The notes under the pieces are model-generated. The model saw nothing but the letters and a program-made list of their open reading frames with translations, was not told the origin of the DNA and did no database searches. A stretch of DNA of 64,000 nucleotides, from the NCBI RefSeq assembly GCF_003018255.1, contig NZ_CP027440.1. One strand, given 5' to 3'. Source of the stretch: Escherichia coli (GTDB lineage Bacteria; Pseudomonadota; Gammaproteobacteria; Enterobacterales; Enterobacteriaceae). This document shows positions 1-64,000 of this stretch, piece after piece. Position 1 is the stretch's first letter; the number at the start of each line of letters is the position of its first letter. The position numbers and the translations under genes are program-made.

Positions 1-912
1 ATCAACCGGATGATTGACCGACCTGGAGGGCGCTCGTATCGGGTTATTTTGCTCGGCCTGTTTGCTACTTTATTGCAGGCAAAAGGCACATTGCGACTGG
101 ATAAAGACGCCCGTCCATTGTTGCTGATCGAAGATCCAGAAACCCGTTTACACCCCATTATGCTTTCAGTTGCCTGGCATCTGTTGAATCTTCTGCCCTT
201 GCAGCGCATTGCCACCACCAACTCGGGTGAGTTACTTTCGTTAACGCCGGTAGAGCATGTTTGCCGACTGGTACGTGAGTCCTCGCGCGTTGCCGCCTGG
301 CGTCTGGGGCCGAGTGGCTTGAGTACCGAAGATAGCCGACGCATATCCTTTCACATTCGTTTTAACCGTCCGTCATCGCTGTTTGCTCGCTGCTGGCTGC
401 TGGTGGAAGGGGAAACGGAAACCTGGGTTATCAATGAACTGGCGCGTCAGTGCGGACATCATTTTGATGCCGAAGGAATCAAGGTCATTGAGTTTGCCCA
501 GTCCGGGCTAAAGCCACTGGTTAAATTTGCCCGCCGAATGGGGATTGAATGGCATGTACTGGTCGATGGCGATGAAGCAGGGAAGAAATATGCCGCTACG
601 GTACGCAGCCTGTTGAATAACGATCGGGAAGCCGAACGAGAACATTTAACGGCGTTACCGGCGCTGGATATGGAACATTTTATGTATCGCCAGGGATTTT
701 CCGATGTGTTCCACCGCGTGGCGCAAATCCCGGAAAATATACCGATGAATCTGCGCAAAGTTATCTCGAAAGCGATCCATCGCTCTTCCAAACCCGATCT
801 TGCCATTGAAGTGGCAATGGAGGCCGGACGTCGTGGTGTGGACTCCGTACCGACGCTGCTGAAAAAAATGTTCTCACGCGTGCTGTGGCTGGCGCGCGGT
901 CGCGCGGATTAA
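1..912 (+). CDS. ybjD: OLD-family (Toprim) ATP-dependent endonuclease-like protein YbjD, C-terminal part; 5' end lies outside the window
   Basis: Open frame from base 1 to stop at 912; Toprim-like LVEGETE and VLVDGDEAG motifs in translation; position upstream of ybjX/macA as in K-12. Confidence 0.8.
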   Translation: MNRMIDRPGGRSYRVILLGLFATLLQAKGTLRLDKDARPLLLIEDPETRLHPIMLSVAWHLLNLLPLQRIATTNSGELLSLTPVEHVCRLVRESSRVAAWRLGPSGLSTEDSRRISFHIRFNRPSSLFARCWLLVEGETETWVINELARQCGHHFDAEGIKVIEFAQSGLKPLVKFARRMGIEWHVLVDGDEAGKKYAATVRSLLNNDREAEREHLTALPALDMEHFMYRQGFSDVFHRVAQIPENIPMNLRKVISKAIHRSSKPDLAIEVAMEAGRRGVDSVPTLLKKMFSRVLWLARGRAD

Positions 913-1901
913 CCGCGAAACATCGTGGCCATTTGTGGCTGAATAGCGTCGAGCATCTCATAGCGCCGACGGTATTCAGCCCGTTTTTTACTGGCGATTT
1001 CGGCAATCTCTTTTCGTGCTATCTGTGCCGGAAGGCGGTAATGGCGTTCAGCATCACATACGCCGCCAACCGACTCCCAGAACGCGTTGTAATCGGCATG
1101 GATCTTGCCTTCTTTATCACGATAACGCAGGCTGCGGTAAATATGCGTTTCATTGCTGACGGCAATAATCTGCTCTACCTGCAAACGTTGGGCAAACAGA
1201 CAGGCCGCTTCCATCACAAGGCGTTTGGGAAATAGCCCGTGGCAGGCTTTCGTCGCATTCTGGATTTCCTGATGTGGAATTTCCCATTTTGCGCCTTGCA
1301 GTCCGCCAATAAACATTGTTCTTTTCCCCTTATATTCACACAGGGTAAACGTGATCTCTGCCAGAGGAATACCTTCGCTGTTGCGGAACAGGATTGTGCT
1401 GTCACCTTCTTTATCCATTGAGATCATCATGGTCAGCTCAAGCGTGAACTGCTCGCCGTTTTTGCCTTCCAGTTTAGCCAGTTGCAGCCCGGGGGTATTC
1501 AAATATAAGCTGAATTCTTCCGCCGACATACACCCGCGGAGTAACGCATAATGGTAACGTAACGCCTCCAGCAATTGCTTACGGCTAAGATTCGCCGCAA
1601 GGTAAGGGCGATGCAGACGCACAGGCAGTCGCGGCTGGCGCGTTAACAACACATTGAGATTGGGCCAGTGGGAAAGTTCGTTCATCCACTCAACGCTTAA
1701 ACGCGGCATAATCAACGAGCGCAGCAAAAATTTCTGGCGAAAACTACGGCGATGCCAGAATTTACCCGGCCGACACTGTCCACGTGCCAGGCTAAGAAAA
1801 AGTGACAGGCTGCTGAGAGATTCAGATGGCGTAAAGGTCCGTTCAGTTAGCTGCGACATATTCATGAAATCAATGGTTATACATGTCGTCGATTTCACCA
1901 T
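909..1901 (-). CDS. ybjX: VirK/DUF535-family protein YbjX
   Basis: 330-aa ORF with ATG at 1901; alternative in-frame ATGs at 1865/1859 possible; synteny with macA. Confidence 0.75.
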   Translation of the reverse strand: MVKSTTCITIDFMNMSQLTERTFTPSESLSSLSLFLSLARGQCRPGKFWHRRSFRQKFLLRSLIMPRLSVEWMNELSHWPNLNVLLTRQPRLPVRLHRPYLAANLSRKQLLEALRYHYALLRGCMSAEEFSLYLNTPGLQLAKLEGKNGEQFTLELTMMISMDKEGDSTILFRNSEGIPLAEITFTLCEYKGKRTMFIGGLQGAKWEIPHQEIQNATKACHGLFPKRLVMEAACLFAQRLQVEQIIAVSNETHIYRSLRYRDKEGKIHADYNAFWESVGGVCDAERHYRLPAQIARKEIAEIASKKRAEYRRRYEMLDAIQPQMATMFRG

Positions 1902-2015
1902 TGCGTATCTTAACCAAACATCAATAGTGTGATTACTAATGTAAATTTTAGGGTTTTGTTGATATTTCGTTGAAGTTAATGACCCAGATTGGCATATGGA
2001 GTATTCAGAATATTT

Positions 2016-3131
2016 ATGAAAAAGCGGAAAACCGTGAAGAAGCGTTACGTTATTGCGCTGGTGATAATCATCGTCGGGCTGATTACGTTATGGAGAATTC
2101 TTAACGCACCCGTGCCGACTTATCAGACGCTGATTGTGCGCCCCGGTGATTTACAGCAAAGCGTGCTGGCGACCGGAAAGCTGGACGCGCTGCGTAAGGT
2201 TGATGTGGGCGCGCAGGTCAGCGGTCAGTTGAAAACGCTGTCGGTGGCGATTGGCGATAAAGTAAAAAAAGACCAGCTTTTAGGGGTTATTGATCCTGAA
2301 CAGGCTGAAAACCAGATTAAGGAGGTGGAAGCAACGCTGATGGAGCTACGCGCGCAGCGGCAGCAGGCGGAAGCGGAGCTGAAACTGGCGCGGGTGACGT
2401 ATTCCCGTCAGCAACGTCTTGCACAAACGCAAGCGGTTTCACAGCAGGATCTCGATAACGCCGCGACGGAGATGGCTGTGAAACAGGCGCAAATTGGCAC
2501 CATTGACGCGCAAATCAAGCGCAATCAGGCCTCTCTCGATACGGCTAAAACCAATCTCGATTACACCCGCATCGTTGCCCCGATGGCCGGGGAAGTCACG
2601 CAAATCACCACTCTGCAAGGCCAGACGGTGATTGCCGCACAACAAGCACCGAACATTCTGACGCTGGCAGATATGAGCACCATGCTGGTAAAAGCGCAGG
2701 TTTCTGAAGCGGATGTAATCCACCTGAAGCCGGGGCAAAAAGCCTGGTTTACGGTGCTTGGCGATCCGCTGACGCGCTATGAGGGGCAAATCAAGGATGT
2801 GCTACCGACGCCGGAAAAGGTTAACGACGCTATTTTCTATTACGCCCGTTTTGAAGTCCCCAACCCCAATGGTTTGCTGCGGCTGGATATGACCGCGCAA
2901 GTGCATATTCAGCTCACCGATGTGAAAAATGTGCTGACGATCCCTCTGTCGGCATTAGGCGATCCGGTTGGCGATAATCGTTATAAAGTCAAATTGTTGC
3001 GTAATGGTGAAACACGCGAGCGTGAAGTGACGATTGGCGCACGTAACGATACCGATGTTGAGATTGTCAAAGGGCTGGAAGCGGGCGATGAAGTGGTGAT
3101 TGGTGAGGCCAAACCAGGAGCTGTACAATGA
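2016..3131 (+). CDS. macA: Macrolide efflux membrane fusion protein MacA
   Basis: 371 aa from ATG 2016 (ORF track starts at upstream TTG 1989); RBS ggag upstream; ATGA overlap with macB. Confidence 0.9.
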
Positions 3132-5074
3132 CGCCCTTGCTCGAATTAAAGGATATTCGTCGCAGCTATCCTGCCGGTGATGAGCAGGTTGAGGTGCTGA
3201 AGGGCATCAGCCTCGATATTTATGCCGGTGAGATGGTGGCGATTGTTGGCGCTTCGGGTTCCGGTAAATCGACCCTGATGAATATTCTCGGCTGTCTGGA
3301 TAAGGCCACCAGCGGCACCTATCGCGTCGCCGGTCAGGATGTTGCCACGCTGGACGCCGATGCGCTGGCGCAACTGCGCCGCGAGCATTTCGGCTTTATT
3401 TTCCAGCGTTACCATTTGCTTTCGCATTTAACCGCCGAGCAGAACGTTGAAGTACCCGCCGTCTATGCCGGTCTTGAGCGGAAACAGCGGCTGCTTCGCG
3501 CCCAGGAGTTACTGCAACGACTGGGGCTGGAAGACCGTACAGAGTATTACCCGGCACAGCTTTCGGGTGGCCAGCAACAGCGCGTCAGCATCGCGCGGGC
3601 ATTGATGAACGGCGGTCAGGTAATTCTTGCCGATGAACCGACCGGCGCACTGGACAGCCATTCTGGCGAAGAGGTGATGGCGATCCTGCATCAGCTGCGC
3701 GATCGCGGGCATACGGTGATTATCGTCACCCACGATCCGCAGGTTGCTGCTCAGGCCGAGCGGGTGATCGAAATTCGCGACGGCGAAATTGTGCGCAATC
3801 CTCCCGCCATTGAAAAAGTGAATGTTGCTGGCGGGACGGAACCTGTTGTCAACACGGCGTCTGGCTGGCGGCAGTTTGTCAGCGGTTTTAACGAGGCGCT
3901 GACGATGGCATGGCGGGCGCTGGCAGCGAATAAAATGCGTACTTTACTGACCATGCTGGGGATTATTATCGGTATTGCGTCGGTGGTTTCCATTGTCGTG
4001 GTGGGTGACGCCGCCAAACAAATGGTGCTGGCGGATATTCGTTCTATTGGTACGAATACTATTGATGTCTATCCCGGGAAAGATTTTGGCGATGACGATC
4101 CGCAATATCAGCAGGCGCTGAAGTACGACGACTTAATCGCCATCCAAAAACAACCGTGGGTCGCTTCAGCCACACCTGCCGTCTCGCAAAACCTGCGCCT
4201 GCGTTATAACAATGTTGATGTTGCTGCCAGTGCCAATGGCGTGAGCGGCGATTATTTTAATGTCTATGGCATGACCTTCAGTGAAGGAAACACCTTTAAT
4301 CAGGAGCAGCTGAACGGTCGTGCGCAGGTGGTGGTGCTCGACAGTAATACTCGCCGCCAGCTTTTCCCCCATAAAGCAGATGTGGTTGGCGAGGTGATTC
4401 TGGTCGGCAATATGCCCGCCAGAGTCATTGGTGTGGCGGAAGAAAAACAGTCGATGTTTGGTAGCAGTAAAGTGCTGCGTGTCTGGCTACCTTACAGCAC
4501 GATGTCCGGGCGAGTTATGGGCCAGTCGTGGCTGAACTCCATTACTGTCAGGGTGAAAGAAGGATTTGACAGCGCTGAGGCGGAACAGCAACTCACGCGT
4601 TTACTTTCACTGCGCCACGGTAAGAAGGATTTCTTTACCTGGAACATGGACGGCGTCTTGAAAACCGTTGAAAAGACCACACGTACTTTACAACTGTTTC
4701 TGACGCTGGTGGCGGTGATTTCGCTGGTGGTGGGCGGTATTGGTGTAATGAATATTATGCTGGTGTCAGTGACCGAGCGGACGCGGGAAATTGGCATTCG
4801 CATGGCTGTAGGTGCGCGAGCAAGCGATGTTTTGCAACAGTTCCTGATCGAAGCCGTACTGGTTTGCCTGGTCGGTGGCGCGTTGGGAATAACACTGTCA
4901 CTGTTAATTGCTTTCACCTTACAGCTTTTCTTACCCGGCTGGGAGATTGGTTTTTCACCGTTGGCGCTGCTGCTGGCGTTTCTCTGCTCGACGGTCACCG
5001 GGATTTTATTTGGCTGGTTACCCGCACGAAATGCGGCACGACTGGATCCAGTAGATGCTCTGGCACGAGAGTAA
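3128..5074 (+). CDS. macB: Macrolide ABC exporter ATPase/permease MacB
   Basis: 648 aa; Walker [10 protein letters not shown] and ABC signature LSGGQQQR in translation; C-terminal FtsX-like TM region. Confidence 0.95.
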
Positions 5075-5146
5075 TTTTTGAGATAAAAATGCCAGCCGAT
5101 CGGGCTGGCATTTTGCCTTTAGGATGTACACAATGAGACAGAAGAG

Positions 5147-5371
5147 CTATGCGACTGCCGCTTCTACTTCGACGGGCACAATAACACTGGCGTGATTGCC
5201 TTTTGGCCCCTGGTGGACATCAAACTGAACGGATTGTCCAGCTTTTAGCGTTCTGTAACCATCCATCTGAATGGTGGAATAATGAGCGAAAATATCTTCG
5301 CCGCCGCCTTCAGGGCAGATGAAACCAAACCCTTTGGCATTGTTGAACCACTTAACAGTACCCTTTTCCAT
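5147..5371 (-). CDS. cspD: Cold-shock-domain protein CspD (stationary phase replication inhibitor)
   Basis: 74 aa from internal Met MEKGTVKWFNNAKGFGFI; ORF-track start is over-extended by 10 codons. Confidence 0.9.
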   Translation of the reverse strand: MEKGTVKWFNNAKGFGFICPEGGGEDIFAHYSTIQMDGYRTLKAGQSVQFDVHQGPKGNHASVIVPVEVEAAVA

Positions 5372-5693
5372 GCTTCGACATCCTTCGCAAATCTTATACA
5401 AGTAAGATGGAATAAACCGGGGTCAGAGAGGGGGCTGTTCAAAACCTCGCCAACTCTAGAAATACAATTTAGAGAATTAGGGCGAGCCGTCAAGCATTTG
5501 ACAGGGGCCAGGGGGCAGGTATGAATCAAAAATTTGAAGCAGTTAACGCTATTGACAGGAATGTGACAGATGTCGCTGATGCCAACGATAGATGATAGTT
5601 ATCTATCATGTGGAGTAGATTGGTCAGGCAAATAAGCTCTTGTCAGCGGCAGGGCGTTCTGCCGATAACCGTAACCGAAGATGATAACTGACA

Positions 5694-6014
5694 ATGGGTA
5701 AAACGAACGACTGGCTGGACTTTGATCAACTGGCGGAAGAAAAAGTTCGCGACGCGCTAAAACCGCCATCTATGTATAAAGTGATATTAGTCAATGATGA
5801 TTATACTCCGATGGAGTTTGTTATTGACGTGTTACAAAAATTCTTTTCTTATGATGTAGAACGTGCAACGCAATTGATGCTCGCTGTTCACTACCAGGGG
5901 AAGGCCATTTGCGGAGTCTTTACCGCTGAGGTTGCAGAAACCAAAGTGGCGATGGTGAACAAGTACGCGAGGGAGAATGAGCATCCATTGCTGTGTACGC
6001 TAGAAAAAGCCTGA
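5694..6014 (+). CDS. clpS: ClpA adaptor ClpS
   Basis: 106 aa; immediately upstream of clpA. Confidence 0.95.
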
Positions 6015-6044
6015 ATGCAGGCATAAAAATTGGGGGAGGTGCCT

Positions 6045-8321
6045 ATGCTCAATCAAGAACTGGAACTCAGTTTAAATATGGCTTTCGCCAGAGCGCGCGA
6101 GCACCGTCATGAGTTTATGACCGTCGAGCACTTGTTACTGGCGCTGCTCAGTAACCCATCTGCCCGGGAGGCGCTGGAAGCGTGCTCTGTGGATTTGGTT
6201 GCGCTCCGTCAGGAACTGGAAGCCTTTATTGAACAAACCACACCCGTTCTGCCTGCCAGTGAAGAGGAGCGCGACACACAGCCGACGCTGAGTTTTCAGC
6301 GTGTACTGCAACGTGCGGTCTTCCATGTCCAGTCCTCCGGTCGCAATGAGGTTACCGGTGCAAACGTTCTGGTCGCTATCTTTAGCGAACAGGAGTCGCA
6401 GGCGGCATATCTGTTGCGCAAACATGAAGTCAGCCGTCTCGATGTGGTGAACTTTATCTCTCATGGCACGCGTAAAGACGAGCCGACACAGTCTTCTGAT
6501 CCTGGCAGCCAGCCAAACAGCGAAGAACAAGCTGGTGGGGAGGAACGTATGGAGAATTTCACGACGAACCTGAATCAGCTTGCGCGAGTGGGCGGAATCG
6601 ACCCACTGATTGGTCGTGAGAAGGAGCTGGAGCGTGCTATTCAGGTTCTCTGCCGTCGCCGTAAAAACAACCCGCTGCTGGTGGGGGAATCTGGTGTCGG
6701 TAAAACCGCGATTGCGGAGGGGCTTGCATGGCGAATTGTTCAGGGCGATGTGCCGGAAGTGATGGCTGACTGTACGATTTACTCTCTCGATATCGGTTCT
6801 CTGTTAGCGGGCACAAAATATCGCGGCGACTTTGAAAAACGTTTTAAAGCGTTGCTCAAGCAGCTGGAGCAAGACACTAACAGCATCCTGTTTATTGATG
6901 AGATCCACACCATTATCGGTGCGGGTGCAGCGTCTGGTGGCCAGGTCGATGCAGCTAACCTGATCAAACCGTTGCTCTCCAGCGGTAAAATTCGCGTAAT
7001 TGGTTCGACAACCTATCAGGAGTTCAGCAACATTTTCGAGAAAGACCGTGCTCTGGCGCGTCGCTTCCAGAAAATTGATATTACTGAACCGTCAATCGAA
7101 GAAACTGTTCAAATCATCAATGGCCTGAAACCGAAGTATGAAGCGCACCACGACGTGCGTTATACCGCAAAAGCGGTGCGTGCAGCGGTAGAGCTGGCGG
7201 TGAAATACATTAACGATCGTCATCTGCCGGATAAAGCCATTGACGTTATCGACGAAGCGGGCGCTCGCGCACGCCTGATGCCGGTAAGCAAACGCAAGAA
7301 AACCGTTAATGTGGCGGATATTGAGTCCGTGGTGGCCCGTATTGCGCGCATTCCAGAGAAGAGTGTTTCGCAGAGTGACCGCGATACCCTGAAAAACCTC
7401 GGCGATCGCCTGAAAATGCTGGTCTTCGGTCAGGATAAAGCCATTGAGGCGCTGACTGAAGCCATTAAGATGGCGCGTGCAGGTTTAGGTCACGAACATA
7501 AACCGGTCGGTTCGTTCCTGTTTGCCGGTCCTACCGGGGTCGGGAAAACAGAGGTGACGGTACAGCTTTCGAAAGCGTTGGGCATTGAGCTTCTGCGCTT
7601 TGATATGTCCGAGTATATGGAACGCCATACCGTCAGCCGTCTGATTGGTGCGCCTCCGGGATACGTTGGTTTTGATCAGGGCGGTTTGCTGACTGATGCG
7701 GTCATCAAGCATCCACATGCGGTGCTGCTGCTGGACGAAATCGAGAAAGCGCACCCGGACGTGTTCAATATTCTGTTGCAGGTGATGGACAACGGTACGC
7801 TGACCGATAACAACGGACGCAAAGCGGACTTCCGTAACGTGGTATTGGTGATGACCACCAACGCTGGGGTACGAGAAACTGAGCGTAAATCGATTGGTCT
7901 TATCCACCAGGACAACAGTACCGATGCGATGGAAGAGATCAAGAAGATCTTTACGCCGGAGTTTCGTAACCGTCTCGACAACATTATCTGGTTCGATCAT
8001 CTCTCCACCGACGTGATCCATCAGGTAGTGGATAAATTCATCGTCGAGTTGCAGGTTCAGCTGGATCAGAAAGGTGTTTCTCTGGAAGTGAGCCAGGAAG
8101 CGCGTAACTGGCTGGCCGAGAAAGGTTACGACCGGGCAATGGGCGCACGTCCGATGGCGCGTGTCATCCAGGACAACCTGAAAAAACCGCTCGCCAACGA
8201 ACTGTTGTTTGGTTCGCTGGTGGACGGCGGTCAGGTGACGGTTGCGCTGGATAAAGAGAAAAATGAGCTGACTTATGGATTCCAGAGTGCACAAAAGCAC
8301 AAGGCGGAAGCAGCGCATTAA
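6045..8321 (+). CDS. clpA: ATP-dependent Clp protease ATP-binding subunit ClpA
   Basis: 758 aa from [10 protein letters not shown]; two AAA+ modules with Walker A GESGVGKT and GPTGVGKT. Confidence 0.95.
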
Positions 8322-8344
8322 TCTAATTGTTAGGTAGGTTGGTG

Positions 8345-8380
8345 AAGTCCGTAATCTCGAAAGAGGTTACGGACTTTTTG
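8345..8380 (+). terminator. Rho-independent terminator downstream of clpA
   Basis: Perfect 10-bp stem aagtccgtaa/ttacggactt followed by T tract. Confidence 0.7.
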
Positions 8381-8557
8381 TTTATGGGGTGGAGGAGGTT
8401 CTGACCCTTTTTTTGATGATGATGGTAATTTGTTGATAATTAGTGCTGCGGGAAGGTAAGGATAAAAAAGGGTGGTAGCAGGAAAATGAGATGGTTTTGC
8501 TTTATTAACAACGGGCTAGACGTGTAGTATTTGAGTTCACTGCCGTACAGGCAGATA

Positions 8558-8964
8558 AAATGCGAAAAAAAGCTCGTACTTTCGTACGAGCTCTTCTTTG
8601 AATATGGCGGTGAGGGGGGGATTGACTCGCTTCGCTCGCCCTGCGGGCAGCCCACTCACTGTGTTCGTGGTCTGTCCAACTGGCTGCGCCAGTTGTCGAA
8701 CCCCGGTCGGGGCTTCTCATCCCCCCTGGAGTGCAATATGCGAAAAAAAAGCTCGCACTTTCGTACGAGCTCTTCTTTGAATATGGCGGTGAGGGGGGGG
8801 ATTGACTCGCTTCGCTCGCCCTGCGGGCAGCCCACTCACTGTGTTCGTGGTCTGTCCAACTGGCTGCGCCAGTTGTCGAACCCCGGTCGGGGCTTCTCAT
8901 CCCCCCTGGAGTGCAATATGCGAAAAAAAAAGCTCGCACTTTCGTACGAGCTCTTCTTTGAATA
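8558..8964 (-). repeat. Tandem ~180-bp direct repeat (two full units plus a leading partial unit) downstream of serW; each unit = terminator hairpin + ~115-bp spacer + 19-20 nt copy of the tRNA-Ser 3' end
   Basis: Unit starts at 8605, 8784 and (true tRNA) 8965, periods 179 and 181; near-identical units differing by homopolymer length and one stem base. Confidence 0.85.
8923..8951 (-). terminator. Rho-independent terminator immediately 3' of serW (first of three repeated copies)
   Basis: Minus strand: gctcgtac-gaaa-gtgcgagc hairpin followed by 9 U; copies also at about 8565-8593 and 8744-8772. Confidence 0.8.
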
Positions 8965-9052
8965 TGGCGGTGAGGGGGGGATTCGAACCCCCGATACGTT
9001 GCCGTATACACACTTTCCAGGCGTGCTCCTTCAGCCACTCGGACACCTCACC
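8965..9052 (-). tRNA. serW: tRNA-Ser (GGA anticodon), 88 nt with long variable arm and encoded CCA
   Basis: Reverse complement reads GGTGAGGTGTCCGAGTGGCTGAAGGAGCACGCCTGGAAAGTGTGTATACGGCAACGTATCGGGGGTTCGAATCCCCCCCTCACCGCCA. Confidence 0.9.
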
Positions 9053-9235
9053 AAATTGTTTTGCTACCAAACCTCATGGGTGGCAACGGGGCGCTACTAT
9101 AGGGAGTTGGAGTAAAACGGTCAAGAAGAATTTTAATGATAATTATTGTTTGCTCATACTGTAAACAAGTTGTGCAGTATATCTACATCGAGACAAGTTA
9201 TGGACTTATACTTCCAAAGTACTTCATACATATCA

Positions 9236-9268
9236 CAAAATAAAAAGGCCGGCTAAACCGACCTTTTA
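9236..9268 (-). terminator. Rho-independent terminator downstream of infA
   Basis: Minus strand hairpin GGUCGG-UUUA-GCCGGCC (one GU wobble) followed by U tract. Confidence 0.6.
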
Positions 9269-9305
9269 CTCGTTCTTTCTCTTCGCCCATCAGGCGGTAA
9301 AACAA

Positions 9306-9527
<222 letters not shown>

Positions 9528-9808
9528 ATCCTCTGGGGTATCACTACCGTAATTTGAACCGGCAAGATAATGCCGAAGTTCTGTAAATAAGTAAAGATTT
9601 GCGCGCTAAATCGCAACAAACAGGTTCGGCACATTACTCCGAAAACACACGGCTAAGCCGCACCAAAAGCGCAACGTATAAGGGAGCGGTGAGATAAACG
9701 ATGGGCGTTACCTGACGCGAAAAATTCCTTATCGGCAGCGGGGTAATGAGCGTAACCAACTCTGCGACCGCAATTATAACACTCTGGGGAGAAATGTGCC
9801 GAAAACAT

Positions 9809-10513
9809 TCATTCTTGTGGTGAAAACAAGCACCGTGGTACCCAGAAATTATTCGGCAATCGTCCGAGGCGCATTTGATTGAGATAATTGAGGTAATCCC
9901 GGCGGGGAATTTCGCAGGCACCAAGCGACGCTGTGTGATCGTTAAGGACCTGGCAGTCGATAAGTTTACCGCCATGACCAATAAATTCCTCACAGAATAC
10001 CAGAAGCGCCGTTTTAGACGCATTTTCCATCCGGCTGAACATGGACTCGCCACAAAATAGCGTTCCCTGGGCCACGCCGTACATACCGCCGACAAGCTCA
10101 TCTTCACGCCAGACTTCAATAGAGTGGGCATGACCGAGTTCGTGAAGGCGATGGTAGGCTTCGACCACGCCACGCGTGATCCAGGTTCCTTCTTCGCGAT
10201 CGCTGGCACAGCCTTCAATGACCTGACCAAAAGCGTAATTCATCGTGACTCGATAGGGCGAGCGTTTATGAAATCGCTTCATACTACGGCTGATATGCAG
10301 TGATTCAGGCCAAAGCACCGCGCGGGGATCGGGCGACCACCAGAGGATGGGGTCACCTGGAGAAAACCACGGAAAAATACCACGCTGGTAAGCCATTAAC
10401 AGGCGCGCAGGGCTAAGATCGCCTCCCAGTGCCAGCAGGCCGTTAGGCTCACGTAATGCGCCTTCCGGGGAAGGGAAGGCTATTGAATGGCGAGAAAGCT
10501 GAACCAGGCGCAT
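9809..10513 (-). CDS. aat: Leucyl/phenylalanyl-tRNA--protein transferase
   Basis: 234 aa; synteny between infA and cydC. Confidence 0.9.
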
Positions 10514-10554
10514 GACCGCAAAACTCCACGCAAGTCGGATCGTTCAATAATAGC

Positions 10555-12276
10555 TTACAAACCCTGCTTAAACTGGTAATAACGCCCCTGTCTGGCAAGC
10601 AGTTCTGCGTGAGTACCTTGCTCAATAATTTGCCCGTTGTCCATCACTATTATTTGTTGGAAACGAGAGAGTCCGCGAAGTCGATGGGTGACCATTAACA
10701 CCGTTTTCTCATGCATCATTTCTGCAAGCAATTCAAGGATCTGACTTTCGGTTGTGGCATCTAAGCCTTCTGTAGGTTCATCCAGCAATACCAGCGGCGC
10801 ATTATGTAACAGCGCACGGGCGATAGCCAGACGGCGTAGTTCACCACCGGAGAGCTGGCGTCCGCCTTCACCCAACCAACTGTTGAGACCTGCATCCTCG
10901 AGCAGCTTCTCCAGACCAACGCGACGTAAGATCTCCGCCAGAGCCTCATCACTACTGCCAGGCGAGGCGAGTAACAGATTATCACGCAGCGTGGCGCTAA
11001 ACAGATGCACTCGCTGAGGAACAACGCTGATGGTCTGTCGTAGAGTCGCTTCATTCAGGCTGGCTATGGGGCTACCGTTAAGCAAAATCTCGCCCTGTTG
11101 CGGGTCCCATGCGCGGGTCAGCAGTTGTAACAGTGTTGATTTGCCGCATCCGGTTCGCCCGAGAATCGCTATATGTTCCCCGGCGTTTACCTGAAGAGAA
11201 ATCCCTTTAAGTGCCTGTTGGGATTGCTCCGGATAATTGAATTGAACATCCCGTAACGTCAGCGAAACGCGATCGGCAACACGAGTTTGGGTATCAGGGA
11301 AGGTGACTTCCGGTTTTTGATCCGTTAAGTCAGTGATCCGTACGGCAGAGGCAATGACTTGCCCCAGATGCTGAAATGCACCCGTTACTGGTGCCAGTGC
11401 TTCAAACGCGGCTAACGCGCAGAAGACAAACAGGGCAATTAACGCGCCGGGTTGAGCATTGCCGCCAACGCCGCCAGACGCCATCCACAGCATCAGGATC
11501 ACCGCTAACGCGCCAATGAGCAGCATTATCGCTTGCGACAATGCGGTGAGTTCAGATTGACGACGTTGCGCTTCCAGCCACTGAATTTCTGTATTCTCTA
11601 ATTGCGTGCGATAACGATCGCTGGCACCAAAGATGGTCAGCTCAGCTTGCCCTTGCAGCCAGGCCGTCAGTTGTTGGCGATACTGCCCGCGAAGATGAGT
11701 CAGATTTTGCCCGGTGCTTTTTCCCGCACGATAAAACAGTGGTGGCATAAGGAAAAGCGTCAGTAACATAATGCCGCCCAGCGTAAAGGCGAGGGTGAAA
11801 TCAAGGAAACTTAACCCGATTGTCACCACCATAATCACCACAAAAGCGCCCACCAGCGGCGAGATAACGCGCAGGTAAAGATGATCGAGCGTATCAACAT
11901 CCGCCACCACGCGGTTGAGCAATTCGCCCTGACGATAGCGCGCCAGTCCGGCAGGGGAGAGGGGCAGCAATTTGCTGAAGGTATAAATGCGCAGATGCTG
12001 CAACACGCGGAAAGTCGCGTCGTGACTTACCAGACGTTCAAAATAGCGCCCGGCAGTACGGGTGATTGCTGCACCACGCACGCCCGCAGCGGGTAGCATA
12101 TAGTTGAAGCTGTACAGTCCGGCAACCCCCGCTACCGCTGAGGCCGAGAGGAACCAGCCGGAAAGTGTCAACAGACCGATACTGGCGAGCAGCGTGACAA
12201 TTGCCAGCACAATACCAAGACTTAACATCCATTTATGACGTTTATACAGTGCCAGATAGGGTAGCAAAGCGCGCAT
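10555..12276 (-). CDS. cydC: Cysteine/glutathione ABC exporter subunit CydC
   Basis: 573 aa; N-terminal TM domain + C-terminal ABC ATPase (GRTGCGKST, LSGGELRR). Confidence 0.9.
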   Translation of the reverse strand: MRALLPYLALYKRHKWMLSLGIVLAIVTLLASIGLLTLSGWFLSASAVAGVAGLYSFNYMLPAAGVRGAAITRTAGRYFERLVSHDATFRVLQHLRIYTFSKLLPLSPAGLARYRQGELLNRVVADVDTLDHLYLRVISPLVGAFVVIMVVTIGLSFLDFTLAFTLGGIMLLTLFLMPPLFYRAGKSTGQNLTHLRGQYRQQLTAWLQGQAELTIFGASDRYRTQLENTEIQWLEAQRRQSELTALSQAIMLLIGALAVILMLWMASGGVGGNAQPGALIALFVFCALAAFEALAPVTGAFQHLGQVIASAVRITDLTDQKPEVTFPDTQTRVADRVSLTLRDVQFNYPEQSQQALKGISLQVNAGEHIAILGRTGCGKSTLLQLLTRAWDPQQGEILLNGSPIASLNEATLRQTISVVPQRVHLFSATLRDNLLLASPGSSDEALAEILRRVGLEKLLEDAGLNSWLGEGGRQLSGGELRRLAIARALLHNAPLVLLDEPTEGLDATTESQILELLAEMMHEKTVLMVTHRLRGLSRFQQIIVMDNGQIIEQGTHAELLARQGRYYQFKQGL

Positions 12277-14043
12277 TTAAATCTCCTCCTGACGATGGGC
12301 CAGTAATGTGGCGAATGGGCCGCCAGCCACACTTAATTCCGCGTAACGTCCTTGCTCAATAATCTGACCATCCTGCATTACCCAAATGACATCCCAGTCA
12401 GCAAGATCTTCTAACTGGTGGGTGACCATTAACGTTGTCTGGCGCAGAGAGGCGGCATTCAGCGCCTCCATTACGCGCTGTTCACTGTGAGCATCAAGGC
12501 TGGCAGCGGGTTCATCCAACAGTAATAGCGAACAGGGATTTAGTAACGCACGGGCCACCGCCACGCGCTGCGCCTGCCCCACGGAAAGGCGGGCAGCCTG
12601 GTCGCCAACAGGCGTATCAACGCCTTGTGGCAGGAGCGGTAGAAACTCACTGACCCAGGCGTTATCCAGCGCTGTTTGTAACTCGTGTTCGCTGGCATCA
12701 GGTCGTGCCAGTAGTACGTTATCCCGTAGTGTTGCTGCCGGTAATTGTGGGTTTTGCCCAACCCAGGAGAGATGCTTACGCCATGATTCCGGTGATAAAT
12801 CGCGTAATTCTATCCCGTTGATTCGTAGCGATCCCTGATATGAGAGAAAACCAGAAAGCGCGTTCAGCAGTGAGCTTTTACCTGAACCGCTGCGACCAAC
12901 CAACACTGCACGTTGGCCTGCTGGCAAAGTAAAGTTCAGCGGTCCAGCCAGCGTTTTACCTTCTGGTGATGTAATAAACAGATCCTCGGCTTCAATGGTC
13001 ACCGGATCGGTTGATGCTAATTCCGCCTCACCACGTTGCGGATGGGCTAGCGGGGTTTCCATAAACGTTTTCAGACTGTCAGCTGCGCCAACAGCCTGGG
13101 CTTTAGCATGATAAAACGTACCGAGATCGCGTAATGGCTGGAAAAACTCCGGCGCAAGGATCAGGGCCAGAAAACCCGCAGCCAGCGTCACGCCAGTATC
13201 ATAGTGACCAAAATCCAGCTCGCCGAGATAGGAAAAACCAAAGTAGACCGCCACCAGAGCAATTGACAGCGAGGTAAAAAATTCGAGAATGCCGGAGGAT
13301 AAAAACGCCAGCCGTAGCACTTCCATTGTCCGTTGGCGGAAATCTTCCGAAGCAGAACGAATACTTTCAATTTCAGCTTCACCACGACCAAAAATACGCA
13401 ATGTTTCCATGCCGCGCAGGCGATCGAGGAAATGCCCACTTAAGCGAGCAAGAGCGAGAAAGTTACGTCGGTTAGCATCGGCAGCCCCCATTCCAACCAG
13501 CGCCATAAACAACGGAATTAACGGTGCAGTGCCCAGCAGAATAAGCGCCGCAGCCCAGTTAGACGGGAAGATCGCCACCACAATCAGCAAAGGCACGGAC
13601 ACTGCCAGCGCCATTTGCGGCAGGTAGCGTGCATAGTAATCATGCATATCGTCAATTTGCTCGAGTACCAGCGTCGCCCAGCTCCCCGCCGGTTTACCCT
13701 GAATCCACGCTGGCCCTGCTTGTTGCAGACGGTCGAGAACCTGACGGCGGATGGCAAAGCGGATATGCTGCCCGGCGTGATAACCCACCCGTTCGCGTAA
13801 CCAGACCACCCATGCGCGCAGTACAAAGGTCAGAACCAGTAACGTAAAGGGAAGCAGCAGGGCTTCACGGGGAATATTCTCCATAATCATATGTTGCAGA
13901 ATTCGCGCCATGAACCAGGCCTGGGCAATGATCAATATGCCGCTCACAAAGCCCAGCAGACGAGAAATATTCAGCCAACGTTGGGAGATGACGCTTTGCT
14001 GTTTTAACCAGCGGGTTAACTCTTTTTGACGGGATTTATTCAT
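12277..14043 (-). CDS. cydD: Cysteine/glutathione ABC exporter subunit CydD
   Basis: 588 aa; ABC motifs [17 protein letters not shown]; directly abuts cydC. Confidence 0.9.
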   Translation of the reverse strand: MNKSRQKELTRWLKQQSVISQRWLNISRLLGFVSGILIIAQAWFMARILQHMIMENIPREALLLPFTLLVLTFVLRAWVVWLRERVGYHAGQHIRFAIRRQVLDRLQQAGPAWIQGKPAGSWATLVLEQIDDMHDYYARYLPQMALAVSVPLLIVVAIFPSNWAAALILLGTAPLIPLFMALVGMGAADANRRNFLALARLSGHFLDRLRGMETLRIFGRGEAEIESIRSASEDFRQRTMEVLRLAFLSSGILEFFTSLSIALVAVYFGFSYLGELDFGHYDTGVTLAAGFLALILAPEFFQPLRDLGTFYHAKAQAVGAADSLKTFMETPLAHPQRGEAELASTDPVTIEAEDLFITSPEGKTLAGPLNFTLPAGQRAVLVGRSGSGKSSLLNALSGFLSYQGSLRINGIELRDLSPESWRKHLSWVGQNPQLPAATLRDNVLLARPDASEHELQTALDNAWVSEFLPLLPQGVDTPVGDQAARLSVGQAQRVAVARALLNPCSLLLLDEPAASLDAHSEQRVMEALNAASLRQTTLMVTHQLEDLADWDVIWVMQDGQIIEQGRYAELSVAGGPFATLLAHRQEEI

Positions 14044-14100
14044 TGCACGCTTAGCAGGTGAGTTATCAGAATTATTTGCAGAGCAATGTTACAACGAGGA

Positions 14101-14137
14101 AAAAATAAAGGCGACCCATAGTCGCATGGTGTCGCCT
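14101..14137 (-). terminator. Rho-independent terminator downstream of trxB
   Basis: GC-rich inverted repeat ggcgac...gtcgcc followed by U tract on minus strand. Confidence 0.6.
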
Positions 14138-14165
14138 TCTTTACTTTTGTTACTGATTTGTAAAA

Positions 14166-15248
<1,083 letters not shown>

Positions 15249-15674
15249 TCAAATTCTCCCGTCATTATCACCTCTGCTACTTAAATTTCCCGCTTTATAA
15301 GCCGATTAAATGATGAATAAACGCCCCTGTTAATGAATATCTGGCATGTTGTACTAAAAATCGATGTTTTGCTTTGACAATCCCCTGGTGTTTTGCGAAA
15401 ACATTCGAGGAAGAAAAAAACAGTATTCTTATATGCGCATAACCATGCATGTAAATACCATGTTTACCGTGCTAGTGAAATCTACGTATGGCGTGGACAG
15501 ACGCCATTCGTGATGTCGATAGCTGCCACAAGGCAACGGTCTTCTCACCGTAGACCCAGGCATTGCGCGCCGTGAATCTTCATGATTTCGGTCTATCGTG
15601 ACGGGTAGCGACTCTGAACAGTGATGTTTCAGGGTCAGACAGGAGTAGGGAAGGAATACAGAGAGACAATAATA

Positions 15675-16169
15675 ATGGTAGATAGCAAGAAGCGCCCTGG
15701 CAAAGATCTCGACCGTATCGATCGTAACATTCTTAATGAGTTGCAAAAGGATGGGCGTATTTCTAACGTCGAGCTTTCTAAACGTGTGGGACTTTCCCCA
15801 ACGCCGTGCCTTGAGCGTGTGCGTCGGCTGGAAAGACAAGGGTTTATTCAGGGCTATACGGCGCTGCTGAACCCCCATTATCTGGATGCATCACTTCTGG
15901 TATTCGTTGAGATTACTCTGAATCGTGGCGCACCGGATGTGTTTGAACAATTCAATACCGCTGTACAAAAACTTGAAGAAATTCAGGAGTGTCATTTAGT
16001 ATCCGGTGATTTCGACTACCTGTTGAAAACACGCGTGCCGGATATGTCAGCTTACCGTAAGTTGCTGGGGGAAACCCTGCTGCGTCTGCCTGGCGTCAAT
16101 GACACACGGACATACGTTGTTATGGAAGAAGTCAAGCAGAGTAATCGTCTGGTTATTAAGACGCGCTAA
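15675..16169 (+). CDS. lrp: Leucine-responsive regulatory protein Lrp
   Basis: 164 aa from MVDSKKRPGKDLDRIDRNILNELQKDGRISN; long untranslated leader upstream. Confidence 0.95.
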   Translation: MVDSKKRPGKDLDRIDRNILNELQKDGRISNVELSKRVGLSPTPCLERVRRLERQGFIQGYTALLNPHYLDASLLVFVEITLNRGAPDVFEQFNTAVQKLEEIQECHLVSGDFDYLLKTRVPDMSAYRKLLGETLLRLPGVNDTRTYVVMEEVKQSNRLVIKTR

Positions 16170-16303
16170 CACGGAACAGGTGCAAAATCGGCGTATTTTG
16201 ATTACACTCCTGTTAATCCATACAGCAACAGTACTGGGGTAACCTGGTACTGTTGTCCGTTTTAGCATCGGGCAGGAAAAGCCTGTAACCTGGAGAGCCT
16301 TTC

Positions 16304-19300
16304 TTGAGCCAGGAATACACTGAAGACAAAGAAGTCACATTGACAAAGTTAAGTAGCGGCCGCCGCCTTCTGGAGGCGTTGCTGATCCTTATTGTCCTGT
16401 TTGCCGTCTGGTTGATGGCTGCCTTACTAAGCTTTAACCCTTCGGACCCCAGCTGGTCGCAAACGGCCTGGCATGAACCTATCCATAATTTAGGTGGGAT
16501 GCCCGGTGCGTGGTTGGCGGATACGCTGTTCTTTATTTTTGGCGTGATGGCTTACACCATTCCCGTCATTATTGTCGGCGGTTGTTGGTTTGCCTGGCGT
16601 CATCAGTCCAGCGACGAATACATTGATTATTTTGCCGTTTCGCTACGCATCATTGGCGTTTTGGCGCTCATCCTTACCTCCTGTGGTCTGGCGGCAATCA
16701 ACGCTGACGATATCTGGTATTTTGCCTCCGGTGGCGTCATTGGCAGCTTACTAAGCACTACGCTACAACCACTGCTACACAGTAGCGGGGGAACTATTGC
16801 GCTGCTCTGCGTTTGGGCAGCGGGCCTGACGCTGTTCACCGGTTGGTCATGGGTGACCATTGCTGAAAAACTCGGCGGCTGGATTTTAAACATTCTCACC
16901 TTCGCCAGTAATCGTACCCGTCGCGATGATACGTGGGTCGATGAAGATGAGTATGAAGACGACGAAGAGTATGAAGATGAAAATCACGGCAAACAGCATG
17001 AATCACGCCGTGCCCGTATTCTTCGCGGCGCGCTAGCGCGTCGTAAACGGTTGGCGGAAAAATTCATTAATCCGATGGGGCGGCAAACAGACGCTGCGTT
17101 GTTCTCCGGTAAGCGGATGGATGATGACGAAGAGATTACCTACACTGCACGCGGTGTGGCTGCCGACCCTGACGACGTCCTCTTTTCGGGCAATCGTGCA
17201 ACGCAGCCAGAATATGACGAGTACGATCCATTATTAAACGGTGCGCCAATTACCGAACCTGTTGCTGTAGCAGCTGCTGCTACCACGGCGACGCAAAGCT
17301 GGGCTGCACCGGTTGAACCTGTGACTCAGACGCCACCTGTTGCCTCTGTTGATGTTCCACCTGCGCAACCTACAGTAGCCTGGCAGCCTGTACCGGGGCC
17401 GCAAACGGGAGAACCGGTTATTGCTCCTGCACCGGAAGGTTACCCACAGCAGCCACAATATGCGCAGCCTGCAGTGCAATATAATGAGCCGCTGCAACAA
17501 CCAGTACAGCCACAGCAGCCGTATTATGCACCTGCAGCTGAACAACCTGCGCAACAACCTTACTACGCTCCTGCGGCGGAACAACCTGTTCAGCAACCGT
17601 ATTACTCCCCTGCGCCAGAACAACCGGTGGCAGGTAACGCCTGGCAAGCCGAAGAGCTGCAATCCACTTTTGCTCCACAGTCTACATACCAGACTGAGCA
17701 AACTTATCAGCAGCCAGCCGCTCAGGAACCGTTGTACCAACAGCCGCAACCTGTTGAACAGCAGCCTGTTGTGGAGCCTGAACCCGTTGTAGAAGAGACA
17801 AAACCCGCGCGTCCGCCGCTTTACTACTTTGAAGAAGTGGAAGAGAAGCGAGCCCGTGAACGTGAACAACTTGCGGCCTGGTATCAACCGATTCCAGAAC
17901 CGGTTAAAGAACCAGAACCGATCAAATCTTCGCTAAAAGCACCTTCTGTTGCAGCAGTACCTCCAGTGGAAGCCGCTGCCGCCGTTTCTCCGCTGGCATC
18001 TGGCGTGAAAAAAGCGACACTGGCGACGGGGGCTGCCGCAACCGTTGCCGCGCCAGTCTTCAGTCTGGCAAATAGCGCTGGACCGCGTCCGCAGGTCAAA
18101 GAGGGGATTGGCCCCCAGTTGCCACGACCGAAACGCATCCGCGTGCCAACTCGTCGTGAACTGGCGTCTTACGGTATTAAGCTGCCCTCACAGCGTGCGG
18201 CAGAAGAAAAAGCCCGTGAAGCCCAGCGCAATCAGTATGATTCTGGCGATCAGTATAACGATGATGAAATTGATGCGATGCAGCAGGATGAACTGGCGCG
18301 TCAATTCGCCCAGACACAGCAGCAACGCTACGGCGAACAGTATCAACATGATGTGCCCGTGAACGCAGAAGATGCAGATGCTGCGGCAGAGGCTGAACTG
18401 GCTCGTCAGTTTGCTCAAACTCAACAACAACGTTATTCCGGCGAACAACCGGCTGGGGCGAATCCGTTCTCGCTGGATGATTTTGAATTTTCGCCAATGA
18501 AAGCGTTGCTGGATGATGGTCCACACGAACCGCTGTTTACGCCAATTGTTGAACCTGTACAGCAGCCGCAACAACCGATTGCACCGCAGCAACAGTATCA
18601 GCAGCCGCAGCAACCAGTTGCGCCGCAGCAGCAATATCAGCAGCCGCAACAGCCGGTTGCGCCGCAGCCGCAGTATCAGCAGCCACAACAGCCGGTTGCA
18701 CAGCAGCCGCAACAACCGGTTGCACCGCAGCAGCAATATCAGCAGCCACAACAGCCGGTTACACAGCAGCCGCAGTATCAGCAGCCGCAACAGCCAGTTG
18801 CGCCACAGCCGCAGGATACCCTGCTTCATCCGCTGTTGATGCGTAATGGCGACAGCCGTCCGTTGCATAAACCGACGACGCCACTGCCTTCTCTGGATTT
18901 GCTGACACCGCCGCCGAGCGAAGTGGAGCCGGTAGATACCTTTGCGCTTGAACAAATGGCGCGCCTGGTAGAAGCGCGTCTGGCTGATTTCCGTATTAAA
19001 GCCGATGTTGTCAATTACTCTCCGGGGCCAGTTATCACTCGCTTTGAACTTAACCTGGCACCGGGCGTAAAAGCGGCGCGCATTTCTAACTTGTCACGGG
19101 ACCTTGCCCGTTCACTTTCGACGGTGGCGGTGCGTGTCGTTGAAGTTATTCCTGGCAAACCCTATGTAGGTCTGGAGTTACCGAATAAAAAACGACAAAC
19201 CGTTTATCTGCGCGAAGTTTTGGATAACGCCAAATTCCGCGATAATCCGTCGCCATTAACCGTGGTGCTGGGTAAAGATATCGCCGGTGAGCCGGTGGTT

Positions 19301-20356
19301 GCCGATCTGGCGAAAATGCCGCACTTGTTGGTTGCGGGGACTACCGGTTCCGGTAAGTCTGTCGGTGTGAACGCGATGATCCTGAGCATGCTTTATAAAG
19401 CACAGCCAGAAGATGTGCGTTTCATCATGATCGACCCGAAAATGCTGGAGCTTTCGGTTTATGAAGGCATTCCGCATCTGTTAACGGAAGTCGTTACTGA
19501 TATGAAAGATGCCGCCAACGCGCTGCGCTGGTGTGTTAACGAGATGGAGCGTCGTTATAAACTGATGTCTGCGCTGGGTGTGCGTAATCTGGCGGGTTAT
19601 AACGAAAAAATTGCTGAAGCCGATCGCATGATGCGTCCGATTCCAGACCCGTACTGGAAGCCGGGTGATAGTATGGATGCGCAGCATCCGGTGCTGAAAA
19701 AAGAACCGTACATAGTGGTGTTGGTGGACGAATTTGCCGACCTGATGATGACGGTAGGTAAAAAAGTGGAAGAGCTGATAGCACGTCTGGCGCAAAAAGC
19801 CCGTGCCGCGGGTATCCACCTCGTACTGGCAACGCAGCGTCCATCGGTTGATGTTATTACTGGTCTGATTAAAGCGAATATTCCGACCCGTATCGCCTTT
19901 ACCGTATCCAGTAAGATTGACTCACGTACCATTCTTGATCAGGCTGGCGCGGAATCACTGCTGGGTATGGGGGATATGCTCTACTCTGGGCCGAACTCCA
20001 CGTTGCCGGTACGTGTCCATGGTGCTTTTGTTCGCGATCAGGAAGTTCATGCCGTGGTGCAGGACTGGAAAGCGCGTGGTCGCCCACAGTATGTTGATGG
20101 CATCACCTCCGACAGCGAAAGCGAAGGTGGTGCGGGTGGTTTCGATGGCGCTGAAGAACTGGATCCGTTGTTCGATCAGGCGGTGCAGTTTGTCACTGAA
20201 AAACGCAAAGCGTCAATTTCAGGCGTACAGCGTCAGTTCCGCATTGGTTATAACCGTGCAGCGCGTATTATCGAACAGATGGAAGCGCAAGGGATTGTCA
20301 GCGAACAGGGGCACAACGGTAATCGTGAAGTGCTGGCCCCACCGCCGTTTGACTAA
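16304..20356 (+). CDS. ftsK: DNA translocase FtsK (TTG start); 1350 aa with expanded Pro/Gln-rich linker
   Basis: N-terminal TM domain, PQ-rich repeats, C-terminal motor with Walker A GTTGSGKS and gamma domain; RBS ggagag upstream of TTG. Confidence 0.9.
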
Positions 20357-20367
20357 TTAATGCATCG

Positions 20368-20403
20368 TAGGCCGGATAAGGCGCGGTAGCGTCGCATCCG
20401 GCA
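20368..20403. repeat. REP (repetitive extragenic palindromic) element
   Basis: gccggataaggcg...cgcatccggc imperfect palindrome typical of E. coli REP units. Confidence 0.7.
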
Positions 20404-20514
20404 CTCTAACAACTGAAAATTCAGTATTTTCTTCTTTCCTCAAGCTGATTATTAGCCTGGAATAGAGAGTAGAGGGAACTCCCGATCGGGAGTGACGTAA
20501 TTTGAGGAATAATG

Positions 20515-21126
20515 ATGAAAAAAATTGCCATCACCTGTGCATTACTCTCAAGCTTAGTAGCAAGCAGCGTTTGGGCTGATGCCGCAAGCGATCTTAAAAG
20601 CCGCCTGGATAAAGTCAGCAGCTTCCACGCCAGCTTCACACAAAAAGTGACTGACGGTAGCGGCGCGGCGGTGCAGGAAGGCCAGGGCGATCTGTGGGTG
20701 AAACGTCCAAATTTATTCAACTGGCATATGACTCAACCTGATGAAAGCATTCTGGTTTCTGACGGTAAAACACTGTGGTTCTATAACCCGTTCGTTGAGC
20801 AAGCTACGGCAACCTGGCTGAAAGATGCCACCGGTAATACGCCGTTTATGCTGATTGCCCGCAACCAGTCCAGCGACTGGCAGCAGTACAATATCAAACA
20901 GAATGGCGATGACTTTGTCCTGACGCCGAAAGCCAGCAATGGCAATCTGAAGCAGTTCACCATTAACGTGGGACGTGATGGCACAATCCATCAGTTTAGC
21001 GCGGTGGAGCAGGACGATCAGCGCAGCAGTTATCAGCTGAAATCCCAGCAAAATGGGGTTGTGGATGCAGCGAAATTTACCTTCACCCCGCCGCAAGGCG
21101 TCACGGTAGATGATCAACGTAAGTAG
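20515..21126 (+). CDS. lolA: Outer-membrane lipoprotein carrier LolA
   Basis: 203 aa with signal peptide [21 protein letters not shown]. Confidence 0.9.
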
Positions 21127-21136
21127 AGGCACCTGA

Positions 21137-22480
21137 GTGAGCAATCTGTCGCTCGATTTTTCGGATAATACTTTTCAACCTCTGGCCGCGCGTATGCGGC
21201 CAGAAAATTTAGCACAGTATATCGGCCAGCAACATTTGCTGGCTGCGGGGAAGCCGTTGCCGCGCGCTATCGAAGCCGGGCATTTGCATTCTATGATCCT
21301 CTGGGGGCCACCGGGTACCGGCAAAACAACCCTCGCTGAAGTGATTGCCCGCTATGCGAACGCTGATGTGGAACGTATTTCTGCTGTCACCTCTGGCGTG
21401 AAAGAGATTCGCGAGGCGATTGAGCGCGCTCGGCAAAACCGCAATGCAGGTCGCCGCACTATTCTTTTTGTTGACGAAGTTCACCGTTTCAACAAAAGCC
21501 AGCAGGATGCATTTCTGCCACATATTGAAGACGGCACCATCACTTTTATTGGCGCAACCACTGAAAACCCGTCGTTTGAGCTTAATTCGGCACTGCTTTC
21601 CCGTGCCCGTGTCTATCTGCTGAAATCCCTGAGTACAGAGGATATTGAGCAGGTGCTTACTCAGGCGATGGAAGACAAAACCCGTGGCTATGGTGGTCAG
21701 GATATTGTTCTGCCAGATGAAACACGACGTGCCATTGCTGAACTGGTGAATGGCGACGCGCGCCGGGCGTTAAATACGCTGGAAATGATGGCGGATATGG
21801 CCGAAGTCGATGATAGCGGTAAGCGGGTCCTGAAGCCTGAATTACTGACCGAAATCGCCGGTGAACGTAGCGCCCGCTTTGATAACAAAGGAGATCGCTT
21901 TTACGATCTGATTTCCGCACTGCATAAGTCGGTACGTGGTAGCGCACCCGATGCGGCGCTGTACTGGTATGCGCGAATTATTACCGCTGGTGGCGATCCG
22001 TTATATGTCGCGCGTCGCTGTCTGGCGATTGCGTCTGAAGACGTCGGTAATGCCGATCCACGGGCGATGCAGGTGGCAATTGCGGCCTGGGATTGCTTTA
22101 CTCGCGTTGGCCCGGCGGAAGGTGAACGCGCCATTGCTCAGGCGATTGTTTACCTGGCTTGCGCGCCAAAAAGCAACGCTGTCTACACTGCGTTTAAAGC
22201 CGCGCTGGCGGATGCACGCGAACGTCCGGATTATGACGTGCCGGTTCATTTGCGTAATGCGCCGACGAAATTAATGAAGGAAATGGGCTACGGGCAGGAA
22301 TATCGTTACGCTCATGATGAAGCAAACGCTTATGCTGCCGGTGAGGTTTATTTCCCGCCGGAAATAGCACAAACACGCTATTATTTCCCGACAAACAGGG
22401 GCCTTGAAGGCAAGATTGGCGAAAAGCTCGCCTGGCTGGCTGAACAGGATCAAAATAGCCCCATAAAACGCTACCGTTAA
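21137..22480 (+). CDS. rarA: Replication-associated recombination protein A (AAA+ ATPase), GTG start
   Basis: 447 aa; Walker [10 protein letters not shown]. Confidence 0.9.
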
Positions 22481-22549
22481 TGTTATCGTTGCGGTAATGT
22501 TGTTACTGTATCCCTGTGGTCGCAGGCTGTGGCCACATCTCCCATTTAA

Positions 22550-23863
<1,314 letters not shown>

Positions 23864-23883
23864 TACCCAATTTTTCTGAATCT

Positions 23884-23909
23884 AAAAAGCGCCTGCGGGC
23901 GCTTTTTTT
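23884..23909 (+). terminator. Rho-independent terminator downstream of serS
   Basis: agcgcc-tgcg-ggcgct hairpin followed by 7 T. Confidence 0.8.
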
Positions 23910-24101
23910 GTCTCCCTTTGATACCGAACAATAATTACTCCTCACTTACACGTAATACTACTTTCGAGTGAAAATCTACCTATCTCTTTGATTTTCAAAT
24001 TATTCGATGTATACAAGCCTATATAGCGAACTGCTATAGAAATAATTACACAATACGGTTTGTTACTGGAATCAATCGTGAGCAAGCTTGAGTGAGCCAT
24101 T

Positions 24102-26546
24102 ATGAAAACGAAAATCCCTGATGCGGTATTGGCTGCTGAGGTGAGTCGCCGTGGTTTGGTAAAAACGACAGCGATCGGCGGCCTGGCAATGGCAAGCAGC
24201 GCGTTAACATTACCTTTTAGTCGGATTGCGCACGCTGTTGATAGTGCCCTTCCGGCAAAATCAGACGAAAAGGTTATCTGGAGCGCCTGTACAGTTAACT
24301 GTGGTAGTCGCTGCCCGCTACGTATGCACGTTGTGGACGGTGAAATTAAATATGTTGAAACGGATAATACCGGCGATGACAACTATGACGGCCTGCACCA
24401 GGTGCGCGCCTGTCTGCGTGGTCGTTCCATGCGTCGCCGTGTCTACAATCCGGACCGCCTGAAATATCCGATGAAACGAGTCGGGGCGCGCGGTGAAGGC
24501 AAATTCGAGCGCATTAGCTGGGAAGAAGCCTACGACATCATCGCGACCAATATGCAGCGCCTGATCAAAGAGTACGGCAACGAGTCTATCTATCTGAACT
24601 ATGGTACCGGAACGCTGGGCGGCACCATGACCCGCTCCTGGCCGCCGGGAAATACCCTGGTCGCTCGCCTGATGAACTGCTGCGGCGGTTATCTGAACCA
24701 TTACGGTGACTACTCTTCCGCGCAAATTGCGGAAGGTTTGAACTATACCTACGGCGGCTGGGCAGATGGTAACAGCCCGTCGGATATCGAAAACAGTAAA
24801 CTGGTAGTGCTGTTTGGTAATAACCCTGGCGAAACGCGAATGAGTGGCGGTGGGGTGACTTACTATCTTGAACAGGCGCGCCAGAAATCTAATGCTCGCA
24901 TGATCATCATCGATCCGCGCTATACCGACACCGGTGCCGGGCGCGAAGATGAGTGGATCCCTATTCGTCCGGGAACAGATGCCGCACTGGTTAACGGTCT
25001 GGCGTATGTCATGATCACCGAAAACCTGGTGGATCAGGCATTCCTCGATAAATATTGCGTTGGCTACGACGAGAAAACACTGCCAGCCAGTGCGCCGAAA
25101 AATGGTCACTATAAAGCTTATATTCTGGGTGAAGGGCCAGATGGCGTGGCTAAAACGCCGGAATGGGCCTCGCAAATCACTGGTGTTCCGGCAGACAAAA
25201 TCATCAAACTGGCTCGTGAAATCGGTAGTACCAAACCGGCGTTTATCAGCCAGGGATGGGGCCCGCAGCGTCACGCTAACGGTGAAATCGCAACCCGTGC
25301 TATCTCGATGCTGGCGATTCTGACCGGTAACGTTGGTATTAACGGAGGCAACAGCGGCGCGCGTGAAGGTTCATACAGCTTACCGTTTGTCCGTATGCCG
25401 ACCCTCGAAAACCCGATCCAGACCAGCATTTCGATGTTTATGTGGACCGATGCCATTGAACGTGGCCCGGAAATGACAGCGCTGCGTGATGGTGTGCGCG
25501 GGAAAGATAAGCTGGATGTGCCGATCAAAATGATCTGGAACTATGCCGGTAACTGCCTGATTAATCAGCATTCTGAAATCAACCGTACCCATGAAATCCT
25601 TCAGGATGATAAGAAGTGCGAGCTGATTGTGGTTATCGACTGCCACATGACCTCATCGGCGAAATATGCTGACATCCTGCTGCCTGACTGCACCGCTTCA
25701 GAACAGATGGACTTTGCACTGGATGCATCCTGCGGGAATATGTCTTACGTGATTTTCAACGATCAGGTGATTAAACCGCGCTTTGAATGTAAGACCATCT
25801 ATGAAATGACCAGCGAACTGGCAAAACGTCTTGGCGTTGAGCAACAGTTTACTGAGGGCCGTACCCAGGAAGAGTGGATGCGGCATCTGTATGCCCAGTC
25901 GCGGGAAGCGATTCCTGAACTGCCAACGTTTGAAGAGTTCCGTAAGCAGGGGATCTTTAAAAAGCGCGACCCACAAGGGCATCACGTTGCTTATAAAGCT
26001 TTCCGTGAAGATCCGCAGGCAAATCCACTGACCACGCCATCGGGGAAAATTGAGATTTATTCGCAGGCGCTGGCTGACATTGCCGCTACCTGGGAATTGC
26101 CAGAAGGTGATGTGATCGATCCACTGCCGATCTACACGCCGGGCTTTGAAAGTTATCAGGATCCGCTGAACAAACAGTATCCGCTGCAGCTTACGGGTTT
26201 CCACTATAAATCTCGCGTTCACTCAACTTACGGCAACGTTGATGTGCTGAAAGCAGCTTGCCGTCAGGAAATGTGGATCAACCCGCTTGATGCGCAAAAA
26301 CGCGGTATCAACAACGGCGATAAAGTCAGGATCTTTAACGATCGTGGTGAGGTTCATATTGAGGCGAAAGTGACGCCACGAATGATGCCGGGTGTGGTCG
26401 CACTGGGTGAAGGTGCCTGGTATGACCCGGATACAAAACGTGTCGATAAGGGCGGTTGTATCAACGTACTGACCACTCAACGTCCGTCTCCTCTCGCTAA
26501 GGGGAATCCGTCACATACAAACCTGGTTCAGGTTGAAAAGGTGTAA
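24102..26546 (+). CDS. dmsA: DMSO reductase catalytic subunit DmsA (molybdopterin), Tat signal
   Basis: 814 aa; twin-arginine leader SRRGLVKTT; Cys cluster CTVNCGSRC. Confidence 0.95.
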   Translation: MKTKIPDAVLAAEVSRRGLVKTTAIGGLAMASSALTLPFSRIAHAVDSALPAKSDEKVIWSACTVNCGSRCPLRMHVVDGEIKYVETDNTGDDNYDGLHQVRACLRGRSMRRRVYNPDRLKYPMKRVGARGEGKFERISWEEAYDIIATNMQRLIKEYGNESIYLNYGTGTLGGTMTRSWPPGNTLVARLMNCCGGYLNHYGDYSSAQIAEGLNYTYGGWADGNSPSDIENSKLVVLFGNNPGETRMSGGGVTYYLEQARQKSNARMIIIDPRYTDTGAGREDEWIPIRPGTDAALVNGLAYVMITENLVDQAFLDKYCVGYDEKTLPASAPKNGHYKAYILGEGPDGVAKTPEWASQITGVPADKIIKLAREIGSTKPAFISQGWGPQRHANGEIATRAISMLAILTGNVGINGGNSGAREGSYSLPFVRMPTLENPIQTSISMFMWTDAIERGPEMTALRDGVRGKDKLDVPIKMIWNYAGNCLINQHSEINRTHEILQDDKKCELIVVIDCHMTSSAKYADILLPDCTASEQMDFALDASCGNMSYVIFNDQVIKPRFECKTIYEMTSELAKRLGVEQQFTEGRTQEEWMRHLYAQSREAIPELPTFEEFRKQGIFKKRDPQGHHVAYKAFREDPQANPLTTPSGKIEIYSQALADIAATWELPEGDVIDPLPIYTPGFESYQDPLNKQYPLQLTGFHYKSRVHSTYGNVDVLKAACRQEMWINPLDAQKRGINNGDKVRIFNDRGEVHIEAKVTPRMMPGVVALGEGAWYDPDTKRVDKGGCINVLTTQRPSPLAKGNPSHTNLVQVEKV

Positions 26547-26556
26547 GGAGTAACCG

Positions 26557-27174
26557 ATGACAACCCAGTATGGATTTTTTATTGATTCCAGCCGTTGCAC
26601 CGGTTGCAAAACCTGCGAGCTGGCTTGTAAAGACTACAAAGATTTGACGCCAGAAGTCAGTTTCCGCCGCATTTATGAATATGCTGGCGGCGACTGGCAG
26701 GAAGATAACGGTGTCTGGCACCAGAACGTGTTTGCCTACTATCTGTCGATTTCATGTAACCACTGCGAAGATCCGGCTTGTACTAAAGTCTGCCCGAGCG
26801 GTGCGATGCATAAACGTGAAGATGGTTTTGTTGTGGTCGATGAAGATGTGTGCATTGGCTGCCGTTACTGCCATATGGCTTGCCCGTACGGCGCACCGCA
26901 ATATAACGAAACGAAAGGCCATATGACCAAATGCGATGGTTGTTATGACCGTGTTGCGGAGGGGAAAAAGCCGATCTGTGTTGAATCTTGCCCGCTGCGG
27001 GCGCTGGATTTCGGCCCTATCGACGAGCTGCGTAAAAAACATGGCGATCTGGCGGCCGTTGCGCCGTTGCCGCGAGCTCACTTTACCAAACCGAATATTG
27101 TGATCAAACCCAATGCCAACAGCCGCCCGACCGGGGATACCACTGGCTATCTGGCAAACCCGAAGGAGGTGTGA
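26557..27174 (+). CDS. dmsB: DMSO reductase iron-sulfur subunit DmsB
   Basis: 205 aa; four CxxCxxCxxxC ferredoxin-type motifs. Confidence 0.95.
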   Translation: MTTQYGFFIDSSRCTGCKTCELACKDYKDLTPEVSFRRIYEYAGGDWQEDNGVWHQNVFAYYLSISCNHCEDPACTKVCPSGAMHKREDGFVVVDEDVCIGCRYCHMACPYGAPQYNETKGHMTKCDGCYDRVAEGKKPICVESCPLRALDFGPIDELRKKHGDLAAVAPLPRAHFTKPNIVIKPNANSRPTGDTTGYLANPKEV

Positions 27175-27175
27175 G

Positions 27176-28039
27176 ATGGGAAGTGGATGGCATGAATGGC
27201 CGCTGATGATCTTCACGGTCTTCGGGCAATGTGTAGCGGGTGGTTTTATCGTTCTGGCTTTGGCGCTGCTCAAAGGCGACCTGCGAGCAGAAGCCCAGCA
27301 GCGTGTTATTGCCTGCATGTTTGGTTTATGGGTGCTGATGGGCATTGGCTTTATCGCCTCTATGCTTCATCTTGGTTCACCGATGCGCGCCTTTAACTCG
27401 CTCAACCGGGTAGGGGCTTCAGCACTCAGTAACGAAATCGCCAGCGGTTCGATCTTTTTTGCTGTTGGTGGCATCGGCTGGTTGCTGGCAATGCTGAAAA
27501 AGCTGTCACCGGCATTGCGTACGCTGTGGCTGATAGTGACGATGGTTCTTGGCGTCATCTTTGTCTGGATGATGGTGCGTGTGTATAACAGCATTGATAC
27601 CGTTCCGACCTGGTACAGCATCTGGACGCCGATGGGCTTCTTCCTGACGATGTTCATGGGCGGCCCGTTACTGGGTTACCTGTTGCTGAGTCTGGCTGGC
27701 GTCGATGGCTGGGCGATGCGTCTGCTGCCAGCCATTTCTGTACTGGCACTGGTAGTGAGTGGCGTGATGTCAGTGATGCAGGGCGCAGAGCTGGCGACTA
27801 TTCATAGCTCTGTGCAGCAGGCCGCAGCGCTGGTGCCGGACTATGGCGCGCTGATGTCCTGGCGGATCGTGCTTTTGGCTGTTGCCCTGTGCTTGTGGAT
27901 TGCACCACAGCTAAAAGGTTATCAGCCTGCGGTTCCGCTACTTTCTGTATCATTCATTCTGCTTCTGGCAGGGGAATTAATCGGTCGTGGCGTATTCTAT
28001 GGTTTGCATATGACCGTGGGGATGGCTGTCGCAAGTTAA
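27176..28039 (+). CDS. dmsC: DMSO reductase membrane anchor subunit DmsC
   Basis: 287 aa from MGSGWHEWPLMIF; multiple TM helices. Confidence 0.9.
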   Translation: MGSGWHEWPLMIFTVFGQCVAGGFIVLALALLKGDLRAEAQQRVIACMFGLWVLMGIGFIASMLHLGSPMRAFNSLNRVGASALSNEIASGSIFFAVGGIGWLLAMLKKLSPALRTLWLIVTMVLGVIFVWMMVRVYNSIDTVPTWYSIWTPMGFFLTMFMGGPLLGYLLLSLAGVDGWAMRLLPAISVLALVVSGVMSVMQGAELATIHSSVQQAAALVPDYGALMSWRIVLLAVALCLWIAPQLKGYQPAVPLLSVSFILLLAGELIGRGVFYGLHMTVGMAVAS

Positions 28040-28074
28040 TCAGTAACAACCGGGGTTTCGGCCCCGGTTCGCTT

Positions 28075-28701
28075 TTATTTCTGCTTCGTTAACGTGTCAT
28101 AACTGGTCATCAAGTTACGATAATCAGGAATGTGGTTAGAGAACAACGTCGCCAGTCCTTCAATATCATTACGCCAGTCGCGATGCAGCTCGCATGCCAC
28201 GCCGAACCATGTCATCAATTGCGCACCAGCTTGCGACATGCGATCCCATGCCGAATGCCGGGTAATTTCATTAAAGGTCCCTGACGCGTCAGTCACGACA
28301 AAGACGTCAAACCCTTCTTCAATGGCTGAAAGCGCCGGGAATGCCACGCAAACTTCGGTTACCACACCGGCAATAATTAACTGTTTTTTACCTGTCGCTT
28401 TGACAGCTTTTACAAAATCTTCGTTATCCCAGGCGTTAATATTTCCCGGGCGAGCAATGTAAGGTGCATCGGGGAATTGTGCTTTCAGTTCTGGAACTAA
28501 TGGGCCGTTAGGACCGGTTTCAAAACTGGTGGTAAGAATAGTTGGTAAGTTGAAATACTTAGCCAGGTCACCCAGCGCCAGCACGTTATTTTTAAACTTA
28601 TCGGGTTCGATATCCCGTACAAGGGAAAGTAAACCAGCCTGGTGATCAACAAGCAAAACGGCAGCATCATTTTTATCAAGACGAACATACGGTTTGGTCA
28701 T
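28075..28701 (-). CDS. ycaC: Isochorismatase-family hydrolase YcaC
   Basis: 208 aa from MTKPYVRLDKNDAAVLLVDHQ. Confidence 0.9.
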   Translation of the reverse strand: MTKPYVRLDKNDAAVLLVDHQAGLLSLVRDIEPDKFKNNVLALGDLAKYFNLPTILTTSFETGPNGPLVPELKAQFPDAPYIARPGNINAWDNEDFVKAVKATGKKQLIIAGVVTEVCVAFPALSAIEEGFDVFVVTDASGTFNEITRHSAWDRMSQAGAQLMTWFGVACELHRDWRNDIEGLATLFSNHIPDYRNLMTSYDTLTKQK

Positions 28702-29014
28702 CCTCTTCTCCTTTCGAGAGTCAGTGGTACGTCTAAATCGGTCAGACGCGATGCATTGCTCTGAAAGCATAGACGGGAAATATGAGTTTGCTGTGACCAT
28801 GAAATTTTTCGACTGAACGAAGCGTATGAAATTTGTGTTAGATCAATAAAAACAATCAGATGAGATTAATCGTCTCTTCAGCATTGGCGTTATGAATGAG
28901 TAATATAAATCGATAATACCGCCGCTGCGATATGCGCGTATTTTCACCCATTGACAATGTTTTTGGCGGTGGCATGATGCGCATGAAATTTGAACTTCCT
29001 CACGGTTTTAATTC

Positions 29015-30163
29015 ATGTCCACGTATACCCGGCCTGTCATGCTTTTGCTGTCTGGCCTGCTTTTGTTGACTCTGGCGATCGCAGTGTTAAATACACTCGT
29101 GCCGCTTTGGCTCGCCCAGGAACACATGTCCACATGGCAGGTAGGCGTTGTCAGCTCATCCTATTTTACCGGCAACCTGGTCGGTACATTGCTGACAGGG
29201 TATGTCATTAAACGCATTGGCTTTAACCGCAGCTATTATCTGGCCTCCTTCATTTTTGCCGCTGGCTGTGCCGGCCTTGGCCTGATGATTGGATTCTGGA
29301 GCTGGTTGGCTTGGCGTTTTGTCGCCGGCGTCGGCTGTGCCATGATTTGGGTGGTTGTTGAGAGCGCGCTGATGTGCAGTGGGACGTCACGTAACCGTGG
29401 GCGTTTGCTTGCTGCGTATATGATGGTTTATTACGTGGGAACGTTTTTAGGCCAGTTACTGGTCAGCAAAGTTTCAACCGAGCTGATGTCCGTATTGCCG
29501 TGGGTTACAGGTTTGACGTTGGCAGGGATCTTACCGCTGTTGTTTACGCGTGTGCTGAATCAGCAGGCTGAAAACCATGATGCGACGTCAATTACGTCAA
29601 TGCTAAAACTCCGTCAGGCGCGGCTTGGCGTGAATGGCTGCATTATCTCAGGAATCGTTCTGGGATCTCTATATGGCCTGATGCCGCTGTACCTCAATCA
29701 CAAAGGGGTGAGCAATGCCAGCATTGGTTTCTGGATGGCGGTACTGGTCAGTGCGGGTATCCTTGGACAATGGCCGATCGGACGTCTGGCGGATAAGTTT
29801 GGTCGACTGCTGGTGTTGCGTGTTCAGGTCTTTGTCGTCATTCTCGGCAGTATCGCGATGCTTAGCCAGGCGGCGATGGCCCCAGCGTTATTCATCCTCG
29901 GTGCCGCTGGCTTTACGCTATATCCGGTGGCGATGGCCTGGGCTTGTGAGAAAGTTGAACATCATCAACTGGTGGCGATGAACCAGGCCTTACTGTTGAG
30001 CTATACCGTGGGAAGTCTGCTTGGCCCGTCATTTACCGCTATGCTAATGCAGAATTTCTCCGATAATTTATTGTTTATCATGATCGCCAGCGTATCGTTT
30101 ATCTATTTGCTGATGCTGCTTCGCAACGCCGGTCATACGCCGAAACCCGTTGCTCACGTGTAA
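29015..30163 (+). CDS. ycaD: MFS transporter YcaD
   Basis: 382 aa, 12-TM hydrophobic profile. Confidence 0.9.
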
Positions 30164-30372
30164 ATGAATTCAAGCAGAGTGTGAACTTACTGTTTCACAC
30201 TCTGCTTTTTTGTTTCTTCTATCTGACTTGCTTTATTCCAAATTTTATTCGTTTAAAAATAAAATGTGCAGCAGGTTATAATTTTGCATTTCGCTATTTC
30301 CGCACTTCTTATTTGCCGCGCATAATCCCTCGTTTTACAGATGCCCCTTTAATTTTGGCGAAGGATTTGTCT

Positions 30373-31803
30373 ATGGCTGGGAATGTTCAGGAAAAACAGC
30401 TGCGATGGTACAACATTGCGCTGATGTCTTTTATCACTGTCTGGGGTTTTGGCAACGTTGTTAATAACTACGCCAACCAGGGGCTGGTGGTTGTTTTTTC
30501 ATGGGTGTTTATCTTTGCGCTCTATTTCACACCTTATGCGCTAATTGTTGGTCAGTTAGGCTCGACCTTCAAAGATGGGAAGGGCGGGGTCAGTACCTGG
30601 ATTAAACACACGATGGGACCCGGACTGGCTTACCTCGCCGCGTGGACCTACTGGGTAGTGCATATTCCCTATCTGGCACAAAAACCCCAGGCAATACTGA
30701 TTGCGCTCGGTTGGGCGATGAAAGGCGACGGTTCGTTAATCAAAGAATATTCAGTCGTAGCGTTACAGGGGTTAACGCTGGTGCTGTTTATCTTCTTTAT
30801 GTGGGTTGCTTCACGCGGTATGAAATCGCTGAAAATCGTCGGTTCTGTGGCAGGGATTGCGATGTTTGTTATGTCGCTCCTGTATGTGGCGATGGCGGTA
30901 ACCGCGCCTGCAATTACTGAAGTGCATATTGCGACCACAAACATTACCTGGGAAACGTTCATTCCTCATATCGACTTTACCTACATTACCACTATTTCAA
31001 TGCTGGTTTTCGCGGTTGGCGGAGCAGAGAAGATTTCTCCTTACGTTAATCAAACGCGCAACCCAGGAAAAGAATTTCCAAAAGGGATGTTATGCCTGGC
31101 GGTGATGGTTGCGGTTTGTGCCATTCTGGGTTCACTGGCGATGGGGATGATGTTTGACTCGCGTAATATCCCGGATGACTTAATGACTAACGGTCAGTAT
31201 TACGCCTTTCAGAAGCTGGGCGAGTATTACAACATGGGTAATACTTTAATGGTGATTTACGCCATTGCGAATACCCTGGGACAAGTAGCTGCGCTGGTAT
31301 TCTCGATTGATGCCCCGCTTAAAGTGCTATTAGGCGATGCTGACAGCAAATATATTCCAGCCAGTTTATGTCGTACCAACGCTTCTGGTACGCCCGTTAA
31401 TGGCTATTTTCTGACCCTGGTGCTGGTGGCGATCCTGATAATGCTACCGACTCTCGGCATTGGTGATATGAACAATCTCTATAAATGGCTGTTGAATCTT
31501 AACTCGGTAGTGATGCCGCTGCGTTATTTATGGGTATTTGTTGCATTTATTGCAGTTGTTCGCCTGGCGCAGAAATATAAGCCGGAATATGTCTTTATTC
31601 GTAATAAGCCGCTGGCAATGACCGTCGGAATTTGGTGTTTTGCCTTTACCGCTTTTGCCTGCCTGACTGGTATTTTCCCGAAAATGGAAGCCTTCACCGC
31701 AGAGTGGACATTCCAGTTGGCGCTGAATGTTGCAACGCCGTTTGTGCTGGTAGGATTAGGGCTGATATTCCCGCTGCTGGCGCGTAAAGCGAATAGCAAA
31801 TAA
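30373..31803 (+). CDS. ycaM: APC-family amino acid transporter YcaM
   Basis: 476 aa from MAGNVQEKQLRWYNIALMSF; ATG at 30373; ORF-track N-extension rejected. Confidence 0.85.
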   Translation: MAGNVQEKQLRWYNIALMSFITVWGFGNVVNNYANQGLVVVFSWVFIFALYFTPYALIVGQLGSTFKDGKGGVSTWIKHTMGPGLAYLAAWTYWVVHIPYLAQKPQAILIALGWAMKGDGSLIKEYSVVALQGLTLVLFIFFMWVASRGMKSLKIVGSVAGIAMFVMSLLYVAMAVTAPAITEVHIATTNITWETFIPHIDFTYITTISMLVFAVGGAEKISPYVNQTRNPGKEFPKGMLCLAVMVAVCAILGSLAMGMMFDSRNIPDDLMTNGQYYAFQKLGEYYNMGNTLMVIYAIANTLGQVAALVFSIDAPLKVLLGDADSKYIPASLCRTNASGTPVNGYFLTLVLVAILIMLPTLGIGDMNNLYKWLLNLNSVVMPLRYLWVFVAFIAVVRLAQKYKPEYVFIRNKPLAMTVGIWCFAFTAFACLTGIFPKMEAFTAEWTFQLALNVATPFVLVGLGLIFPLLARKANSK

Positions 31804-31970
31804 TTATTGTGGTCGGTGACGCTGACTCTGGCAGATCTGACCCGTTTTTACATAATCGAGAAATGCGCGCAAGCCGCAGGACATATACTGGCGGTTTGGG
31901 TAATACATTTGGAAGCTGTGCTGTAAGGGCGTTAGAAATAGAGCTCTGAATTATTTATGCAGCGCGGAAT

Positions 31971-32006
31971 AAAAAAGCGGCAACTCAAAAAAGTTGCCGC
32001 TTTACG
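31971..32006. terminator. Bidirectional rho-independent terminator between convergent ycaM and pflA
   Basis: gcggcaact-caaaaa-agttgccgc hairpin flanked by A tract and T tract. Confidence 0.75.
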
Positions 32007-32012
32007 GGGAAA

Positions 32013-32753
32013 TTAGAACATTACCTTATGACCGTACTGCTCAAGAATGCCTTTCACGCGTTCCATGGTCTCTTTCTTCGGTGGTTTAACACCATCAAGT
32101 TTGTATTCTTCACCCATCGCCACCCATTTGTGTTTGCCCAGTTCGTGGTAGGGGAGAAGCTCGATTTTCTCAACGTTGCCCATATCACGGGTAAATTCAC
32201 CGAGGCGATGCGCTGAATCGTCATCGTCAGACCAGCCTGGGACAACAACGTAGCGGATCCACACCTTCACATTTTTGTTCGCCAGATATTTGGCGAACTC
32301 CAGCGTGCGGTGGTTGGAAACTCCAACCAGATTTTGGTGGATCTCGTCGTTCATCTGTTTGAGATCGAGCATTACCAGGTCGGTTACTTCCAGCAGTTCA
32401 TCAATCACCGGATCGTAACGACGAACAAAACCGTTGGTGTCCAGACAGGTATGAATGCCTTCTTTTTTGCAGGCGCGGAACCAGTCACGAACAAACTCAG
32501 CTTGCAGGATTGCTTCACCGCCGGATGCGGTAACGCCGCCGCCGGAAGCGTTCATAAAGTGGCGATAGGTCACCACCTCTCTCATTAAATCTTCAACGGT
32601 AACTTCTTTACCGCCATGCGTGTCCCAGGTGTCGCGGTTATGACAATACAGGCAGCGCATCAGGCAGCCCTGGAAAAAGGTGATAAAGCGAATACCCGGA
32701 CCGTCTACGGTTCCACAGGATTCAAAGGAGTGAATGCGACCAATAACTGACAT
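32013..32753 (-). CDS. pflA: Pyruvate formate-lyase activating enzyme (radical SAM)
   Basis: 246 aa from [23 protein letters not shown]; CxxxCxxC motif [10 protein letters not shown]. Confidence 0.95.
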
Positions 32754-32944
32754 TGCGGTGTTTCTCCAGATGTGGCCCATCTGAGGCCGTGTTGGTGCGC
32801 AGCTCGAAGGCTACGTCGAGTCTGTTTTGGCAGTCACCTTAAAGTATAGATAGCTGACAAAAAAGGCTCTCGTGCTAAAAAAGGCCCCACTTTCGTGGAG
32901 CCTTTATTGTACGCTTTTTACTGTACGATTTCAGTCAAATCTAA

Positions 32945-35227
32945 TTACATAGATTGAGTGAAGGTACGAGTAATAACGTCCTGCTGCTGTTCTTTAGTCA
33001 GCGAGTTGAAACGTACTGCGTAGCCAGATACACGGATGGTCAGCTGCGGATATTTTTCCGGGTTTTCCATCGCGTCGAGCAGCATTTCACGGTTCATCAC
33101 GTTAACGTTCAGGTGCTGACCACCTTCGATGGACGCTTCGTGGTGGAAGTAACCATCCATCAGACCAGCCAGGTTGGTCTTACGAACTTCGTCGTCTTTA
33201 CCCAGTGCGTTCGGAACGATAGAGAAGGTGTAGGAGATACCATCTTTAGCGTAAGCAAATGGCAGTTTAGCAACGGAAGTCAGAGAGGCTACTGCACCTT
33301 TCTGGTCACGACCGTGCATCGGGTTAGCACCCGGTCCGAACGGCGCGCCAGCACGACGACCGTCTGGGGTGTTACCAGTTTTCTTACCATACACAACGTT
33401 AGAAGTGATGGTCAGAACAGACTGAGTCGGGATAGCGTCACGGTAGGTGTGCAGTTTCTGAATTTTCTTCATGAAACGTTCTACCAGGTCAACAGCCAGG
33501 TCATCTACACGCGGATCGTTGTTACCAAACTGCGGGTATTCGCCTTCGATTTCGAAGTCGATAGCCAGACCGTCTTCGTCACGAATCGGTTTAACTTTCG
33601 CATATTTGATTGCAGACAGGGAGTCAGCAGCAACGGACAGACCAGCGATACCACACGCCATGGTGCGGATAACGTCACGGTCGTGCAGCGCCATCAGAGA
33701 GGCTTCGTAGCTGTACTTGTCGTGCATGTAGTGGATGATGTTCAGTGCAGTGATGTACTGTTTAGCCAGCCAGTCCATGAAGTGATCCATGCGCTCCATC
33801 ACTTCATCGTAGTTCAGGAGATCGCCTTTGATCGGCTCAGACTTCGGACCAACCTGCATTTTCAGTTTTTCGTCAACGCCGCCGTTGATTGCGTACAGCA
33901 TGGTTTTCGCCAGGTTTGCACGCGCACCGAAGAACTGCATTTGTTTACCAACGATCATCGGGCTTACGCAGCAAGCGATAGCGTAGTCATCGTTGTTGAA
34001 GTCCGGACGCATCAGGTCATCGTTCTCATACTGCAGAGAAGAGGTGTCGATGGACACTTTAGCAGCGAATTTCTTGAAGTTCAGCGGCAGTTTTTCGGAC
34101 CACAGAATGGTCATGTTCGGTTCCGGAGACGGACCCATGGTGTACAGGGTGTTCAGGAAACGGAAGCTGTTTTTGGTAACCAGGGTACGACCGTCGAGGC
34201 CCATACCACCGATAGATTCGGTTGCCCAGATCGGGTCGCCAGAGAACAGTTCATCGTATTCCGGAGTACGCAGGAAGCGAACCATACGCAGTTTCATGAC
34301 CAGGTGGTCAACCATTTCCTGCGCTTCTTGTTCGGTGATCTTGCCAGCTTTCAGGTCACGTTCGATGTACACATCCAGGAAGGTGGAGGTACGACCGAAG
34401 GACATTGCAGCACCGTTCTGAGACTTAACAGCAGCCAGGTAGCCGAAGTAAGTCCACTGGATAGCTTCCTGAGCGTTGGTAGCCGGACCAGAGATGTCGT
34501 AGCCGTATTTCGCAGCCATTTCTTTCATCTGACCCAGAGCGCGGTGCTGTTCAGCGATTTCTTCGCGCAGACGGATAGTCTGTTCCAGGTTTACGCCGTT
34601 TTCCAGATCAGCCTGCAGAGAGGTGAACTGAGCGTATTTGTCTTTCATCAGATAGTCGATACCGTACAGCGCAACGCGACGGTAGTCACCGATGATACGA
34701 CCACGGCCATAAGCATCTGGCAGACCGGTCAGAACACCGGATTTACGGCAACGCAGGATGTCCGGAGTGTAAACGTCGAACACGCCCTGGTTGTGAGTTT
34801 TACGGTATTCAGTGAAGATTTTTTTGATCATCGGGTCCAGTTCGCGGTTGTACGCTTTGCAGGAACCTTCGATCATTTTGATACCACCGAACGGGATAAG
34901 AGCACGTTTCAGCGGAGCTTCAGTCTGCAGACCAACAACTTTTTCCAACGCTTTGTTGATGTAGCCAGCGTCGTGAGAGGTGATGGTGGAAGCAACAGCG
35001 GTGTCAAAGTCAACTGGCGCGTGAGTGCGGTTTTCCAGTTTAACGCCTTCCATTACTTTGTCCCACAGGGTGGTGGTCGCTTCAGTAGCGCCAGCCAGGA
35101 AGGACTCGTCACCCTCGTACGGAGTGTAGTTTTTCTGAATGAAGTCACGGACGTTTACTTCATTCTGCCAGTCACCTTTGGTAAAACCTTCCCAGGCTGT
35201 GGCTAACTTTTCATTAAGCTCGGACAT
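32945..35227 (-). CDS. pflB: Pyruvate formate-lyase (glycyl radical enzyme)
   Basis: 760 aa; C-terminal glycyl radical motif RVSGYAVRF. Confidence 0.95.
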
Positions 35228-35281
35228 GTAACACCTACCTTCTTAAGTGGATTTTTTATTTACTGCGTACTTCGACAACCA

Positions 35282-36139
35282 TTAATGGTGATCGTTTTCA
35301 CGCAGATAAATGACCCAGTATGTCAACCCAACCAACAAACCACCGCCGATAATATTACCGATCGTAACCGGAATCAGGTTATCAGTGATGAAGTTCATCA
35401 CGGTCAGGTGAGAAAAATTTTCCGGTGCAGAACCGACAGCGGTCCAGAATTCCGGAGATGCGAAGTCGCGGATTACAATACCCATCGGGATCATAAACAT
35501 GTTTGCGATACTGTGCTCAAAACCGCTGGCAACAAACATCGCGACCGGCAGCACCATAATGAACGCTTTATCCATCAGGCTGCGGCCAGAATAACTCATC
35601 CATACTGCCAGACATACCATCAGGTTTGCCAGGATACCAAGACAGACGGCCTCAATAAAAGTATGGTGCACTTTGTGGTCGGCGGTTTGTAGGACGTTTA
35701 GTCCCCATTGACCATTCGCGGTCATATACTCGCCGGAAAGCCACATTAAAAGTACAAACAGCAGTGCGCCGACCAGGTTGCCAAAATAGACATTTAGCCA
35801 GTTTTTCGCTAACTGACCCCAGGTGATGCGCCCACTCGCCTTAGCAACAACAATCAACACTGTGGAAGTAAAGAGATCGGCTCCGCAGACAACACAAAGA
35901 ATCAGCCCCAGAGAGAAGCAAATGCCGCCAACCAGTTTTGCCATGCCGAAGGGCATTGTTCCTGTGCCAGTGGTTGCTGTGATATAGAAGACGAATGCGA
36001 TTGAGATGAAAACACCGGCGGTAATCGCCAGATAGAAAGTCTTAAGCGGATGTTTCGTTGCTTTATAGACACCTGCCTCTTCGGCCACTTTGGCCATTGC
36101 TGCAGGAAGTAAAAGATCAAAAGGGTTGTCAGCTTTCAC
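35282..36139 (-). CDS. focA: Formate channel FocA (GTG start)
   Basis: 285 aa from (V/M)KADNPFDLLLPAAMAKVAEEAG; ORF-track 398-aa extension rejected. Confidence 0.85.
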   Translation of the reverse strand: MKADNPFDLLLPAAMAKVAEEAGVYKATKHPLKTFYLAITAGVFISIAFVFYITATTGTGTMPFGMAKLVGGICFSLGLILCVVCGADLFTSTVLIVVAKASGRITWGQLAKNWLNVYFGNLVGALLFVLLMWLSGEYMTANGQWGLNVLQTADHKVHHTFIEAVCLGILANLMVCLAVWMSYSGRSLMDKAFIMVLPVAMFVASGFEHSIANMFMIPMGIVIRDFASPEFWTAVGSAPENFSHLTVMNFITDNLIPVTIGNIIGGGLLVGLTYWVIYLRENDHH

Positions 36140-36199
36140 ACTAACTCTCTCTTTATTAAGTCGGCGACGAGATACTAACAAAGCATTATAGATGAGAAA

Positions 36200-36213
36200 T
36201 TGATATAGATCAT
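36200..36213. promoter_or_regulatory. Candidate FNR binding site in the focA-pflB promoter region
   Basis: TTGATATAGATCAT, one mismatch to TTGAT-N4-ATCAA; ~60 bp upstream of focA start. Confidence 0.5.
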
Positions 36214-36544
36214 ATCTCGCCTGGCTTATAGGCCCGTAACTCGCATGGTTTTTATGCAAATACGGAGTAAATATTTGATTATCCAAATAAAAATAAATTT
36301 TAAAAATTAACAAATGAGTTGAATTTTTTCCGCATCCTCCGCTAAAACAGTTAATTAAAAGGGAGCACCAGGCGAATAAAGTAACAATATCGATCGTATT
36401 TATTAAATACAAATTACCGATATTTAACTTTATAATTACAATTATTTTATTAATGCAAATATATGTAAAGCGGGGCATTAAAAAAACGCCCCGTAATATA
36501 ACTCAGACGAATCATTAAGCCTACATTGCGTAGGCTATTTGATT

Positions 36545-38305
36545 TTATTTTGCCCAGAATGCTGCTTTGGCGCGCTGCAGCTTTTCGTAGGCCTTCAACA
36601 ACGACTGATGTGCAGCAAACGCGTGCAGATCGCTATCTACTGGTTGCAAACCATAAAACGCCGCTTCGCCGCTCATTGCCGCACTGGCGGCTTCCACGGC
36701 ATCTGCGCCGTACATGCGAACAAACGCATTCAGATATTGCAGCGGCTGGCGATCTTCTTCCTGCGCCAGTAATAACAACGTTTGCAGGCAGCGATAATAG
36801 TTGGCGCGTTCCGGGCTGAATACCGATGAGTTAAACTCCATCGTCCATTCGGTCCAGACCAGAGCCTGTTCCAGATCGCCACCAGCCAGCGCCAGCATGG
36901 CTTTTAATTCACCGATACGCAGGGTGTACCAACCGTTATCCGACCCGGTCGCCAGACCCAACAGCTCACGCACGCGGGTAAAGTCATCAAAACCTTCTTC
37001 ATCCAGTTGCTCGATGAGGTTCAGGTAATCTTCTTTTTCCCACTCGCTGCCTGGTAACGAAAGAATCGTTTCACGTAAATGGCTGCCCATACTGTTATTC
37101 GCCAGCCACAGATCTTCAGCCGGATAAATATCGGACATGCCAGGCACGATAATTCGGCAAGCATAAACGCCCAGATGCTCGTAATCGGCAATATAAACTT
37201 CTTTATCTTCTTTGTTGAAGATAGCCATCAGCGTAGCAAACTCTTCTTCCGTAGTGCCGGAGAAATTCCAGTCCACAAACGGATAATCGGCATCCTGCTT
37301 GAACAGGTCCCAGGAGATTAAACCGCTGGAATCGATAAAGTGCGTTTCGAGGTTGGTATGTTCAGCAACTTCTTCATCATCGAAGGTTGGCGGAGTAAAC
37401 ACATCCAAATCTTTCAGGCCACGACCTTGCAGCAGCTCGGTCACGGTACGTTCCAGTGCTACGCCAAAATCAGGATGCGCACCGAAAGAGGCAAAGCAGG
37501 TACCGTTAGCAGGATTGAACAGTACCACGCAAATCACCGGATACTGGCCGCCAAGCGAACCATCATAAGCAAAGATTGGGAAACCTTCTGCTTCCAGCGT
37601 TTCGATGGCTTCAACCACCGCTGGGTAACGCGCCAGCACGTCTGCCGGGATTTCCGGCAAGCTGATGCTTTCAGCAATAATGCGGTTTTTCACGTAGCGT
37701 TCGAAAACTTCGGACAACCCCTGAACGCGTGCTTCGTTACGGGTATTGCCAGCGGACATACCGTTAGAAACATACAGGTTACCAATGATATTCATCGGAA
37801 TATAAACGGTCTGATTATCAGACTGACGCGTAAACGGCAGACCGCAAATACCACGATCTTCGTTACCGGATTGCAGGTCAATCAGCATACTGCCGGCCAG
37901 TTCATTCTCCGGATCGTAAAATGCGCGCAGACGGTCATCGAGCAGCCCTTCTGGCACATCGTCATTTTCGCTCAGTGGGAACCATTTTTCGTTGGGATAA
38001 TGCACGAACGGACCGTTGGCGATGGTTTCGCCCAGCCAGAAATCAGCAAAAAAGTAGTTGGTTGAGAGACGCTCGAAATATTCACCGAGTGCAGAAGCCA
38101 GCGCCGCTTTTTTGGTTGCGCCTTTACCGTTGGTAAAACACAGTGCGCACTCTTTGTCGCGAATATGTACAGACCAGACGTTAGGCACCGGATTCAGCCA
38201 GGAGGCCTCTTCAATCTGAAAGCCGAGGTCTGAAAGTTTTTGCTGGAAGCGAGCGATGGAATCTTCCAGTGCGGCATCTTTGCCGGGGATAAATGTTTGC
38301 GTCAT
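36545..38305 (-). CDS. ycaO: YcaO-domain protein (ribosomal protein S12 methylthiolation accessory factor)
   Basis: 586 aa from MTQTFIPGKDAALEDSIARF. Confidence 0.9.
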   Translation of the reverse strand: MTQTFIPGKDAALEDSIARFQQKLSDLGFQIEEASWLNPVPNVWSVHIRDKECALCFTNGKGATKKAALASALGEYFERLSTNYFFADFWLGETIANGPFVHYPNEKWFPLSENDDVPEGLLDDRLRAFYDPENELAGSMLIDLQSGNEDRGICGLPFTRQSDNQTVYIPMNIIGNLYVSNGMSAGNTRNEARVQGLSEVFERYVKNRIIAESISLPEIPADVLARYPAVVEAIETLEAEGFPIFAYDGSLGGQYPVICVVLFNPANGTCFASFGAHPDFGVALERTVTELLQGRGLKDLDVFTPPTFDDEEVAEHTNLETHFIDSSGLISWDLFKQDADYPFVDWNFSGTTEEEFATLMAIFNKEDKEVYIADYEHLGVYACRIIVPGMSDIYPAEDLWLANNSMGSHLRETILSLPGSEWEKEDYLNLIEQLDEEGFDDFTRVRELLGLATGSDNGWYTLRIGELKAMLALAGGDLEQALVWTEWTMEFNSSVFSPERANYYRCLQTLLLLAQEEDRQPLQYLNAFVRMYGADAVEAASAAMSGEAAFYGLQPVDSDLHAFAAHQSLLKAYEKLQRAKAAFWAK

Positions 38306-38434
38306 GAAAATCACTTTAGTCGTACGGAAAGCGCGCAATAATACGGGTTTTATCTCAAAGGCGCTATCACCGCCGCCATGCCGATGATCTGTTGACTATG
38401 CTTTTAGCGGATAAACCACGATAAGAGCATATAA

Positions 38435-39127
38435 ATGAAGGCGTTCGATCTCCACCGTATGGCATTTGATAAAGTGCCTTTTGATTTCCTTGGCGAAGTG
38501 GCACTACGTAGTCTTTATACCTTTGTACTGGTTTTTTTGTTCCTCAAAATGACCGGAAGACGCGGTGTGCGGCAGATGTCGCTTTTTGAAGTGTTAATCA
38601 TTCTGACGCTGGGATCAGCGGCGGGAGATGTGGCGTTTTATGATGATGTGCCGATGGTCCCGGTACTTATCGTCTTTATTATTCTGGCGTTGTTATACCG
38701 CCTGGTAATGTGGTTGATGGCGCACAGTGAAAAACTGGAAGATCTTCTGGAAGGCAAGCCGGTTGTCATTATTGAAGATGGCGAGCTGGCCTGGTCGAAA
38801 CTCAATAACTCCAACATGACGGAATTTGAGTTCTTTATGGAGCTACGATTGCGCGGTGTAGAGCAGTTGGGGCAAGTACGTCTGGCGATTCTCGAAACCA
38901 ACGGGCAAATCAGTGTCTATTTCTTTGAAGATGACAAGGTGAAACCGGGCTTACTTATTTTACCCAGTGACTGTACTCAGCGTTACAAAGTGGTACCCGA
39001 GTCGGCGGACTATGCCTGCATTCGTTGCAGTGAAATCATTCATATGAACGCGGGGGAAAAACAATTATGTCCGCGCTGTGCAAATCCAGAATGGACGAAG
39101 GCAAGTCGGGCAAAACGGGTGACGTGA
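38435..39127 (+). CDS. ycaP: DUF421-family inner membrane protein YcaP
   Basis: 230 aa; N-terminal TM helices. Confidence 0.85.
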   Translation: MKAFDLHRMAFDKVPFDFLGEVALRSLYTFVLVFLFLKMTGRRGVRQMSLFEVLIILTLGSAAGDVAFYDDVPMVPVLIVFIILALLYRLVMWLMAHSEKLEDLLEGKPVVIIEDGELAWSKLNNSNMTEFEFFMELRLRGVEQLGQVRLAILETNGQISVYFFEDDKVKPGLLILPSDCTQRYKVVPESADYACIRCSEIIHMNAGEKQLCPRCANPEWTKASRAKRVT

Positions 39128-39325
39128 CAGTAAAAACATCGGCTTTTTGCTAATAATCCGAGAGATTCTTTTGTGTGATGCAAGCCACATTTTTGCCCTC
39201 AACGGTTTTACTCATTGCGATGTGTGTCACTGAATGATAAAACCGATAGCCACAGGAATAATGTATTACCTGTGGTCGCAATCGATTGACCGCGGGTTAA
39301 TAGCAACGCAACGTGGTGAGGGGAA

Positions 39326-40414
39326 ATGGCTCAAATCTTCAATTTTAGTTCTGGTCCGGCAATGCTACCGGCAGAGGTGCTTAAACAGGCTCAACAGGAA
39401 CTGCGCGACTGGAACGGTCTTGGTACGTCGGTGATGGAAGTGAGTCACCGTGGCAAAGAGTTCATTCAGGTTGCAGAGGAAGCCGAGAAGGATTTTCGCG
39501 ATCTTCTTAATGTCCCCTCCAACTACAAGGTATTGTTCTGCCATGGCGGCGGTCGCGGTCAGTTTGCTGCTGTTCCGCTGAATATTCTCGGTGATAAAAC
39601 CACCGCAGATTATGTTGATGCCGGTTACTGGGCGGCAAGTGCCATTAAAGAAGCGAAAAAATACTGCACGCCTAATGTCTTTGACGCCAAAGTGACTGTT
39701 GATGGTCTGCGCGCGGTTAAGCCAATGCGCGAATGGCAACTCTCTGATAATGCTGCTTATATGCATTACTGCCCGAATGAAACCATCGACGGTATCGCTA
39801 TCGACGAAACGCCAGACTTCGGCAAAGATGTGGTGGTCGCCGCCGACTTCTCTTCAACCATTCTTTCCCGTCCGATTGACGTCAGCCGTTATGGCGTGAT
39901 TTACGCTGGCGCGCAGAAAAATATCGGCCCGGCTGGCCTGACAATCGTCATCGTTCGTGAAGATTTGCTGGGCAAAGCGAATATCGCGTGTCCGTCGATT
40001 CTGGATTATTCCATTCTCAACGATAACGACTCCATGTTTAACACGCCGCCGACATTTGCCTGGTATCTGTCTGGTCTGGTCTTTAAATGGCTGAAAGCGA
40101 ACGGCGGTGTAGCTGCAATGGATAAAATCAATCAGCAAAAAGCAGAACTGCTGTATGGGGTGATTGATAACAGCAATTTCTACCGCAATGACGTGGCGAA
40201 AGCTAACCGTTCGCGGATGAACGTGCCGTTCCAGTTGGCGGACAGTGCGCTTGACAAATTGTTCCTTGAAGAGTCTTTTGCTGCTGGCCTTCATGCGCTG
40301 AAAGGTCACCGTGTGGTCGGCGGAATGCGCGCGTCTATTTATAACGCCATGCCGCTGGAAGGCGTTAAAGCCCTGACAGACTTCATGGTTGAGTTCGAAC
40401 GCCGTCACGGCTAA
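39326..40414 (+). CDS. serC: Phosphoserine aminotransferase
   Basis: 362 aa [25 protein letters not shown]. Confidence 0.95.
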
Positions 40415-40433
40415 TGCCGAAATTTTGCTTAAT

Positions 40434-40460
40434 CCCCACAGCCAGCCTGTGGGGTTTTTA
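40434..40460 (+). terminator. Intercistronic hairpin/attenuator between serC and aroA
   Basis: ccccacag-ccagc-ctgtgggg followed by TTTTT. Confidence 0.75.
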
Positions 40461-40484
40461 TTTCTGTTGTAGAGAGTTGAGTTC

Positions 40485-41768
40485 ATGGAATCCCTGACGT
40501 TACAACCCATCGCTCGTGTCGATGGCACTATTAATCTGCCTGGTTCCAAGAGCGTTTCTAACCGCGCTTTATTGCTGGCGGCATTAGCACACGGCAAAAC
40601 AGTATTAACCAATCTGCTGGATAGCGATGACGTGCGCCATATGCTGAATGCATTAACAGCGTTAGGGGTAAGCTATACGCTTTCAGCCGATCGTACGCGT
40701 TGCGAAATTATCGGTAACGGCGGTCCATTACACGCAGAAGGTGCCCTGGAGTTGTTCCTCGGAAACGCCGGAACGGCAATGCGCCCGCTGGCGGCAGCTC
40801 TTTGTCTGGGTAGCAATGATATTGTGCTGACTGGTGAGCCGCGTATGAAAGAGCGCCCGATTGGTCATCTGGTGGATGCGCTGCGCCTGGGCGGGGCGAA
40901 GATCACTTACCTGGAACAAGACAATTATCCGCCATTGCGTTTACAGGGCGGCTTTACTGGCGGCAACGTTGACGTTGATGGCTCCGTTTCCAGCCAGTTC
41001 CTCACCGCACTATTAATGACTGCGCCTCTTGCACCGGAAGATACGGTGATTCGTATTAAAGGCGATCTGGTTTCTAAACCTTATATCGACATCACACTCA
41101 ATATGATGAAGACGTTTGGTGTTGAAATTGAAAATCAGCACTATCAACAATTTGTCGTAAAAGGCGGGCAGTCTTATCAGTCTCCGGGTACTTATTTGGT
41201 CGAAGGCGATGCATCTTCGGCTTCTTACTTCCTGGCAGCAGCAGCAATCAAAGGCGGCACTGTAAAAGTGACCGGCATTGGACGCAACAGTATGCAGGGT
41301 GATATTCGCTTTGCTGATGTGCTGGAAAAAATGGGCGCGACCATTTGCTGGGGCGATGATTATATTTCCTGCACGCGGGGTGAACTGAACGCTATTGATA
41401 TGGATATGAACCATATTCCCGATGCGGCGATGACCATTGCCACGGCGGCGTTATTTGCAAAAGGCACCACCACGCTGCGCAATATCTATAACTGGCGTGT
41501 TAAAGAGACCGATCGCCTGTTTGCGATGGCAACAGAACTGCGTAAAGTTGGTGCGGAAGTAGAAGAGGGGCACGATTACATTCGTATCACTCCACCGGAA
41601 AAGCTGAACTTTGCCGAGATCGCGACATACAATGATCACCGGATAGCGATGTGTTTCTCGCTGGTGGCGTTGTCAGATACACCAGTGACGATTCTTGATC
41701 CCAAATGCACGGCCAAAACATTTCCGAATTATTTCGAGCAGCTGGCGCGGATTAGCCAGGCAGCCTGA
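40485..41768 (+). CDS. aroA: 3-phosphoshikimate 1-carboxyvinyltransferase (EPSP synthase)
   Basis: 427 aa [35 protein letters not shown]. Confidence 0.95.
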
Positions 41769-41937
41769 ATGAACAACGTGCAATAAATAGCCAAATCTTT
41801 CTTTATCAAAACGTCGGCACATTGCCGGCGTTTTTTTTTCGGACCTTGTGAGTCATTTTGATTAATGGTAGCGTCGCTTGTCAATGTAAGTTATTGATAC
41901 ATAATATTTATATATGATTAATCAACGGATGATTCAC

Positions 41938-42702
41938 ATGAAGAATACTAAATTACTGCTGGCGATTGCGGCCTCTGCAGCATTACTGACAGGGTGTCAA
42001 AATACCCACGGTATTGATACCAATATGGCTATCAGCTCAGGTTTAAATGCCTATAAAGCAGCAACGTTAAGCGATGCTGATGCAAAAGCGATTGCCAATC
42101 AGGGCTGTGCCGAAATGGACAGCGGCAATCAAGTCGCAAGCAAATCCAGCAAGTACGGGAAACGTCTGGCAAAAATCGCCAAAGCATTGGGTAACAATAT
42201 TAATGGCACGCCGGTCAACTATAAGGTTTATATGACCAGCGACGTCAACGCATGGGCGATGGCGAACGGTTGTGTTCGTGTCTACAGTGGCCTGATGGAC
42301 ATGATGAACGACAACGAAATTGAAGGCGTTCTGGGTCATGAACTGGGCCACGTCGCGTTGGGTCACTCGCTGGCTGAAATGAAAGCTTCTTATGCGATCG
42401 TTGCCGCACGTGATGCGATTTCCGCTACCAGCGGTGTGGCTTCCCAGCTTTCTCGCTCACAATTAGGTGATATCGCAGAAGGCGCGATCAATGCTAAATA
42501 CTCCCGCGATAAAGAGTCCGAAGCAGATGATTTCTCCTTTGATCTGTTGAAGAAACGTGGCATCAGCACCCAGGGGCTGGTTGGCAGCTTTGAAAAATTG
42601 GCCAGCCTGGATGGCGGTCGTACCCAGTCCATGTTTGATTCTCACCCACCATCAACAGAGCGTGCGCAACACATCCGTGATCGTATCGCCTCTGGTAAGT
42701 AA
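41938..42702 (+). CDS. ycaL: M48-family metallopeptidase lipoprotein YcaL
   Basis: 254 aa; lipobox LLTGC; HELGH zinc motif. Confidence 0.85.
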   Translation: MKNTKLLLAIAASAALLTGCQNTHGIDTNMAISSGLNAYKAATLSDADAKAIANQGCAEMDSGNQVASKSSKYGKRLAKIAKALGNNINGTPVNYKVYMTSDVNAWAMANGCVRVYSGLMDMMNDNEIEGVLGHELGHVALGHSLAEMKASYAIVAARDAISATSGVASQLSRSQLGDIAEGAINAKYSRDKESEADDFSFDLLKKRGISTQGLVGSFEKLASLDGGRTQSMFDSHPPSTERAQHIRDRIASGK

Positions 42703-42874
42703 ATCATTGTCATCTTTCGGGCTGGTCTTCTGCCAGCCCGCTATAATTGCGCAATAAATCCCCATCTGAATACAGACAAAACTGGTTTTTGCACACAACG
42801 TTAACGATTTGTGGCGTCGGCGCGTATAATGCGCGCGGTTATGTTAACGGTACGCCTGTTTTAAGGAGATAAAG

Positions 42875-43558
42875 ATGACGGCAATTGCCCCGGTTATTAC
42901 CATTGATGGCCCAAGCGGTGCAGGGAAAGGCACCTTGTGTAAGGCTATGGCGGAAGCGTTGCAATGGCATCTGCTGGACTCGGGTGCAATTTATCGCGTA
43001 CTGGCACTGGCGGCATTACATCACCATGTTGATGTTGCATCGGAAGATGCGCTGGTGCCGCTGGCATCCCATCTGGATGTACGTTTTGTGTCGACCAATG
43101 GCAATCTGGAAGTGATCCTCGAAGGGGAAGATGTCAGTGGCGAAATTCGTACTCAGGAAGTGGCGAATGCAGCTTCACAAGTCGCGGCATTCCCACGCGT
43201 TCGTGAAGCATTATTGCGTCGCCAACGCGCGTTTCGCGAATTACCAGGCCTGATTGCCGATGGCCGTGACATGGGAACGGTGGTATTCCCTGATGCGCCA
43301 GTGAAAATTTTCCTTGACGCCTCCTCGGAAGAACGTGCGCATCGCCGCATGCTACAGTTGCAGGAGAAGGGCTTTAGTGTTAACTTTGAGCGCCTTTTGG
43401 CTGAGATCAAAGAACGCGACGACCGCGATCGTAACCGAGCGGTAGCGCCACTGGTTCCGGCAGCCGATGCTTTAGTGTTGGATTCCACCACCTTAAGCAT
43501 TGAGCAAGTGATTGAAAAAGCGCTACAATACGCGCGCCAGAAATTGGCTCTCGCATAA
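42875..43558 (+). CDS. cmk: Cytidylate kinase
   Basis: 227 aa; P-loop GPSGAGKGT. Confidence 0.95.
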
Positions 43559-43668
43559 GCGACCGAATTTGCAGTACCCCCGTTGCAATGGAATGACAGC
43601 GGGTATGTTAAACAACCCCATCCGGCATGGAGCCAGGTGGACGTTAAATATAAACCTGAAGATTAAAC

Positions 43669-45342
43669 ATGACTGAATCTTTTGCTCAACTCTTTGAAGA
43701 GTCCTTAAAAGAAATCGAAACCCGCCCGGGTTCTATCGTTCGTGGCGTTGTTGTTGCTATCGACAAAGACGTAGTACTGGTTGACGCTGGTCTGAAATCT
43801 GAGTCCGCCATCCCGGCTGAGCAGTTCAAAAACGCCCAGGGCGAGCTGGAAATCCAGGTAGGTGACGAAGTTGACGTTGCTCTGGACGCAGTAGAAGACG
43901 GCTTCGGTGAAACTCTGCTGTCCCGTGAGAAAGCTAAACGTCACGAAGCCTGGATCACGCTGGAAAAAGCTTACGAAGATGCTGAAACTGTTACCGGTGT
44001 TATCAACGGCAAAGTTAAGGGCGGCTTCACTGTTGAGCTGAACGGTATTCGTGCGTTCCTGCCAGGTTCTCTGGTAGACGTTCGTCCGGTGCGTGACACT
44101 CTGCACCTGGAAGGCAAAGAGCTTGAATTCAAAGTAATCAAGCTGGATCAGAAGCGCAACAACGTTGTTGTTTCTCGTCGTGCCGTTATCGAATCCGAAA
44201 ACAGCGCAGAGCGCGATCAGCTGCTGGAAAACCTGCAGGAAGGCATGGAAGTTAAAGGTATCGTTAAGAACCTCACTGACTACGGTGCATTCGTTGATCT
44301 GGGCGGCGTTGACGGCCTGCTGCACATCACTGACATGGCCTGGAAACGCGTTAAGCATCCGAGCGAAATCGTCAACGTGGGCGACGAAATCACTGTTAAA
44401 GTGCTGAAGTTCGACCGCGAACGTACCCGTGTATCCCTGGGCCTGAAACAGCTGGGCGAAGATCCGTGGGTAGCTATCGCTAAACGTTATCCGGAAGGTA
44501 CCAAACTGACTGGTCGCGTGACCAACCTGACCGACTACGGCTGCTTCGTTGAAATCGAAGAAGGCGTTGAAGGCCTGGTACACGTTTCCGAAATGGATTG
44601 GACCAACAAAAACATCCACCCGTCCAAAGTTGTTAACGTTGGCGATGTAGTGGAAGTTATGGTTCTGGATATCGACGAAGAACGTCGTCGTATCTCCCTG
44701 GGTCTGAAACAGTGCAAAGCTAACCCGTGGCAGCAGTTCGCGGAAACCCACAACAAGGGCGACCGTGTTGAAGGTAAAATCAAGTCTATCACTGACTTCG
44801 GTATCTTCATCGGCCTGGACGGCGGCATCGACGGCCTGGTTCACCTGTCTGACATCTCCTGGAACGTTGCAGGCGAAGAAGCAGTTCGTGAATACAAAAA
44901 AGGCGACGAAATCGCTGCAGTTGTTCTGCAGGTTGACGCAGAACGTGAACGTATCTCCCTGGGCGTTAAACAGCTCGCAGAAGATCCGTTCAACAACTGG
45001 GTTGCTCTGAACAAGAAAGGCGCTATCGTAACCGGTAAAGTAACTGCAGTTGACGCTAAAGGCGCAACCGTAGAACTGGCTGACGGCGTTGAAGGTTACC
45101 TGCGTGCTTCTGAAGCATCCCGTGACCGCGTTGAAGACGCTACCCTGGTTCTGAGCGTTGGCGACGAAGTTGAAGCTAAATTCACCGGCGTTGATCGTAA
45201 AAACCGCGCAATCAGCCTGTCTGTTCGTGCGAAAGACGAAGCTGACGAGAAAGATGCAATCGCAACTGTTAACAAACAGGAAGATGCAAACTTCTCCAAC
45301 AACGCAATGGCTGAAGCTTTCAAAGCAGCTAAAGGCGAGTAA
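43669..45342 (+). CDS. rpsA: 30S ribosomal protein S1
   Basis: 557 aa; six S1 repeats; no Shine-Dalgarno upstream of ATG. Confidence 0.95.
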
Positions 45343-45501
45343 TTCTCTGACTCTTCGGGATTTTTATTCCGAAGTTTGTTGAGTTTACTTGACAGATTGC
45401 AGGTTTCGTCCTGTAATCAAGCACTAAGGGCGGCTACGGCCGCCCTTAATCAATGCAGCAACAGCAGCCGCTAAATTTGCCTTTAAGGAACCGGAGGAAT
45501 C

Positions 45502-45786
45502 ATGACCAAGTCAGAATTGATAGAAAGACTTGCCACCCAGCAATCGCACATTCCCGCCAAGACGGTTGAAGATGCAGTAAAAGAGATGCTGGAGCATATG
45601 GCCTCGACTCTTGCGCAGGGCGAGCGTATTGAAATCCGCGGTTTCGGCAGTTTCTCTTTGCACTACCGCGCACCACGTACCGGACGTAATCCGAAGACTG
45701 GCGATAAAGTAGAACTGGAAGGAAAATACGTTCCTCACTTTAAACCAGGTAAAGAACTGCGCGATCGCGCCAATATTTACGGTTAA
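45502..45786 (+). CDS. ihfB: Integration host factor beta subunit
   Basis: 94 aa [30 protein letters not shown]. Confidence 0.95.
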
Positions 45787-45811
45787 GTTTTTACTCAAAC
45801 TTGAACGCGAG

Positions 45812-45836
45812 AAAAGCACCTGTCGGGTGCTTTTTT
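45812..45836 (+). terminator. Rho-independent terminator downstream of ihfB
   Basis: agcacc-tgtcg-ggtgct hairpin + T tract. Confidence 0.75.
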
Positions 45837-45992
45837 CATTTCTCTAATCTGGAACTGGAAGCAGCCTCGCAGAGTTTTGAACAGTTTTCACCCTCTCGTT
45901 AAATTCTTCTGAACGTGCCTCGGGGAACGCAAAACTCCCACCAGACAACCGCTCAACAAAGTTGCACACTTTCCATAAACAGGGAGGGGTGC

Positions 45993-48257
45993 ATGAAAAT
46001 AACGACAGTCGGCGTATGCATAATTTGCGGAATTTTTCCGTTGCTGATTTTGCCCCAATTGCCTGGGACATTAACCCTTGCGTCTCTGACCGTCTTCGCC
46101 TGCGTACTGGTATTTATCCCTTTTAAAACTGTCCGTTATATCGCGCTGACGTTGCTGTTTTTCGTTTGGGGCATATTAGCAGCAAAGCAAATTTTGTGGG
46201 CAGGAGAAACCTTAACTGGCGCGACGCAGGATGCAATTGTTGAGATCACTGCTACTGACGGTATGACCACTCATTACGGTCAAATTACTCATCTACAAGG
46301 TCGACGTATATTCCCTGCGCCAGGCCTCGTGCTGTATGGCGAATATCTTCCGCAAGCGGTTTGTGCTGGACAACTGTGGTCAATGAAACTCAAAGTTCGT
46401 GCAGTTCATGGTCAACTTAATGATGGCGGCTTTGATAGCCAGCGTTATGCCATTGCCCAGCATCAGCCGCTCACCGGCCGCTTTCTGCAGGCAAGTGTCA
46501 TTGAACCGAATTGTAGCCTGCGTGCACAGTATCTGGCGTCACTACAAACAACGCTGCAACCCTATATGTGGAACGCGGTTATTCTTGGTTTAGGTATGGG
46601 GGAACGGTTATCCGTTCCCAAAGAAATCAAAAATATCATGCGCGATACTGGAACGGCGCATTTAATGGCGATATCGGGATTGCATATCGCTTTTGCGGCG
46701 TTGCTGGCTGCCGGACTCATTCGCGGTGGGCAAGTTTTTCTGCCTGGGCGCTGGATCCACTGGCAAATGCCATTAATTGGCGGAATCTGCTGTGCTGCTT
46801 TTTATGCCTGGCTGACTGGGATGCAACCTCCTGCATTGCGTACCGTGGTGGCGCTTGCCATGTGGGGAATGCTTAAGTTAAGTGGGCGACAATGGAGTGG
46901 CTGGGATGTATGGATATGTTGTCTGGCGGCAATTTTGCTGATGGATCCTGTTGCCATTCTCTCGCAAAGTTTATGGCTCTCTGCCGCTGCGGTCGCGGCA
47001 CTGATTTTTTGGTACCAGTGGTTTCCCTGTCCGGAGTGGCAACTGCCGCCGGTATTGCGTGCAGTTGTTTCCCTCATTCATTTACAACTGGGAATCACAC
47101 TCCTGCTTATGCCCGTGCAAATCGTCATATTTCATGGCATTAGTCTGACCTCGTTTATTGCAAATCTATTTGCAATTCCCCTGGTGACATTTATCACGGT
47201 TCCGTTGATCCTCGCCGCGATGGTTGCGCATTTAAGCGGGCCGTTTATTCTGGAACAAGGGTTATGGTTTCTTGCCGACCGGTCTTTGGCTTTACTTTTC
47301 TGGGGGTTAAAGAGTTTGCCGGAAGGGTGGATCAACATTGCTGAACGTTGGCAATGGCTAACATTTTCCCCATGGTTCTTACTGGTGGTATGGCGATTAA
47401 ACGCCTGGCGAACGTTGCCAGCAATGTGTGTGGCTGTAGGCTTGCTGATGTGCTTGCCGCTGTGGCAAAAACCTCGACCTGACGAGTGGCAAGTGTACAT
47501 GCTTGATGTCGGGCAAGGGCTGGCAATGGTCATTGCGCGAAACGGCAAAGCGATTCTCTATGACACGGGACTGGCCTGGCCCGAAGGGGATAGTGGGCAA
47601 CAACTGATTATCCCCTGGCTCCACTGGCATAATCTTGAACCGGAAGGCGTTATTTTGAGTCATGAACATCTGGATCACCGGGGAGGGCTGGACTCAATAT
47701 TGCACACATGGCCGATGTTATGGATCCGAAGTCAGTTAAACTGGGAACATCATCAGCCCTGTGTGCGTGGCGAAGCGTGGCAATGGCAAGGATTGCGTTT
47801 CAGCGCGCACTGGCCTTTACAAGGTAGCAACGATAAAGGAAATAACCATTCCTGTGTGGTTAAGATTGATGACGGGACGAATAGCATTCTTCTAACCGGT
47901 GATATTGAAGCCCCCGCTGAACAAAAGATGCTAAGCCGTTACTGGCAGCAAATGCAGGCAACATTACTTCAGGTACCTCACCATGGCAGTAATACCTCAT
48001 CATCGTTGCCATTAATTCAGCGAGTGAATGGAAAAGTGGCACTCGCATCGGCATCGCGCTATAACGCATGGCGACTGCCCTCAAGCAAAGTTAAACATCG
48101 CTATCAACAACAGGGTTATAAGTGGCTTGATACTCCACATCAGGGTCAAATAACGGTCAATTTTTCAGCGCAAGGCTGGCGGATTAGCAGCCTCAGAGAG
48201 CAAATTTTACCTCGTTGGTATCATCAGTGGTTTGGCGTGCCAGTGGATAACGGGTAG
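45993..48257 (+). CDS. ycaI: ComEC-family inner membrane protein (competence-like channel with metallo-beta-lactamase domain)
   Basis: 754 aa from MKITTVGVCIICGIFPLL; ATG 45993 with RBS agggagggg; HEHLDHRGG motif. Confidence 0.85.
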   Translation: MKITTVGVCIICGIFPLLILPQLPGTLTLASLTVFACVLVFIPFKTVRYIALTLLFFVWGILAAKQILWAGETLTGATQDAIVEITATDGMTTHYGQITHLQGRRIFPAPGLVLYGEYLPQAVCAGQLWSMKLKVRAVHGQLNDGGFDSQRYAIAQHQPLTGRFLQASVIEPNCSLRAQYLASLQTTLQPYMWNAVILGLGMGERLSVPKEIKNIMRDTGTAHLMAISGLHIAFAALLAAGLIRGGQVFLPGRWIHWQMPLIGGICCAAFYAWLTGMQPPALRTVVALAMWGMLKLSGRQWSGWDVWICCLAAILLMDPVAILSQSLWLSAAAVAALIFWYQWFPCPEWQLPPVLRAVVSLIHLQLGITLLLMPVQIVIFHGISLTSFIANLFAIPLVTFITVPLILAAMVAHLSGPFILEQGLWFLADRSLALLFWGLKSLPEGWINIAERWQWLTFSPWFLLVVWRLNAWRTLPAMCVAVGLLMCLPLWQKPRPDEWQVYMLDVGQGLAMVIARNGKAILYDTGLAWPEGDSGQQLIIPWLHWHNLEPEGVILSHEHLDHRGGLDSILHTWPMLWIRSQLNWEHHQPCVRGEAWQWQGLRFSAHWPLQGSNDKGNNHSCVVKIDDGTNSILLTGDIEAPAEQKMLSRYWQQMQATLLQVPHHGSNTSSSLPLIQRVNGKVALASASRYNAWRLPSSKVKHRYQQQGYKWLDTPHQGQITVNFSAQGWRISSLREQILPRWYHQWFGVPVDNG

Positions 48258-48293
48258 AATATGCGGCTATTTCAACAAATGCTGGTTTTTTGA

Positions 48294-50042
48294 ATGCATA
48301 ACGACAAAGATCTCTCTACGTGGCAGACATTCCGCCGACTGTGGCCAACCATTGCGCCTTTTAAAGCGGGTCTGATCGTGGCGGGCGTAGCGTTAATCCT
48401 CAACGCAGCCAGCGATACCTTCATGTTATCGCTCCTTAAGCCACTTCTTGATGATGGCTTTGGTAAAACAGATCGCTCCGTGCTGATGTGGATGCCGCTG
48501 GTGGTGATCGGGCTGATGATTTTACGTGGTATCACCAGCTATATCTCCAGCTACTGTATCTCCTGGGTATCAGGAAAGGTGGTAATGACTATGCGTCGCC
48601 GCCTGTTTGGTCACATGATGGGAATGCCGGTTTCATTCTTTGACAAACAGTCAACGGGTACGCTGTTGTCACGTATCACCTACGATTCCGAACAGGTCGC
48701 TTCTTCTTCTTCCGGCGCACTGATTACTGTTGTACGTGAAGGTGCGTCGATCATCGGCCTGTTCATCATGATGTTCTATTACAGTTGGCAACTGTCGATC
48801 ATTTTGATTGTGCTGGCACCGATTGTTTCGATTGCGATTCGCGTTGTATCGAAGCGTTTTCGCAACATCAGTAAAAACATGCAGAACACCATGGGGCAGG
48901 TGACCACCAGCGCCGAACAAATGCTGAAAGGCCATAAAGAAGTATTGATTTTCGGTGGTCAGGAAGTGGAAACGAAACGCTTCGATAAAGTCAGCAACCG
49001 AATGCGTCTTCAGGGGATGAAAATGGTTTCAGCCTCTTCCATCTCTGATCCGATCATTCAGCTGATCGCCTCTTTGGCGCTGGCGTTTGTTCTGTATGCG
49101 GCAAGCTTCCCAAGTGTCATGGATAGCCTGACTGCCGGTACGATTACCGTTGTTTTCTCTTCAATGATTGCACTTATGCGTCCGCTGAAATCGCTGACCA
49201 ACGTTAACGCCCAGTTCCAGCGCGGTATGGCGGCTTGTCAGACGCTGTTTACCATTCTGGACAGTGAGCAGGAGAAAGACGAAGGTAAGCGCGTGATCGA
49301 GCGTGCGACTGGCGACGTGGAATTCCGCAATGTCACCTTTACTTATCCGGGACGTGATGTGCCCGCATTGCGTAACATCAACCTGAAAATTCCGGCAGGG
49401 AAGACGGTTGCTCTGGTTGGACGCTCTGGTTCAGGTAAATCAACCATCGCCAGCCTGATCACGCGTTTTTACGATATTGATGAAGGCGAAATCCTGATGG
49501 ATGGTCACGATCTGCGCGAGTATACCCTGGCGTCGTTACGTAACCAGGTTGCTCTGGTGTCGCAGAATGTCCATCTGTTTAACGATACGGTTGCTAACAA
49601 CATTGCTTACGCACGGACTGAACAGTACAGCCGTGAGCAAATTGAAGAAGCGGCGCGTATGGCCTACGCCATGGACTTCATCAATAAGATGGATAACGGT
49701 CTCGATACAGTGATTGGTGAAAACGGCGTGCTGCTCTCTGGCGGTCAGCGTCAGCGTATTGCTATCGCTCGAGCCTTGTTGCGTGATAGCCCGATACTGA
49801 TTCTGGACGAAGCTACCTCGGCGTTGGATACCGAATCCGAACGTGCGATTCAGGCGGCACTGGATGAGTTGCAGAAAAACCGTACCTCTCTGGTGATTGC
49901 CCACCGCTTGTCTACCATTGAAAAGGCAGACGAAATCGTGGTTGTCGAGGATGGTGTCATTGTGGAACGCGGTACGCATAACGATTTGCTTGAGCACCGT
50001 GGCGTTTACGCGCAACTTCACAAAATGCAGTTTGGCCAATGA
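48294..50042 (+). CDS. msbA: Lipid A ABC flippase MsbA
   Basis: 582 aa; Walker [10 protein letters not shown], signature LSGGQRQR. Confidence 0.95.
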
Positions 50043-51025
50043 TCGAAAAAATCTGGTCTGGTGAATCCCCTTTATGGCGGCTATTGCTGCCACTCTCCTG
50101 GTTGTATGGCCTGGTGAGTGGCGCGATCCGTCTTTGCTATAAACTAAAACTGAAGCGCGCCTGGCGTGCCCCCGTACCGGTTGTCGTGGTTGGTAATCTC
50201 ACCGCAGGCGGCAACGGAAAAACCCCGGTCGTTGTCTGGCTGGTGGAACAGCTGCAACAGCGCGGTATTCGCGTGGGGGTTGTATCGCGGGGATATGGTG
50301 GTAAGGCTGAATCTTATCCGCTGTTATTGTCGGCAGATACCACCACAGCACAGGCGGGTGATGAACCTGTGTTGATTTATCAACGCACTGGCGCGCCTGT
50401 TGCGGTTTCTCCCGTGCGTTCTGACGCGGTAAAAGCCATTCTGGCGCAACACCCTGATGTGCAGATCATCGTAACCGACGATGGTTTACAGCATTATCGT
50501 CTGGCGCGTGATGTGGAAATTGTCGTTATTGATGGTGTGCGTCGCTTTGGCAATGGCTGGTGGTTGCCGGCGGGGCCAATGCGTGAGCGAGCGGGGCGCT
50601 TAAAGTCGGTTGATGCGGTAATCGTCAACGGCGGTGTCCCCCGCAGCGGTGAAATCCCCATGCATCTGCTGCCGGGTCAGGCGGTGAATTTACGTACCGG
50701 TACGCGTTGTGACGTTGCTCAGCTTGAACATGTAGTGGCGATGGCGGGGATTGGACATCCGCCGCGCTTTTTTGCCACGCTGAAGATGTGCGGCGTACAA
50801 CCGGAAAAATGTGTACCGCTGGCCGATCATCAGTCTTTGAACCATGCGGATGTCAGCGCGTTGGTAAACGCCGGGCAAACGCTGGTAATGACTGAAAAAG
50901 ATGCGGTGAAATGCCGGGCCTTTGCCGAAGGAAATTGGTGGTATTTGCCTGTTGACGCACAGCTTTCAGGTGATGAACCAGCGAAACTACTTGCGCAACT
51001 AACCTCGCTGGCTTCTGGCAACTAG
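50039..51025 (+). CDS. lpxK: Tetraacyldisaccharide 4'-kinase
   Basis: 328 aa; ATGA overlap with msbA; P-loop [11 protein letters not shown]. Confidence 0.9.
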
Positions 51026-51061
51026 TTACGCCGCGGCAGCGTTCGATTGATGGAGTCATGA

Positions 51062-52294
51062 ATGTCGCTGCCGCACCTCTCTCTTGCTGATGCGCGTAAT
51101 CTTCACCTCGCCGCGCAAGGCCTGTTAAACAAACCCCGCCGTCGAGCGTCGTTGGGGGATATTCCGGCAACGATCTCCCGCATGTCCTTGCTGCAAATCG
51201 ATACCATCAATATTGTTGCCCGTAGTCCATATCTGGTGCTTTTCAGTCGTCTGGGAAATTATCCTGCCCAGTGGCTGGATGAGTCTCTGGCGCGTGGCGA
51301 ATTAATGGAATACTGGGCGCATGAAGCCTGCTTTATGCCGCGTAGCGATTTTCGTCTTATTCGCCACCGCATGCTGGCACCTGAAAAAATGGGCTGGAAA
51401 TATAAAGACGCCTGGATGCAGGAACATGCGGCGGAAATTGCACAGTTAATTCAGCATATTCATGATAAGGGGCCAGTACGTTCAGCCGATTTTGAGCATC
51501 CTCGTAAAGGGGCGAGCGGCTGGTGGGAGTGGAAGCCGCATAAACGACATCTGGAAGGTTTATTTACTGCCGGAAAGGTGATGGTGATTGAACGGCGCAA
51601 CTTCCAGCGCGTTTATGATTTAACTCACCGTGTCATGCCTGAGTGGAATGATGAGCGCGATCTCGTTTCGCAAGCAGAAGCAGAAATCATCATGCTGGAT
51701 AACAGTGCGCGTAGCCTGGGTATATTTCGCGAACAGTGGCTGGCAGATTACTACCGGCTAAAACGTCCGGCACTGGCGGCGTGGCGTGAAGCGAGGGCTG
51801 AACAGCAGCAAATCATTGCTGTGCATGTTGAAAAATTGGGCAATCTTTGGCTGCATGCTGATTTGCTGCCGCTACTCGAGCGTGCGCTGGCCGGAAAGCT
51901 CACTGCAACGCACAGCGCGGTACTTTCGCCTTTTGATCCTGTTGTCTGGGATCGCAAACGCGCAGAGCAGCTTTTTGATTTTAGCTACCGGCTGGAGTGC
52001 TATACCCCAGTGCCGAAACGCCAGTATGGCTATTTTGTTCTGCCGTTATTACATCGTGGGCAATTAGTTGGGCGAATGGATGCCAAAATGCATCGCCAGA
52101 CAGGCATCCTTGAAGTTATCTCTCTGTGGTTACAAGAAGGCATTAAACCAACGACAACGCTGCAAAAAGGGTTACGTCAGGCGATTACTGATTTCGCTAA
52201 CTGGCAGCAGGCAACGCGGGTGACATTAGGACGCTGCCCGCAAGGCCTCTTTACTGATTGCCGCGCCGGCTGGGAAATAGACCCCGTCGCATAA
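51062..52294 (+). CDS. ycaQ: Winged-helix DNA glycosylase YcaQ (interstrand crosslink repair)
   Basis: 410 aa; synteny. Confidence 0.85.
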   Translation: MSLPHLSLADARNLHLAAQGLLNKPRRRASLGDIPATISRMSLLQIDTINIVARSPYLVLFSRLGNYPAQWLDESLARGELMEYWAHEACFMPRSDFRLIRHRMLAPEKMGWKYKDAWMQEHAAEIAQLIQHIHDKGPVRSADFEHPRKGASGWWEWKPHKRHLEGLFTAGKVMVIERRNFQRVYDLTHRVMPEWNDERDLVSQAEAEIIMLDNSARSLGIFREQWLADYYRLKRPALAAWREARAEQQQIIAVHVEKLGNLWLHADLLPLLERALAGKLTATHSAVLSPFDPVVWDRKRAEQLFDFSYRLECYTPVPKRQYGYFVLPLLHRGQLVGRMDAKMHRQTGILEVISLWLQEGIKPTTTLQKGLRQAITDFANWQQATRVTLGRCPQGLFTDCRAGWEIDPVA

Positions 52295-52345
52295 ATGATT
52301 ATGATAAGATTTATGCATTCATAACCCGATCCATCTGGAGGAACT

Positions 52346-53271
<926 letters not shown>

Positions 53272-53424
53272 TTTCACTTCACGACACTCCAGCCAATTTT
53301 GGGAGGAGTGTCGTACCGTTACGATTTTCCTCAATTTTTCTTTTCAACAATTGATCTCATTCAGGTGACATCTTTTATATTGGCGCTCATTATGAAAGCA
53401 GTAGCTTTTATGAGGGTAATCTGA

Positions 53425-54318
53425 ATGGAACAGCTGCGTGCCGAATTAAGCCATTTACTGGGCGAAAAACTCAGTCGTATTGAGTGCGTCAATGAAAAAG
53501 CGGATACGGCGTTGTGGGCTTTGTATGACAGCCAGGGAAACCCAATGCCGTTAATGGCAAGAAGCTTTAGTACGCCCGGAAAAGCCCGACAACTGGCATG
53601 GAAAACCACCATGCTGGCAAGAAGTGGGACTGTCCGTATGCCGACTATTTATGGTGTGATGACGCATGAAGAACACCCCGGCCCCGATGTCCTGCTACTG
53701 GAGCGGATGCGTGGTGTTTCGGTGGAGGCACCAGCCCGAACACCAGAACGCTGGGAACAACTCAAAGATCAAATCGTTGAAGCCTTACTGGCCTGGCACC
53801 GTCAGGACAGTCGCGGTTGCGTCGGCGCGGTCGACAATACTCAGGAAAATTTCTGGCCCTCATGGTACCGGCAACATGTTGAAGTGCTATGGACCACGCT
53901 CAATCAGTTCAATAACACCGGTCTAACGATGCAGGATAAGCGGATCCTGTTTCGTACTCGCGAATGTCTCCCGGCATTATTTGAAGGCTTTAACGACAAT
54001 TGTGTGCTGATTCACGGTAACTTCTGTTTACGCAGCATGCTGAAAGATTCGCGCAGCGATCAGTTACTGGCGATGGTCGGGCCGGGACTAATGCTTTGGG
54101 CACCGCGGGAATACGAACTGTTCCGACTAATGGATACTTCTCTGGCGGAAGATTTGCTCTGGAGTTACCTGCAACGCGCGCCAGTGGCGGAGTCGTTCAT
54201 CTGGCGGCGTTGGTTGTATGTGTTATGGGATGAAGTTGCGCAACTGGTTAATACCGGACGATTTAGTCGGCGCAACTTCGATCTGGCATCAAAATCACTC
54301 TTGCCGTGGCTCGCCTGA
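53425..54318 (+). CDS. ycbJ: Putative phosphotransferase/kinase-like protein YcbJ
   Basis: 297 aa; synteny; 3' end overlaps elyC by 24 bp. Confidence 0.8.
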   Translation: MEQLRAELSHLLGEKLSRIECVNEKADTALWALYDSQGNPMPLMARSFSTPGKARQLAWKTTMLARSGTVRMPTIYGVMTHEEHPGPDVLLLERMRGVSVEAPARTPERWEQLKDQIVEALLAWHRQDSRGCVGAVDNTQENFWPSWYRQHVEVLWTTLNQFNNTGLTMQDKRILFRTRECLPALFEGFNDNCVLIHGNFCLRSMLKDSRSDQLLAMVGPGLMLWAPREYELFRLMDTSLAEDLLWSYLQRAPVAESFIWRRWLYVLWDEVAQLVNTGRFSRRNFDLASKSLLPWLA

Positions 54319-55074
54319 CGAACTTTTTAGCCACTGCCAGATACGGCCAAGCGTTTCATAGCCAACACGATCGCTATGCATCAACCAGACCGGAGAAGGG
54401 ATTGCCCGTTCCCACGGGTTAAGCGGCGAGTCGATGGCCAACTGATTCGCCGGGGCTGGCAGCGGATTTAACCCTTCCTGCTGAAAAAAGATCATCGCCC
54501 GCGGCAAATGAGACGCGGATGTCACCAGCAGGAAAGGGGCGTCACCAATCGCCTGTTTCACTGCCGCAGCTTCTTCTTCGGTATCTTTTGGCAAATCCAG
54601 AGTGATAATTTGCTCGCGCGGCACGCCCAGCGATTGCGCAACTCGGGCACCTACTTCGGCTGTACTCACCGTATTGGTTTTTGCTACGCCTCCCGTGAAG
54701 ATCAGTTTTGATCCCGGATTTTCGCGCCATAAGCGAATACCTTCATTCAGGCGGGGCAGACTGTTATTGATTAAATTCGAGCTTGGTGCCCACTGCGGGT
54801 TCCAGGTATAACCACCTCCGAGCACCACGATATAGTCCACTTTTTGCGAATTATTCCATGTCGGATAGGTGCTTTCGATGGGACGCAGCAGGCGGTCGGC
54901 TACCGGTTGCAAACTCAATAACAAGAGCGCCAGCCACCCAATGCTAATAAAAATCTTCCCGGTTTTTTGAAAACGGCTAAACCACAGCAGCGCCAGGCCA
55001 GCGCCAATAATCAACAACATTAGCGGAAGTGGCAGCAACATATTGCCAATCACTTTTTTCAGTGTAAAAAGCAT
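54295..55074 (-). CDS. elyC: Envelope biogenesis factor ElyC (DUF218)
   Basis: 259 aa; N-terminal TM helices; synteny. Confidence 0.8.
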   Translation of the reverse strand: MLFTLKKVIGNMLLPLPLMLLIIGAGLALLWFSRFQKTGKIFISIGWLALLLLSLQPVADRLLRPIESTYPTWNNSQKVDYIVVLGGGYTWNPQWAPSSNLINNSLPRLNEGIRLWRENPGSKLIFTGGVAKTNTVSTAEVGARVAQSLGVPREQIITLDLPKDTEEEAAAVKQAIGDAPFLLVTSASHLPRAMIFFQQEGLNPLPAPANQLAIDSPLNPWERAIPSPVWLMHSDRVGYETLGRIWQWLKSSSGEPRQE

Positions 55075-55209
55075 CCTTTCTGGTTCCTTTTTTAACCATA
55101 TAGCAAGGGATCGCCAGCGATATTACACCAGACGGGTTCATTCTCGCCGTGGCTGTGACAAAATAGCGTCTTTATCAGAAAACGTCTTAGCCAACCGGTG
55201 GAGAAAGCA

Positions 55210-55995
55210 ATGCAGGATCGCAATTTTGATGATATTGCGGAAAAGTTTTCCCGTAACATTTACGGCACCACCAAAGGGCAGCTTCGACAGGCTATTCTGT
55301 GGCAGGATCTCGATCGCGTGCTGGCGGAAATGGGCCCGCAAAAACTGCGTGTGCTGGATGCTGGCGGTGGAGAAGGGCAGACCGCAATCAAAATGGCTGA
55401 GCGCGGGCATCAGGTCATTTTATGCGATCTTTCTGCGCAGATGATCGACCGCGCAAAACAGGCGGCAGAAGCAAAAGGTGTGAGCGACAACATGCAATTT
55501 ATACATTGCGCCGCTCAGGATGTTGCTTCACATTTGGAAACGCCCGTTGATCTGATATTGTTCCATGCGGTGCTCGAGTGGGTGGCCGATCCCCGCAGCG
55601 TATTACAGACCCTGTGGTCAGTGTTGCGTCCAGGCGGTGTGTTGTCGTTAATGTTCTACAATGCGCACGGCTTGCTGATGCATAACATGGTCGCCGGGAA
55701 TTTTGATTACGTGCAGGCGGGAATGCCGAAAAAGAAAAAACGGACGCTTTCGCCAGATTATCCACGCGACCCGGCGCAGGTTTATCTGTGGCTGGAAGAA
55801 GCTGGTTGGCAAATTATGGGTAAGACAGGCGTTCGCGTGTTTCATGATTATCTGCGCGAGAAGCACCAGCAGCGCGACTGCTATGAAGCATTACTTGAAT
55901 TAGAAACGCGTTATTGCCGTCAGGAACCGTATATTACCCTGGGGCGTTATATTCATGTCACCGCGCGCAAACCGCAGAGCAAGGATAAAGTATGA
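55210..55995 (+). CDS. cmoM: tRNA cmo5U34 methyltransferase CmoM (SmtA), SAM-dependent
   Basis: 261 aa from [13 protein letters not shown]; SAM motif VLDAGGGEG; ATGA overlap with mukF. Confidence 0.85.
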
Positions 55996-57314
55996 GTGAA
56001 TTTTCCCAGACAGTCCCCGAACTGGTTGCCTGGGCCAGAAAAAATGACTTCTCCATCTCGCTGCCGGTAGACCGACTCTCTTTTCTGCTGGCGGTTGCCA
56101 CGCTGAACGGCGAGCGTCTGGATGGTGAGATGAGTGAAGGCGAGCTGGTGGATGCATTCCGCCATGTGAGTGATGCGTTTGAGCAAACCAGCGAAACCAT
56201 CGGCGTGCGCGCCAACAACGCGATCAACGACATGGTGCGTCAACGTCTGCTGAACCGCTTTACCAGCGAGCAGGCGGAAGGGAACGCAATTTACCGTCTG
56301 ACGCCGCTCGGCATCGGCATTACTGACTATTACATCCGTCAGCGCGAGTTTTCTACGCTGCGCCTTTCTATGCAGTTGTCGATTGTGGCGGGTGAGCTCA
56401 AACGCGCGGCAGATGCCGCCGAAGAGGGCGGTGATGAATTTCACTGGCACCGTAATGTTTATGCGCCACTGAAATATTCGGTAGCAGAAATTTTCGACAG
56501 TATCGACCTGACGCAACGTCTGATGGACGAACAGCAGCAGCAGGTGAAGGATGATATCGCCCAGTTGTTGAACAAAGACTGGCGGGCGGCGATTTCCAGC
56601 TGTGAATTGTTGCTTTCAGAAACTTCCGGAACGCTGCGTGAATTGCAGGATACGCTGGAAGCGGCAGGCGATAAATTGCAGGCTAATCTGTTGCGCATTC
56701 AGGATGCGACGATGACCCATGACGACCTGCATTTTGTCGATCGTCTGGTGTTCGATCTGCAGAGCAAACTCGACCGTATTATCAGTTGGGGCCAGCAATC
56801 CATAGACTTGTGGATTGGCTACGACCGCCACGTACACAAATTTATCCGTACTGCGATCGATATGGATAAAAACCGCGTCTTTGCTCAGCGGTTACGTCAG
56901 TCGGTACAAACCTATTTTGATGAGCCGTGGGCGCTAACTTATGCCAATGCCGATCGTCTGCTGGATATGCGTGACGAAGAGATGGTACTGCGCGATGAAG
57001 AAGTGACTGGGGAACTTCCTGAGGATCTGGAGTACGAAGAGTTTAACGAGATCCGCGAACAGCTGGCGGCGATCATCGAAGAACAACTTGCCGTGTACAA
57101 AACCAGACAAGTGCCGTTGGATCTTGGTCTGGTGGTACGCGAATATCTGTCACAGTATCCGCGTGCACGTCACTTTGACGTTGCGCGCATTGTTATTGAT
57201 CAGGCGGTACGTCTTGGCGTAGCGCAAGCAGATTTCACCGGACTGCCAGCGAAATGGCAGCCGATTAATGATTACGGAGCCAAGGTACAGGCGCATGTCA
57301 TCGACAAATATTGA
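55992..57314 (+). CDS. mukF: Chromosome partition protein MukF (kleisin)
   Basis: 440 aa; first gene of mukFEB. Confidence 0.95.
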
Positions 57315-57999
57315 ACAAGTGATGCCGGTTAAGCTGGCGCAGGCGCTGGCGAATCCGTTATTTCCGGCGCTGGATAGCGCCTTACGTTCAGGCCGTCATA
57401 TTGGCCTCGACGAACTGGATAATCATGCATTCCTGATGGATTTTCAGGAATATCTGGAAGAGTTTTACGCGCGTTATAACGTTGAGCTTATTCGTGCACC
57501 GGAAGGGTTCTTCTATCTACGCCCACGTTCCACCACGCTGATCCCTCGTTCCGTCTTGTCGGAACTGGATATGATGGTCGGGAAAATCCTCTGTTATCTC
57601 TATCTCAGCCCGGAACGGCTGGCGAATGAGGGGATTTTCACCCAGCAGGAACTGTACGACGAACTGCTCACCCTGGCCGATGAAGCGAAACTGCTGAAAC
57701 TGGTGAACAACCGTTCAACCGGTTCAGACGTTGACCGGCAGAAGTTGCAGGAGAAAGTACGTTCTTCGCTCAACCGTCTGCGTCGTTTGGGTATGGTGTG
57801 GTTTATGGGCCACGACAGCAGCAAGTTCCGCATTACCGAATCGGTGTTCCGCTTCGGAGCCGATGTGCGTGCTGGCGACGATCCCCGTGAAGCACAGCGT
57901 CGCCTGATTCGTGATGGCGAAGCAATGCCGATTGAAAATCATCTGCAACTCAACGATGAAACCGAAGAGAGTCAGCCAGATAGCGGAGAGGAAGAATAA
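57295..57999 (+). CDS. mukE: Chromosome partition protein MukE
   Basis: 234 aa from [16 protein letters not shown]; 20-bp overlap with mukF, TAATG overlap with mukB. Confidence 0.9.
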
Positions 58000-60900
58000 T
58001 GATTGAACGCGGTAAATTTCGCTCACTGACGCTGATTAACTGGAACGGCTTTTTTGCCCGAACTTTTGACCTTGACGAGCTGGTCACGACGCTTTCTGGC
58101 GGTAACGGGGCGGGTAAATCCACCACCATGGCAGCGTTCGTTACGGCGCTTATCCCCGACCTGACCCTGCTGCATTTCCGTAACACTACGGAAGCCGGGG
58201 CCACCAGCGGTTCGCGCGATAAAGGTCTGCACGGTAAGCTGAAAGCGGGTGTCTGTTATTCGATGCTCGACACCATTAACTCGCGCCACCAGCGTGTAGT
58301 GGTCGGTGTGCGTCTGCAACAGGTTGCCGGACGCGATCGTAAAGTGGATATCAAACCATTTGCCATTCAGGGCCTGCCGATGTCGGTGCAGCCGACACAA
58401 CTGGTGACCGAAACTCTGAACGAACGCCAGGCGCGCGTGCTGCCGCTTAACGAGCTGAAAGACAAGCTCGAGGCGATGGAAGGCGTGCAGTTTAAACAGT
58501 TCAACTCCATTACCGATTACCACTCGCTGATGTTCGATCTGGGCATCATCGCGCGTCGTCTGCGCTCAGCGTCTGACCGTAGTAAATTCTATCGTCTGAT
58601 CGAAGCCTCGCTGTATGGCGGGATCTCCAGCGCCATTACTCGTTCTCTGCGCGACTACCTGTTGCCGGAAAACAGTGGGGTGCGGAAAGCGTTCCAGGAC
58701 ATGGAAGCGGCGCTGCGTGAAAACCGCATGACGCTGGAAGCGATTCGTGTCACCCAGTCAGACCGTGACCTGTTTAAGCATCTGATCAGCGAAGCCACCA
58801 ACTACGTGGCGGCGGACTACATGCGTCACGCCAACGAGCGCCGTGTTCATCTCGATAAGGCCCTGGAGTTTCGTCGCGAGCTACATACTTCGCGTCAGCA
58901 ACTGGCGGCTGAGCAGTACAAACACGTCGACATGGCGCGAGAGCTGGCTGAGCACAACGGTGCCGAAGGCGATCTGGAAGCGGATTATCAGGCGGCCAGC
59001 GATCACCTGAACCTGGTGCAAACCGCACTGCGTCAGCAGGAGAAGATCGAACGCTACGAAGCGGATCTCGATGAGCTGCAGATCCGTCTGGAAGAGCAAA
59101 ACGAAGTGGTGGCAGAAGCCATCGAACGCCAGGAAGAGAACGAGGCTCGTGCGGAAGCTGCCGAACTGGAAGTGGACGAGCTGAAAAGCCAGCTTGCTGA
59201 CTACCAGCAGGCGCTGGACGTCCAGCAAACGCGCGCGATCCAGTATAACCAGGCGATTGCTGCGCTTAATCGTGCCAAAGAACTGTGCCATCTGCCGGAC
59301 TTAACCGCCGACAGCGCTGCCGAATGGCTGGAAACCTTCCAGGCGAAAGAGCTGGAAGCGACCGAAAAAATGCTCTCTCTTGAGCAGAAAATGAGCATGG
59401 CGCAAACCGCGCACAGCCAGTTTGAGCAGGCTTATCAGCTGGTGGTGGCAATCAACGGCCCGCTGGCGCGTAACGAGGCGTGGGATGTCGCTCGCGAACT
59501 ATTGCGCGAAGGGGTCGATCAGCGTCACCTGGCAGAGCAGGTTCAGCCGTTGCGGATGCGCTTAAGCGAACTGGAACAGCGTCTGCGTGAGCAGCAAGAA
59601 GCTGAGCGTCTGCTGGCAGATTTCTGCAAACGTCAGGGCAAGAATTTTGATATTGATGAACTGGAAGCTCTGCATCAGGAGCTGGAAGCACGCATTGCCT
59701 CTCTTTCCGATAGCGTCTCTAACGCCCGAGAAGAGCGGATGGCACTGCGCCAGGAACAGGAACAGCTGCAGTCTCGCATTCAGAGTTTGATGCAGCGTGC
59801 ACCGGTTTGGCTGGCAGCGCAAAACAGTCTCAACCAGTTGAGCGAACAGTGCGGCGAAGAGTTCACCTCCAGCCAGGACGTCACTGAATATCTGCAACAG
59901 TTGCTGGAGCGTGAGCGCGAAGCCATTGTTGAACGCGATGAAGTAGGCGCGCGCAAAAACGCCGTCGATGAAGAGATCGAACGTTTAAGCCAGCCAGGTG
60001 GTTCTGAAGACCAGCGTTTGAATGCGCTGGCGGAGCGTTTTGGCGGCGTGCTGCTGTCCGAAATTTATGACGACGTGAGTCTGGAAGATGCGCCGTACTT
60101 CTCGGCACTGTATGGCCCGTCACGCCACGCCATCGTGGTGCCAGATCTGTCACAGGTAACCGAACACCTGGAAGGCTTGACCGATTGCCCGGAAGATCTC
60201 TATCTGATCGAAGGGGATCCGCAGTCATTCGATGACAGCGTGTTCAGCGTTGATGAGCTGGAAAAAGCGGTAGTGGTGAAAATCGCCGATCGTCAGTGGC
60301 GTTACTCACGTTTTCCGGAAGTTCCGCTGTTTGGTCGTGCTGCGCGTGAAAGCCGTATTGAAAGCCTCCATGCCGAGCGTGAAGTGCTTTCCGAACGCTT
60401 CGCCACGCTCTCTTTTGATGTACAGAAAACCCAGCGTCTGCATCAGGCGTTCAGCCGCTTTATAGGTAGTCATCTGGCGGTGGCGTTTGAGTCTGATCCG
60501 GAAGCCGAAATCCGTCAACTGAACAGCCGTCGCGTCGAACTGGAGCGGGCGCTGAGTAATCATGAAAATGATAACCAGCAGCAGCGTATTCAATTTGAGC
60601 AGGCGAAAGAGGGCGTTACGGCGCTGAACCGCATTCTGCCGCGTCTCAACCTGTTGGCTGATGACAGCCTGGCGGATCGCGTCGATGAAATCCGCGAACG
60701 TCTGGATGAAGCCCAGGAAGCCGCGCGTTTTGTTCAGCAGTTTGGCAATCAACTGGCGAAACTGGAACCGATCGTTTCGGTATTGCAGAGCGACCCGGAA
60801 CAGTTCGAACAGTTAAAAGAAGATTACGCGTACTCTCAGCAGATGCAGCGCGATGCCCGTCAGCAGGCGTTTGCCCTGACGGAAGTGGTGCAGCGTCGTG

Positions 60901-62459
60901 CGCACTTTAGCTACTCTGACTCGGCAGAAATGCTGAGCGGTAACAGCGATCTCAACGAAAAACTGCGTGAACGTCTGGAACAGGCGGAAGCGGAGCGTAC
61001 CCGCGCGCGTGAAGCGTTGCGCGGACACGCAGCGCAGTTGAGTCAGTACAACCAGGTGCTGGCTTCGCTGAAAAGTTCTTACGACACCAAAAAAGAGCTA
61101 CTCAACGATCTGCAACGTGAATTGCAGGATATCGGCGTGCGTGCTGATAGCGGGGCAGAAGAGCGGGCGCGTATTCGCCGTGACGAGTTGCACGCGCAAC
61201 TGAGCAATAACCGTTCACGCCGCAATCAACTGGAAAAAGCGCTTACCTTCTGCGAAGCGGAGATGGACAACCTGACCCGCAAACTGCGCAAGCTGGAGCG
61301 TGATTACTTTGAGATGCGCGAGCAGGTAGTGACCGCGAAAGCGGGCTGGTGTGCAGTCATGCGCATGGTGAAAGATAACGGCGTTGAACGCCGCTTACAC
61401 CGTCGTGAGCTGGCTTATCTCTCCGCTGATGATTTGCGTTCCATGTCGGATAAGGCGTTAGGTGCGCTGCGTCTGGCGGTGGCGGATAACGAACATCTGC
61501 GCGACGTGCTGCGGATGTCGGAAGATCCAAAACGTCCGGAACGTAAAATTCAGTTCTTCGTGGCGGTTTATCAGCATCTGCGTGAACGTATTCGTCAGGA
61601 TATTATTCGTACCGATGATCCGGTGGAAGCTATCGAACAGATGGAGATCGAACTTAGCCGTCTGACCGAAGAGTTAACCTCCCGTGAACAGAAACTGGCG
61701 ATCAGTTCCCGCAGCGTGGCGAACATTATTCGCAAAACCATTCAGCGCGAACAGAACCGTATCCGTATGCTCAACCAGGGTTTGCAGAACGTATCGTTCG
61801 GTCAGGTAAACAGCGTACGTCTGAATGTGAACGTGCGTGAAACGCACGCCATGCTGCTGGATGTGCTCTCTGAACAGCACGAGCAGCATCAGGATCTGTT
61901 TAACAGCAACCGTCTGACCTTCTCGGAAGCGCTGGCGAAATTGTATCAGCGTCTTAATCCGCAGATTGATATGGGGCAGCGCACGCCGCAGACCATTGGC
62001 GAAGAACTGCTGGATTACCGCAACTATCTGGAAATGGAAGTTGAGGTTAACCGTGGTTCTGATGGCTGGCTGCGCGCAGAATCTGGCGCTCTGTCGACCG
62101 GTGAGGCGATTGGTACCGGTATGTCGATTCTGGTGATGGTGGTACAAAGCTGGGAAGATGAATCTCGCCGCCTGCGCGGTAAAGATATCTCTCCTTGCCG
62201 CCTGCTGTTCCTCGATGAAGCAGCGCGACTGGATGCTCGTTCTATCGCCACGCTGTTTGAATTGTGTGAACGTTTGCAAATGCAGCTCATCATCGCAGCG
62301 CCGGAAAATATCAGTCCGGAAAAAGGCACCACCTATAAACTGGTGCGTAAAGTCTTCCAGAATACCGAACACGTTCACGTCGTCGGCCTGCGAGGATTTG
62401 CGCCGCAACTCCCTGAAACGCTTCCAGGAAGTGACGAAGCGCCTTACCAAGCGAGTTAA
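57999..62459 (+). CDS. mukB: Chromosome partition protein MukB (SMC-like condensin)
   Basis: 1486 aa; N-terminal Walker [10 protein letters not shown], long coiled coils, C-terminal head. Confidence 0.95.
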
Positions 62460-62465
62460 AATGAA

Positions 62466-62490
62466 GGCGGCAGCAATGCCGCCTTTTCTT
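62466..62490 (+). terminator. Rho-independent terminator downstream of mukB
   Basis: ggcggca-gcaa-tgccgcc hairpin + T-rich tract. Confidence 0.7.
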
Positions 62491-63205
62491 GTGCACAGAA
62501 AACCCCCAGCTAGGCTGGGGGTTCCGGAAAGCTTTCAGCTTTGAGCCAGTTATTAAAACCCCTTTTGATTTGTTAAAACACCTTGCGGTCTGGCAACTGC
62601 AAGTGTCAAACAAGAAATCAAAAGGGGGTCCCAATGGGGAACGAAAAGAGCTTAGCGCACACCCGATGGAACTGTAAATATCACATAGTTTTTGCGCCAA
62701 AATACCGAAGACAAGTGTTCTACAGAGAGAAGCGTAGAGCAATAGGCAGTATTTTGAGAAAGCTGTGTGAGTGGAAAAGCGTACGGATTCTTGAAGCTGA
62801 ATGCTGTGCAGATCATATCCATATGCTTGTGGAGATCCCGCCCAAAATGAGTGTATCCGGCTTTATGGGATATCTGAAAGGGAAAAGCAGTCTGATGCTT
62901 TACGAGCAGTTTGGTGATTTGAAATTCAAATACAGGAACAGAGAGTTCTGGTGCAGAGGGTACTACGTCGATACGGTGGGTAAGAACACGGCGAAGATAC
63001 AGGATTACATAAAGCACCAGCTTGAAGAGGATAAAATGGGAGAGCAGTTATCGATTCCCTATCCGGGCAGCCCGTTTACGGGCCGTAAGTAACGAAGTTG
63101 GATGCAAATGTCAGATCGTGTGCGCCTGTTAGGGCGCGGCTGGTAAGAGAGCCTTATAGGCGCATTTGAAAAACCTCCGGCTATGCCGGAGGATATTTAT
63201 TTTCC
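62490..63205 (+). mobile_element. IS200-family (IS200/IS605 superfamily) insertion sequence, ~710 bp; ends approximate (about +/-15 bp)
   Basis: Single Y1 HuH transposase ORF flanked by left-end hairpin cccccag-ctagg-ctggggg and right-end hairpin cctccggctatgccggagg; no tnpB; mukB-ldtD spacer is ~710 bp longer than recalled for K-12. Confidence 0.8.
62634..63092 (+). CDS. tnpA: IS200 Y1-type transposase TnpA
   Basis: 152 aa from MGNEKSLAHTRWNCKYHIVFAPKYRR; HuH-like HIHMLV motif; ORF-track TTG start at 62583 trimmed to ATG 62634. Confidence 0.85.
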   Translation: MGNEKSLAHTRWNCKYHIVFAPKYRRQVFYREKRRAIGSILRKLCEWKSVRILEAECCADHIHMLVEIPPKMSVSGFMGYLKGKSSLMLYEQFGDLKFKYRNREFWCRGYYVDTVGKNTAKIQDYIKHQLEEDKMGEQLSIPYPGSPFTGRK

Positions 63206-63429
63206 GAAAACTCCGTTTCTGCACTAAAAAAGTGGCACATTACGGCGCGCTTTTCTTTAAACTTCTTTACATTAGGTTATGTAAAAACGTATCGGCGTTT
63301 ATATACTGAAGATAAGCCTGATGAGTAACAGGCTTGCTCGTCATACTTTCGTGAGTATTGGCGTTGTACAGGCAAGTCGTAAAATAACAGCCTGGCTATT
63401 CAGAGTATGATAAAAACAGGGGGCAAGGG

Positions 63430-64000
63430 ATGTTGCTTAATATGATGTGTGGTCGTCGGCTGTCGGCAATCAGTTTGTGCCTGGCCGTAACATTCGCTCC
63501 ACTGTTCAATGCGCAGGCCGATGAGCCTGAAGTAATCCCTGGCGACAGCCCGGTGGCTGTCAGTGAACAGGGCGAGGCACTGCCGCAGGCGCAAGCCACG
63601 GCAATAATGGCGGGGATCCAGCCATTGCCTGAAGGTGCGGCTGAAAAAGCCCGCACGCAAATCGAATCTCAATTACCCGCAGGTTATAAGCCGGTTTATC
63701 TTAACCAGCTTCAATTGTTGTATGCCGCACGCGATATGCAACCCATGTGGGAAAACCGTGATGCTGTTAAAGCCTTCCAGCAACAGCTGGCAGAGGTGGC
63801 GATTGCCGGTTTCCAGCCGCAGTTTAATAAATGGGTAGAGTTACTGACCGATCCTGGTGTTAACGGGAGGGCACGCGACGTGGTGCTCTCTGATGCGATG
63901 ATGGGCTATCTCCATTTCATTGCAAATATTCCGGTCAAAGGCACTCGCTGGCTATATAGCAGTAAACCTTATGCGCTTTCAACGCCGCCGCTTTCGGTGA
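63430..64000 (+). CDS. ldtD: L,D-transpeptidase LdtD (YcbB), N-terminal part; 3' end outside window
   Basis: ATG at 63430, open frame to window end: [30 protein letters not shown] (signal peptide). Confidence 0.8.

Follow-up and report, generated by a model that had tools for sequence, protein, structure and literature searches.

The stretch of Escherichia coli DNA analysed here (contig NZ_CP027440.1; 64,000 nucleotides, hereafter the window) opens in the middle of a gene, which raises the question of what this gene encodes and whether its product serves phage defence or the ordinary business of the cell. On the plus strand, frame 1 runs without interruption from base 1 to the stop codon TAA at 910-912, and its translation matches the YbjD protein of E. 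coli strain 200164 (WP_000599804.1; 552 aa) with 100% identity over residues 250-552. In that strain, the best match, the full ybjD gene measures 1659 nt (552 aa); the window edge cuts it, leaving its first 747 nt, with the true start, upstream and outside. An ATG at base 10, proposed by the ORF finder, was rejected as the start of ybjD, since the window holds only residues 250-552 of the protein, making this an internal codon of an ORF that runs on upstream. That the window begins with the 3' part of ybjD (oldB; codons 250-552 plus TAA, positions 1-912, plus strand), a member of the OLD family, is virtually beyond doubt. The gene is annotated in E. coli genomes as 'ATP-dependent endonuclease'. 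Positions 1-2000 of the window are at least 99% identical in just 75 of 5,424 E. coli genomes and 95-99% identical in the remainder; the window therefore represents a less common allele group.

Three segments can be distinguished in the encoded part of the protein. The distal portion of an ABC-type ATPase domain occupies positions 1-378 (plus strand), covering profile positions 247-372 of Pfam DUF2813, to which the 303-aa window fragment matches with E=4.4e-56. The Toprim core (residues 376-440; positions 379-573, plus strand) is matched by Pfam OLD-like_TOPRIM (PF20469; E=1.6e-16, 61 bits for a cut-off of 23.2), is well conserved and shows the lowest dN within the gene. The nuclease C-terminal region (574-909, plus strand) is mostly helical by prediction and contains a conserved D472-x-E474 and S512-K513-P514. 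The half of the protein encoded upstream, outside the window, is an ABC/SMC-type ATPase, of which it forms the first lobe (Pfam AAA_15, 7.8e-12; DUF2813, 2e-160), and the ATPase and Toprim parts are fused in one ORF, not split between genes. An earlier note on this DNA had recognised the sequences LVEGETE and VLVDGDEAG as Toprim signatures, had assigned the gene to the OLD-type ATPase-nuclease family together with P2 Old and GajA, and had looked to the upstream DNA for an N-terminal ABC-ATPase half. Both signatures are present, that half does exist upstream with its Walker A motif, and the family assignment is borne out by Pfam, PADLOC, the family profile and Foldseek alike.

At the level of profile searches, the 303-aa fragment is matched in PADLOC by the GajA profile PDLC00094 (E=3.9e-66) and by the Old profile (4e-15), and the best PADLOC matches of YbjD are again GajA profiles (PDLC00094, 8e-80; PDLC00062, 1e-40). 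The scores of the window fragment lie well outside anything that chance would give. NCBIfam has no YbjD-specific model, and its P-loop matches, to RecF, PtuA and MADS3, all stayed below threshold. Weak matches were obtained in a single-sequence search of PDB sequences (best E=7.5e-5), and a profile of the YbjD family matched GajA (3e-20) and Thermus OLD (4e-20) near equally. We generated an AlphaFold2 model of YbjD from an alignment of 50 representatives (28-53% identity), with a mean pLDDT of 87 and a pTM of 0.86. Foldseek comparison of this model with the PDB found the OLD fold, matching GajA (E=1e-19), Thermus OLD (6p74; 1e-17) and also the retron-Eco8 OLD. Membership of the OLD family is secure because both Foldseek and the family profile match GajA and the Thermus scotoductus (Ts) OLD, and YbjD lies at a roughly equal distance from the three characterised OLD classes. 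The protein combines the elements expected of the family, namely an ATPase with Walker A and Walker B/D-loop motifs, a Toprim domain, a putative second metal site and the OLD fold.

Within the ATPase, the Walker A motif lies upstream of the window and reads G29-E-N-A-W-G34-K35-S36; K35 is invariant in 78 Enterobacteriaceae orthologues, and 49 of 50 diverse relatives have either K or R at this position. The Walker B motif with the catalytic glutamate, LLLIEDPE, is encoded at nt 118-141 (E293, D294, E296), and the D-loop LHP places His300 at nt 151-153. The whole segment from Walker B to the D-loop (nt 118-153, LLLIEDPETRLHP) aligns with LIEEPEISLH of GajA, and conservation of E293, E296 and H300 is 92% or higher. 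An LSDGQ at residues 200-204 was considered as the ABC signature motif and rejected as a chance match, its columns not being conserved in the family. The H-loop position is occupied by Asn323 (nt 220-222, within TTNSG) and not by histidine, as seen when TTNSGELL of YbjD is aligned with STHSPELL of GajA, which retains the histidine. Asparagine is found here in all 78 Enterobacteriaceae orthologues, and among the 50 diverse relatives 32 carry N, 9 H, 4 Y and 4 Q. YbjD therefore lacks the H-loop histidine of hydrolysis-competent ABC ATPases of the P2 Old and Ts OLD type, a residue that is not a defining trait of OLD proteins. In P2 Old the corresponding H332, where YbjD has Asn, is essential, and the H332A protein is inactive (PMC7049728).

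The nuclease part carries the residues of a predicted catalytic centre. LVEGETE spans residues 383-389 (nt 400-420), with EGETE at nt 406-420 contributing E385, E387 and E389, and VLVDGDEAG spans residues 435-443 (nt 556-582), with DGD at nt 565-573 contributing D438 and D440. Further downstream, D472-x-E474 is encoded at nt 667-675 and S512-K513-P514 at nt 787-795. Among the 50 relatives at 28-53% identity, E385, G386, E387, E389, G439, D440, D472, E474, K513 and P514 are invariant and D438 is kept in 49; in the 78 Enterobacteriaceae orthologues the Toprim motif residues are invariant together with E389, D472, E474 and K513. D472-x-E474 is a putative second metal site and K513 a putative catalytic lysine; in P2 OLD, the second-metal and basic residues are E402, D541, E543 and K550 (PMC7049728). 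By analogy with the P2, Ts and Bp (B. pseudomallei) OLD proteins (PMC6755086), and from a 2.3 Å superposition on 6nk8, E385/E389, D438/D440, D472/E474 and K513 would together make up a complete two-metal nuclease site.

The region following the Toprim core bears on the OLD class of the protein. In the AlphaFold2 model it forms four predicted helices (residues 473-490, 500-510, 513-527 and 534-547), and 164 residues of the model superpose on the Class 2 C-terminal region (6nk8, 2.3 Å), almost end to end. The GajA profiles of PADLOC span the whole C-terminal region of YbjD, whereas the Old profile ends near residue 473. In contrast to Ts OLD, which is reported to be without a C-terminal helical bundle and to use an arginine, YbjD has a predicted helical bundle and an invariant S-K-P. 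YbjD can thus be described, provisionally, as Class 1 by genomic context with a C-terminus that appears Class 2-like, the latter because of the 164-residue superposition and of the coverage by GajA and not Old profiles. This Class 2-like C-terminus, if the model is right, is a nuance that goes beyond the published literature.

In E. coli, ybjD is flanked by aqpZ, divergent upstream, and ybjX, convergent downstream, with macAB beyond. The neighbouring ybjX (VirK/YbjX, DUF535 E=5e-102; positions 909-1865, minus strand) is of interest as context only. The stop codons of ybjX and ybjD share the four bases TTAA (909-912), a palindrome, and there is no intergenic terminator. Downstream of ybjD, the sole terminator candidate is a weak hairpin within ybjX (968-985), and a terminator and promoter scan of positions 1-2100 gave counts not above those of shuffled sequence. 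In ExcludonFinder, ybjD and ybjX are listed as a convergent excludon with transcriptional overlap (PMC12288877). No SOS (LexA) box of the form CTGT-N8-ACAG, with up to one mismatch allowed, occurs in the 425 nt that separate aqpZ and ybjD in a near-identical strain. No UvrD/GajB-like helicase was found beside ybjD in the 86 genomic contexts inspected (E. coli, 80 other Enterobacteriaceae and five more distant relatives); the window has no Rfam match to a retron RNA, and the neighbours aqpZ, ybjX and macAB include no reverse transcriptase.

The gene is isolated, as is characteristic of Class 1, in E. coli and the 80 species as well as in Vibrio, Chitinilyticum, Motilimonas and Tatumella. A functional partnership with ybjX was considered and rejected: ybjX is missing beside ybjD in many genera and diverges far faster than ybjD. 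No ybjX adjoins ybjD in Klebsiella, Raoultella, Superficieibacter or others, and where ybjX occurs outside Escherichia it shows only 44-75% identity. Neither aqpZ nor ybjX is a partner, because ybjX has been lost in several genera and aqpZ is missing in Salmonella. The earlier note's picture of a single core gene with a convergent ybjX, no co-oriented partner and no evidence for a defence operon is the one that emerges from these comparisons, and the presence of the gene in the same context throughout E. coli makes it core and not accessory.

Elsewhere in the window, several features were recorded. A 180-nt tandem repeat (8560-8983; 2.4 copies, 97% matches) lies beside tRNA-Ser(GGA) (8965-9052, minus strand), whose end it overlaps at 8965-8983, and it also overlaps an Rfam RtT match at 8605-8741. 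At this site the window is about 118 nt longer than the collinear strain 200164 (183 versus 65 nt), which is consistent with a difference in repeat copy number. Matches at the Rfam gathering level identify two ordinary enterobacterial sRNAs, the Hfq-binding STnc490 (62501-62624, plus strand; 146 bits) and STnc130 (23877-24011, minus strand; 140 bits). The ExcludonFinder pair ycaM-ycaN, its strain taken as K-12, implies that ycaN lies beside ycaM (PMC12288877). In the interval from ycaM to pflA (about 31804-32012 in the window), all that is annotated in the collinear reference strain is a pseudogene remnant of 111 nt, and the lineage of the window seems to be without ycaN. Presumably, ycaK is likewise lacking from this lineage between ycaM and pflA.

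The distribution of ybjD is that of a fixed chromosomal gene. By megablast with positions 1-2000 of the window, it is present in 5424 of 5426 complete E. coli genomes, as a rule in one copy per genome. In 80 Enterobacteriaceae species from about 25 genera, it is always found in the slot hcp-lysO-aqpZ, ybjD, (ybjX), macAB. Its amino-acid identity across this set, which derives from a scan of one genome per species with a single protein and returned only relatives of at least 80% identity, is 80-99%, similar to that of the neighbours hcp, aqpZ and macB. All 81 ybjD copies are intact, with 550-552 codons and every motif residue invariant, including N323. Estimates of dN/dS relative to E. coli are 0.02-0.07 for ybjD, 0.03-0.06 for hcp and 0.02-0.07 for macB (Nei-Gojobori), rough values given that dS is saturated (>1.5) in most pairs. 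The ranking of dN within the gene is unaffected by this saturation, with 0.00-0.06 in the Toprim core, the lowest of the gene, versus 0.02-0.15 in the ATPase part. Purifying selection acts on ybjD as strongly as on the housekeeping genes around it, with the Toprim core under the tightest constraint.

Deeper taxa were reached through a representative library and cluster look-ups. In Tatumella sp. JGM118 (Erwiniaceae), a 45%-identical homologue (locus 6001-7611) lies between lysO and cspD-clpS-clpA-infA-aat; aqpZ, ybjX and macAB are all absent from this slot. The slot is older than the Enterobacteriaceae and than the present E. coli neighbours, since the Tatumella homologue shares it in their absence. 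The gene ybjD is a fixed, syntenic, vertically inherited core gene of the Enterobacteriaceae that reaches into the Erwiniaceae. For a housekeeping gene, its identity falls steeply, from at least 80% among Enterobacteriaceae to 45% for the Tatumella homologue. More distant members, in Vibrio, Motilimonas, Chitinilyticum, Necropsobacter and an acidobacterial MAG, stand solo among housekeeping genes at varied places, and no helicases, integrases or other defence genes were found in their neighbourhoods. This deeper distribution (Vibrio, Pasteurellaceae, a betaproteobacterium and the acidobacterial MAG) looks patchy, as for defence genes. The family also includes long proteins of 1,187-1,867 aa in Anaerobiospirillum and relatives (Succinivibrionaceae-type genomes), in which DUF2813 and Toprim begin at about residue 290-380 and several hundred barely Pfam-annotated residues follow the Toprim domain.

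Mobile elements were searched as well. Among 50,697 phage records no YbjD-type gene was found, the sole real match being P2 old, with 28% identity over a third of the protein. Plasmids gave 194 matching records, 180 of which are distant OLD homologues below 60% identity; the listed matches of at least 99% identity look like mislabelled chromosome, because they either have ybjX beside ybjD or are records of 0.7-4.9 Mb. Near-universal presence, fixed synteny, low dN/dS and absence from phages are not the traits of an accessory or mobile gene.

The position of ybjD in the OLD family is already known, having been reported by Schiltz et al. (2019) and Atahualpa et al. (2026). E. coli YbjD (b0876) was the query that seeded the census of the family, in which the E. 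coli and Salmonella copies were put in Class 1 as isolated genes (Schiltz et al. 2019, PMC6755086). More recently, ybjD was reported to be expressed, and the name oldB was proposed (Atahualpa et al., MicroPubl Biol, May 2026, PMC13261556). In that study, the Keio ybjD knockout was viable and, in plaque assays, neither more nor less susceptible to the phages tested. Overexpression assays applied the 68-phage BASEL panel, and arabinose-induced YbjD at a non-toxic dose lowered the plaquing of Bas18 and Bas20 and gave smaller plaques of Bas64-68. Deletion of the Toprim domain or mutation of its acidic residues left the anti-phage effect unaltered, whereas deletion of the ATPase domain abolished it; the K35A substitution retained the phage effect and raised toxicity. 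Unlike P2 Old, YbjD did not kill recBC(ts) cells (PMC13261556). The earlier note's description of the gene as poorly characterised therefore holds only for its native function; the gene has been recognised as an OLD homologue since at least 2019, when it was put in Class 1, and the phage challenge of a deletion mutant that the note envisaged has been published, with no phenotype for the knockout and an effect on induction only. Elsewhere, the aqpZ-ybjD intergenic region has been used as an insertion site, with no function given for ybjD, and ybjD appears in a table of expression changes under a cathelicidin-type peptide (value 1.31).

Comparison with characterised systems places YbjD among OLD proteins of rather different lifestyles. 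Ts OLD (6p74) and phage P2 Old (Class 1) share about 18-28% identity with it. P2 Old is prophage-borne and kills in a RecBC-linked manner, whereas YbjD is encoded by a fixed chromosomal gene, shows no such killing, and can dispense with its Toprim domain and Walker A lysine for the known phenotype. In the case of GajA of the Gabija system (Class 2; 8u7i, 8sm3; B. pseudomallei C-terminal region, 6nk8), GajB is adjacent; ybjD, in contrast, has no GajB and lies outside defence islands. The Vibrio cholerae OLD (Class 1, a nickase; PMC12392090) resembles YbjD as a stand-alone bacterial OLD with an anti-phage phenotype; however, it defends, needs its ATP-binding residues and belongs to a diversified accessory clade, whereas the YbjD knockout has no phage phenotype. 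Cran1, an archaeal OLD-family ATPase (PMC12796447), is chromosomal, conserved and apparently non-defensive like YbjD, a likeness drawn from its description, but it is essential and archaeal, and ybjD is dispensable in E. coli, as the Keio knockout demonstrates. The retron-Eco8 OLD (Class 3) works with a reverse transcriptase and ncRNA, neither of which lies beside ybjD, and PARIS (Class 4) has its ATPase and Toprim split between AriA and AriB, which are fused in YbjD.

These features suggest how the protein may work. ATP binding at the ABC head would, with somewhat better than even probability, act as a brake or sensor that gates activity, and not as a motor. This proposal draws on the H-loop asparagine, on the greater toxicity of K35A with the phage effect kept, and on the precedent of GajA, which is inhibited by ATP in the account cited in PMC13261556. 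The asparagine in YbjD is suggestive, not diagnostic, as GajA with a normal histidine is still ATP-gated and 9 of the 50 relatives keep the histidine. Once released, the Toprim site would, by analogy with Ts, Bp and P2 OLD and GajA and with a comparable degree of probability, carry out two-metal cleavage of nucleic acid, either DNA or RNA. The substrates of homologues are DNA for the Ts, Bp, GajA and Vc OLD proteins and tRNA for P2 Old (PMC12445682). It is the conservation of the nuclease that suggests its use in vivo.

As for the native role, we consider the chances evenly balanced that YbjD is a resident cellular factor for nucleic-acid surveillance or processing that needs its nuclease, and not a mobile defence module. 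This proposal is made because the nuclease is the most conserved part of the protein and is irrelevant to the overexpression phenotype, and because the knockout is null for phage; the anti-phage effect of overexpression may then be a property of the ATPase half and not the native function. Carried further, the YbjD clade might be a domesticated, vertically inherited OLD nuclease of the Enterobacterales with a housekeeping task in the processing or repair of DNA or RNA, kept in check by an ABC head that binds ATP but is impaired in its hydrolysis. YbjD would then be a bacterial counterpart of Cran1, and its anti-phage effect a side effect of the ATPase half. We put this fuller version forward tentatively, as a possibility.

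A different reading takes YbjD to be a true single-gene anti-phage system that, in the manner of the Class 1 proteins P2 Old and Vc OLD, senses infection and kills phage or cell, and that became fixed in the chromosome. The reduced plaquing of Bas18 and Bas20 and the shrunken plaques of Bas64-68 upon induction (PMC13261556) are what such a system might produce, the characterised bacterial members of the family are defence proteins, YbjD scores strongly against the GajA and Old profiles of PADLOC, the distribution of the gene at greater depth is patchy, and a fixed core gene may still be a defence gene. Against this, the Keio knockout is null for the phages tested in plaque assays, the overexpression effect persists when the Toprim domain or the Walker A lysine is removed, in contrast to P2 Old and Vc OLD, and RecBC-linked killing is absent. 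The gene itself is core, syntenic in 80 species, never pseudogenised, slow-evolving and absent from phages and real plasmids. DefenseFinder gives a frequency of 0.45% for Class 1 OLD; were ybjD counted, which almost all E. coli genomes contain, the figure would be far higher, and DefenseFinder evidently leaves it out. On balance, we regard a native defence role as doubtful.

That the Toprim half is a non-catalytic relic, leaving YbjD as only an ATPase or scaffold, would agree with the wild-type behaviour of the Toprim deletion and acidic-residue mutants in the available assays. The Toprim core is, however, the most constrained part of YbjD, and the metal-ligand residues and K513 are conserved from E. 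coli to relatives at 28% identity (D438 in 49 of 50), which makes a relic very unlikely. It is very unlikely that YbjD is an orphaned GajA, a Gabija remnant that has lost its GajB helicase: although GajA profiles are its top PADLOC matches and cover the whole C-terminal region, and GajA is its top structural match with a 164-residue alignment to the Class 2 C-terminal region, no UvrD/GajB-like gene flanks it in E. coli, 80 other Enterobacteriaceae and five distant relatives, and a remnant is not expected to stay intact with every catalytic residue invariant family-wide.

The preferred account, that of a stand-alone OLD-family ybjD with a presumed ATP gating and a presumed cellular role, is as a whole quite probable in our judgement. 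As the outcome of a scan of this DNA, the identification of ybjD is correct but ordinary. The comparisons made here bring out a tension: the only known phenotype is independent of the nuclease, although no other part of the gene is as conserved, and the gene is kept intact at one locus family-wide. A nuclease that is conserved but not needed for the known phenotype argues for a native function other than the effects seen so far. If that function proves to be cellular, it would add to the notion that OLD proteins are more than immune effectors.

Follow-up and report, generated by a model that had tools for sequence, protein, structure and literature searches.

Two RtT-family tRNA-linked repeats in tandem behind serW, with presence and copy-number polymorphism among Escherichia coli genomes

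The window analyzed here is a 64,000-nucleotide stretch of Escherichia coli DNA (NCBI RefSeq assembly GCF_003018255.1, contig NZ_CP027440.1), in which ARAGORN locates a serine tRNA gene with the anticodon GGA on the minus strand (8965-9052; Rfam tRNA model, 53.8 bits). This gene is flanked by the end of ClpA at 8321 on one side and by infA (9306-9524, minus strand) on the other, and accordingly occupies the serW position. Across its 3' end and beyond, Tandem Repeats Finder delineates a repeat with a period of 180 bp (2.4 copies, 97% matches, 8560-8983). Read in the direction of the tRNA, the features of the locus are:

9096..9124, minus strand: promoter-like site (TTGACC, 17-nt spacer, TATAGT) 5' of serW, from a consensus scan
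8965..9052, minus strand: tRNA-Ser(GGA), serW by synteny (clpA-serW-infA), from ARAGORN, the Rfam tRNA model and the flanking ORFs
8921..8964, minus strand: serW 3' trailer and first predicted intrinsic terminator, T1 (16-bp hairpin, GAAA loop, U9), from the fold
8784..8920, minus strand: TLR/RtT unit 1, tRNA-proximal (Rfam RtT, 41.4 bits, E = 3.3e-6; fold)
8742..8783, minus strand: second copy of the trailer and predicted terminator, T2, with U8 (fold; repeat copy 8744-8802)
8605..8741, minus strand: TLR/RtT unit 2, clpA-proximal, with an exact 19-nt tRNA 3'-end copy at 8605-8623 (Rfam RtT, 45.1 bits)
8560..8604, minus strand: third copy of the trailer and predicted terminator, T3, with a perfect stem and U7, at the end of the array (terminator scan; fold)

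The original prediction had described a tRNA and its terminator followed by units of spacer, tRNA 3' 19-mer and terminator, 179 and 181 bp long and differing in homopolymers and one stem base; tRNA detection and repeat finding bear out both the layout and these particulars. A 59-nt module comprising the tRNA 3' end, trailer and terminator recurs three times (8565-8623, 8744-8802 and 8925-8983) at spacings of 179 and 181 bp, and two 137-nt stretches (8614-8750 and 8794-8930) are 100% identical. The 19-mer TGGCGGTGAGGGGGGGATT (reverse complement of AATCCCCCCCTCACCGCCA) is present exactly at 8605-8623 and 8965-8983, against a chance expectation of 0 matches, and the middle copy of the tRNA 3' end (8784-8803) has 20 nt, with one additional G in a run (C on the minus strand). 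Differences between copies are limited to homopolymer length (A7/A8/A9, G7/G8) and one stem base, T versus C. In each unit a GC-rich core of ~120 nt leads into the 19-20 nt copied from the tRNA 3' end, after which the trailer and terminator are repeated; the units begin 45 nt past serW, on the same strand and ahead of any other gene. For example, unit 1 opens with a 5' G-run and the GGAUGAGAAGC motif, continues with three inner hairpins and closes with the tRNA 3'-end copy ending in CCA. Between the tRNA 3'-end copies we found just the 117-121-nt RtT core and a terminator, with no credible protein-coding ORF, and in an alignment with K-12 the sequence past T3 corresponds to the flank of the single K-12 terminator. 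The predicted terminator hairpins of all three modules have 15-17 bp, energies of -20.6 to -21.5 kcal/mol (T1, -21.4 with z = -5.4; T2, -21.5; T3, -20.6) and 7-9 U thereafter. The consensus scan detected no promoter-like site within the repeat units and a single one 5' of serW (9096..9124), which is the sole candidate promoter that might drive transcription into the repeats.

Searches with the Rfam RtT model (RF00391; gathering score 45) assigned 45.1 bits to unit 2 and 41.4 bits to unit 1, which has one additional C; the long-range helix UUCG:CGAA of the model is mismatched in the Ser type. PGAP already places the label "RtT sRNA" in the clpA-serW spacer of other E. coli genomes, including BL21. 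The wider class, the tRNA-linked repeats (TLRs), is recognized by 18-19 bp that duplicate the 3' end of the preceding tRNA or rRNA and has 22 copies at ten K-12 loci; its function is not known, and one claimed phenotype was retracted (PMC8144298). Set beside the description by Rudd (1999), as relayed in PMC8144298, the serW units lie directly 3' of a tRNA in the same orientation and are identical to its 3' end over 19 bp, with one copy having an extra base; they are also related to K-12 repeats, with 93-95% identity to the serX units and alignability to those of tyrT/tyrV. The serW repeats are thus real, but they are ordinary members of a family known since 1978 rather than a new element. The array is of an already catalogued type, and the original prediction had passed over the named family (TLR/RtT; PMC8144298), the K-12 serX array and the RefSeq "RtT sRNA" label here.

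The paralogous array in the ycdU-serX spacer of K-12 follows an identical tRNA-Ser(GGA) gene and has the same order of tRNA, terminator and units of core, 19-nt copy and terminator; its locus lies on the ghrA/ycdU side, as against clpA/infA for serW. It comprises 3.4 units with a period of 181 and a partial terminal unit, whereas the serW array has exactly 2 (179/181) and a flush end. The RtT scores in the K-12 serX array are 46.3, 46.3 and 36.1 bits, as borderline as those of serW (45.1 and 41.4). The serW core is 93.3% identical to the K-12 serX copy (93-95% for units), and the units of the two loci differ by 1-nt indels in hairpin loops. We assume serX to be among Rudd's ten loci, on the strength of its anatomy and PGAP RtT label; a literature search joining serX and RtT found no paper. 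The E. coli serW units examined are 97.7-100% identical to one another and 96% identical to the serW units of Citrobacter sp. R56, and on these identities they appear to form a lineage of their own. As the serW units cluster together, a recent serX-to-serW copy within E. coli is not supported, the difference between 96% (to Citrobacter serW) and 92-95% (to E. coli serX) amounting to a few bases.

The likeness to the tyrT locus that had been suggested proved to be true homology: the RtT model, which is built on tyrT, matches both serW units, and these align with the K-12 tyrT/tyrV units along the first ~50 nt and again at the 3' end, whereas the middle of the core differs. The 178-bp repeats of tyrT/tyrV (RF00391; rttR; Egan and Landy 1978; Bosl and Kersten 1991) are likewise tandem ~180-bp units, and each closes with the 3'-terminal 19 nt of the tRNA ahead of it. 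Both sets of units share the motifs GGATGAGAAGC..CGACC..GGTTCGA and CCCG.AGGGCGA, and the same closing helix, whose 5' strand complements the 3' strand of the T-stem and acceptor. The RtT model gives 133-138 bits to the tyrT units and 41-45 to those of serW. Termination at tyrT is Rho-dependent, and by eye its trailer has no GC-rich hairpin with a U-run of the serW type, whereas each serW unit has a strong hairpin terminator. A 171-nt rtT RNA has been detected at tyrT.

The order of elements at serW is also that of RrA, RrB and RrF, the TLRs between T1 and T2 of rrnA, rrnB and rrnD (PMC8144298), with which we compared it by layout: gene 3' end, terminator, core, 18-nt copy of the gene end and second terminator. 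They are linked to 5S rRNA as single units, in contrast to the two tRNA-linked units of serW. RrA, RrB and RrF are expressed and, through their GGA motifs, bind CsrA and Hfq in vitro; a CsrA-binding predictor scores the 19 tRNA-linked K-12 TLRs at <0.01 (PMC8144298). These repeats behind rrn T1 are the best mechanistic precedent for the serW array. A further point of comparison is the sX4 sRNA of Xanthomonas (RF02223), whose model spans a tRNA-Ser and ~60 nt downstream and ends in GGGGGGUGAGA, a TLR-like module start. It scores 106-108 bits in Stenotrophomonas, where the TLR pattern also matches, as opposed to 33.5 bits on the serW window, a tRNA-driven match far under the gathering score of 70; the definition of this family includes the tRNA, and it comes from a different bacterial order than E. 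coli. sX4 was detected at 280-300 nt versus 156 nt expected (PMC3300014). We rejected this match along with the other minor Rfam matches (Thr_leader, MicC, Plastid-psbI-rps4 and MIR9486), all being far under their gathering scores and explained by the tRNA, by terminator hairpins or, for sX4, by a model that holds a tRNA-Ser and a TLR start.

The full 180-nt unit has a predicted fold of -77.1 kcal/mol (z = -4.7), and the 128-nt core by itself gives z = -2.5. Of the short GC-rich spacer hairpins pointed out earlier, caactgg-cgcag-ccagttg is present in this predicted fold, in which a closing helix pairs the 5' G-run with the copy of the tRNA T-stem 3' strand and the first acceptor 3'-strand bases, leaving a single-stranded tail ...CACCGCCA. 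For the analysis of covariation we aligned 43 distinct units of the Tyr, Ser-GGA (two T-stem variants) and Ser-GCT types, anchored on the conserved motifs; 83.5% of the cells pair and the best score is at slide 0. Double-sided changes in the two-helix structure number 33 versus 12.6 +/- 3.5 in shuffled alignments, with 0 of 500 shuffles reaching 33, a result that draws on few independent tRNA types and on four covarying segments of which two are copied from the tRNA itself; in the closing helix (columns 5-12 with 43-50), 5 of the 8 pairs show such changes. For all types examined, the 5' strand complements the T-stem 3' strand and first acceptor bases of its own tRNA, and the inner hairpin repeats the T-stem 5' strand of that tRNA, then UUCGA, in the Tyr, Ser-GGA, Ser-GGA T-stem variant and Ser-GCT units; the match to the T-arm is partial for Phe and for the Ser-GCT unit of Mariprofundus. 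This co-variation of the core 5' strand and inner hairpin with the T-arm of the adjacent tRNA supports a conserved RNA fold. Hosts of the tRNA-matched units range from Enterobacteriaceae to Pseudoalteromonas, Sessilibacter and Mariprofundus. Among the matches listed in a pattern scan of genome contigs, a module with the same motif is seen from Enterobacteriaceae to Pseudoalteromonas, Stenotrophomonas and Mariprofundus, about 20 of the listed matches being chance ones in unrelated taxa within apparent coding sequence; the scan speaks to presence, not to frequencies.

The interval between the clpA stop and serW measures 343 nt in a K-12 strain versus 643 nt here, so the statement that the K-12 spacer is ~0.3 kb shorter was right; the difference is no whole number of units, since alignment resolves the 300 nt into 360 nt of repeat units (two) offset by the deletion of a 60-bp CRISPR repeat-spacer. 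K-12 has zero units at serW. A query spanning the array junction is at least 80% covered in 1027 of 5426 complete E. coli genomes (~19%), and the core is found at no less than 95% identity in 1032 of them; 2059 of the 5426 (38%) have no megablast match to the core anywhere, and ~81% are without the array at serW. Example genomes have unit counts of 0, 1, 2 and 3, and the polymorphism that had been proposed as a check is accordingly seen: most genomes have no unit at serW, and those examined from the ~19% with an array have 1, 2 or 3. The same two-unit array recurs at 99.6% identity in the independent complete genome 20Ec-P-124. The array is dispensable in E. coli, as ~81% of the genomes lack units at serW and the 2059 lack any core match. 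Among the aligned strains with 0, 1 and 2 units, the repeat-linked length differences are whole units and the array is flush with the K-12 flank, which fits recombination between the repeats.

We consider it highly probable that the locus houses a two-unit TLR/RtT array on serW, with a paralogue at serX; read-through transcription, processing and recombinational turnover are its likely mechanism by analogy. Its family identity, layout, homology, presence and copy polymorphism and core-T-arm covariation are direct observations; the dynamic steps are modeled on better-studied relatives. With tyrT RtT and rrnB RrB as models, the units, which seem to have no promoter of their own, would depend for their transcription on RNA polymerase passing the serW terminator. 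The enzymes of tRNA 3' maturation may then cut the read-through transcript after each CCA-trailer copy, freeing RNAs of ~180 nt, as might be expected from the same analogues. The array would gain and lose units as identical repeats of 59-180 nt recombine unequally by homology or slip, and full loss of the units would yield the K-12 state. Against read-through stands the strong terminator ahead of each unit (about -21 kcal/mol, U7-U9), which may keep read-through at a negligible level and leave the units as silent DNA. A reiterated terminator, a crossover hotspot, a processing or attachment decoy and a small RNA, all put forward in the original prediction, are possible roles of the array.

Silent DNA is taken further by a possible, if less likely, explanation, under which the units are neutral or selfish DNA, i.e., an untranscribed minisatellite upheld by duplication and by gene conversion with the tRNA 3' end and terminator. 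It would accommodate the strong terminator before every unit and the lack of an internal promoter-like site in our scan, the missing array at serW in ~81% of E. coli together with the 38% lacking any core copy, the 137-nt stretch that is 100% identical between units, as recent duplication or homogenization predicts, and the history of TLRs, which have had no proven function since 1978 and whose claimed phenotype was retracted (PMC8144298). However, no tRNA template in matching orientation exists for the 5' strand or the inner hairpin, and yet both track the T-arm of the upstream tRNA in the Tyr, Ser-GGA, CCCTC-variant Ser-GGA and Ser-GCT types. Against neutrality also stand the recurrence of the module and its motif in taxa ranging from Enterobacteriaceae to Pseudoalteromonas, Stenotrophomonas and Mariprofundus, and the expression of the rrn TLRs together with their binding of Hfq and CsrA in vitro (PMC8144298). 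A role in site-specific integration, which we regard as improbable, would make the units extra or decoy attB sites for the P4-family integrases of serW/serX islands (SRL-PAI, O-islands 43/48), or substrates for integrase-driven unit gain and loss. These islands are flanked by 14-bp direct repeats, TGGCGGTGAGGGGG, which are the last 14 bp of serW/serX (PMC3064760), and the window has three copies of this 14-mer, one of them in the tRNA and the other two in the units, one per unit. The attL/attR sites of such islands are likewise extra copies of the tRNA 3' end downstream of the gene, with the 14-bp TGGCGGTGAGGGGG in common. Unlike them, the serW array has a conserved structured core of 120 nt between the copies, without integrase or island DNA, and its trailer and terminator are also duplicated. 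Attachment remnants are recognized by copies that bracket integrase or island DNA, and those at serW bracket neither. The same build follows tyrT/tyrV, as seen here, and the 5S rRNA genes (PMC8144298), so an integrase role specific to serW/serX does not account for the family. Moreover, the unit differs from the tRNA 5' of the 19-mer (GAGTC versus GGTTCG), whereby half of a T-arm-type integrase site is missing, and units 3-6 kb apart in Enterobacter, Klebsiella, Pluralibacter and others each follow their own tRNA-Ser(GGA), with no inserted island; a non-exhaustive search found no island bounded by TLR copies.

We rejected protein coding, now very improbable, in which a small protein, for instance a homologue of the tyrT-locus Tpr or the "hypothetical protein" of PGAP, would be translated from the repeats. 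The motif GGATGAGAAGC does include the ATG of K-12 tpr (MRSFDQGST..., with MRSPDRGST... in the same frame here), ORFs of 177 aa (minus strand) and 194 aa (plus strand) cover the array, and PGAP calls a hypothetical protein on the repeats in some strains. Nevertheless, these long ORFs cross the tRNA gene and exist only because the ~180-nt units are free of stops; the periods of 179/181 here and 181 in K-12 are not multiples of three, so the reading frame is lost from unit to unit; and the serW and serX units do not keep a common frame, a 1-nt indel setting them apart after codon 11 and the K-12 serX frame ending after 18 codons. In addition, the Tyr-versus-Ser type changes at codons 4 and 6 are non-synonymous yet keep base pairing, and the G-rich stretch touches the ATG, leaving no room for a ribosome-binding site. 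An assembly artefact, whereby a single terminator region was mis-expanded into additional units, is the least probable of these readings: near-identical tandem 180-bp repeats with homopolymers are indeed prone to assembly error, but the two-unit array of 20Ec-P-124, the 1- and 3-unit forms elsewhere and the junction in 1027 complete genomes lead us to reject it on comparative grounds.

A further proposal, which we hold to be doubtful, is that TLR/RtT modules functionally mimic the acceptor/T-arm minihelix of the very tRNA that they follow. If the match is under selection, read-through RNAs could engage the enzymes that mature the cognate tRNA or control its quality (RNase E, RNase P, 3' exonucleases, the CCA-adding enzyme) or, alternatively, pair with the 5' acceptor strand of the tRNA. 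In both cases they might serve as decoys specific to that tRNA or sense read-through of the terminator, an activity that the natural 0-3 copies at serW would tune.

For annotation, the interval is to be described as two RtT-family tRNA-linked repeats and not as a "hypothetical protein". serW offers a natural series of 0, 1, 2 and 3 copies at a syntenic locus, with the array in BL21 and not in K-12; together with the tRNA-matched covariation, this series is a concrete experimental starting point, a modest convenience and not a discovery. The array also accounts for a common length polymorphism of the clpA-serW-infA spacer. Beside it, the Rfam CRISPR-DR4 model matches a single remnant of a type I-F-like repeat at 8535-8562. 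A CRISPR array was rejected as an identity for the 180-bp units, since CRISPRs consist of ~28-nt repeats with unique spacers of similar length and the remnant lies outside the array. The clpA-serW-infA spacer also contains the CRISPR4 remnant that is employed in E. coli typing.

Between clpA and infA, the window contains a single tRNA gene, a tRNA-Ser(GGA), and because it sits between these two genes it is at the serW position. Read on the tRNA strand, the gene is followed by its terminator and then by two units of about 180 bp, each with a further copy of the tRNA 3′ end and a terminator. This structural interpretation, put forward in the original prediction, is correct, and ARAGORN, Tandem Repeats Finder, a repeat search and folding recovered every feature it had named exactly where it had placed them.

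Features of the serW locus in the window
ending at 8321, + strand: clpS-clpA (open reading frames; end of ClpA)
8505-9038, - strand: 177-aa ORF through both units and the tRNA gene
8531-9115, + strand: 194-aa ORF through both units and the tRNA gene
8535-8562, + strand: single type I-F-like CRISPR repeat remnant (GTTCACTGCCGTACAGGCAG + ATAAAATG; Rfam CRISPR-DR4, 29.7 bits; exact 20-mer)
8605-8741, - strand: RtT RNA (RF00391), unit 2 (Rfam, 45.1 bits; gathering score 45)
8784-8920, - strand: RtT RNA (RF00391), unit 1 (Rfam, 41.4 bits; gathering score 45)
8895-9071, - strand: Rfam sX4 match (33.5 bits)
8965-9052, - strand: tRNA-Ser(GGA) (ARAGORN)
on the other side of serW from clpA, - strand: infA, aat and cydC (open reading frames)

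Tandem Repeats Finder delimited the array at 8560-8983 (period 180 bp, 2.4 copies, 97% matches). A repeat search resolved it into three copies of a 59-nt module (8565-8623, 8744-8802 and 8925-8983; spacing 179 and 181 bp), comprising the last 19 nt of the tRNA, the trailer and a hairpin terminator, together with two 137-nt stretches that are 100% identical. The exact tRNA 3′ 19-mer, for which no occurrence is expected by chance, lies at 8605-8623 and 8965-8983, and the middle copy has a run one G/C longer. Folding energies of the three terminator hairpins are -20.6 to -21.5 kcal/mol, and a U-tract comes after each (U7, U8 or U9). Because an A-rich tract borders each of these hairpins (8565-8604, 8742-8783 and 8921-8964) opposite the U-tract, they could also stop transcription arriving from clpA, which has its own terminator at 8344-8377.

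An Rfam search of 8000-9600 retrieved the tRNA and two RtT matches, one per unit, of which that at 8605-8741 also passes the gathering score in a search of the whole window. The RtT family is built on the classical 178-bp tyrT/tyrV repeats, and the K-12 tyrT locus gives four matches at 133-138 bits. [quoted passage not shown] The claim of a phenotype for the tyrT TLR was later retracted, and no function is known for the tRNA-linked members (PMC8144298). The serW array is a member of a long-known, curated family, annotated already at this locus in public genomes: in repeat-bearing strains, the RefSeq features under our match read "RtT sRNA", "tRNA-Ser" and "clpA".

Of 5,426 complete E. coli genomes searched by megablast with 8250-9130, 5,425 contain the clpA-serW locus; the strains below have zero to three units.

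Gap between the clpA stop and serW
K-12-type strain: 343 nt, 0 units
2018-11-1BCC: 522 nt, 1 unit
LCP30S3_I5: 523 nt, 1 unit
window: 643 nt, 2 units
20Ec-P-124: 703 nt, 2 units
YDC107: 878 nt, 3 units

Aligning the window with K-12-type, one-unit and two-unit strains showed that repeat-linked length differences are whole units and that, across these strains with zero to two units, the array is flush at its end with the flank of the single K-12 terminator. The window spacer exceeds that of K-12 by 300 rather than 360 nt, in keeping with the ~0.3 kb originally claimed, because it also lacks one CRISPR repeat and spacer (60 bp) elsewhere, between clpA and the array and just outside the latter. 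In K-12 and two other strains, this site holds a pair of repeats around one 32-nt spacer that differs per strain, and the window has one hybrid repeat, consistent with a 60-bp deletion by recombination between two repeats. A junction query spanning unique flank, terminator and core start (8480-8680) was covered to at least 80% in 1,027 of the 5,426 genomes (18.9%), BL21 among them; such independent genomes contradict an assembly artefact. The 117-nt core itself is matched at ≥95% identity in 1,032 genomes and only at 90-95% in 2,322, with no match in 2,059.

In K-12, the core matches of the 90-95% class fall at about 1.097 Mb behind serX, the twin tRNA-Ser(GGA) gene, which is followed by 3.4 units of period 181 (RtT 46.3, 46.3 and 36.1 bits). 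As these match the core and share the layout of the serW array, the latter is a paralogue of the K-12 serX array. Among the E. coli serW units compared, identity is 97.7-100%; it is 96% to serW units of Citrobacter sp. R56, and 92-95% to serX units of E. coli and E. albertii. Among the matches listed in a pattern scan of one genome per species, the module occurs behind tRNA-Ser(GGA) in many Enterobacteriaceae, mostly adjoining ghrA (the serX context), with clpA/infA-side modules in Citrobacter, Salmonella enterica subsp. diarizonae and an Escherichia sp. These identities and occurrences suggest an old, repeatedly lost serW array rather than a recent serX copy, a reading we hold loosely as the margin is a few bases.

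On the tRNA strand, the core opens with a G-run and the motif GGAUGAGAAGC, followed by a short hairpin (CCCC-GACC-GGGG) continuing into UUCGA, after which there are two more hairpins and then CGAGUCAAUCCCCCCCUCACCGCCA. In the predicted fold, the G-run pairs with the C-run of the tRNA-derived tail, closing the whole core (full 180-nt unit: -77.1 kcal/mol, z = -4.7; core alone: z = -2.5). A comparison of units linked to different tRNAs tells more than this fold.

Pairing segments by linked tRNA (5′ strand; tail; inner hairpin)
Tyr: GGGGAAGG; CCUUCCCC; CUU/AAG
Ser-GGA: GGGGGG(G); CCCCCCC; CCC/GGG
Ser-GGA with T-stem CCCUC (Photorhabdus, Tenebrionibacter): GGGAGGG; CCCUCCC; CCCU/AGGG
Ser-GCT (Pseudoalteromonas): GAAGGAGGG; CCCUCCUUC; CCCU/AGGG

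In each type compared, T-arm sequence of the linked tRNA is copied both in the tail and in the inner hairpin's 3′ half, and the complements of these copies make up the 5′ strand and the hairpin's 5′ half. This pattern also holds for a Mariprofundus Ser-GCT unit and, in part, for a Sessilibacter Phe unit. In an alignment of 43 distinct units, which we anchored on invariant motifs, 83.5% of cells are paired and 33 show double-sided changes; column shuffles give 12.6 ± 3.5, and none of the 500 reaches 33. The alignment covers few tRNA types, and two of the four segments are tRNA copies. All covariation measures are highest at the unslid register, and both the Rfam consensus helix and published RtT covariation (PMC7657543) are in line with the result. 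The RtT model also matches distant units (Mariprofundus, 58 bits; Photorhabdus, 57 and 53; Pseudoalteromonas, 44.6), so their taxonomic breadth falls inside the known family. In the same alignment, C never precedes the invariant TGAGAA: the base there (column 13; 8900 and 8720, minus strand) is A, G or T, which makes ATG, GTG or TTG. The position coincides with the K-12 tpr start codon, and, independent lineages being few, the absence of C may be due to chance.

Since a scan found no sigma-70-like promoter inside the units but a good promoter-like site (TTGACC-17-TATAGT) directly upstream of serW, and folding places a strong terminator ahead of each core, read-through of the serW terminator would be the only way for the cores to be transcribed. 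Such read-through is documented in three rrn operons, whose TLRs (RrA/B/F) are located between T1 and T2; there, the repeated 3′ end was proposed to direct an RNase E cut as in 5S maturation (PMC8144298). By analogy, a serW read-through transcript might be cut in every repeated trailer and trimmed to CCA, which would release RNAs of ~180 nt. The Xanthomonas sRNA sX4, whose Rfam model in effect joins a tRNA-Ser to the beginning of a TLR-like module (106-108 bits in Stenotrophomonas; L088 5879-6086 and L124 12264-12435), gave a Northern band of 280-300 nt against 156 nt expected (PMC3300014). The band is about the size of tRNA, spacer and one TLR, and may lend this model weak indirect support. 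Identical repeats of 59-180 nt would offer ample substrate for unequal homologous recombination or slippage, which would explain the series of zero to three units and the variable homopolymer runs; loss of all units would yield the K-12 state.

The serW copy-number series and the tRNA-matched covariation are useful handles on what TLRs do, though not new in kind. The main alternative reading is a neutral repeat, favoured by the terminators ahead of the cores and by the fact that the array is clearly dispensable in E. coli; against this stand the compensatory changes matched to the linked tRNA. The units could instead be attachment sites for serW/serX islands, whose 14-bp direct repeat TGGCGGTGAGGGGG (PMC3064760) each unit contains. 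Against such a role, other members of the family lie behind tyrT and 5S genes, the unit lacks the T-arm 5′ half, and seemingly interrupted arrays in other genera prove to be two tRNA genes with their own units. As for coding potential, K-12 tpr starts at the ATG within the conserved motif, but the frames of serW and serX units part after codon 11, the repeat period is not divisible by three, and long ORFs run across the tRNA. We rejected the 177-aa and 194-aa ORFs as repeat artefacts spanning both units and the tRNA; in some genomes, PGAP nevertheless predicts a 'hypothetical protein' across the repeats (e.g., WP_012602745.1, strain TC_EC10, L128 661-1059).

On the ghrA side of several Enterobacteriaceae genera (L030, L033, L042, L048, L089, L094 and L098), two tRNA-Ser(GGA) genes are separated by about 3-6 kb, each with one to three TLR units of its own. 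Some terminal units in Enterobacter, Pseudenterobacter and Trabulsiella (L028, L048, L077, L079 and L080) end in AATCCCCCCCGG(T/C/A)GCCA in place of the tRNA-Ser tail CCCCCCCTCACCGCCA, which may represent the tail of another tRNA or mark a recombination junction. Elsewhere in the window, two ordinary enterobacterial sRNA families score above their gathering scores in Rfam.

62501-62624, + strand: STnc490 (146 bits)
23877-24011, - strand: STnc130 (140 bits)

Follow-up and report, generated by a model that had tools for sequence, protein, structure and literature searches.

Extra length of FtsK in an Escherichia coli sequence lies in two in-frame minisatellites of the linker, one of which is the typing locus CVN001

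The ftsK gene in the 64,000-nucleotide stretch of Escherichia coli DNA analysed here (the window) encodes a longer protein than that of strain K-12, which raises the question of where in the protein the additional residues are located, how they came about and whether they matter. The coding sequence (plus strand, 16304..20356) begins with a TTG start codon, comprises 1350 codons and a stop, and was delimited from the open reading frame list, from its Pfam domains and from its collinearity with K-12 b0890; an exact-sequence protein look-up matched its product to WP_106905422.1. The N-terminal four-transmembrane domain (PF13491 FtsK_4TM, amino acids 20-191, E = 5e-42) is accompanied in the C-terminal part by PF17854 FtsK_alpha (861-961), PF01580 FtsK_SpoIIIE (969-1182) and PF09397 FtsK_gamma (1285-1345), all four with scores far over their cut-offs. 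Based on Pfam and on the protein alignment with K-12, the alpha, beta and gamma motor domains occupy amino acids 861-1345 (18884..20338, plus strand). The linker FtsK-L, taken as the interval between the Pfam borders of the 4TM and alpha domains, covers 669 amino acids (192-860; 16877..18883, plus strand) and has a Pro plus Gln content of 30.2%, versus 8.8% in the remaining FtsK. The gene order lrp-ftsK-lolA, taken from the open reading frame list and from annotation, is the same in the window, in K-12 and in 15 other genomes. Judged by its sequence, the protein is an FtsK/SpoIIIE DNA translocase of the enterobacterial long-linker type, all four features on which this assignment is based having been found. 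According to reviews, the FtsK linker is about 650 amino acids long and Pro/Gln-rich (PMC5357621), is unstructured, differs across species and is needed for normal FtsK activity (PMC5357621, PMC3870252); its partners are FtsZ, FtsQ, FtsL and FtsI, and large linker deletions result in filamentation (PMC5357621).

The gene was compared with ftsK of K-12 MG1655 (b0890, NP_415410.1, NC_000913.3 933224-937213) by global protein and DNA alignments. The two lengths set side by side in the first-pass annotation, 1350 amino acids here and 1329 in K-12, are correct, with both open reading frames starting at TTG, and so is its statement that the lrp-ftsK spacer is the same as in K-12, the distance from the lrp stop to the ftsK start being 134 bp in both. 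It had also argued that the 63 additional base pairs lie inside the gene, and the alignments indeed put all of them within the repeat arrays of the linker; they do not, however, form one indel, but are divided into blocks of 39 bp and 24 bp located some 1.1 kb apart. The first block (17555..17593, plus strand, 13 amino acids), identified in both the DNA and the protein alignments, has an arbitrary register within its repeat. The second (18677..18700, plus strand), seen in the alignment with K-12, encodes the partial unit QQPQQPVA and has its junction at a CAGCAGCCGCA direct repeat. Both are absent from K-12, which has two units in the upstream array (array 1) against three in the window, and six full units in the downstream array (array 2) against six plus a 24-bp unit in the window. 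The linkers of the two strains differ in length accordingly, and no indel was found outside the repeat arrays. The gene itself, its start codon, the upstream spacer, the domain order, a 14-amino acid duplication (ELARQ; see below) and the motor sequence are shared, amino acids 861-1350 being identical to K-12 at the protein level, as expected from the earlier proposal of an in-frame change that leaves the motor untouched. Over the gene, 79 nucleotide substitutions separate the two alleles, and about 12 amino acid substitutions, all N-terminal to the motor. At residue 6 (codon at 16319-16321, in MSQEYTEDK), the window has Thr and K-12 has Ile.

The reiterated motifs noticed when the linker was first read, 39-bp (13-amino acid) units, a YYAPAAEQP-type array and the 14-amino acid duplication, were all recovered with Tandem Repeats Finder (TRF) and in the alignments. 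Array 1 (17519..17623, plus strand, amino acids 406-440) is comprised of three copies, the last one partial, of a 13-amino acid YYAPAAEQP-type unit according to TRF and to unit decomposition; TRF reports it at 17519-17625 with a period of 39, 2.7 copies and a score of 116. Array 2 (18560..18814, plus strand, amino acids 753-837) has a total length of 255 bp and is comprised of six 39-bp units and one 24-bp partial unit, as determined by TRF and DNA decomposition; TRF reports it at 18559-18814 with a period of 39, compound periods of 63, 102 and 141, and scores of 165-414. These linker repeats are far beyond chance, since the best TRF score among codon-shuffled versions of the linker (n=100) had a mean of 14.7 and never exceeded 57. 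The 14-amino acid ELARQ duplication (plus strand, 18290-18331 and 18395-18436, amino acids 663-676 and 698-711) is the same in the K-12 protein; its two DNA copies diverge at many synonymous sites in the DNA alignment, and it reads as an old, diverged duplication without length variation. A 9-bp repeat, GAGTATGAA, is present in 3.2 copies at 16949-16977 and encodes an acidic stretch of 11 amino acids early in the linker. Near these coordinates strain MS21-1 shows an indel of one amino acid, by which its segment N-terminal to array 1 has 406 instead of 405 amino acids; this neighbourhood is a third, minor source of FtsK length change.

Array 2 is CVN001, a generic E. coli MLVA locus (GECM-7/-10) described by Lindstedt et al. 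2007, as relayed in PMC5217547, PMC8143711 and PMC11773471, and placed in ftsK by the last of these. The primers and the formula for the number of repeats, (PS-250)/39 with PS the product size, were taken from PMC8143711. By in-silico PCR the forward primer AACCGGCTGGGGCGAATCC matches the window at 18447..18465 on the plus strand and the reverse primer GGCGGCGGTGTCAGCAAATC at 18896..18915 on the minus strand, both with 0 mismatches; the longer forward primer of PMC11773471 matches 18445-18465. CVN001 and array 2 thus share exact primer sites, the 39-bp unit, the location in ftsK and a copy number that varies among strains. The predicted product is 469 bp in the window, or (469-250)/39 = 5.62 repeats, and 445 bp in K-12, or 5.00 repeats; over 16 alleles the in-silico products span 328-562 bp and 2-8 repeats, while clinical isolates were reported with 4-8 repeats, five and six being the most common (PMC5217547). 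Non-integer values were obtained for the window and strain DETEC-S792 (5.62) and for 25DN and OkiPb01710 (5.38). The scheme assumes integer copies, so that the 5.62 of the window, which is due to the 24-bp unit, would be called as 6 after rounding. Here the CVN001 scheme reaches its limits, and the locus is not to be excluded on this ground. CVN001 does not cover array 1, the source of 39 of the 63 extra bases.

The variation in linker length was surveyed with a 1501-bp linker segment as query against 5,426 complete RefSeq genomes of E. coli, of which 5,425 matched. Drawing from the ranked matches at regular intervals gave 56 that spanned the full segment, which constitutes a systematic sample and not a census. 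FtsK lengths were derived from the match spans, and ten predictions that were checked against RefSeq annotation all agreed. Ten length classes were found in the sample, ranging from 1303 to 1394 amino acids, with all differences being multiples of 3 bp. The most populated were the K-12 class of 1329 amino acids (16 of the 56 genomes, about 29%), followed by 1368 (14 genomes), 1355 (10), 1342 (9) and 1347 (2), with single genomes at 1303, 1350, 1360, 1381 and 1394; a step other than 39 bp was observed in four of the 56 genomes (about 7%). When 16 alleles were decomposed, the 405 amino acids before array 1 (406 in MS21-1), the 302 between the arrays and the 513 at the C-terminal end were constant in length. 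Array 1 had two, three or four units, and array 2 had from three to nine, in some cases with a 5-amino acid sub-unit gained or lost. Essentially all natural length variation of E. coli FtsK is therefore that of these two minisatellites; the 1329 amino acids of K-12 are one common class among many natural lengths, and the 1350-amino acid FtsK is an ordinary, already-known in-frame VNTR polymorphism among strains. The shortest FtsK seen, with 1303 amino acids, belongs to JA0265 (NZ_CP072785.1), which is annotated as a 'spontaneous mutant'; its array 2 has three units and its CVN001 value is 2, below the 4-8 range of PMC5217547. As a side observation, the window FtsK forms a singleton in protein clusters at 90% identity, although its identity to FtsK of other E. 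coli strains exceeds 97%. Repeat indels presumably interfere with the clustering; cluster-based counts of FtsK 'families' hence need caution.

The particular allele of the window is rare. It was absent from the 5,426 complete E. coli genomes, none of which reached 99% identity over the 1501-bp linker segment; the closest match had 98.7% over this segment and 95.8% over the array alone. Its absence there would be compatible with an assembly or sequencing artefact, and short-read assembly can go wrong in 39-bp repeats that are 85-95% identical; both the extra unit and the 24-bp partial unit would then be spurious products of a mis-assembled repeat. We regard this as extremely unlikely, because the window agrees at every base with a 5053-bp locus of assembly GCA_011958185.1 and because DETEC-S792, an independent complete genome, shares both array lengths and the position of the partial unit; moreover, three contigs on record encode the exact protein (the window itself may come from one of these assemblies), and the 255-bp array fits within read length. 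The allele is real.

The 24-bp block, unit 4 of array 2, has the sequence CAGCAGCCACAACAGCCGGTTGCA according to the DNA decomposition and is directly followed on its 3' side by a normal unit. It corresponds to a 39-bp unit minus 15 bp, and strain 104 has 15 bp more at this place. The motif CAGCAGCCGCA is found at the unit start and 15 bp earlier in units ending in ...QQPQY, and if 15 bp were deleted between the two occurrences, exactly the 24-bp junction seen would result. DETEC-S792 has also lost 15 bp, with array lengths, position of the partial unit and junction length all as in the window, and the opposite step, a gain of 15 bp (an extra QQPQY), occurs in 25DN, EcN_Sk and OkiPb01710; a nested 15-bp step thus appears to act beside the 39-bp step in array 2. 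A derivation of the window's array 2 from that of strain 104 or DETEC-S792 via one deletion was considered and rejected on the order of the units, which is AQQPQ-junction-APQQQY in the window and APQQQY followed by AQQPQY in strain 104. In the comparison of unit strings, none of the sampled alleles gave the window's array 2 by any single event.

Judged by the flanking sequence, the nearest relatives of the window are 99.4-99.9% identical to it over 9 kb on each side, and have seven full units in array 2 and an FtsK of 1355 amino acids; strain 104 is one of them, as are numerous isolates from birds and pigs. The window, DETEC-S792 and strain 104 are identical over 16900-17657, 17659-18450 and 18815-19700, the window differing from both others at position 17658. 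Of the 23 substitutions that separate the window from DETEC-S792, its closest relative, 19 are concentrated in a divergent patch at 18451..18702 (plus strand). Within array 2, the KE55 and MS21-1 alleles match the window exactly in unit 1, which has Ile, and in the leading 30 nucleotides of unit 2, and strain 104 and DETEC-S792 match it exactly in units 6 and 7. The window ftsK allele is therefore a mosaic, with the appearance of a backbone into which a short tract, terminating within array 2, was imported or converted. Since the 5' half of the array differs from relatives that are otherwise identical, recombination or gene conversion would have acted besides slippage. The suggestion of the first-pass annotation that the repeats are prone to slippage agrees with the length polymorphism within E. 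coli, and falls short as a complete account, slippage alone failing to explain a mosaic array 2.

Taking these observations together, we consider it highly probable that the extra length represents an ordinary, near-neutral allele of two in-frame VNTRs in a disordered tether, which change by 39-bp and 15-bp steps and are reshuffled by recombination. The Pro/Gln-rich tether, in which both VNTRs are located, links the DNA-translocase motor of FtsK to the domain that serves in the membrane and the divisome. Steps of 39 bp (13 amino acids) would arise when near-identical units mispair by strand slippage or recombine unequally, and steps of 15 bp (5 amino acids) would involve short direct repeats, CAGCAGCC(G/A)CA, located at the unit start and near the unit end. 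Relative to K-12, array 1 has one more unit (3 against 2) and array 2 one additional unit truncated by 15 bp (6 + 0.6 against 6), and the 5' half of array 2 would have been reshuffled by homologous recombination, either between lineages or between units. The positions, the unit structure, the polymorphism, the identity with CVN001 and the mosaic pattern were observed directly; the mutational mechanisms, the precursor of the 24-bp unit and near-neutrality are inferred, and slippage and unequal recombination would leave indistinguishable outcomes in the sequence. A more specific version, to which we assign a low probability, has an inter-lineage recombination tract of about 250 bp with its 3' end inside CVN001, whose out-of-register resolution produced the 24-bp unit; recombination would then take the place of slippage as a main source of new linker lengths, and there might be weak selection on the length of the linker. 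The simpler account, in which one replication-slippage event added the 63 bp as whole units to a K-12-like allele, agrees with the changes being in-frame and situated in tandem repeats. It is very unlikely nonetheless, as the two indels are 1.1 kb apart in unrelated repeat families and 24 bp is not a multiple of the 39-bp unit. The 79 substitutions between K-12 and the window show that the two are not an ancestor-descendant pair, and what separates the window from its closest relatives is a step of 15 bp together with clustered substitutions, and not whole units. As a single event, whole-unit slippage is refuted, and it remains only as a component of the mechanism.

In the two-VNTR reading, the reading frame and the downstream motor are kept, the size of each step being divisible by three. 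A minimal functional effect of the length change, or none, is most likely, given that natural strains accommodate linker lengths differing by at least 91 amino acids. Some functional dependence on length may exist, given the divisome contacts of the linker and the filamentation caused by its large deletions. Selection on linker length, acting on how far the motor extends from the septum or on the strength of divisome contacts and making the 1350-amino acid allele a functional variant, could be read from the uneven population of the FtsK length classes. These classes, however, track lineage, strains with 99.9%-identical flanks all having 1355 amino acids; the natural 91-amino acid span is without known phenotype, and no link to host or source was apparent among the listed matches. 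In Salmonella Enteritidis, where a natural 84-bp ftsK indel corresponds to the loss of two of nine repeats, exchange of this linker indel between two strains had no detectable phenotype in one assay (PMC6137255), which also speaks against such tuning. Adaptive tuning of FtsK length is thus unsupported, and in our opinion highly improbable. Still more remote, to the point of being negligible, is a contingency (phase-variable) locus, in which the repeats would toggle ftsK or alter an overlapping antisense gene. Stop-free antisense reading frames do overlap both arrays on the minus strand (17234..17887 and 18188..18955), but the observed length steps of 39, 15 and 3 bp are all multiples of three, and no frameshifted allele was present among the 56 sampled or the 16 examined. 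A phase-variable locus was rejected on these grounds, every step preserving the frame and the examined alleles all being intact open reading frames. The antisense frames themselves, of 217 (17234-17887) and 255 (18188-18955) amino acids and rich in Leu and Arg, are probably the CAG/CCG-rich coding repeat read backwards, and not genes.

Similar repeats are known from related settings. The ftsK VNTR of Salmonella enterica, STTR7/SENTR2, has a 39-bp unit and 9.3 copies in S. Enteritidis NCTC 13349 (PMC2430564); like the E. coli array it keeps the reading frame, lies in the Pro/Gln-rich linker of FtsK and is used for typing, and it differs in genus and in copy number. CVN004, a 15-bp VNTR in tolA, is listed beside CVN001 in the same panel (PMC11773471, PMC5217547) and resembles the ftsK arrays in being in-frame, length-polymorphic and located in the extended tether of an envelope or division protein, with a different gene and a different unit length. 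For typing, the nested 15-bp step means that CVN001 fragment sizing can yield non-integer alleles, and the second 39-bp array, about 1 kb upstream of CVN001, adds to FtsK length independently. For the protein, the FtsK tether tolerates length changes of tens of residues, and length differences in FtsK are not to be treated by annotators as errors; the allele as such is of little importance for biology.

The window contains another repeat, outside ftsK. Between clpA and a tRNA-Ser gene (8968-9052, minus strand), a 180-bp tandem repeat extends over 8560-8983 in 2.4 copies with 97% matches, one unit of which matches the Rfam RtT RNA (8605-8741, 45.1 bits, barely over the gathering score). The copy number of the repeat is not constant among the closest relatives: compared over 8000-17400, the DETEC-S792 sequence falls 180 bp short of the window and that of 20Ec-P-124 exceeds it by 61 bp. 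The repeat is probably another known VNTR, and may correspond to a 179-bp MLVA locus.

Follow-up and report, generated by a model that had tools for sequence, protein, structure and literature searches.

The stretch of DNA analysed in this study, hereafter called the window, comprises 64,000 nucleotides of an Escherichia coli chromosome (contig NZ_CP027440.1) and, according to a megablast alignment, is colinear with K-12 from ybjD/ybjX through mukB to ldtD. Around the interval of interest the genes follow each other as dmsC, ycaC (minus strand), ycaD, ycaM, pflA (minus), pflB (minus) and focA (minus). The ycaM gene (30373-31803, plus strand) is intact and codes for an APC-family permease of 476 aa. 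Its product is 100% identical to that of K-12 by tblastn, and RefSeq labels the identical sequence "ycaM: APC family permease". On the minus strand, pflA (32013-32753) is also intact and encodes the pyruvate formate-lyase 1 activating enzyme of 246 aa, which matches NCBIfam PRK11145 at 523.5 bits (cut-off 375) and is 99.6% identical to K-12 PflA (tblastn). The two genes are convergent, and the spacer between them (31804-32012) measures exactly the 209 bp given in the original prediction. This prediction relied on a gene map of K-12 that proved to be right: the annotated order in MG1655 is ycaM, ycaN (minus), ycaK (plus) and pflA (b0899-b0902), so that ycaM is not followed directly by pflA in the reference strain. 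K-12 ycaN codes for a LysR-type regulator and its stop codon abuts that of ycaM, and ycaK codes for an NAD(P)H oxidoreductase. The flanks, the 3' end of ycaN and the pflA terminator are 96-98% identical between window and K-12, whereas the K-12 interval is 1,476 bp longer.

The surrounding block had been described as otherwise fully syntenic with K-12, and this is nearly the case; three further small structural differences were detected in the window. Next to tRNA-Ser(GGA) (8965-9052, minus strand) lie two extra tandem copies of ~180 bp relative to K-12 (8555-8914). Each copy opens with a terminator-like hairpin together with ~19 nt from the beginning of the tRNA-Ser 3' end and continues with ~110 nt of other sequence; the copies look like reiterated fragments of a tRNA 3' end or an attachment site. 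Between mukB and ldtD a 709-bp insertion (62491-63199) is present that is absent from K-12. Its 169-aa ORF (62583-63092, plus strand) matches the Pfam family Y1_Tnp ("Transposase IS200 like") with an E-value of 5e-38, and therefore the insertion is an IS200-type element. Within ftsK (~17550-17586) megablast aligns the window to K-12 in separate, overlapping segments, which indicates a difference in repeat number of ~39 bp; the ftsK kilobase and the next one are the most diverged of the window (3.3-6.1%).

The first 113 bp of the ycaM-pflA spacer (31804-31916, minus strand) are the 3' end of ycaN, comprising the last 37 codons including the stop and 2 nt more. They agree with K-12 ycaN (positions 4505-4617 of the MG1655 reference locus, L001) at 110 of 113 positions (97.3% nt, blastn) and encode FQMYYPNRQYMSCGLRAFLDYVKTGQICQSQRHRPQ followed by the stop; the K-12 counterpart starts with FQIYYPNRQ. 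By tblastn, the stub corresponds to the C-terminal 36 residues of YcaN (267-302) plus the stop, with one substitution (36/37 matches, 97% aa identity, E 2e-19). It begins at the base after the ycaM stop codon, the same position at which K-12 ycaN ends, and is thus homologous at the orthologous position. The stub is in frame and 2.7% diverged from intact K-12 ycaN, and its three mismatches all fall within the 17 bp adjoining the junction. The HTH_1 DNA-binding domain (PF00126) and most of the substrate-binding domain are missing, while full-length YcaN of the K-12 type and its homologues carry both PF00126 and PF03466. We regard ycaN in the window as a pseudogene fragment, not a gene. The RNA of the stub folds no better than shuffled sequences (z -0.26 and +1.56), and Rfam gave a single, sub-threshold match over the spacer, which is located in the stem of the terminator (17.7 bits, gathering score 42, E 0.91).

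The spacer was aligned with the K-12 locus by blastn, which yielded two blocks of 97% identity: window positions 31700-31916 match L001 4401-4617, and 31957-32100 match L001 6129-6272. The 40 bases in between (31917-31956) have no blastn match and sit where K-12 has 1,511 bp. As a candidate, foreign or rearranged DNA was considered for this 40-bp filler and rejected. The filler has no k-mer match on either strand of the deleted K-12 segment and none by blastn in six E. coli loci. Alignment with other Escherichia species resolved it as a diverged ycaK end together with the ycaK-pflA spacer. The filler agrees with E. albertii in 32 of 41 columns (78%) and with K-12 (L001 6094-6128) in 22 of 41, and locus L008 bridges both versions; relative to L008, K-12 itself lost ~14 bp in the ycaK-pflA spacer. 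The plus-strand segment 31917-31956 accordingly holds the last ~3 codons of ycaK with the stop TAA at 31924-31926. YcaK has no tblastn match in the window, and the ~3 terminal codons and the stop are recognisable by nucleotide alignment only. The flavodoxin-like fold PF02525, which K-12 YcaK matches with an E-value of 3.6e-40, is not encoded in the window. Based on the blastn breakpoints, the Escherichia alignment and pairwise alignments, the deletion junction was placed at 31916/31917. Missing relative to K-12 is L001 4618-6093 (1,476 bp): ycaN has lost 796 bp, ycaK 581 of its 591 bp, and the divergent control region between the two genes (99 bp) is absent altogether. The claim that the spacer holds no ORF remnants is consequently refuted by the ycaN 3' piece (97% aa identity) and by the last codons and stop of ycaK at the junction.

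The ends of the missing segment were inspected as well. No IS end, target-site duplication, direct repeat or foreign DNA was found at the junction and the K-12 end points, and short direct repeats, for which a check of the junction had been proposed, were not found by a repeat search. Inspection by eye revealed no more than the imperfect microhomology TGG(A/T)AG between the two K-12 end points. A 13-nt, 92%-complementary inverted repeat in K-12 ycaN (L001 4610-4622 and 4633-4645) straddles the left breakpoint, and a breakpoint of the type seen in locus L007 lies just beyond its other arm.

Further downstream, an intrinsic terminator hairpin is located 3' of pflA at 31974-32003 (minus strand); in K-12 it also lies 3' of ycaK. 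It consists of a perfect 12-nt inverted repeat, forming a stem of 12-13 bp with 6 G-C pairs, and the predicted energies for the plus and minus strands are -19.0 and -20.3 kcal/mol (z -3.5 and -4.5); none of 200 shuffled sequences folded as well. In the minus (pflA) orientation, UUUUUUAUU comes after the stem, so that both the stem-loop and the U-run of an intrinsic terminator are present. A scan for consensus terminators made a call on this strand only, with TTTTTTATT after the stem. In the plus orientation, ACGGGG comes next, preceded by just three U's that are inside the extended stem, and the scan made no call. A single strong bidirectional hairpin had been proposed. One strong hairpin is indeed present; bidirectionality is half supported, as termination is convincing on the pflA strand alone. 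Since K-12 and ST131 have the same hairpin, it represents the pre-existing pflA/ycaK terminator that was spared by the deletion and was not created by it.

The distribution of this arrangement was determined in a collection of 5,426 complete E. coli genomes. A junction-specific 84-mer (31885-31968) was found in 1,023 of them (19%), many O157:H7 included, at 96-100% identity and always over at least 80% of the query; a 1.2-kb query gave 1,022 genomes. The K-12 segment that is missing here was present in 3,341 genomes and covered to at least 80% in 3,318 (~61% intact). Another 1,047 genomes (~19%), among them ST131, carry a ycaD|pflA allele from which ycaM, ycaN and ycaK are all gone. This larger deletion begins shortly past the ycaD terminator and ends shortly ahead of the pflA terminator, and in the ST131 locus L003 (NZ_CP063774.1, 5946-6043) pflA follows 96 bp after ycaD. 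The ST131 allele resembles that of the window in the interval affected, the retained pflA terminator and the frequency; in contrast, it also lacks ycaM and the ycaN stub. Rarer variants also occur; in CUPS04, the same interval was deleted by IS1. Added together, the three alleles account for at most 5,411 of the 5,426 genomes, as would be expected if they exclude one another at a single locus and no second ycaN-ycaK copy exists. A search for ycaN or ycaK elsewhere, as had been proposed, was run on the 64-kb window and gave no second copy by tblastn, and from the counts a second copy elsewhere appears to be absent from deletion carriers in general. Both the deleted and the intact state thus occur at appreciable frequency at one locus of one species, as in a segregating presence/absence polymorphism. 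The proposed strain-level difference in gene content is real with respect to K-12; it is, however, not private to the strain, being shared by 19% of the complete genomes and by O157:H7.

The remnant has already been annotated. PGAP lists a ycaN pseudogene at positions equivalent to 31804-31914 in O157:H7 PV15-279 and DETEC-S792 (NZ_AP018488.1, ECpv15279_RS05035; NZ_CP116067.1, PID00_RS26580). It is the same 111-nt feature on the opposite strand, abuts the ycaM stop codon and is flagged "incomplete; missing N-terminus"; the junction 84-mer in these records is 100% identical to that of the window and no structural difference was seen. DETEC-S792 is 100% identical to the window over 1.2 kb. RefSeq records name the stub "LysR family transcriptional regulator" or "hypothetical protein" and leave the ycaK tail without annotation. 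For annotation this means that the 111-nt "hypothetical protein" of many RefSeq records is the ycaN 3' stub. At the DETEC-S792 locus (L002, 4043-6201), pflA is not flanked by pflB as in the window; directly past its 5' end lie genes for a tyrosine integrase, an HTH regulator and a Cox-family protein, which, judged by the gene names, belong to a P2-like prophage. The pflA of this strain is annotated 57 nt longer. Our literature search yielded functional papers on YcaN and one published list of convergent overlapping gene pairs, which includes ycaM-ycaN, and none of these describes the indel polymorphism. Overall, the difference is an ordinary strain-to-strain deletion polymorphism of the accessory genome, with a stub that RefSeq already annotates.

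For a survey of the wider family, YcaM was used to scan a single genome of each species, and the loci obtained, 30 of them enterobacterial, were then searched with the K-12 proteins by tblastn. In ~15 non-Escherichia representatives ycaM and pflA are ~45-215 bp apart, in most of them less than 100 bp, while other representatives carry unrelated insertions there. The group with adjacent genes consists mostly of Citrobacter and Kluyvera and also includes Salmonella diarizonae, Yokenella and Pluralibacter. None of the 30 loci has an orthologue of ycaN or ycaK between ycaM and pflA by tblastn; the sole match to YcaN comes from two Buttiauxella loci, in which a LysR paralogue of 28% identity lies downstream of ycaM. 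All four other Escherichia representatives recovered via ycaM (E. albertii NBRC 107761, Escherichia sp. MOD1-EC7003, Escherichia sp. E1V33 and "E. coli" SCPM-O-B-8794) have spacers of 210-240 bp with decayed ycaN 3' stubs. Pseudocitrobacter corydidari has an intact module at the ycaM-pflA locus (YcaN 79%, YcaK 67% aa identity), and another enterobacterial contig shows the full order pflA-ycaK-ycaN-ycaM at 80% nt identity. Hafnia has YcaN-YcaK homologues at an unrelated locus. The YcaM scan also returned a 396-bp contig assigned to Corallococcus aberystwythensis (L047, NZ_RAWK01000613.1; coverage 0.67), whose YcaM fragment is 99% identical to that of E. coli and which is almost certainly an E. 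coli contamination of that assembly.

Several of these loci contain other genes in the gap. Two divergent "E. coli", E7-1N7 (L005, 4505-8503) and E69 (L024, 7430-13428), showed no detectable remnant of ycaN behind ycaM. In E7-1N7 the similarity to the window stops at the ycaM stop codon, and an island encoding one protein with an EAL and another with a GGDEF domain follows ~1.1 kb further on; the island of E69 encodes EAL, GGDEF and a family-2 (cellulose-synthase-like) glycosyltransferase. Two Citrobacter loci (L012, L014) and one of Kluyvera (L034) harbor an island of ~5 kb with PTS components EIIA, EIIB and EIIC (EIIC-GAT), a split transketolase (N- and C-terminal parts) and an RpiR regulator, as read from the ORFs of all three and from Pfam matches in L012. 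Another Kluyvera locus (L043) has a gap of 4.8 kb, and some Citrobacter carry, instead or additionally, a 264-aa gene without a Pfam match. The ycaM-pflA gap can be considered a recurrent insertion/deletion hotspot in Enterobacteriaceae.

LysR-type transcriptional regulators (LTTRs) are classically organized in modules of a regulator gene and a divergently transcribed target gene. This arrangement is seen for YcaN: in K-12, Pseudocitrobacter, Hafnia and locus L052, its homologue is always head-to-head with a gene for a Flavodoxin_2 oxidoreductase. As the LysR gene is always paired with the Flavodoxin_2 gene, the deletion removed one complete regulatory unit, and the module of the window, which encodes the last 36 regulator residues alone, is non-functional. 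At the level of the family, the sequence comparison identifies ycaN-ycaK as an acquired module.

The original prediction had left open whether the pair was deleted here or inserted in the K-12 lineage. Under the latter scenario the window would show the ancestral state, in line with the absence of the pair from Citrobacter, Salmonella diarizonae, Kluyvera and Yokenella, where ycaM adjoins pflA, and with the unrelated location of the YcaN-YcaK homologues in Hafnia. However, an allele that never received the insertion cannot hold fragments of the inserted genes, and the window has kept 37 in-frame codons of ycaN together with the stop region of ycaK. Moreover, the intact order at 80% nt identity in another enterobacterium long predates K-12; together with the intact order at the locus in Pseudocitrobacter it indicates that the intact arrangement is old. 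An insertion into the K-12 lineage is thus very improbable. The in-frame LysR C-terminus and the survey of outgroups and Escherichia establish deletion as the direction of change, not a recent K-12 insertion: the ancestor of Escherichia already had ycaN-ycaK, and the pair was lost afterwards. The deletion of the original prediction is upheld, and its cleanness is not, as the ycaN 3' fragment and the last ycaK codons have remained at the junction. Regarding the agent of this deletion, a mobile element that inserted and then caused an adjacent deletion or was excised could be envisaged, given that IS1 deleted the same interval in CUPS04 and that an IS200-like element resides elsewhere in the window. 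Against such an element, 31900-31960 contains no IS ends, target-site duplication or foreign sequence, and all bases there have homology to ycaN or the ycaK spacer, so that we consider it highly unlikely. For an assembly or collapse artefact no supporting evidence was found, and its probability is practically negligible, because 1,023 complete genomes, independent of one another, show the same junction (96-100% identity). In conclusion, the ycaM-pflA interval of the window very likely represents a deletion allele that is common in E. coli.

How old this deletion allele is, and how often it arose, is addressed by the junction itself. E. albertii aligns without gaps across it, with GGAAGC|TGTGCTGTAAG in the window and GGACGT|TGTGCTATAAG in E. 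albertii. Both share derived features of the right flank, namely TGTGCT, CTGAATTATTTATG and the loss of the 8-bp CATGCAGA, which are absent from K-12, L008 and L009. In E. coli, the filler version of the flank was never found with an intact ycaK in the 84-mer search. The gap-free E. albertii junction, the shared flank and the exclusive association of this flank with the deletion point to one old allele, which E. coli and E. albertii would have in common by descent or by cross-species transfer. This dating rests mainly on ~60 bp around the junction and on the comparison with one E. albertii genome. An identical junction in both species might potentially also have resulted from independent, recurrent deletion at a fragile site. 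Recurrence is clear at this locus: L007 keeps 32 bp more of ycaN, and in L008 and L009 the junction is 5 bp shorter and joined to a K-12-like right flank, so that these lineages probably lost the pair independently; the IS1 deletion of CUPS04, the larger deletion of ST131 and the inverted repeat at the K-12 left breakpoint add to this. Recurrent deletion would, however, have to account for a gap-free alignment across the junction with a shared derived flank, a flank that in E. coli occurs with the deletion only, and we regard it as unlikely. With respect to the single old allele, the stub of E. albertii has indels while that of the window is in frame. If the allele is old, the stub, which is only 2.7% diverged, must have been homogenised by recombination with intact alleles. 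The complete scenario, in which a very old allele predates or crossed the E. coli/E. albertii boundary, is linked to the 40-bp flank, has persisted beside the intact allele and had its stub refreshed by recombination, is speculative and quite unlikely to hold in all its parts. The 3' end of ycaM (31400-31800) shows 5-6% nt divergence from K-12, compared with a mean of 1.8% for the window, and the changes are all synonymous because the YcaM proteins of both are 100% identical. The possibility that this divergence marks an old haplotype tied to the indel was rejected, as the window and O157:H7, both carriers of the deletion, differ equally (94.8% identity). This divergence reflects a local recombination mosaic, not linkage to the deletion.

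Taken together, the results show that the Escherichia ancestor possessed the divergent genes ycaN, encoding a LysR-type regulator, and ycaK, encoding an NAD(P)H oxidoreductase with a flavodoxin fold, between ycaM and pflA. A single deletion of 1,476 bp, which starts in ycaN at about codon 265 and stops ~3 codons short of the end of ycaK, removed the DNA-binding domain and most of the effector domain of the regulator, the shared control region and nearly all of ycaK. What it left behind is a ycaN stub of 37 codons, which is non-functional, and the original terminator of pflA. The loss may have come about by illegitimate recombination or by slippage during replication, as suggested by the TGG(A/T)AG microhomology and the inverted repeat at the left breakpoint. 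The resulting allele appears to segregate in E. coli beside the intact allele (~61%) and the larger deletion that removes ycaM (~19%). From the ycaM stop codon to the nearest hairpin there are 170 bp of pseudogene, and ycaM transcripts would now run through the stub to the region of the pflA terminator.

With respect to physiology, a ycaN mutant of K-12 showed changed expression of ycaC, ycaD and focA and lost formate utilisation (PMC9068703). Judging from family knowledge and this mutant, the strain has probably lost the YcaN-dependent regulation of neighbouring genes as well as the YcaK activity. Approximately 38% of the complete E. coli genomes are without ycaN-ycaK (19% with the junction allele and 19% with ycaD|pflA). 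Therefore, the YcaN regulon of K-12 (ycaC, ycaD and focA, with the formate phenotype; PMC9068703) is not species-wide. The junction in common with E. albertii would be a small example of the persistence of old indel alleles under recombination. If selection maintains the old allele, for example via the effect of YcaN on focA, ycaC, ycaD or formate use, the locus would represent a long-lived regulatory presence/absence polymorphism beside the pfl operon.

Follow-up and report, generated by a model that had tools for sequence, protein, structure and literature searches.

A conserved hairpin and U-tract between serC and aroA of Escherichia coli as a probable partial Rho-independent terminator

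Introduction

The rplL-rpoB attenuator of the rplKAJL-rpoBC operon is an intra-operon partial terminator that lowers the dosage of a downstream gene expressed from a shared promoter. Closer to the locus considered here are the serC-aroA operons of enteric bacteria: that of Salmonella was reportedly established by Hoiseth and Stocker in 1985, and that of E. coli was reportedly sequenced by Duncan and Coggins in 1986. Using RNase protection, Man, Pease and Winkler are said to have found in 1997 that 80–90% of serC transcripts are single-gene mRNAs, and to have ascribed these to likely Rho-independent termination between serC and aroA. The internal terminator described in the 1980s–90s for the serC(pdxF)-aroA operon of E. 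coli K-12 is the same locus as the one analysed below.

A bicistronic serC-aroA mRNA is accepted in the current literature. We found no description of the internal terminator in open-access full text, and it is on record independently, since a serC-only transcription unit of RegulonDB is cited by Yan et al. (PMC6131387). The serC-aroA terminator is already known, and the observation followed up here, made on unannotated DNA, is correct but ordinary; an internal terminator of the textbook type raises no new question. What we add is the covariation of the hairpin across the family and a match, at the level of single nucleotides, between the predicted U-run and a published RNA 3' end.

Results

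We analysed a stretch of 64,000 nucleotides of E. coli chromosomal DNA (contig NZ_CP027440.1), referred to as the window, in which serC and aroA are flanked by ycaP upstream and ycaL downstream (Table 1). serC runs through its stop codon to 40414 and aroA opens with an ATG at 40485, leaving a spacer of exactly 70 nt (40415-40484), the very boundaries that an earlier, sequence-only reading of this DNA had given. The same reading had described an 8-bp GC-rich stem, a 5-nt loop and TTTTT within the spacer, and every detail is correct: CCCCACAG pairs with CTGTGGGG at eight of eight positions by Watson-Crick pairing (six G-C pairs), the intervening loop is CCAGC, and TTTTTATTTC lies directly 3' of the stem. 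The U-tract TTTTTATTT begins at the first base after the stem and has U at eight of its nine positions. The element has the make-up of an intrinsic terminator, a G+C-rich stem-loop (stem of ~5-14 bp, loop of 3-8 nt) with an adjacent U-tract.

The energy of the hairpin alone is -13.4 kcal/mol. It is present in the minimum-energy folds of the 70-nt spacer and of the 141-nt context, and forms with a probability of 0.88-0.96 regardless of how much upstream RNA is added to the fold. Judged by energy, the 70-nt spacer as a whole stands out only moderately (z = -2.0), an equally good fold being reached by 7 of 200 shuffles. A strict scan of both strands of the 64-kb window for terminators (stem perfect over 8 bp or more and with 6 or more G/C, loop of 3-8 nt, five or more consecutive T within 1 nt) returned four sites, whereas dinucleotide-preserving shuffles held 0.01 on average, with one site in each of 2 out of 200. 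The other three sites all lie on the minus strand, at 63192-63174, 32000-31977 and 5110-5090. A bidirectional serC terminator was considered and rejected: read on the minus strand, the hairpin leads into ATTAAGCAAAA and not into a T-run.

Table 1. Features of the serC-aroA locus, in window coordinates.
Feature	Position	Strand	Basis
serC-aroA operon transcription start site (TSS)	39251	+	MG1655 957578 carried onto the window; SMRT-Cappable-seq
serC, phosphoserine/phosphohydroxythreonine aminotransferase, 362 aa	39326..40414	+	ORF list; RefSeq annotation of identical DNA
Linker from serC stop codon to stem, 19 nt, unconserved	40415..40433	+	Majority fraction 0.57
Putative terminator hairpin: 5' arm CCCCACAG 40434-40441, loop 40442-40446, 3' arm CTGTGGGG 40447-40454	40434..40454	+	Folding, covariation
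U-tract TTTTTATTT	40455..40463	+	RNA 3' end mapped at 40459 (MG1655 958786)
aroA Shine-Dalgarno-like GAGAG, 8 nt 5' of ATG, putative ribosome-binding site	40472..40476	+	Conservation
aroA, EPSP synthase, 427 aa	40485..41768	+	ORF list; RefSeq annotation of identical DNA
Operon-distal terminator 3' of aroA: 12-bp stem, 3-nt loop, 9-T run	41808..41839	+	-16.1 kcal/mol

We infer the position of the TSS in the window from ATGATAAAACCGATAGCC, which is identical in the MG1655 locus (L083) and in the window (ORF from 39234). The sole sigma-70-like consensus match upstream of serC, ATGATA-17-AATAAT at 39234-39262, spans this published start site and extends downstream of it, and is thus not the promoter that operates here; the true -10 element is probably GATAAA/TGATAA, just upstream of the TSS. 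At the other end of the operon, an A-run 5' and the 9-T run 3' of the 12-bp stem make the aroA-distal terminator look bidirectional, and this terminator leaks as well, as a serC-aroA-ycaL transcript has been reported in long reads (PMC6131387).

Yan et al. 2018 (PMC6131387) used SMRT-Cappable-seq to obtain full-length primary transcripts from E. coli MG1655, a strain with a spacer 100% identical to that of the window. The pertinent row of their Supplementary Data 1 reads 'NC_000913.3 957578 958786 forward 1145 347 419 32 872 novelTTS NA NA b0907': 1,145 reads start at TSS 957578, 347 end at the transcription termination site (TTS) 958786, 32 end in the next 50 bp and 419 extend at least 50 bp past the TTS, with a median extension of 872 bp (PMC6131387). 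In the MG1655 spacer, 958786 falls on the final T of the TTTTT run, which is 40459 in the window; this published 3' end is accompanied by serC-only and longer RNAs from one TSS. Two operon variants share this TSS in Supplementary Data 2, b0907 alone, which is scored 'same' as an existing RegulonDB unit, and b0907|b0908|b0909, i.e. serC-aroA-ycaL (PMC6131387); the latter bears out the proposed co-transcription of serC and aroA. No aroA-only variant is among the matches listed in the supplements of that study (PMC6131387). A consensus scan, which could miss a weak promoter, found no sigma-70-like site in the spacer, and the aroA message is therefore presumably supplied by polymerases that read through the hairpin.

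As computed from the published counts, read-through amounts to ~52% of the reads reaching the serC site. The SMRT-Cappable-seq library was size-selected for fragments > ~1 kb (PMC6131387). Such a selection probably under-counts the 1.2-kb terminated RNA, and the read-through of 52% is therefore likely an upper bound. This long-read value exceeds the 10-20% that RNase protection is said to have given. As for the culture concerned, the table block holding the serC row also contains metE with 5,666 reads, and in Supplementary Data 4 serC (b0907) has two transcriptional contexts in M9 but a single one in rich medium (PMC6131387), on which grounds the row probably stems from the M9 culture. The Term-seq supplements of Adams et al. 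2021 hold no entry for serC, for aroA or for coordinates 9587xx-9588xx, and the Rho termination regions of that study include none at this place. This dataset is without any entry for the serC-aroA operon and, since aroA with its obvious distal terminator is absent from it too, is silent and not contradictory.

A 301-nt query around the hairpin, 100% identical to strain JNE23-011, was matched in 5,425 of 5,426 complete E. coli genomes, at a median of 1 place per genome, i.e. as a single copy. The spacer is at least 99% identical to that of the window in 4,056 records and differs at 1-3 positions in the remainder; in the one variant examined, both differences fall in the upstream linker. Records labelled plasmid account for five of the matches to the serC-aroA junction, and a single complete genome gave none. 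A separate observation concerns E. coli P31_YH1_02.21 (locus L082, NZ_CP085063.1), which carries two copies of IS200C in the same orientation (3655-4375 and 5745-6400) at sites equivalent to ~40462 and ~41839 of the window, each directly 3' of a terminator T-run (GGGGTTTTTATT for serC, GGCGTTTTTTTT for aroA). The first copy, with hairpins of its own, sits between the serC promoter and aroA, an arrangement that calls the source of aroA expression there into question.

For a comparison beyond the species, SerC was scanned in one genome per species and the closest 80 loci were retained, all from Enterobacteriaceae and with 86-99% protein identity. Both aroA 3' of serC and a hairpin at the same relative position were found in 80 of 80 loci; the spacer measures 66-85 nt, with one of 123 nt. 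The 80 loci yielded 79 distinct spacers, and in their alignment 96% of the stem cells are paired, versus 44-60% after shifting the 3' partner by 1-3 columns. Double (compensatory) changes occur in four of the eight stem pairs (at pair 39-54, for instance, 49 sequences have G-C and 25 have A-U), and the covariation score was reached by 0 of 500 shuffles. The RNAalifold consensus of the 79 sequences recovered the terminator helix alone. The minimum-energy fold of the E. coli spacer also has a weak pairing of GCUUAAU (40427-40433) with GUUGAGU (40476-40482) that would reach into the aroA ribosome-binding region; it is absent from this consensus and was discarded. Taken together, the comparative data point to selection on the structure across Enterobacteriaceae.

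Primary sequence is conserved unevenly along the spacer. The mean majority fraction is 0.88 in the 5' arm, 0.91 in the 3' arm, 0.91 in the U-tract and 0.91 in the GAGAG...ATG block of aroA, where G58 A59 G60 A61 are invariant in the 79 sequences, versus 0.57 in the upstream linker, 0.53 in the loop and 0.63 in the part of the spacer that follows. The hairpins have a median energy of -14.7 kcal/mol (-8.0 to -18.5), and 69 of the 79 sequences have at least 7 U within 9 nt 3' of the stem. Between stop codon and stem the linker nearly always measures 14-22 nt and in no species less than 14 nt, a constant distance which, going by an estimate of the ribosome footprint, would put the stem out of reach of a ribosome terminating serC translation. 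Such a pattern of conservation is what one would expect of a terminator followed by a translation start.

Five loci count against this picture. The sole species with a 123-nt spacer, the metagenome-assembled Enterobacteriaceae bacterium UBA5654 (L075, 3590-3712), has no T-run adjacent to its homologue of the terminator hairpin (CCCCGCAG...CTGCGGCGG, then ACAATTTTT), and the T-runs of four further loci are weak or interrupted (L065, L068, L073 and L077: CTTCC, TTTCC, TTTCTGCTT). The UBA5654 spacer contains an extra 12-bp inverted repeat, CTTCAGGTCGCAGTCAATGCGGCCTGAAG, upstream, and its terminator may be weakened or replaced. The four loci come from the most divergent genera (Enterobacteriaceae LSJC7, bran_bin.7; Mangrovibacter) and have a strong hairpin with a different stem sequence (CCCGCGCC/GGCGCGGG; CCCCGTACC/GGTGCGGGG).

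Discussion

In our view the hairpin between serC and aroA is, with a probability of roughly 0.9, an intra-operon Rho-independent terminator that is constitutive and partially efficient. This conclusion draws on the structure and its covariation, on where the RNA 3' end maps, and on terminated and read-through primary transcripts that coexist from one TSS. The claim of partial intrinsic termination made by the sequence-only reading is upheld on three sides, by a hairpin and T-run conserved across 80 species with compensatory changes, by 347 reads that stop compared to 419 that read through, and by the serC-only and serC-aroA-ycaL transcripts that share one TSS. Polymerase starting at the single serC promoter would transcribe serC and, 20 nt past its stop codon, the G+C-rich 8-bp hairpin with UUUUUAUUU behind it. 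Some of the polymerases would release the transcript where the U-run ends, yielding a 1.2-kb serC-only mRNA, and the remaining ones would continue to produce serC-aroA and some serC-aroA-ycaL mRNA, with aroA being translated from its own conserved ribosome-binding site ~30 nt further downstream. Rho would probably not be needed for this. The outcome is a serC message in excess of the aroA message from one promoter, and the ratio of the two mRNAs would presumably carry through to the ratio of the enzymes. The hairpin had also been credited with setting the aroA:serC ratio, and here the claim needs softening: the hairpin contributes to that ratio, of which it need not be the sole determinant.

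In this arrangement one promoter serves two demands, that for serine and vitamin B6 via SerC and that for aromatic amino acids via AroA. The practical value is small and concerns the re-engineering of serC/aroA for vitamin B6, serine or aromatics, where it counts that about half or more of the transcripts stop before aroA.

The best surviving alternative, itself unlikely, is a conditional attenuator, whose efficiency varies with the medium, with serC translation or with a trans-acting factor, such that the aroA:serC ratio is adjusted. It could account for the two transcriptional contexts of serC in M9 compared to one in rich medium, and condition-dependent read-through is seen at other internal terminators, prs-dauA and dapA-bamC (PMC6131387). 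The difference between the media is, however, explicable by lower expression of the operon in rich medium. The RNA itself also speaks against such regulation: the consensus fold of the 79 sequences contains no conserved alternative helix, no upstream 6-mer competes with either arm of the hairpin, whose formation probability stays high throughout, and the upstream linker is unconserved. Nor did an Rfam scan of 38000-43000 with E up to 1 return any match. From its usual geometry, the ribosome can be estimated to cover ~10 nt past the stop codon. Since no species has a linker shorter than 14 nt, a ribosome that finishes serC should, on this estimate, miss the stem. The evidence argues against a classical antiterminator. 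We hold it slightly less improbable, though still doubtful, that read-through shifts in some way with growth condition, promoter activity or the coupling of serC translation to the polymerase; if it did, the aroA:serC ratio could be changed without a second promoter.

Quite improbable is a second alternative, in which the hairpin acts mainly as a 3'-end stabiliser or processing barrier akin to REP elements, with trimming back to the hairpin protecting the serC mRNA and little termination taking place. Exonuclease trimming of a longer RNA can also give a 3' end at a hairpin, and 3'-end mapping of the kind used here cannot tell it from termination; moreover, many read-through reads end inside aroA (at the median extension given above), so that decay intermediates do exist. 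Yet a pure stabiliser has no need of a U-run, and the T-run is as conserved as the stem. The mapped 3' end, too, lies at the end of the U-run and not at the base of the stem, and the element, being single-copy in each genome, is not a REP-type repeat. The 3' end thus more plausibly arises by termination than by trimming.

We give very little credence to the notion that the 3' end of the serC mRNA serves as the Hfq-binding module of a small RNA derived from the 3'UTR. A hairpin with a U-tail is the generic Hfq 3' module, and GcvB regulates the serC-aroA operon, though it does so via the serC 5'UTR, and an aroA translational fusion is unaffected by it. The serC 3'UTR is only 45 nt long; its 19-nt single-stranded part is unconserved and so offers no conserved seed, the mapped tail has only 5 U, and no Rfam family corresponds to it. 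Least of all can the element be a chance palindrome or a DNA-level protein-binding site without a role in RNA, a reading favoured by the modest z-score of the spacer energy and by nothing else, and effectively refuted by the shuffle scan (0.01 occurrences expected per window), by compensatory changes that preserve pairing and not sequence, and by the RNA 3' end that maps there.

The terminator best supported by these considerations, partial and constitutive, falls in line with described systems. We find no difference from the serC(pdxF)-aroA terminator of E. coli K-12, which is the same locus in another strain, the spacer being 100% identical. In Salmonella enterica subsp. diarizonae and arizonae (L019, L040), the orthologous operon has the hairpin CCCCACGG...CTGTGGGG with a T-run in the same place; it differs from that of E. 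coli by one G-U stem pair and another loop and, in arizonae, by GTTTT instead of TTTTT. The textbook rplL-rpoB attenuator is alike in being a partial terminator inside an operon, and differs in its longer spacer and its RNase III processing site. Akin to the serC site, T1 of rpsU-dnaG-rpoD, likewise a partial intrinsic terminator, follows the first gene in an operon of mixed function: at rpsU (b3065) 125 reads end and 264 read through, compared to 347 and 419 at serC, although the rpsU site is a known RegulonDB terminator, whereas the serC site is labelled 'novelTTS' in the comparison by Yan et al. (PMC6131387).

Follow-up and report, generated by a model that had tools for sequence, protein, structure and literature searches.

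The rpsA locus

The window analyzed here is a 64,000-nucleotide stretch of the Escherichia coli chromosome, in which the annotated genes around the region of interest follow the order aroA, ycaL, cmk, rpsA, ihfB and ycaI. Positions 43400-43800 share at least 99% identity with 5425 of 5426 complete E. coli genomes and are 100% identical to several of them. In these identical genomes the open reading frame at 43669-45342 (+ strand), which encodes the 557-aa 30S ribosomal protein S1, is annotated as rpsA. The upstream gene cmk (42875-43558, +) stops 110 nt before the rpsA ATG (43669-43671), and this gap rules out translational coupling between the two genes. The rpsA start codon is secure, since an in-frame TGA at 43657-43659 rules out an alternative start further upstream and since the S1 N-terminus (11 residues) is conserved across the other genomes recovered.

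According to the literature the 5' UTR, or translation initiation region (TIR), of rpsA spans -91 to -1 relative to the start codon. A sigma-70 promoter giving a 5' end at -91 was sought and none that was convincing was found, and -91 is therefore taken here as the TIR boundary of the literature and not as a mapped transcription start. The sole consensus-like promoter site, TTGAGC-N18-TACAAT at 43500-43529 (+), has 9 of 12 matches and lies inside cmk. A transcript from this site would begin near 43536, at about -132 relative to the rpsA start codon and hence farther upstream than -91. Promoters of rpsA are known to lie within cmk, and the 43500-43529 site may be one of them.

Other features of the locus and of the window were recorded in passing. 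In some E. coli strains an IS200C transposase gene is inserted between aroA and ycaL (for example strain DETEC-S792, positions 872-1330 of locus L001), and this gene is absent from the window (41769-41913). Terminator-like hairpins with T-runs follow the stop codons of rpsA (stop 45342; hairpin 45353-45374, +) and ihfB (stop 45786; hairpin 45809-45837, +). The rpsA-proximal one is weak, with 4 G-C pairs, and would fit read-through into ihfB. The mechanical ORF of ycaI (ComEC family; 45915-48257, +) begins at a GTG at 45915 and encodes 780 aa; the RefSeq gene is shorter (2265 nt, 754 aa) and starts at an internal ATG preceded by GGGAGGGG. Elsewhere in the window, gathering-level Rfam matches were to the sRNAs STnc490 (62501-62624, +) and STnc130 (23877-24011, -) and to a tRNA with an adjacent RtT element (8605-9052, -).

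Absence of a Shine-Dalgarno sequence upstream of rpsA

An earlier note on this DNA had claimed that the 20 nt before the rpsA ATG hold no GGAGG-like element, and the region was re-inspected for a canonical Shine-Dalgarno sequence (SD). Between -20 and -4 no Watson-Crick match to the perfect SD UAAGGAGGU was longer than 3 contiguous nt, and the best duplex with the 16S 3' tail ACCUCCUUA reached -1.0 kcal/mol. At a spacing of 5-12 nt no canonical SD was found, nor was there any complementarity to the 16S 3' tail of at least 4-5 nt, so that the claim holds. The leader string quoted in the earlier note, aaatataaacctgaagattaaac, does lie directly before the ATG (43646-43668); its length is 23 nt rather than 20, a trivial correction. 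One refinement is that a vestigial SD-like GAAG is present at 43658-43661 (-11 to -8, +). It is one substitution away from GGAG and is the only SD-like element in the stretch just before the ATG.

When the 30 annotated neighboring genes were ranked by SD strength (range -13.0 to -0.9 kcal/mol), rpsA came 29th, and the lone gene with a weaker SD was lpxK, the start of which overlaps the end of msbA. Of positions drawn at random from the window, 38% score no better than rpsA, which places its upstream region at background SD complementarity. A single gene without an SD is not statistically remarkable alone, and the non-random part is that the absence is conserved. All 30 orthologous leaders of the E. 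coli type were without an SD, with duplexes of -0.9 to -1.8 kcal/mol. By contrast, among 88 further loci, most of them from other Gammaproteobacteria, 74 reached -3.5 kcal/mol or stronger, typically through an AGGA at -11 to -8 that gives about -4 kcal/mol, a modest SD. The lack of an SD tracks the three-hairpin structure described below, being seen in all leaders with that fold and in few of the others. Among 31 species the vestigial element itself reads GAAG in 25 and UAAG or AAAG in 5, and it is divergent in Orbaceae.

Translation of rpsA is treated as SD-independent in the literature. There, an A-to-G change at -10 is described as creating an SD, and the change of GAAG to GGAG as eliminating autogenous control of rpsA; according to the literature, GAAG is functionally important because it is weak.

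Predicted structure of the rpsA leader

Folding of -91 to +21 (43578-43689) gave three hairpins, with identical minimum free energy (MFE) and centroid structures, and the thermodynamic z-score of the whole leader was modest (-1.9). Hairpin I (43579-43603, +) has the arms CCCGUUGCA and UG-A-CAGCGGG and a loop AUGGAA with a conserved GGA at 43590-43592, and on its own it folds with -10.8 kcal/mol. It is followed by the linker ss1, UAUGUUAAACAACC (43604-43617, +), in which AAC(C) is nearly invariant. The core of hairpin II (43618-43640, +), which was also predicted by RNAalifold, pairs CCAUC-C-GGC with GCC-A-GGUGG around a loop AUGGA with a conserved GGA at 43629-43631, and alone gives -10.3 kcal/mol. 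The second linker, ss2, ACGUUAAAUAUAAACCU (43641-43657, +), contains an invariant ACGUU, and the remainder varies in length and sequence. Hairpin III (43658-43682, +) pairs GAAGAUU with AAUCUUU and is weak (-2.1 kcal/mol alone). Its 3' arm consists of rpsA codons 3-5 (GAA UCU UUU) and its 11-nt loop holds the AUG.

The predicted probability of being unpaired was 0.95 for the AUG and 0.06 for GAAG, which lies in the 5' arm of hairpin III. The GGA triplets in the loops of hairpins I and II were predicted to be fully unpaired. Both linkers are rich in A and U (71% in ss1 and 76% in ss2), and in E. coli they are predicted to be unpaired with a probability of 0.40-0.48, with 0.40 for ss1. These values are low because weak A-U pairs can extend hairpin II, and this extension is not conserved in other species.

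The whole rpsA TIR, and with it the S1 translational operator, can thereby be placed at 43578-43682 (+; -91 to +14). This extent is based on the three-hairpin MFE fold, on a covariance model (R1) that matches 43578-43692 of the window at 116 bits, and on the extent given in the literature. The earlier note had set the structured S1 leader at 43600-43668; the leader is indeed found there, and the element as a whole is larger, from about 43578 (-91) to 43682. Rfam 15 gave no match overlapping 43500-43700, neither in a scan of 42800-46000 at E <= 10 nor when all of the window was scanned at gathering thresholds. Rfam apparently has no family for the S1 leader, and this reflects missing coverage in the database, not novelty.

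Conservation and covariation among rpsA leaders

A degenerate pattern of the S1 N-terminus was run against contigs representing one genome per species, and 120 loci were retrieved. Thirty of these have a leader of the E. coli type and, together with E. coli, make up a set of 31 from Enterobacterales, Vibrionales, Pasteurellales and one Orbaceae genome. When folded singly, each of the 31 leaders forms hairpins I and II, with GGA loops. Hairpin I has 9-11 bp in every species and carries GGA in or at the loop, while its stem sequences are very different. The covariance model picks up every one of the 31 leaders, at 86-129 bits, and gives no match at the 90 other loci.

With the raw MAFFT alignment RNAalifold recovered hairpins II and III, missed hairpin I and added a spurious long-range helix. 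Hairpin I was missed because indels had misaligned its arms, and the alignment was replaced by trimming to the hairpin starts, followed by model-guided realignment. In the sequence-only MAFFT alignment the three-hairpin structure left 89.3% of the cells paired, as compared to 37-55% in slid controls, and the covariation score was 0.334 against 0.06-0.17 in the slid controls, a value not attained in any of 500 shuffles. Model-guided realignment raised the proportion of paired cells to 93.2% (slid controls 37-51%; hairpin II 96.8%), and compensatory changes were seen in 11 pairs, namely 8 of the 9 pairs of hairpin I and 3 of the 8 of hairpin II. Since this alignment was fitted to the structure, these latter values are supportive and not independent. 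Taken together, the predicted hairpins I and II are supported by covariation across the 31 species. In hairpin III 94% of the cells were paired, but its two arms hardly vary, the 3' arm being constrained as coding sequence, and so no covariation was seen; here the comparative data neither support nor contradict the hairpin.

The invariant columns of the alignment include AACCCCA (43614-43620), the G of loop II and UGGA-GUU, and UGGACGUU (43638-43645) is likewise invariant across four orders.

Some variation was observed outside these columns. Many Enterobacterales have a second copy of GAAGA/UAAGAA about 10 nt upstream of the conserved UGAAGAUU, as in AUUGAAGAAUCCUGAAGAUUAUC. Nine loci with this second copy were noted, all with it in the ss2 region at about -25 to -15, and in MFE folds the stretch forms a small alternative hairpin (GAAUC/GAUU) that replaces hairpin III. 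E. coli (43646-43657 of the window), E. albertii and Citrobacter are without this insert. In three pairs of loci from Marinobacterium spp., two S1-like N-termini (MSESFAELFEES...) occur per genome with differing upstream regions, which suggests two rpsA paralogues. A contig labelled as an Aquificaceae MAG (QOAQ01000020.1) encodes the same first 20 S1 residues as a Thiotrichaceae MAG, and both fit the pattern for the S1 N-terminus of Gammaproteobacteria; mis-binning or contamination is probable for this contig.

Identity as the S1 translational operator

The rpsA translational operator, an S1-interacting leader RNA, goes back to Boni et al. 2001 (EMBO J 20:4222) and to Skorski et al. 2006 (J Bacteriol 188:6277), and an alignment of it is given by Fu et al. 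2013 (NAR 41:3491). Fu et al. 2013 present hairpins H1-H3 with GG in loops L1 and L2, S1 toeprints on single-stranded regions and an ss-2 that is variable yet nearly always AU-rich, and they report S1-RNA-like elements in every gammaproteobacterial order. In the literature ss1 is described as an S1 target, the GG of L1 and L2 is important for regulation, as is the lower part of H2, and S1 binding as well as autogenous repression are reported for the exact E. coli leader sequence.

The element found here shares the strand of rpsA and directly precedes its start codon, and it agrees with the published E. coli rpsA operator in organism, position, GAAG at -11 to -8, three hairpins, GGA loops, AU-rich ss1 and ss2 and an extent to -91, with no detectable difference. 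Every defining feature that can be read from sequence was found, with the single-stranded state of ss1 and ss2 predicted in part, and we regard the element as the published operator and not merely as something similar. The fold comparison proposed in the earlier note, between the leader and the published operator, thus gives an agreeing three-hairpin architecture, and what that note called the known structured S1 autoregulatory leader is borne out by E. coli DNA upstream of rpsA with three hairpins, GGA loops, AU-rich linkers and a weak GAAG. No evidence contradicting this was met in the analysis. We are therefore highly confident that 43578-43682 is the rpsA TIR and autogenous operator of S1, and that it has no functional SD.

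Other leaders show which of these features are shared. The E. coli rplY (L25) and fis leaders also belong to highly expressed mRNAs with a weak or absent SD and AU-rich enhancers, and like rpsA they combine a structured 5' UTR with an SD-like element that is weak (GAGA in rplY). In rplY, as in rpsA, a canonical SD in place of the weak one abolishes autogenous control. Unlike rpsA, these two leaders have other repressors and unrelated RNA folds, whereas the repressor of rpsA is the very protein that recruits rpsA mRNA to the ribosome. The pseudoknot operator of rpsO (S15) resembles that of rpsA in that it puts a ribosomal protein gene under autogenous translational control, lies in a structured 5' region and shows upstream 30S footprints, but it has a real SD (GGAG), and the 30S subunit is entrapped on the pseudoknot with no competition at an SD-less site.

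Leaders of the Pseudomonas type precede the orthologous gene and have a hairpin-II-like ACCCACACC...GGUGUGGA, but they differ from E. coli in an AGGA at -11 to -8 (-4.3 kcal/mol), in a different proximal GC-rich hairpin and in giving no match to the covariance model. Endozoicomonas also keeps the hairpin-II-like ACCCACACC...GGUGUGGA, and its presence in both groups is compatible with what Fu et al. 2013 reported for the gammaproteobacterial orders. Among themselves the Pseudomonas leaders are highly conserved over -60 to -1 (GUGUGGAGAUGGGCGUAUUCUUCGCCCUUAUCAACAGGAAUUAAA-AUG), with the hairpin-II-like element followed by the GC-rich hairpin and then AGGA, a distinct architecture with a modest SD.

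Initiation and autogenous control at rpsA

The weak GAAG could instead be a genuine SD, with ordinary SD/anti-SD pairing driving initiation. Its distance of 7 nt to the AUG is right for an SD, it differs from GGAG at one position and (G/U/A)AAG is conserved in 30 of 31 leaders; this conservation is, however, equally explained by pairing with the invariant codons 3-5, and the distance to the AUG differs in Vibrionaceae. The duplex formed by GAAG, at merely -1.0 kcal/mol, equals that of random sequence, the element is predicted to be buried in the stem of hairpin III (probability of being unpaired 0.06) and the literature treats rpsA as SD-independent, all of which makes a functional SD at this position very improbable. 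Another way to retain SD pairing would be a discontinuous SD, in which the GGA triplets at 43590-43592 and 43629-43631 pair with the anti-SD CCUCC. All 31 species have these triplets in the two hairpin loops, where they are predicted to be fully unpaired, and the loop GGs are reported as important for regulation (Fu et al. 2013). The triplets are nevertheless located 38-79 nt from the AUG, far outside SD spacing. A literature search on the 'discontinuous SD' hypothesis found nothing relevant. Skorski and co-workers are reported to have found that changing GGA to CCU lowered expression and that specialised ribosomes with a compensating anti-SD gave no rescue. This reported lack of rescue disfavors the discontinuous SD, which we regard as very improbable.

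Finally, the leader might hold no dedicated operator at all, if an unstructured, A/U-rich start codon suffices as in other SD-less genes and the hairpins are incidental. The AUG is predicted to be unpaired (0.95) in A/U-rich surroundings, and in the literature added structure at the rpsA start codon cuts expression to about 12%. An open start codon explains part of the behavior. It does not account for the compensatory substitutions that keep hairpins I and II across four orders, nor for the invariant GGA loops and AACCCCA/UGGACGUU flanks, and such conservation is unexpected for incidental sequence. Moreover, the hairpins are needed for efficiency and control according to the literature, and we hold out only a slight chance for this explanation.

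For the S1 operator, published E. coli experiments suggest a mechanism in which the 30S subunit would be recruited through its own bound S1, contacting AU-rich single-stranded stretches, and not through SD/anti-SD pairing. In the anatomy and conservation described above, the predicted hairpins I and II, each with a GGA loop, flank the AU-rich ss1 and ss2, and the weak hairpin III is predicted to hold the vestigial GAAG in its stem and to present the AUG in its loop. Published work credits the three hairpins with a part in the efficiency of rpsA translation, and 30S-seq data place upstream 30S footprints in the rpsA 5' UTR, coinciding with the leader structures. Autogenous control is described as a competition between free S1 and 30S-bound S1. 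From the same kind of experiments, free S1 in excess of available ribosomes would bind the leader and compete with the 30S subunit, so that translation would be repressed. The weak GAAG would let repressor S1 win over the 30S subunit, because the change of GAAG to GGAG abolishes control; in the literature, a canonical SD likewise abolishes rpsA repression.

AACCCCA and UGGACGUU are strictly invariant across four orders while neighboring stem positions covary freely, and judged from the alignment this invariance is more than a simple helix would need. It is conceivable, though rather doubtful, that S1 or the 30S platform recognizes the base of hairpin II together with its flanks, through a sequence-specific module or a tertiary contact, for example an AAC/GUU extension or a docking site. 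If true, such a module could explain how S1, otherwise a non-specific RNA binder, selects its own mRNA.

The rpsA leader is already known and is textbook material, and our comparative data reproduce the published three hairpins, the GGA loops and the narrow phylogenetic distribution. Its recognition here confirms the annotation and the reading in the earlier note, and adds no new biology. In E. coli the leader is a classic example of translation initiation that is very efficient without an SD, as well as a classic case of a ribosomal protein that represses its own mRNA by competing with the ribosome.

Follow-up and report, generated by a model that had tools for sequence, protein, structure and literature searches.

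The window analysed here is a stretch of 64,000 nucleotides of Escherichia coli DNA (GCF_003018255.1, NZ_CP027440.1), in which two genes converge tail to tail. On the + strand, ycbJ encodes a YcbJ family phosphotransferase of 297 residues; on the − strand, elyC encodes the envelope biogenesis factor ElyC, a DUF218 protein of 259 residues. Both genes are found in the ORF list, RefSeq, NCBIfam and Pfam, and their 3′ ends share a short segment that is read on both strands:

53425..54318, + strand: ycbJ CDS, with its TGA stop codon at 54316-54318
54295..55074, − strand: elyC CDS, with its TGA stop codon as the complement of TCA at 54295-54297
54295..54318, both strands: dual-coding overlap of 24 bp, in phase 123:321

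Within the overlap, the + strand encodes residues S291-A297 of YcbJ followed by the stop (SLLPWLA*), while the − strand encodes residues S253-E259 of ElyC followed by the stop (SGEPRQE*). The codon boundaries of the two genes coincide, with positions 1, 2 and 3 of the ycbJ codons lying opposite positions 3, 2 and 1 of the elyC codons. That the two coding sequences share exactly these 24 bp had been proposed from the sequence of the window alone, and the proposal is exact: the two stop codons are located as listed above and RefSeq agrees. When checked against orthologs, both ends hold and neither protein stops earlier in the version carried by the window. The RefSeq/PGAP ends of both genes are identical in strain DETEC-S792 (100% identity over a 1.9-kb query), and the same query finds the region in 5425 of 5426 complete E. 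coli genomes. In the RefSeq annotation of MG1655, ycbJ (971752..972645) and elyC (972622..973401) overlap by the same 24 bp.

The NCBIfam equivalog models are matched from their first to their last position, NF007890 by YcbJ (1-297/297, E-value 2e-171) and NF007794 by ElyC (1-259/259, E-value 3e-154), so that these ends are not artefacts of ORF calling. Pfam assigns YcbJ to APH and ElyC to DUF218, homologs at E ≤ 1e-10 number 600 and 1425, respectively, and ElyC orthologs are mostly 259 residues long. ycbJ and elyC are thus a pair of real, conserved protein-coding genes with a true tail-to-tail overlap.

YcbJ is an uncharacterised kinase-like protein beside the lpxK-kdsB LPS genes, and ElyC regulates the metabolism of enterobacterial common antigen and of peptidoglycan precursors. 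In the window (52346-57314), ycbJ directly follows the LPS/Kdo genes msbA-lpxK-ycaR-kdsB and lies beside elyC, a placement that is kept even where YcbJ is only 33-44% identical (L083, L085, L087 and L088). This gene context hints at an envelope-related function of YcbJ. Other overlaps are found nearby: two co-directional ATGA start/stop overlaps of 4 bp, between ycaR and kdsB (52525-52528) and between cmoM and mukF (55992-55995), and one of 20 bp between mukF and mukE in the annotated record.

We followed the junction across relatives by a scan with one genome per species, keeping the best 80 of 289 loci, all from Enterobacteriaceae, and locating both stop codons in each; more distant contexts were drawn from members of representative clusters. 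The overlap is present in about 74 of 78 Enterobacteriaceae loci (from these best 80 of 289), with a length of 24 bp and occasionally of 21 or 36 bp. The 24-bp form is by far the commonest and is found, among others, in Escherichia, Salmonella, most Citrobacter, Enterobacter, Kosakonia, Lelliottia and Leclercia, and also in Phytobacter, Pluralibacter, Trabulsiella, Atlantibacter and Superficieibacter. This conservation in many genera makes the overlap a stable and real feature.

The other two lengths are caused by single stop-codon shifts. An overlap of 21 bp is seen in a few loci, including Salmonella enterica subsp. arizonae, Yokenella and a Dryocola/Cedecea/Buttiauxella cluster (73% identity). 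In most of these cases Leu292 of YcbJ is encoded by TTA or CTA, a stop codon on the opposite strand; in one of them (L075) it is YcbJ itself that is one residue shorter. The overlap of 36 bp occurs in two loci (L056 and L074, at about 3392-3406), in which the TGA stop of ycbJ has become a glycine codon and the reading frame gains four codons (GSTF) before a TAA.

In several lineages the overlap is lost. Within the Citrobacter freundii complex, ycbJ and elyC lie 35-117 bp apart in four species (L007, L018, L019 and L032), and ElyC ends there in WQWLKG[S/A/R]EH in place of the usual tail. The longest of these spacers (117 bp, at 1364-1480 of L007) matches an element that is dispersed through unannotated DNA, with a median of 23 sites in each E. 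coli genome. Judging from this distribution, the element would be a REP/BIME-like repeat whose insertion undid the overlap. A second route of loss is seen in Escherichia sp. MOD1-EC7003, in which codon 252 of elyC is TAG (L004:3392-3397), the two stop codons abut and the overlap is reduced to zero. The same TAG at codon 252 yields an ElyC of 251 residues in some E. coli/Shigella proteins (P0132-P0134). These natural 251-residue variants imply that the last eight residues of ElyC are dispensable in those lineages.

In more distant relatives, with YcbJ identity of 57% or less, the two genes are convergent neighbours without overlap, separated by gaps of 2-107 bp:

L092: 2 bp
L090: 9 bp
L087 (Plesiomonas-like contig): 30 bp
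L088: 107 bp

The genes of L090 and L092 are frameshifted or fragmented, and these two loci were used for junction spacing only. One further locus (L085, 2501-4287; YcbJ 44% identical, 61% GC) has no elyC between ycbJ and cmoM and otherwise keeps the order msbA-lpxK-ycaR-kdsB-ycbJ-cmoM-mukF. A contig that seemed to carry the 24-bp overlap at 50% identity (L091, Logan SRR18107613) was discarded because it is depleted in C on one strand: its GC content is 32% and its KSLLPWLA reads KLFLFWFV. Bisulfite-converted reads from an enterobacterial genome are the most likely source of this assembly, and artefacts of this type in protein and contig collections can imitate divergent homologs.

The gaps in the distant relatives, set against the overlap in Enterobacteriaceae, indicate that the overlap is derived; it would have been fixed around the base of the family and has been reversed several times since. 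We infer that in the ancestor of Enterobacteriaceae an already tight convergent junction between ycbJ and elyC collapsed. The elyC frame would then have run on opposite the last ycbJ codons as far as the complement of the codon for Ser291 of YcbJ, where TCA reads as TGA. Convergent overlaps are generally accepted to arise by such shifts of a stop codon (PMC2174442, PMC4161906). The occurrence by chance of a short overlap in phase 123:321 is statistically unremarkable, since in-frame stops recur every 2-32 codons antisense to ycbJ and since E. coli has 58-75 convergent overlaps.

The two protein tails that share this DNA are conserved very differently. The C-terminus of YcbJ is kept down to homologs of 33% identity, with L292, P294 and W295 invariant in the alignment, and in the AlphaFold model of YcbJ (mean pLDDT 69) the protein closes with a helix of residues 282-296, whose pLDDT is about 88-90. 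The tail KSLLPWLA is thus predicted to be a conserved, helix-forming C-terminal end. The ElyC orthologs, on the other hand, are invariant up to WQWLK250 and vary over the last 8-9 residues; the AlphaFold model of ElyC, built on an alignment of 11 sequences, reaches a mean pLDDT of only 54, a poor value, and shows the last 10 residues as low-confidence coil. Among 37 unique sequences of the 24-bp overlap we counted about 10 YcbJ tails, half of them SLLPWLA, versus about 29 ElyC tails. Most of the variation in the ElyC tail is the complement of synonymous changes in ycbJ: CTC, CTT and CTG leucine codons of ycbJ give Glu, Lys and Gln in ElyC, and its CCG and CCC proline codons give Arg and Gly.

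The constraint is also visible in the codons that are used and avoided, as counted over sequences that are phylogenetically non-independent. Ser291 of YcbJ is encoded by TCA, the codon that preserves the elyC stop, in 74 of 80 sequences (from the best 80 of 289 loci), compared with 8% of the serine codons elsewhere in ycbJ. At Leu293 and Leu296, TTA and CTA, either of which would truncate ElyC, are used in 0 of 148 cases, compared with 14.8% of the leucine codons elsewhere. At third codon positions (64 loci), ycbJ has an entropy of 1.18 bits outside the overlap and of 0.58 bits inside it; for elyC the two values are 1.28 and 0.39 bits. Synonymous variability is therefore at least halved within the overlap, as would be expected of a dual-coding region, although this signature is indicative only as the sequences share ancestry. 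The overlap would be maintained because each gene restricts the silent sites of its partner, locking the arrangement in place. Alternatively, the exact length of 24 bp in more than 20 genera and the avoidance of stop-creating leucine codons could be due to selection acting on the ElyC tail, or on the overlap as such.

From these comparisons we consider it likely that the overlap is a stable structural by-product of the loss of the spacer between ycbJ and elyC, and not a dedicated regulatory device. Its repeated loss in nature argues against an obligatory regulatory role. The original prediction had also stated that the two transcripts must overlap antisense, which is unavoidable by geometry: there is no spacer, and any transcript that covers one stop codon is antisense to the 3′ end of the partner. 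RNA-seq agrees: the 165 convergent excludons that ExcludonFinder lists for MG1655, seen in at least 50% of the 58 transcriptomes examined (NAR 2025, PMC12288877), include ycbJ-elyC by name. However, this listing is not independent evidence of regulation, since a coverage criterion flags pairs of expressed overlapping coding sequences almost by construction. The coupling of expression that the prediction envisaged is hypothetical; reciprocal or coordinated expression of ycbJ and elyC was found neither in this analysis nor in the literature examined, and any effect of the sense/antisense overlap on their expression is probably small and incidental.

We may nevertheless wonder whether the pair is a convergent excludon, in which the overlap is kept because antisense pairing or polymerase collision makes the expression of the two genes mutually exclusive or coupled. 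We regard this as unlikely, although several observations fit it. Besides the presence of the pair in the 165-member list, excludon pairs taken as a class are more syntenic than other neighbouring genes and, compared with these, are co-expressed in fewer single cells (PMC12288877). The convergent arrangement of ycbJ and elyC is ancient, Enterobacteriaceae have conserved the overlap, and a deletion-phenotype study links the ycbJ and elyC mutants (2025 preprint). The same preprint, however, attributes the similarity of these mutants to the overlap, which makes the deletion of ycbJ inactivate elyC, and the published phenotypes of elyC deletion are complemented in trans by elyC. Validation of dsRNA with p19 was not feasible for convergent pairs (PMC12288877), and the obligatorily shared stretch is only 24 nt. 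In addition, natural losses have occurred by the REP-like insertion (four Citrobacter species) and by the nonsense codon (some Escherichia/Shigella), and a Rho region in ycbJ, described below, points to a low number of + strand transcripts at the junction in LB (PMC7815308). More doubtful still is the stronger form of this idea, that the near-invariant 24-bp overlap has been selected because antisense transcription makes YcbJ and ElyC reciprocally expressed, for example by temperature or envelope stress. If an excludon did operate here, it would tie the putative kinase YcbJ to the envelope biogenesis factor ElyC and would be one modest added case of antisense coupling in envelope biogenesis.

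The features near the junction that relate to termination are the following (MG1655 coordinates are converted to window coordinates by subtracting 918327):

53317, + strand: Term-seq 3′ end after kdsB (MG1655 971644; Adams et al. 2021, PMC7815308, supplementary file 1)
53793, + strand: centre of a bicyclomycin-sensitive (Rho-dependent) region inside ycbJ (MG1655 972120; Adams et al. 2021, PMC7815308, supplementary file 2)
54195..54294, − strand: C-rich, G-poor stretch directly downstream of the elyC stop, from its composition (C/G 1.67)
54232..54279, both strands: perfect 10-bp inverted repeat, GAAGTTGCGC / GCGCAACTTC, 28 nt apart, from the inverted-repeat search and folds
54299..54341, − strand: weak hairpin in the last part of elyC, with the stop and UGAUUUUGA after it, from the inverted-repeat search

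A consensus scan gave no intrinsic terminator downstream of the ycbJ or elyC stop, nor in the spacers of the non-overlapping loci L087 and L088, and Rfam gave no match at E ≤ 1 within 53200-55300. No conserved hairpin was detected at the junction by RNAalifold on 44 genera-level sequences, with almost no covariation (−1.2 kcal/mol). The hairpin at 54299..54341 has arms of 13 nt that are 85% complementary with two mismatches, a loop of 17 nt and four consecutive U after it. Across genera only its TGGCT/AGCCA core is kept, and it shows no covariation because this core is fixed by the W-L codons of ElyC and the P-W codons of YcbJ. It is at best a poor terminator-like element, and the consensus scan passed it over. 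The 10-bp repeat lies inside ycbJ, begins on the − strand 16 nt beyond the elyC stop and has no U-tract after it on either strand. The − strand segment that contains it folds better than shuffles (z = −2.9). As a conserved structure it does not stand out, as 53% of cells pair over the 44 sequences, which is the level of the shuffles (233/500), and RNAalifold gives no prediction of it; the repeat is specific to Escherichia and not conserved in other genera. A perfect 11-bp hairpin (GGAATAACCGC ... GCGGTTATTCC) without a U-tract spans the ycbJ stop and the 30-bp spacer in L087 (2030-2058), and may be a 3′-end structure in a lineage without the overlap.

We weighed whether terminators embedded in the partner genes, namely the hairpin at 54299-54341 (followed by UGAUUUUGA on the − strand) and the repeat at 54232-54279, end or stabilise the elyC and/or ycbJ transcripts and keep their overlap short and defined. 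Such terminators do occur, as intrinsic terminators within the partner are predicted for about 20% of the genes that take part in convergent overlaps in E. coli (PMC2174442) and TransTermHP gives overlapping terminators for 146 of the 165 excludons (PMC12288877). Moreover, both inverted repeats are present in E. coli and the − strand fold beats shuffles with the z value given above. Yet the scan is blank downstream of both stops, the hairpin has a long loop of 17 nt, two mismatches and only four U in a row, the repeat has no U-tract and pairs at the shuffle level, covariation is almost nil and the Term-seq 3′ ends of Adams et al. 2021 (PMC7815308) include none for about 200 nt around the junction. 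A GC-rich stem-loop followed by a U-tract after the stop and conserved, as expected of a bidirectional or embedded intrinsic terminator, is not what is found here, and this explanation is in our view quite improbable.

The prediction that neither gene has room for its own terminator stands in so far as there is no intergenic space and no terminator is evident here, but it is too strong as a general statement. A Rho-independent terminator is predicted for just 20% of the genes involved in convergent overlaps in E. coli (PMC2174442); these terminators can sit within the coding sequence of the partner, and Rho needs no intergenic space.

The nearest mapped 3′ end upstream of the junction on the + strand is the one at 53317 (PMC7815308). 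Between MG1655 972400 and 972999 the published maps give neither a Term-seq 3′ end, whose absence low expression may explain, nor a Rho region (PMC7815308), and the TERMITe supplements do not mention ycbJ or elyC. [quoted passage not shown] This points to an attenuation, inside the gene and in LB, of ycbJ transcription or of read-through from kdsB. No Rho-dependent region is listed on the − strand at the junction (PMC7815308). The C/G ratio reaches 2.25 downstream of the elyC stop (78-nt windows), compared with about 1.3-1.5 downstream of the ycbJ stop, and the stretch at 54195..54294 is compatible with a Rho loading site, a compatibility that in itself proves nothing. Taking the overlap as a structural by-product, RNA polymerase would continue past each stop into the partner gene as untranslated antisense RNA, and both transcripts would be ended diffusely inside the partner gene, most likely by Rho, the Rho-dependent region in ycbJ already limiting the + strand transcription that reaches the junction.

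Finally, the suggestion that the overlap is an annotation artefact, one protein truly ending before its annotated stop and leaving no coding overlap, could draw on the weak conservation of the final 8-9 ElyC residues, on natural ElyC variants of 251-252 residues and on the low-confidence coil modelled for the tail, but it is barely credible and already refuted by the sequence, because there is no in-frame stop ahead of 54295-54297 in the window and translation must reach the first stop, the family models reach the last residue of each protein, the position of the elyC stop is kept through the TCA at ycbJ codon 291 (74 of the 80 sequences from the best 80 of 289 loci) and YcbJ is conserved to its final residues.

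The overlap itself is already known: it is in every RefSeq annotation, in the ExcludonFinder list (PMC12288877) and in the 2025 preprint. What is new here is its distribution, its natural losses, the comparison of the two tails and the codon constraint. The arrangement also has a practical consequence. A standard-design deletion of either gene damages its partner: the Keio cassette reportedly spares no more than the final 21 nt of the ORF it targets, and as the overlap is 24 bp long, a deletion of this type removes the stop codon of the partner. The ycbJ phenotypes obtained in genome-wide screens thus need re-checking, and clean knockouts must keep 54295..54318. The locus may further serve as a textbook example of how a convergent overlap arises, is locked by mutual codon constraint and is sometimes undone by a REP insertion or a nonsense mutation.

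Three known systems can be compared with this junction. Bidirectional intrinsic terminators between convergent genes were reportedly described with SEnd-seq by Ju et al. in 2019. Like the pairs that carry them, ycbJ and elyC have almost no spacing and must stop two opposing polymerases; the GC-rich hairpin flanked by A- and U-tracts is, however, neither present nor conserved at ycbJ-elyC. With the excludons (the Listeria paradigm and the E. coli map; PMC12288877), ycbJ-elyC shares the arrangement of convergent neighbours with overlapping transcripts. [quoted passage not shown] A further likeness is with the catalogued prokaryotic convergent overlaps (PMC2174442, PMC4161906), of which 58 were counted in E. 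coli by Lillo & Krakauer (2007; PMC2174442) and 75, among 663 overlapping pairs, by Huvet & Stumpf (2014; PMC4161906). Phase 123:321 accounts for 33% of the convergent overlaps of at least 5 nt, with stop-codon mutation as the best-fitting origin (PMC2174442). The overlap of ycbJ and elyC is likewise short, in the same phase and consistent with an origin by stop-codon shift, and the two genes resemble the roughly 80% of genes in E. coli convergent overlaps that have no predicted intrinsic terminator (PMC2174442). No substantial difference separates it from the catalogued overlaps: its 24 bp exceed the 4 bp of the modal class but fall well within the normal range, and it is an ordinary member of the several dozen convergent overlaps of E. 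coli.
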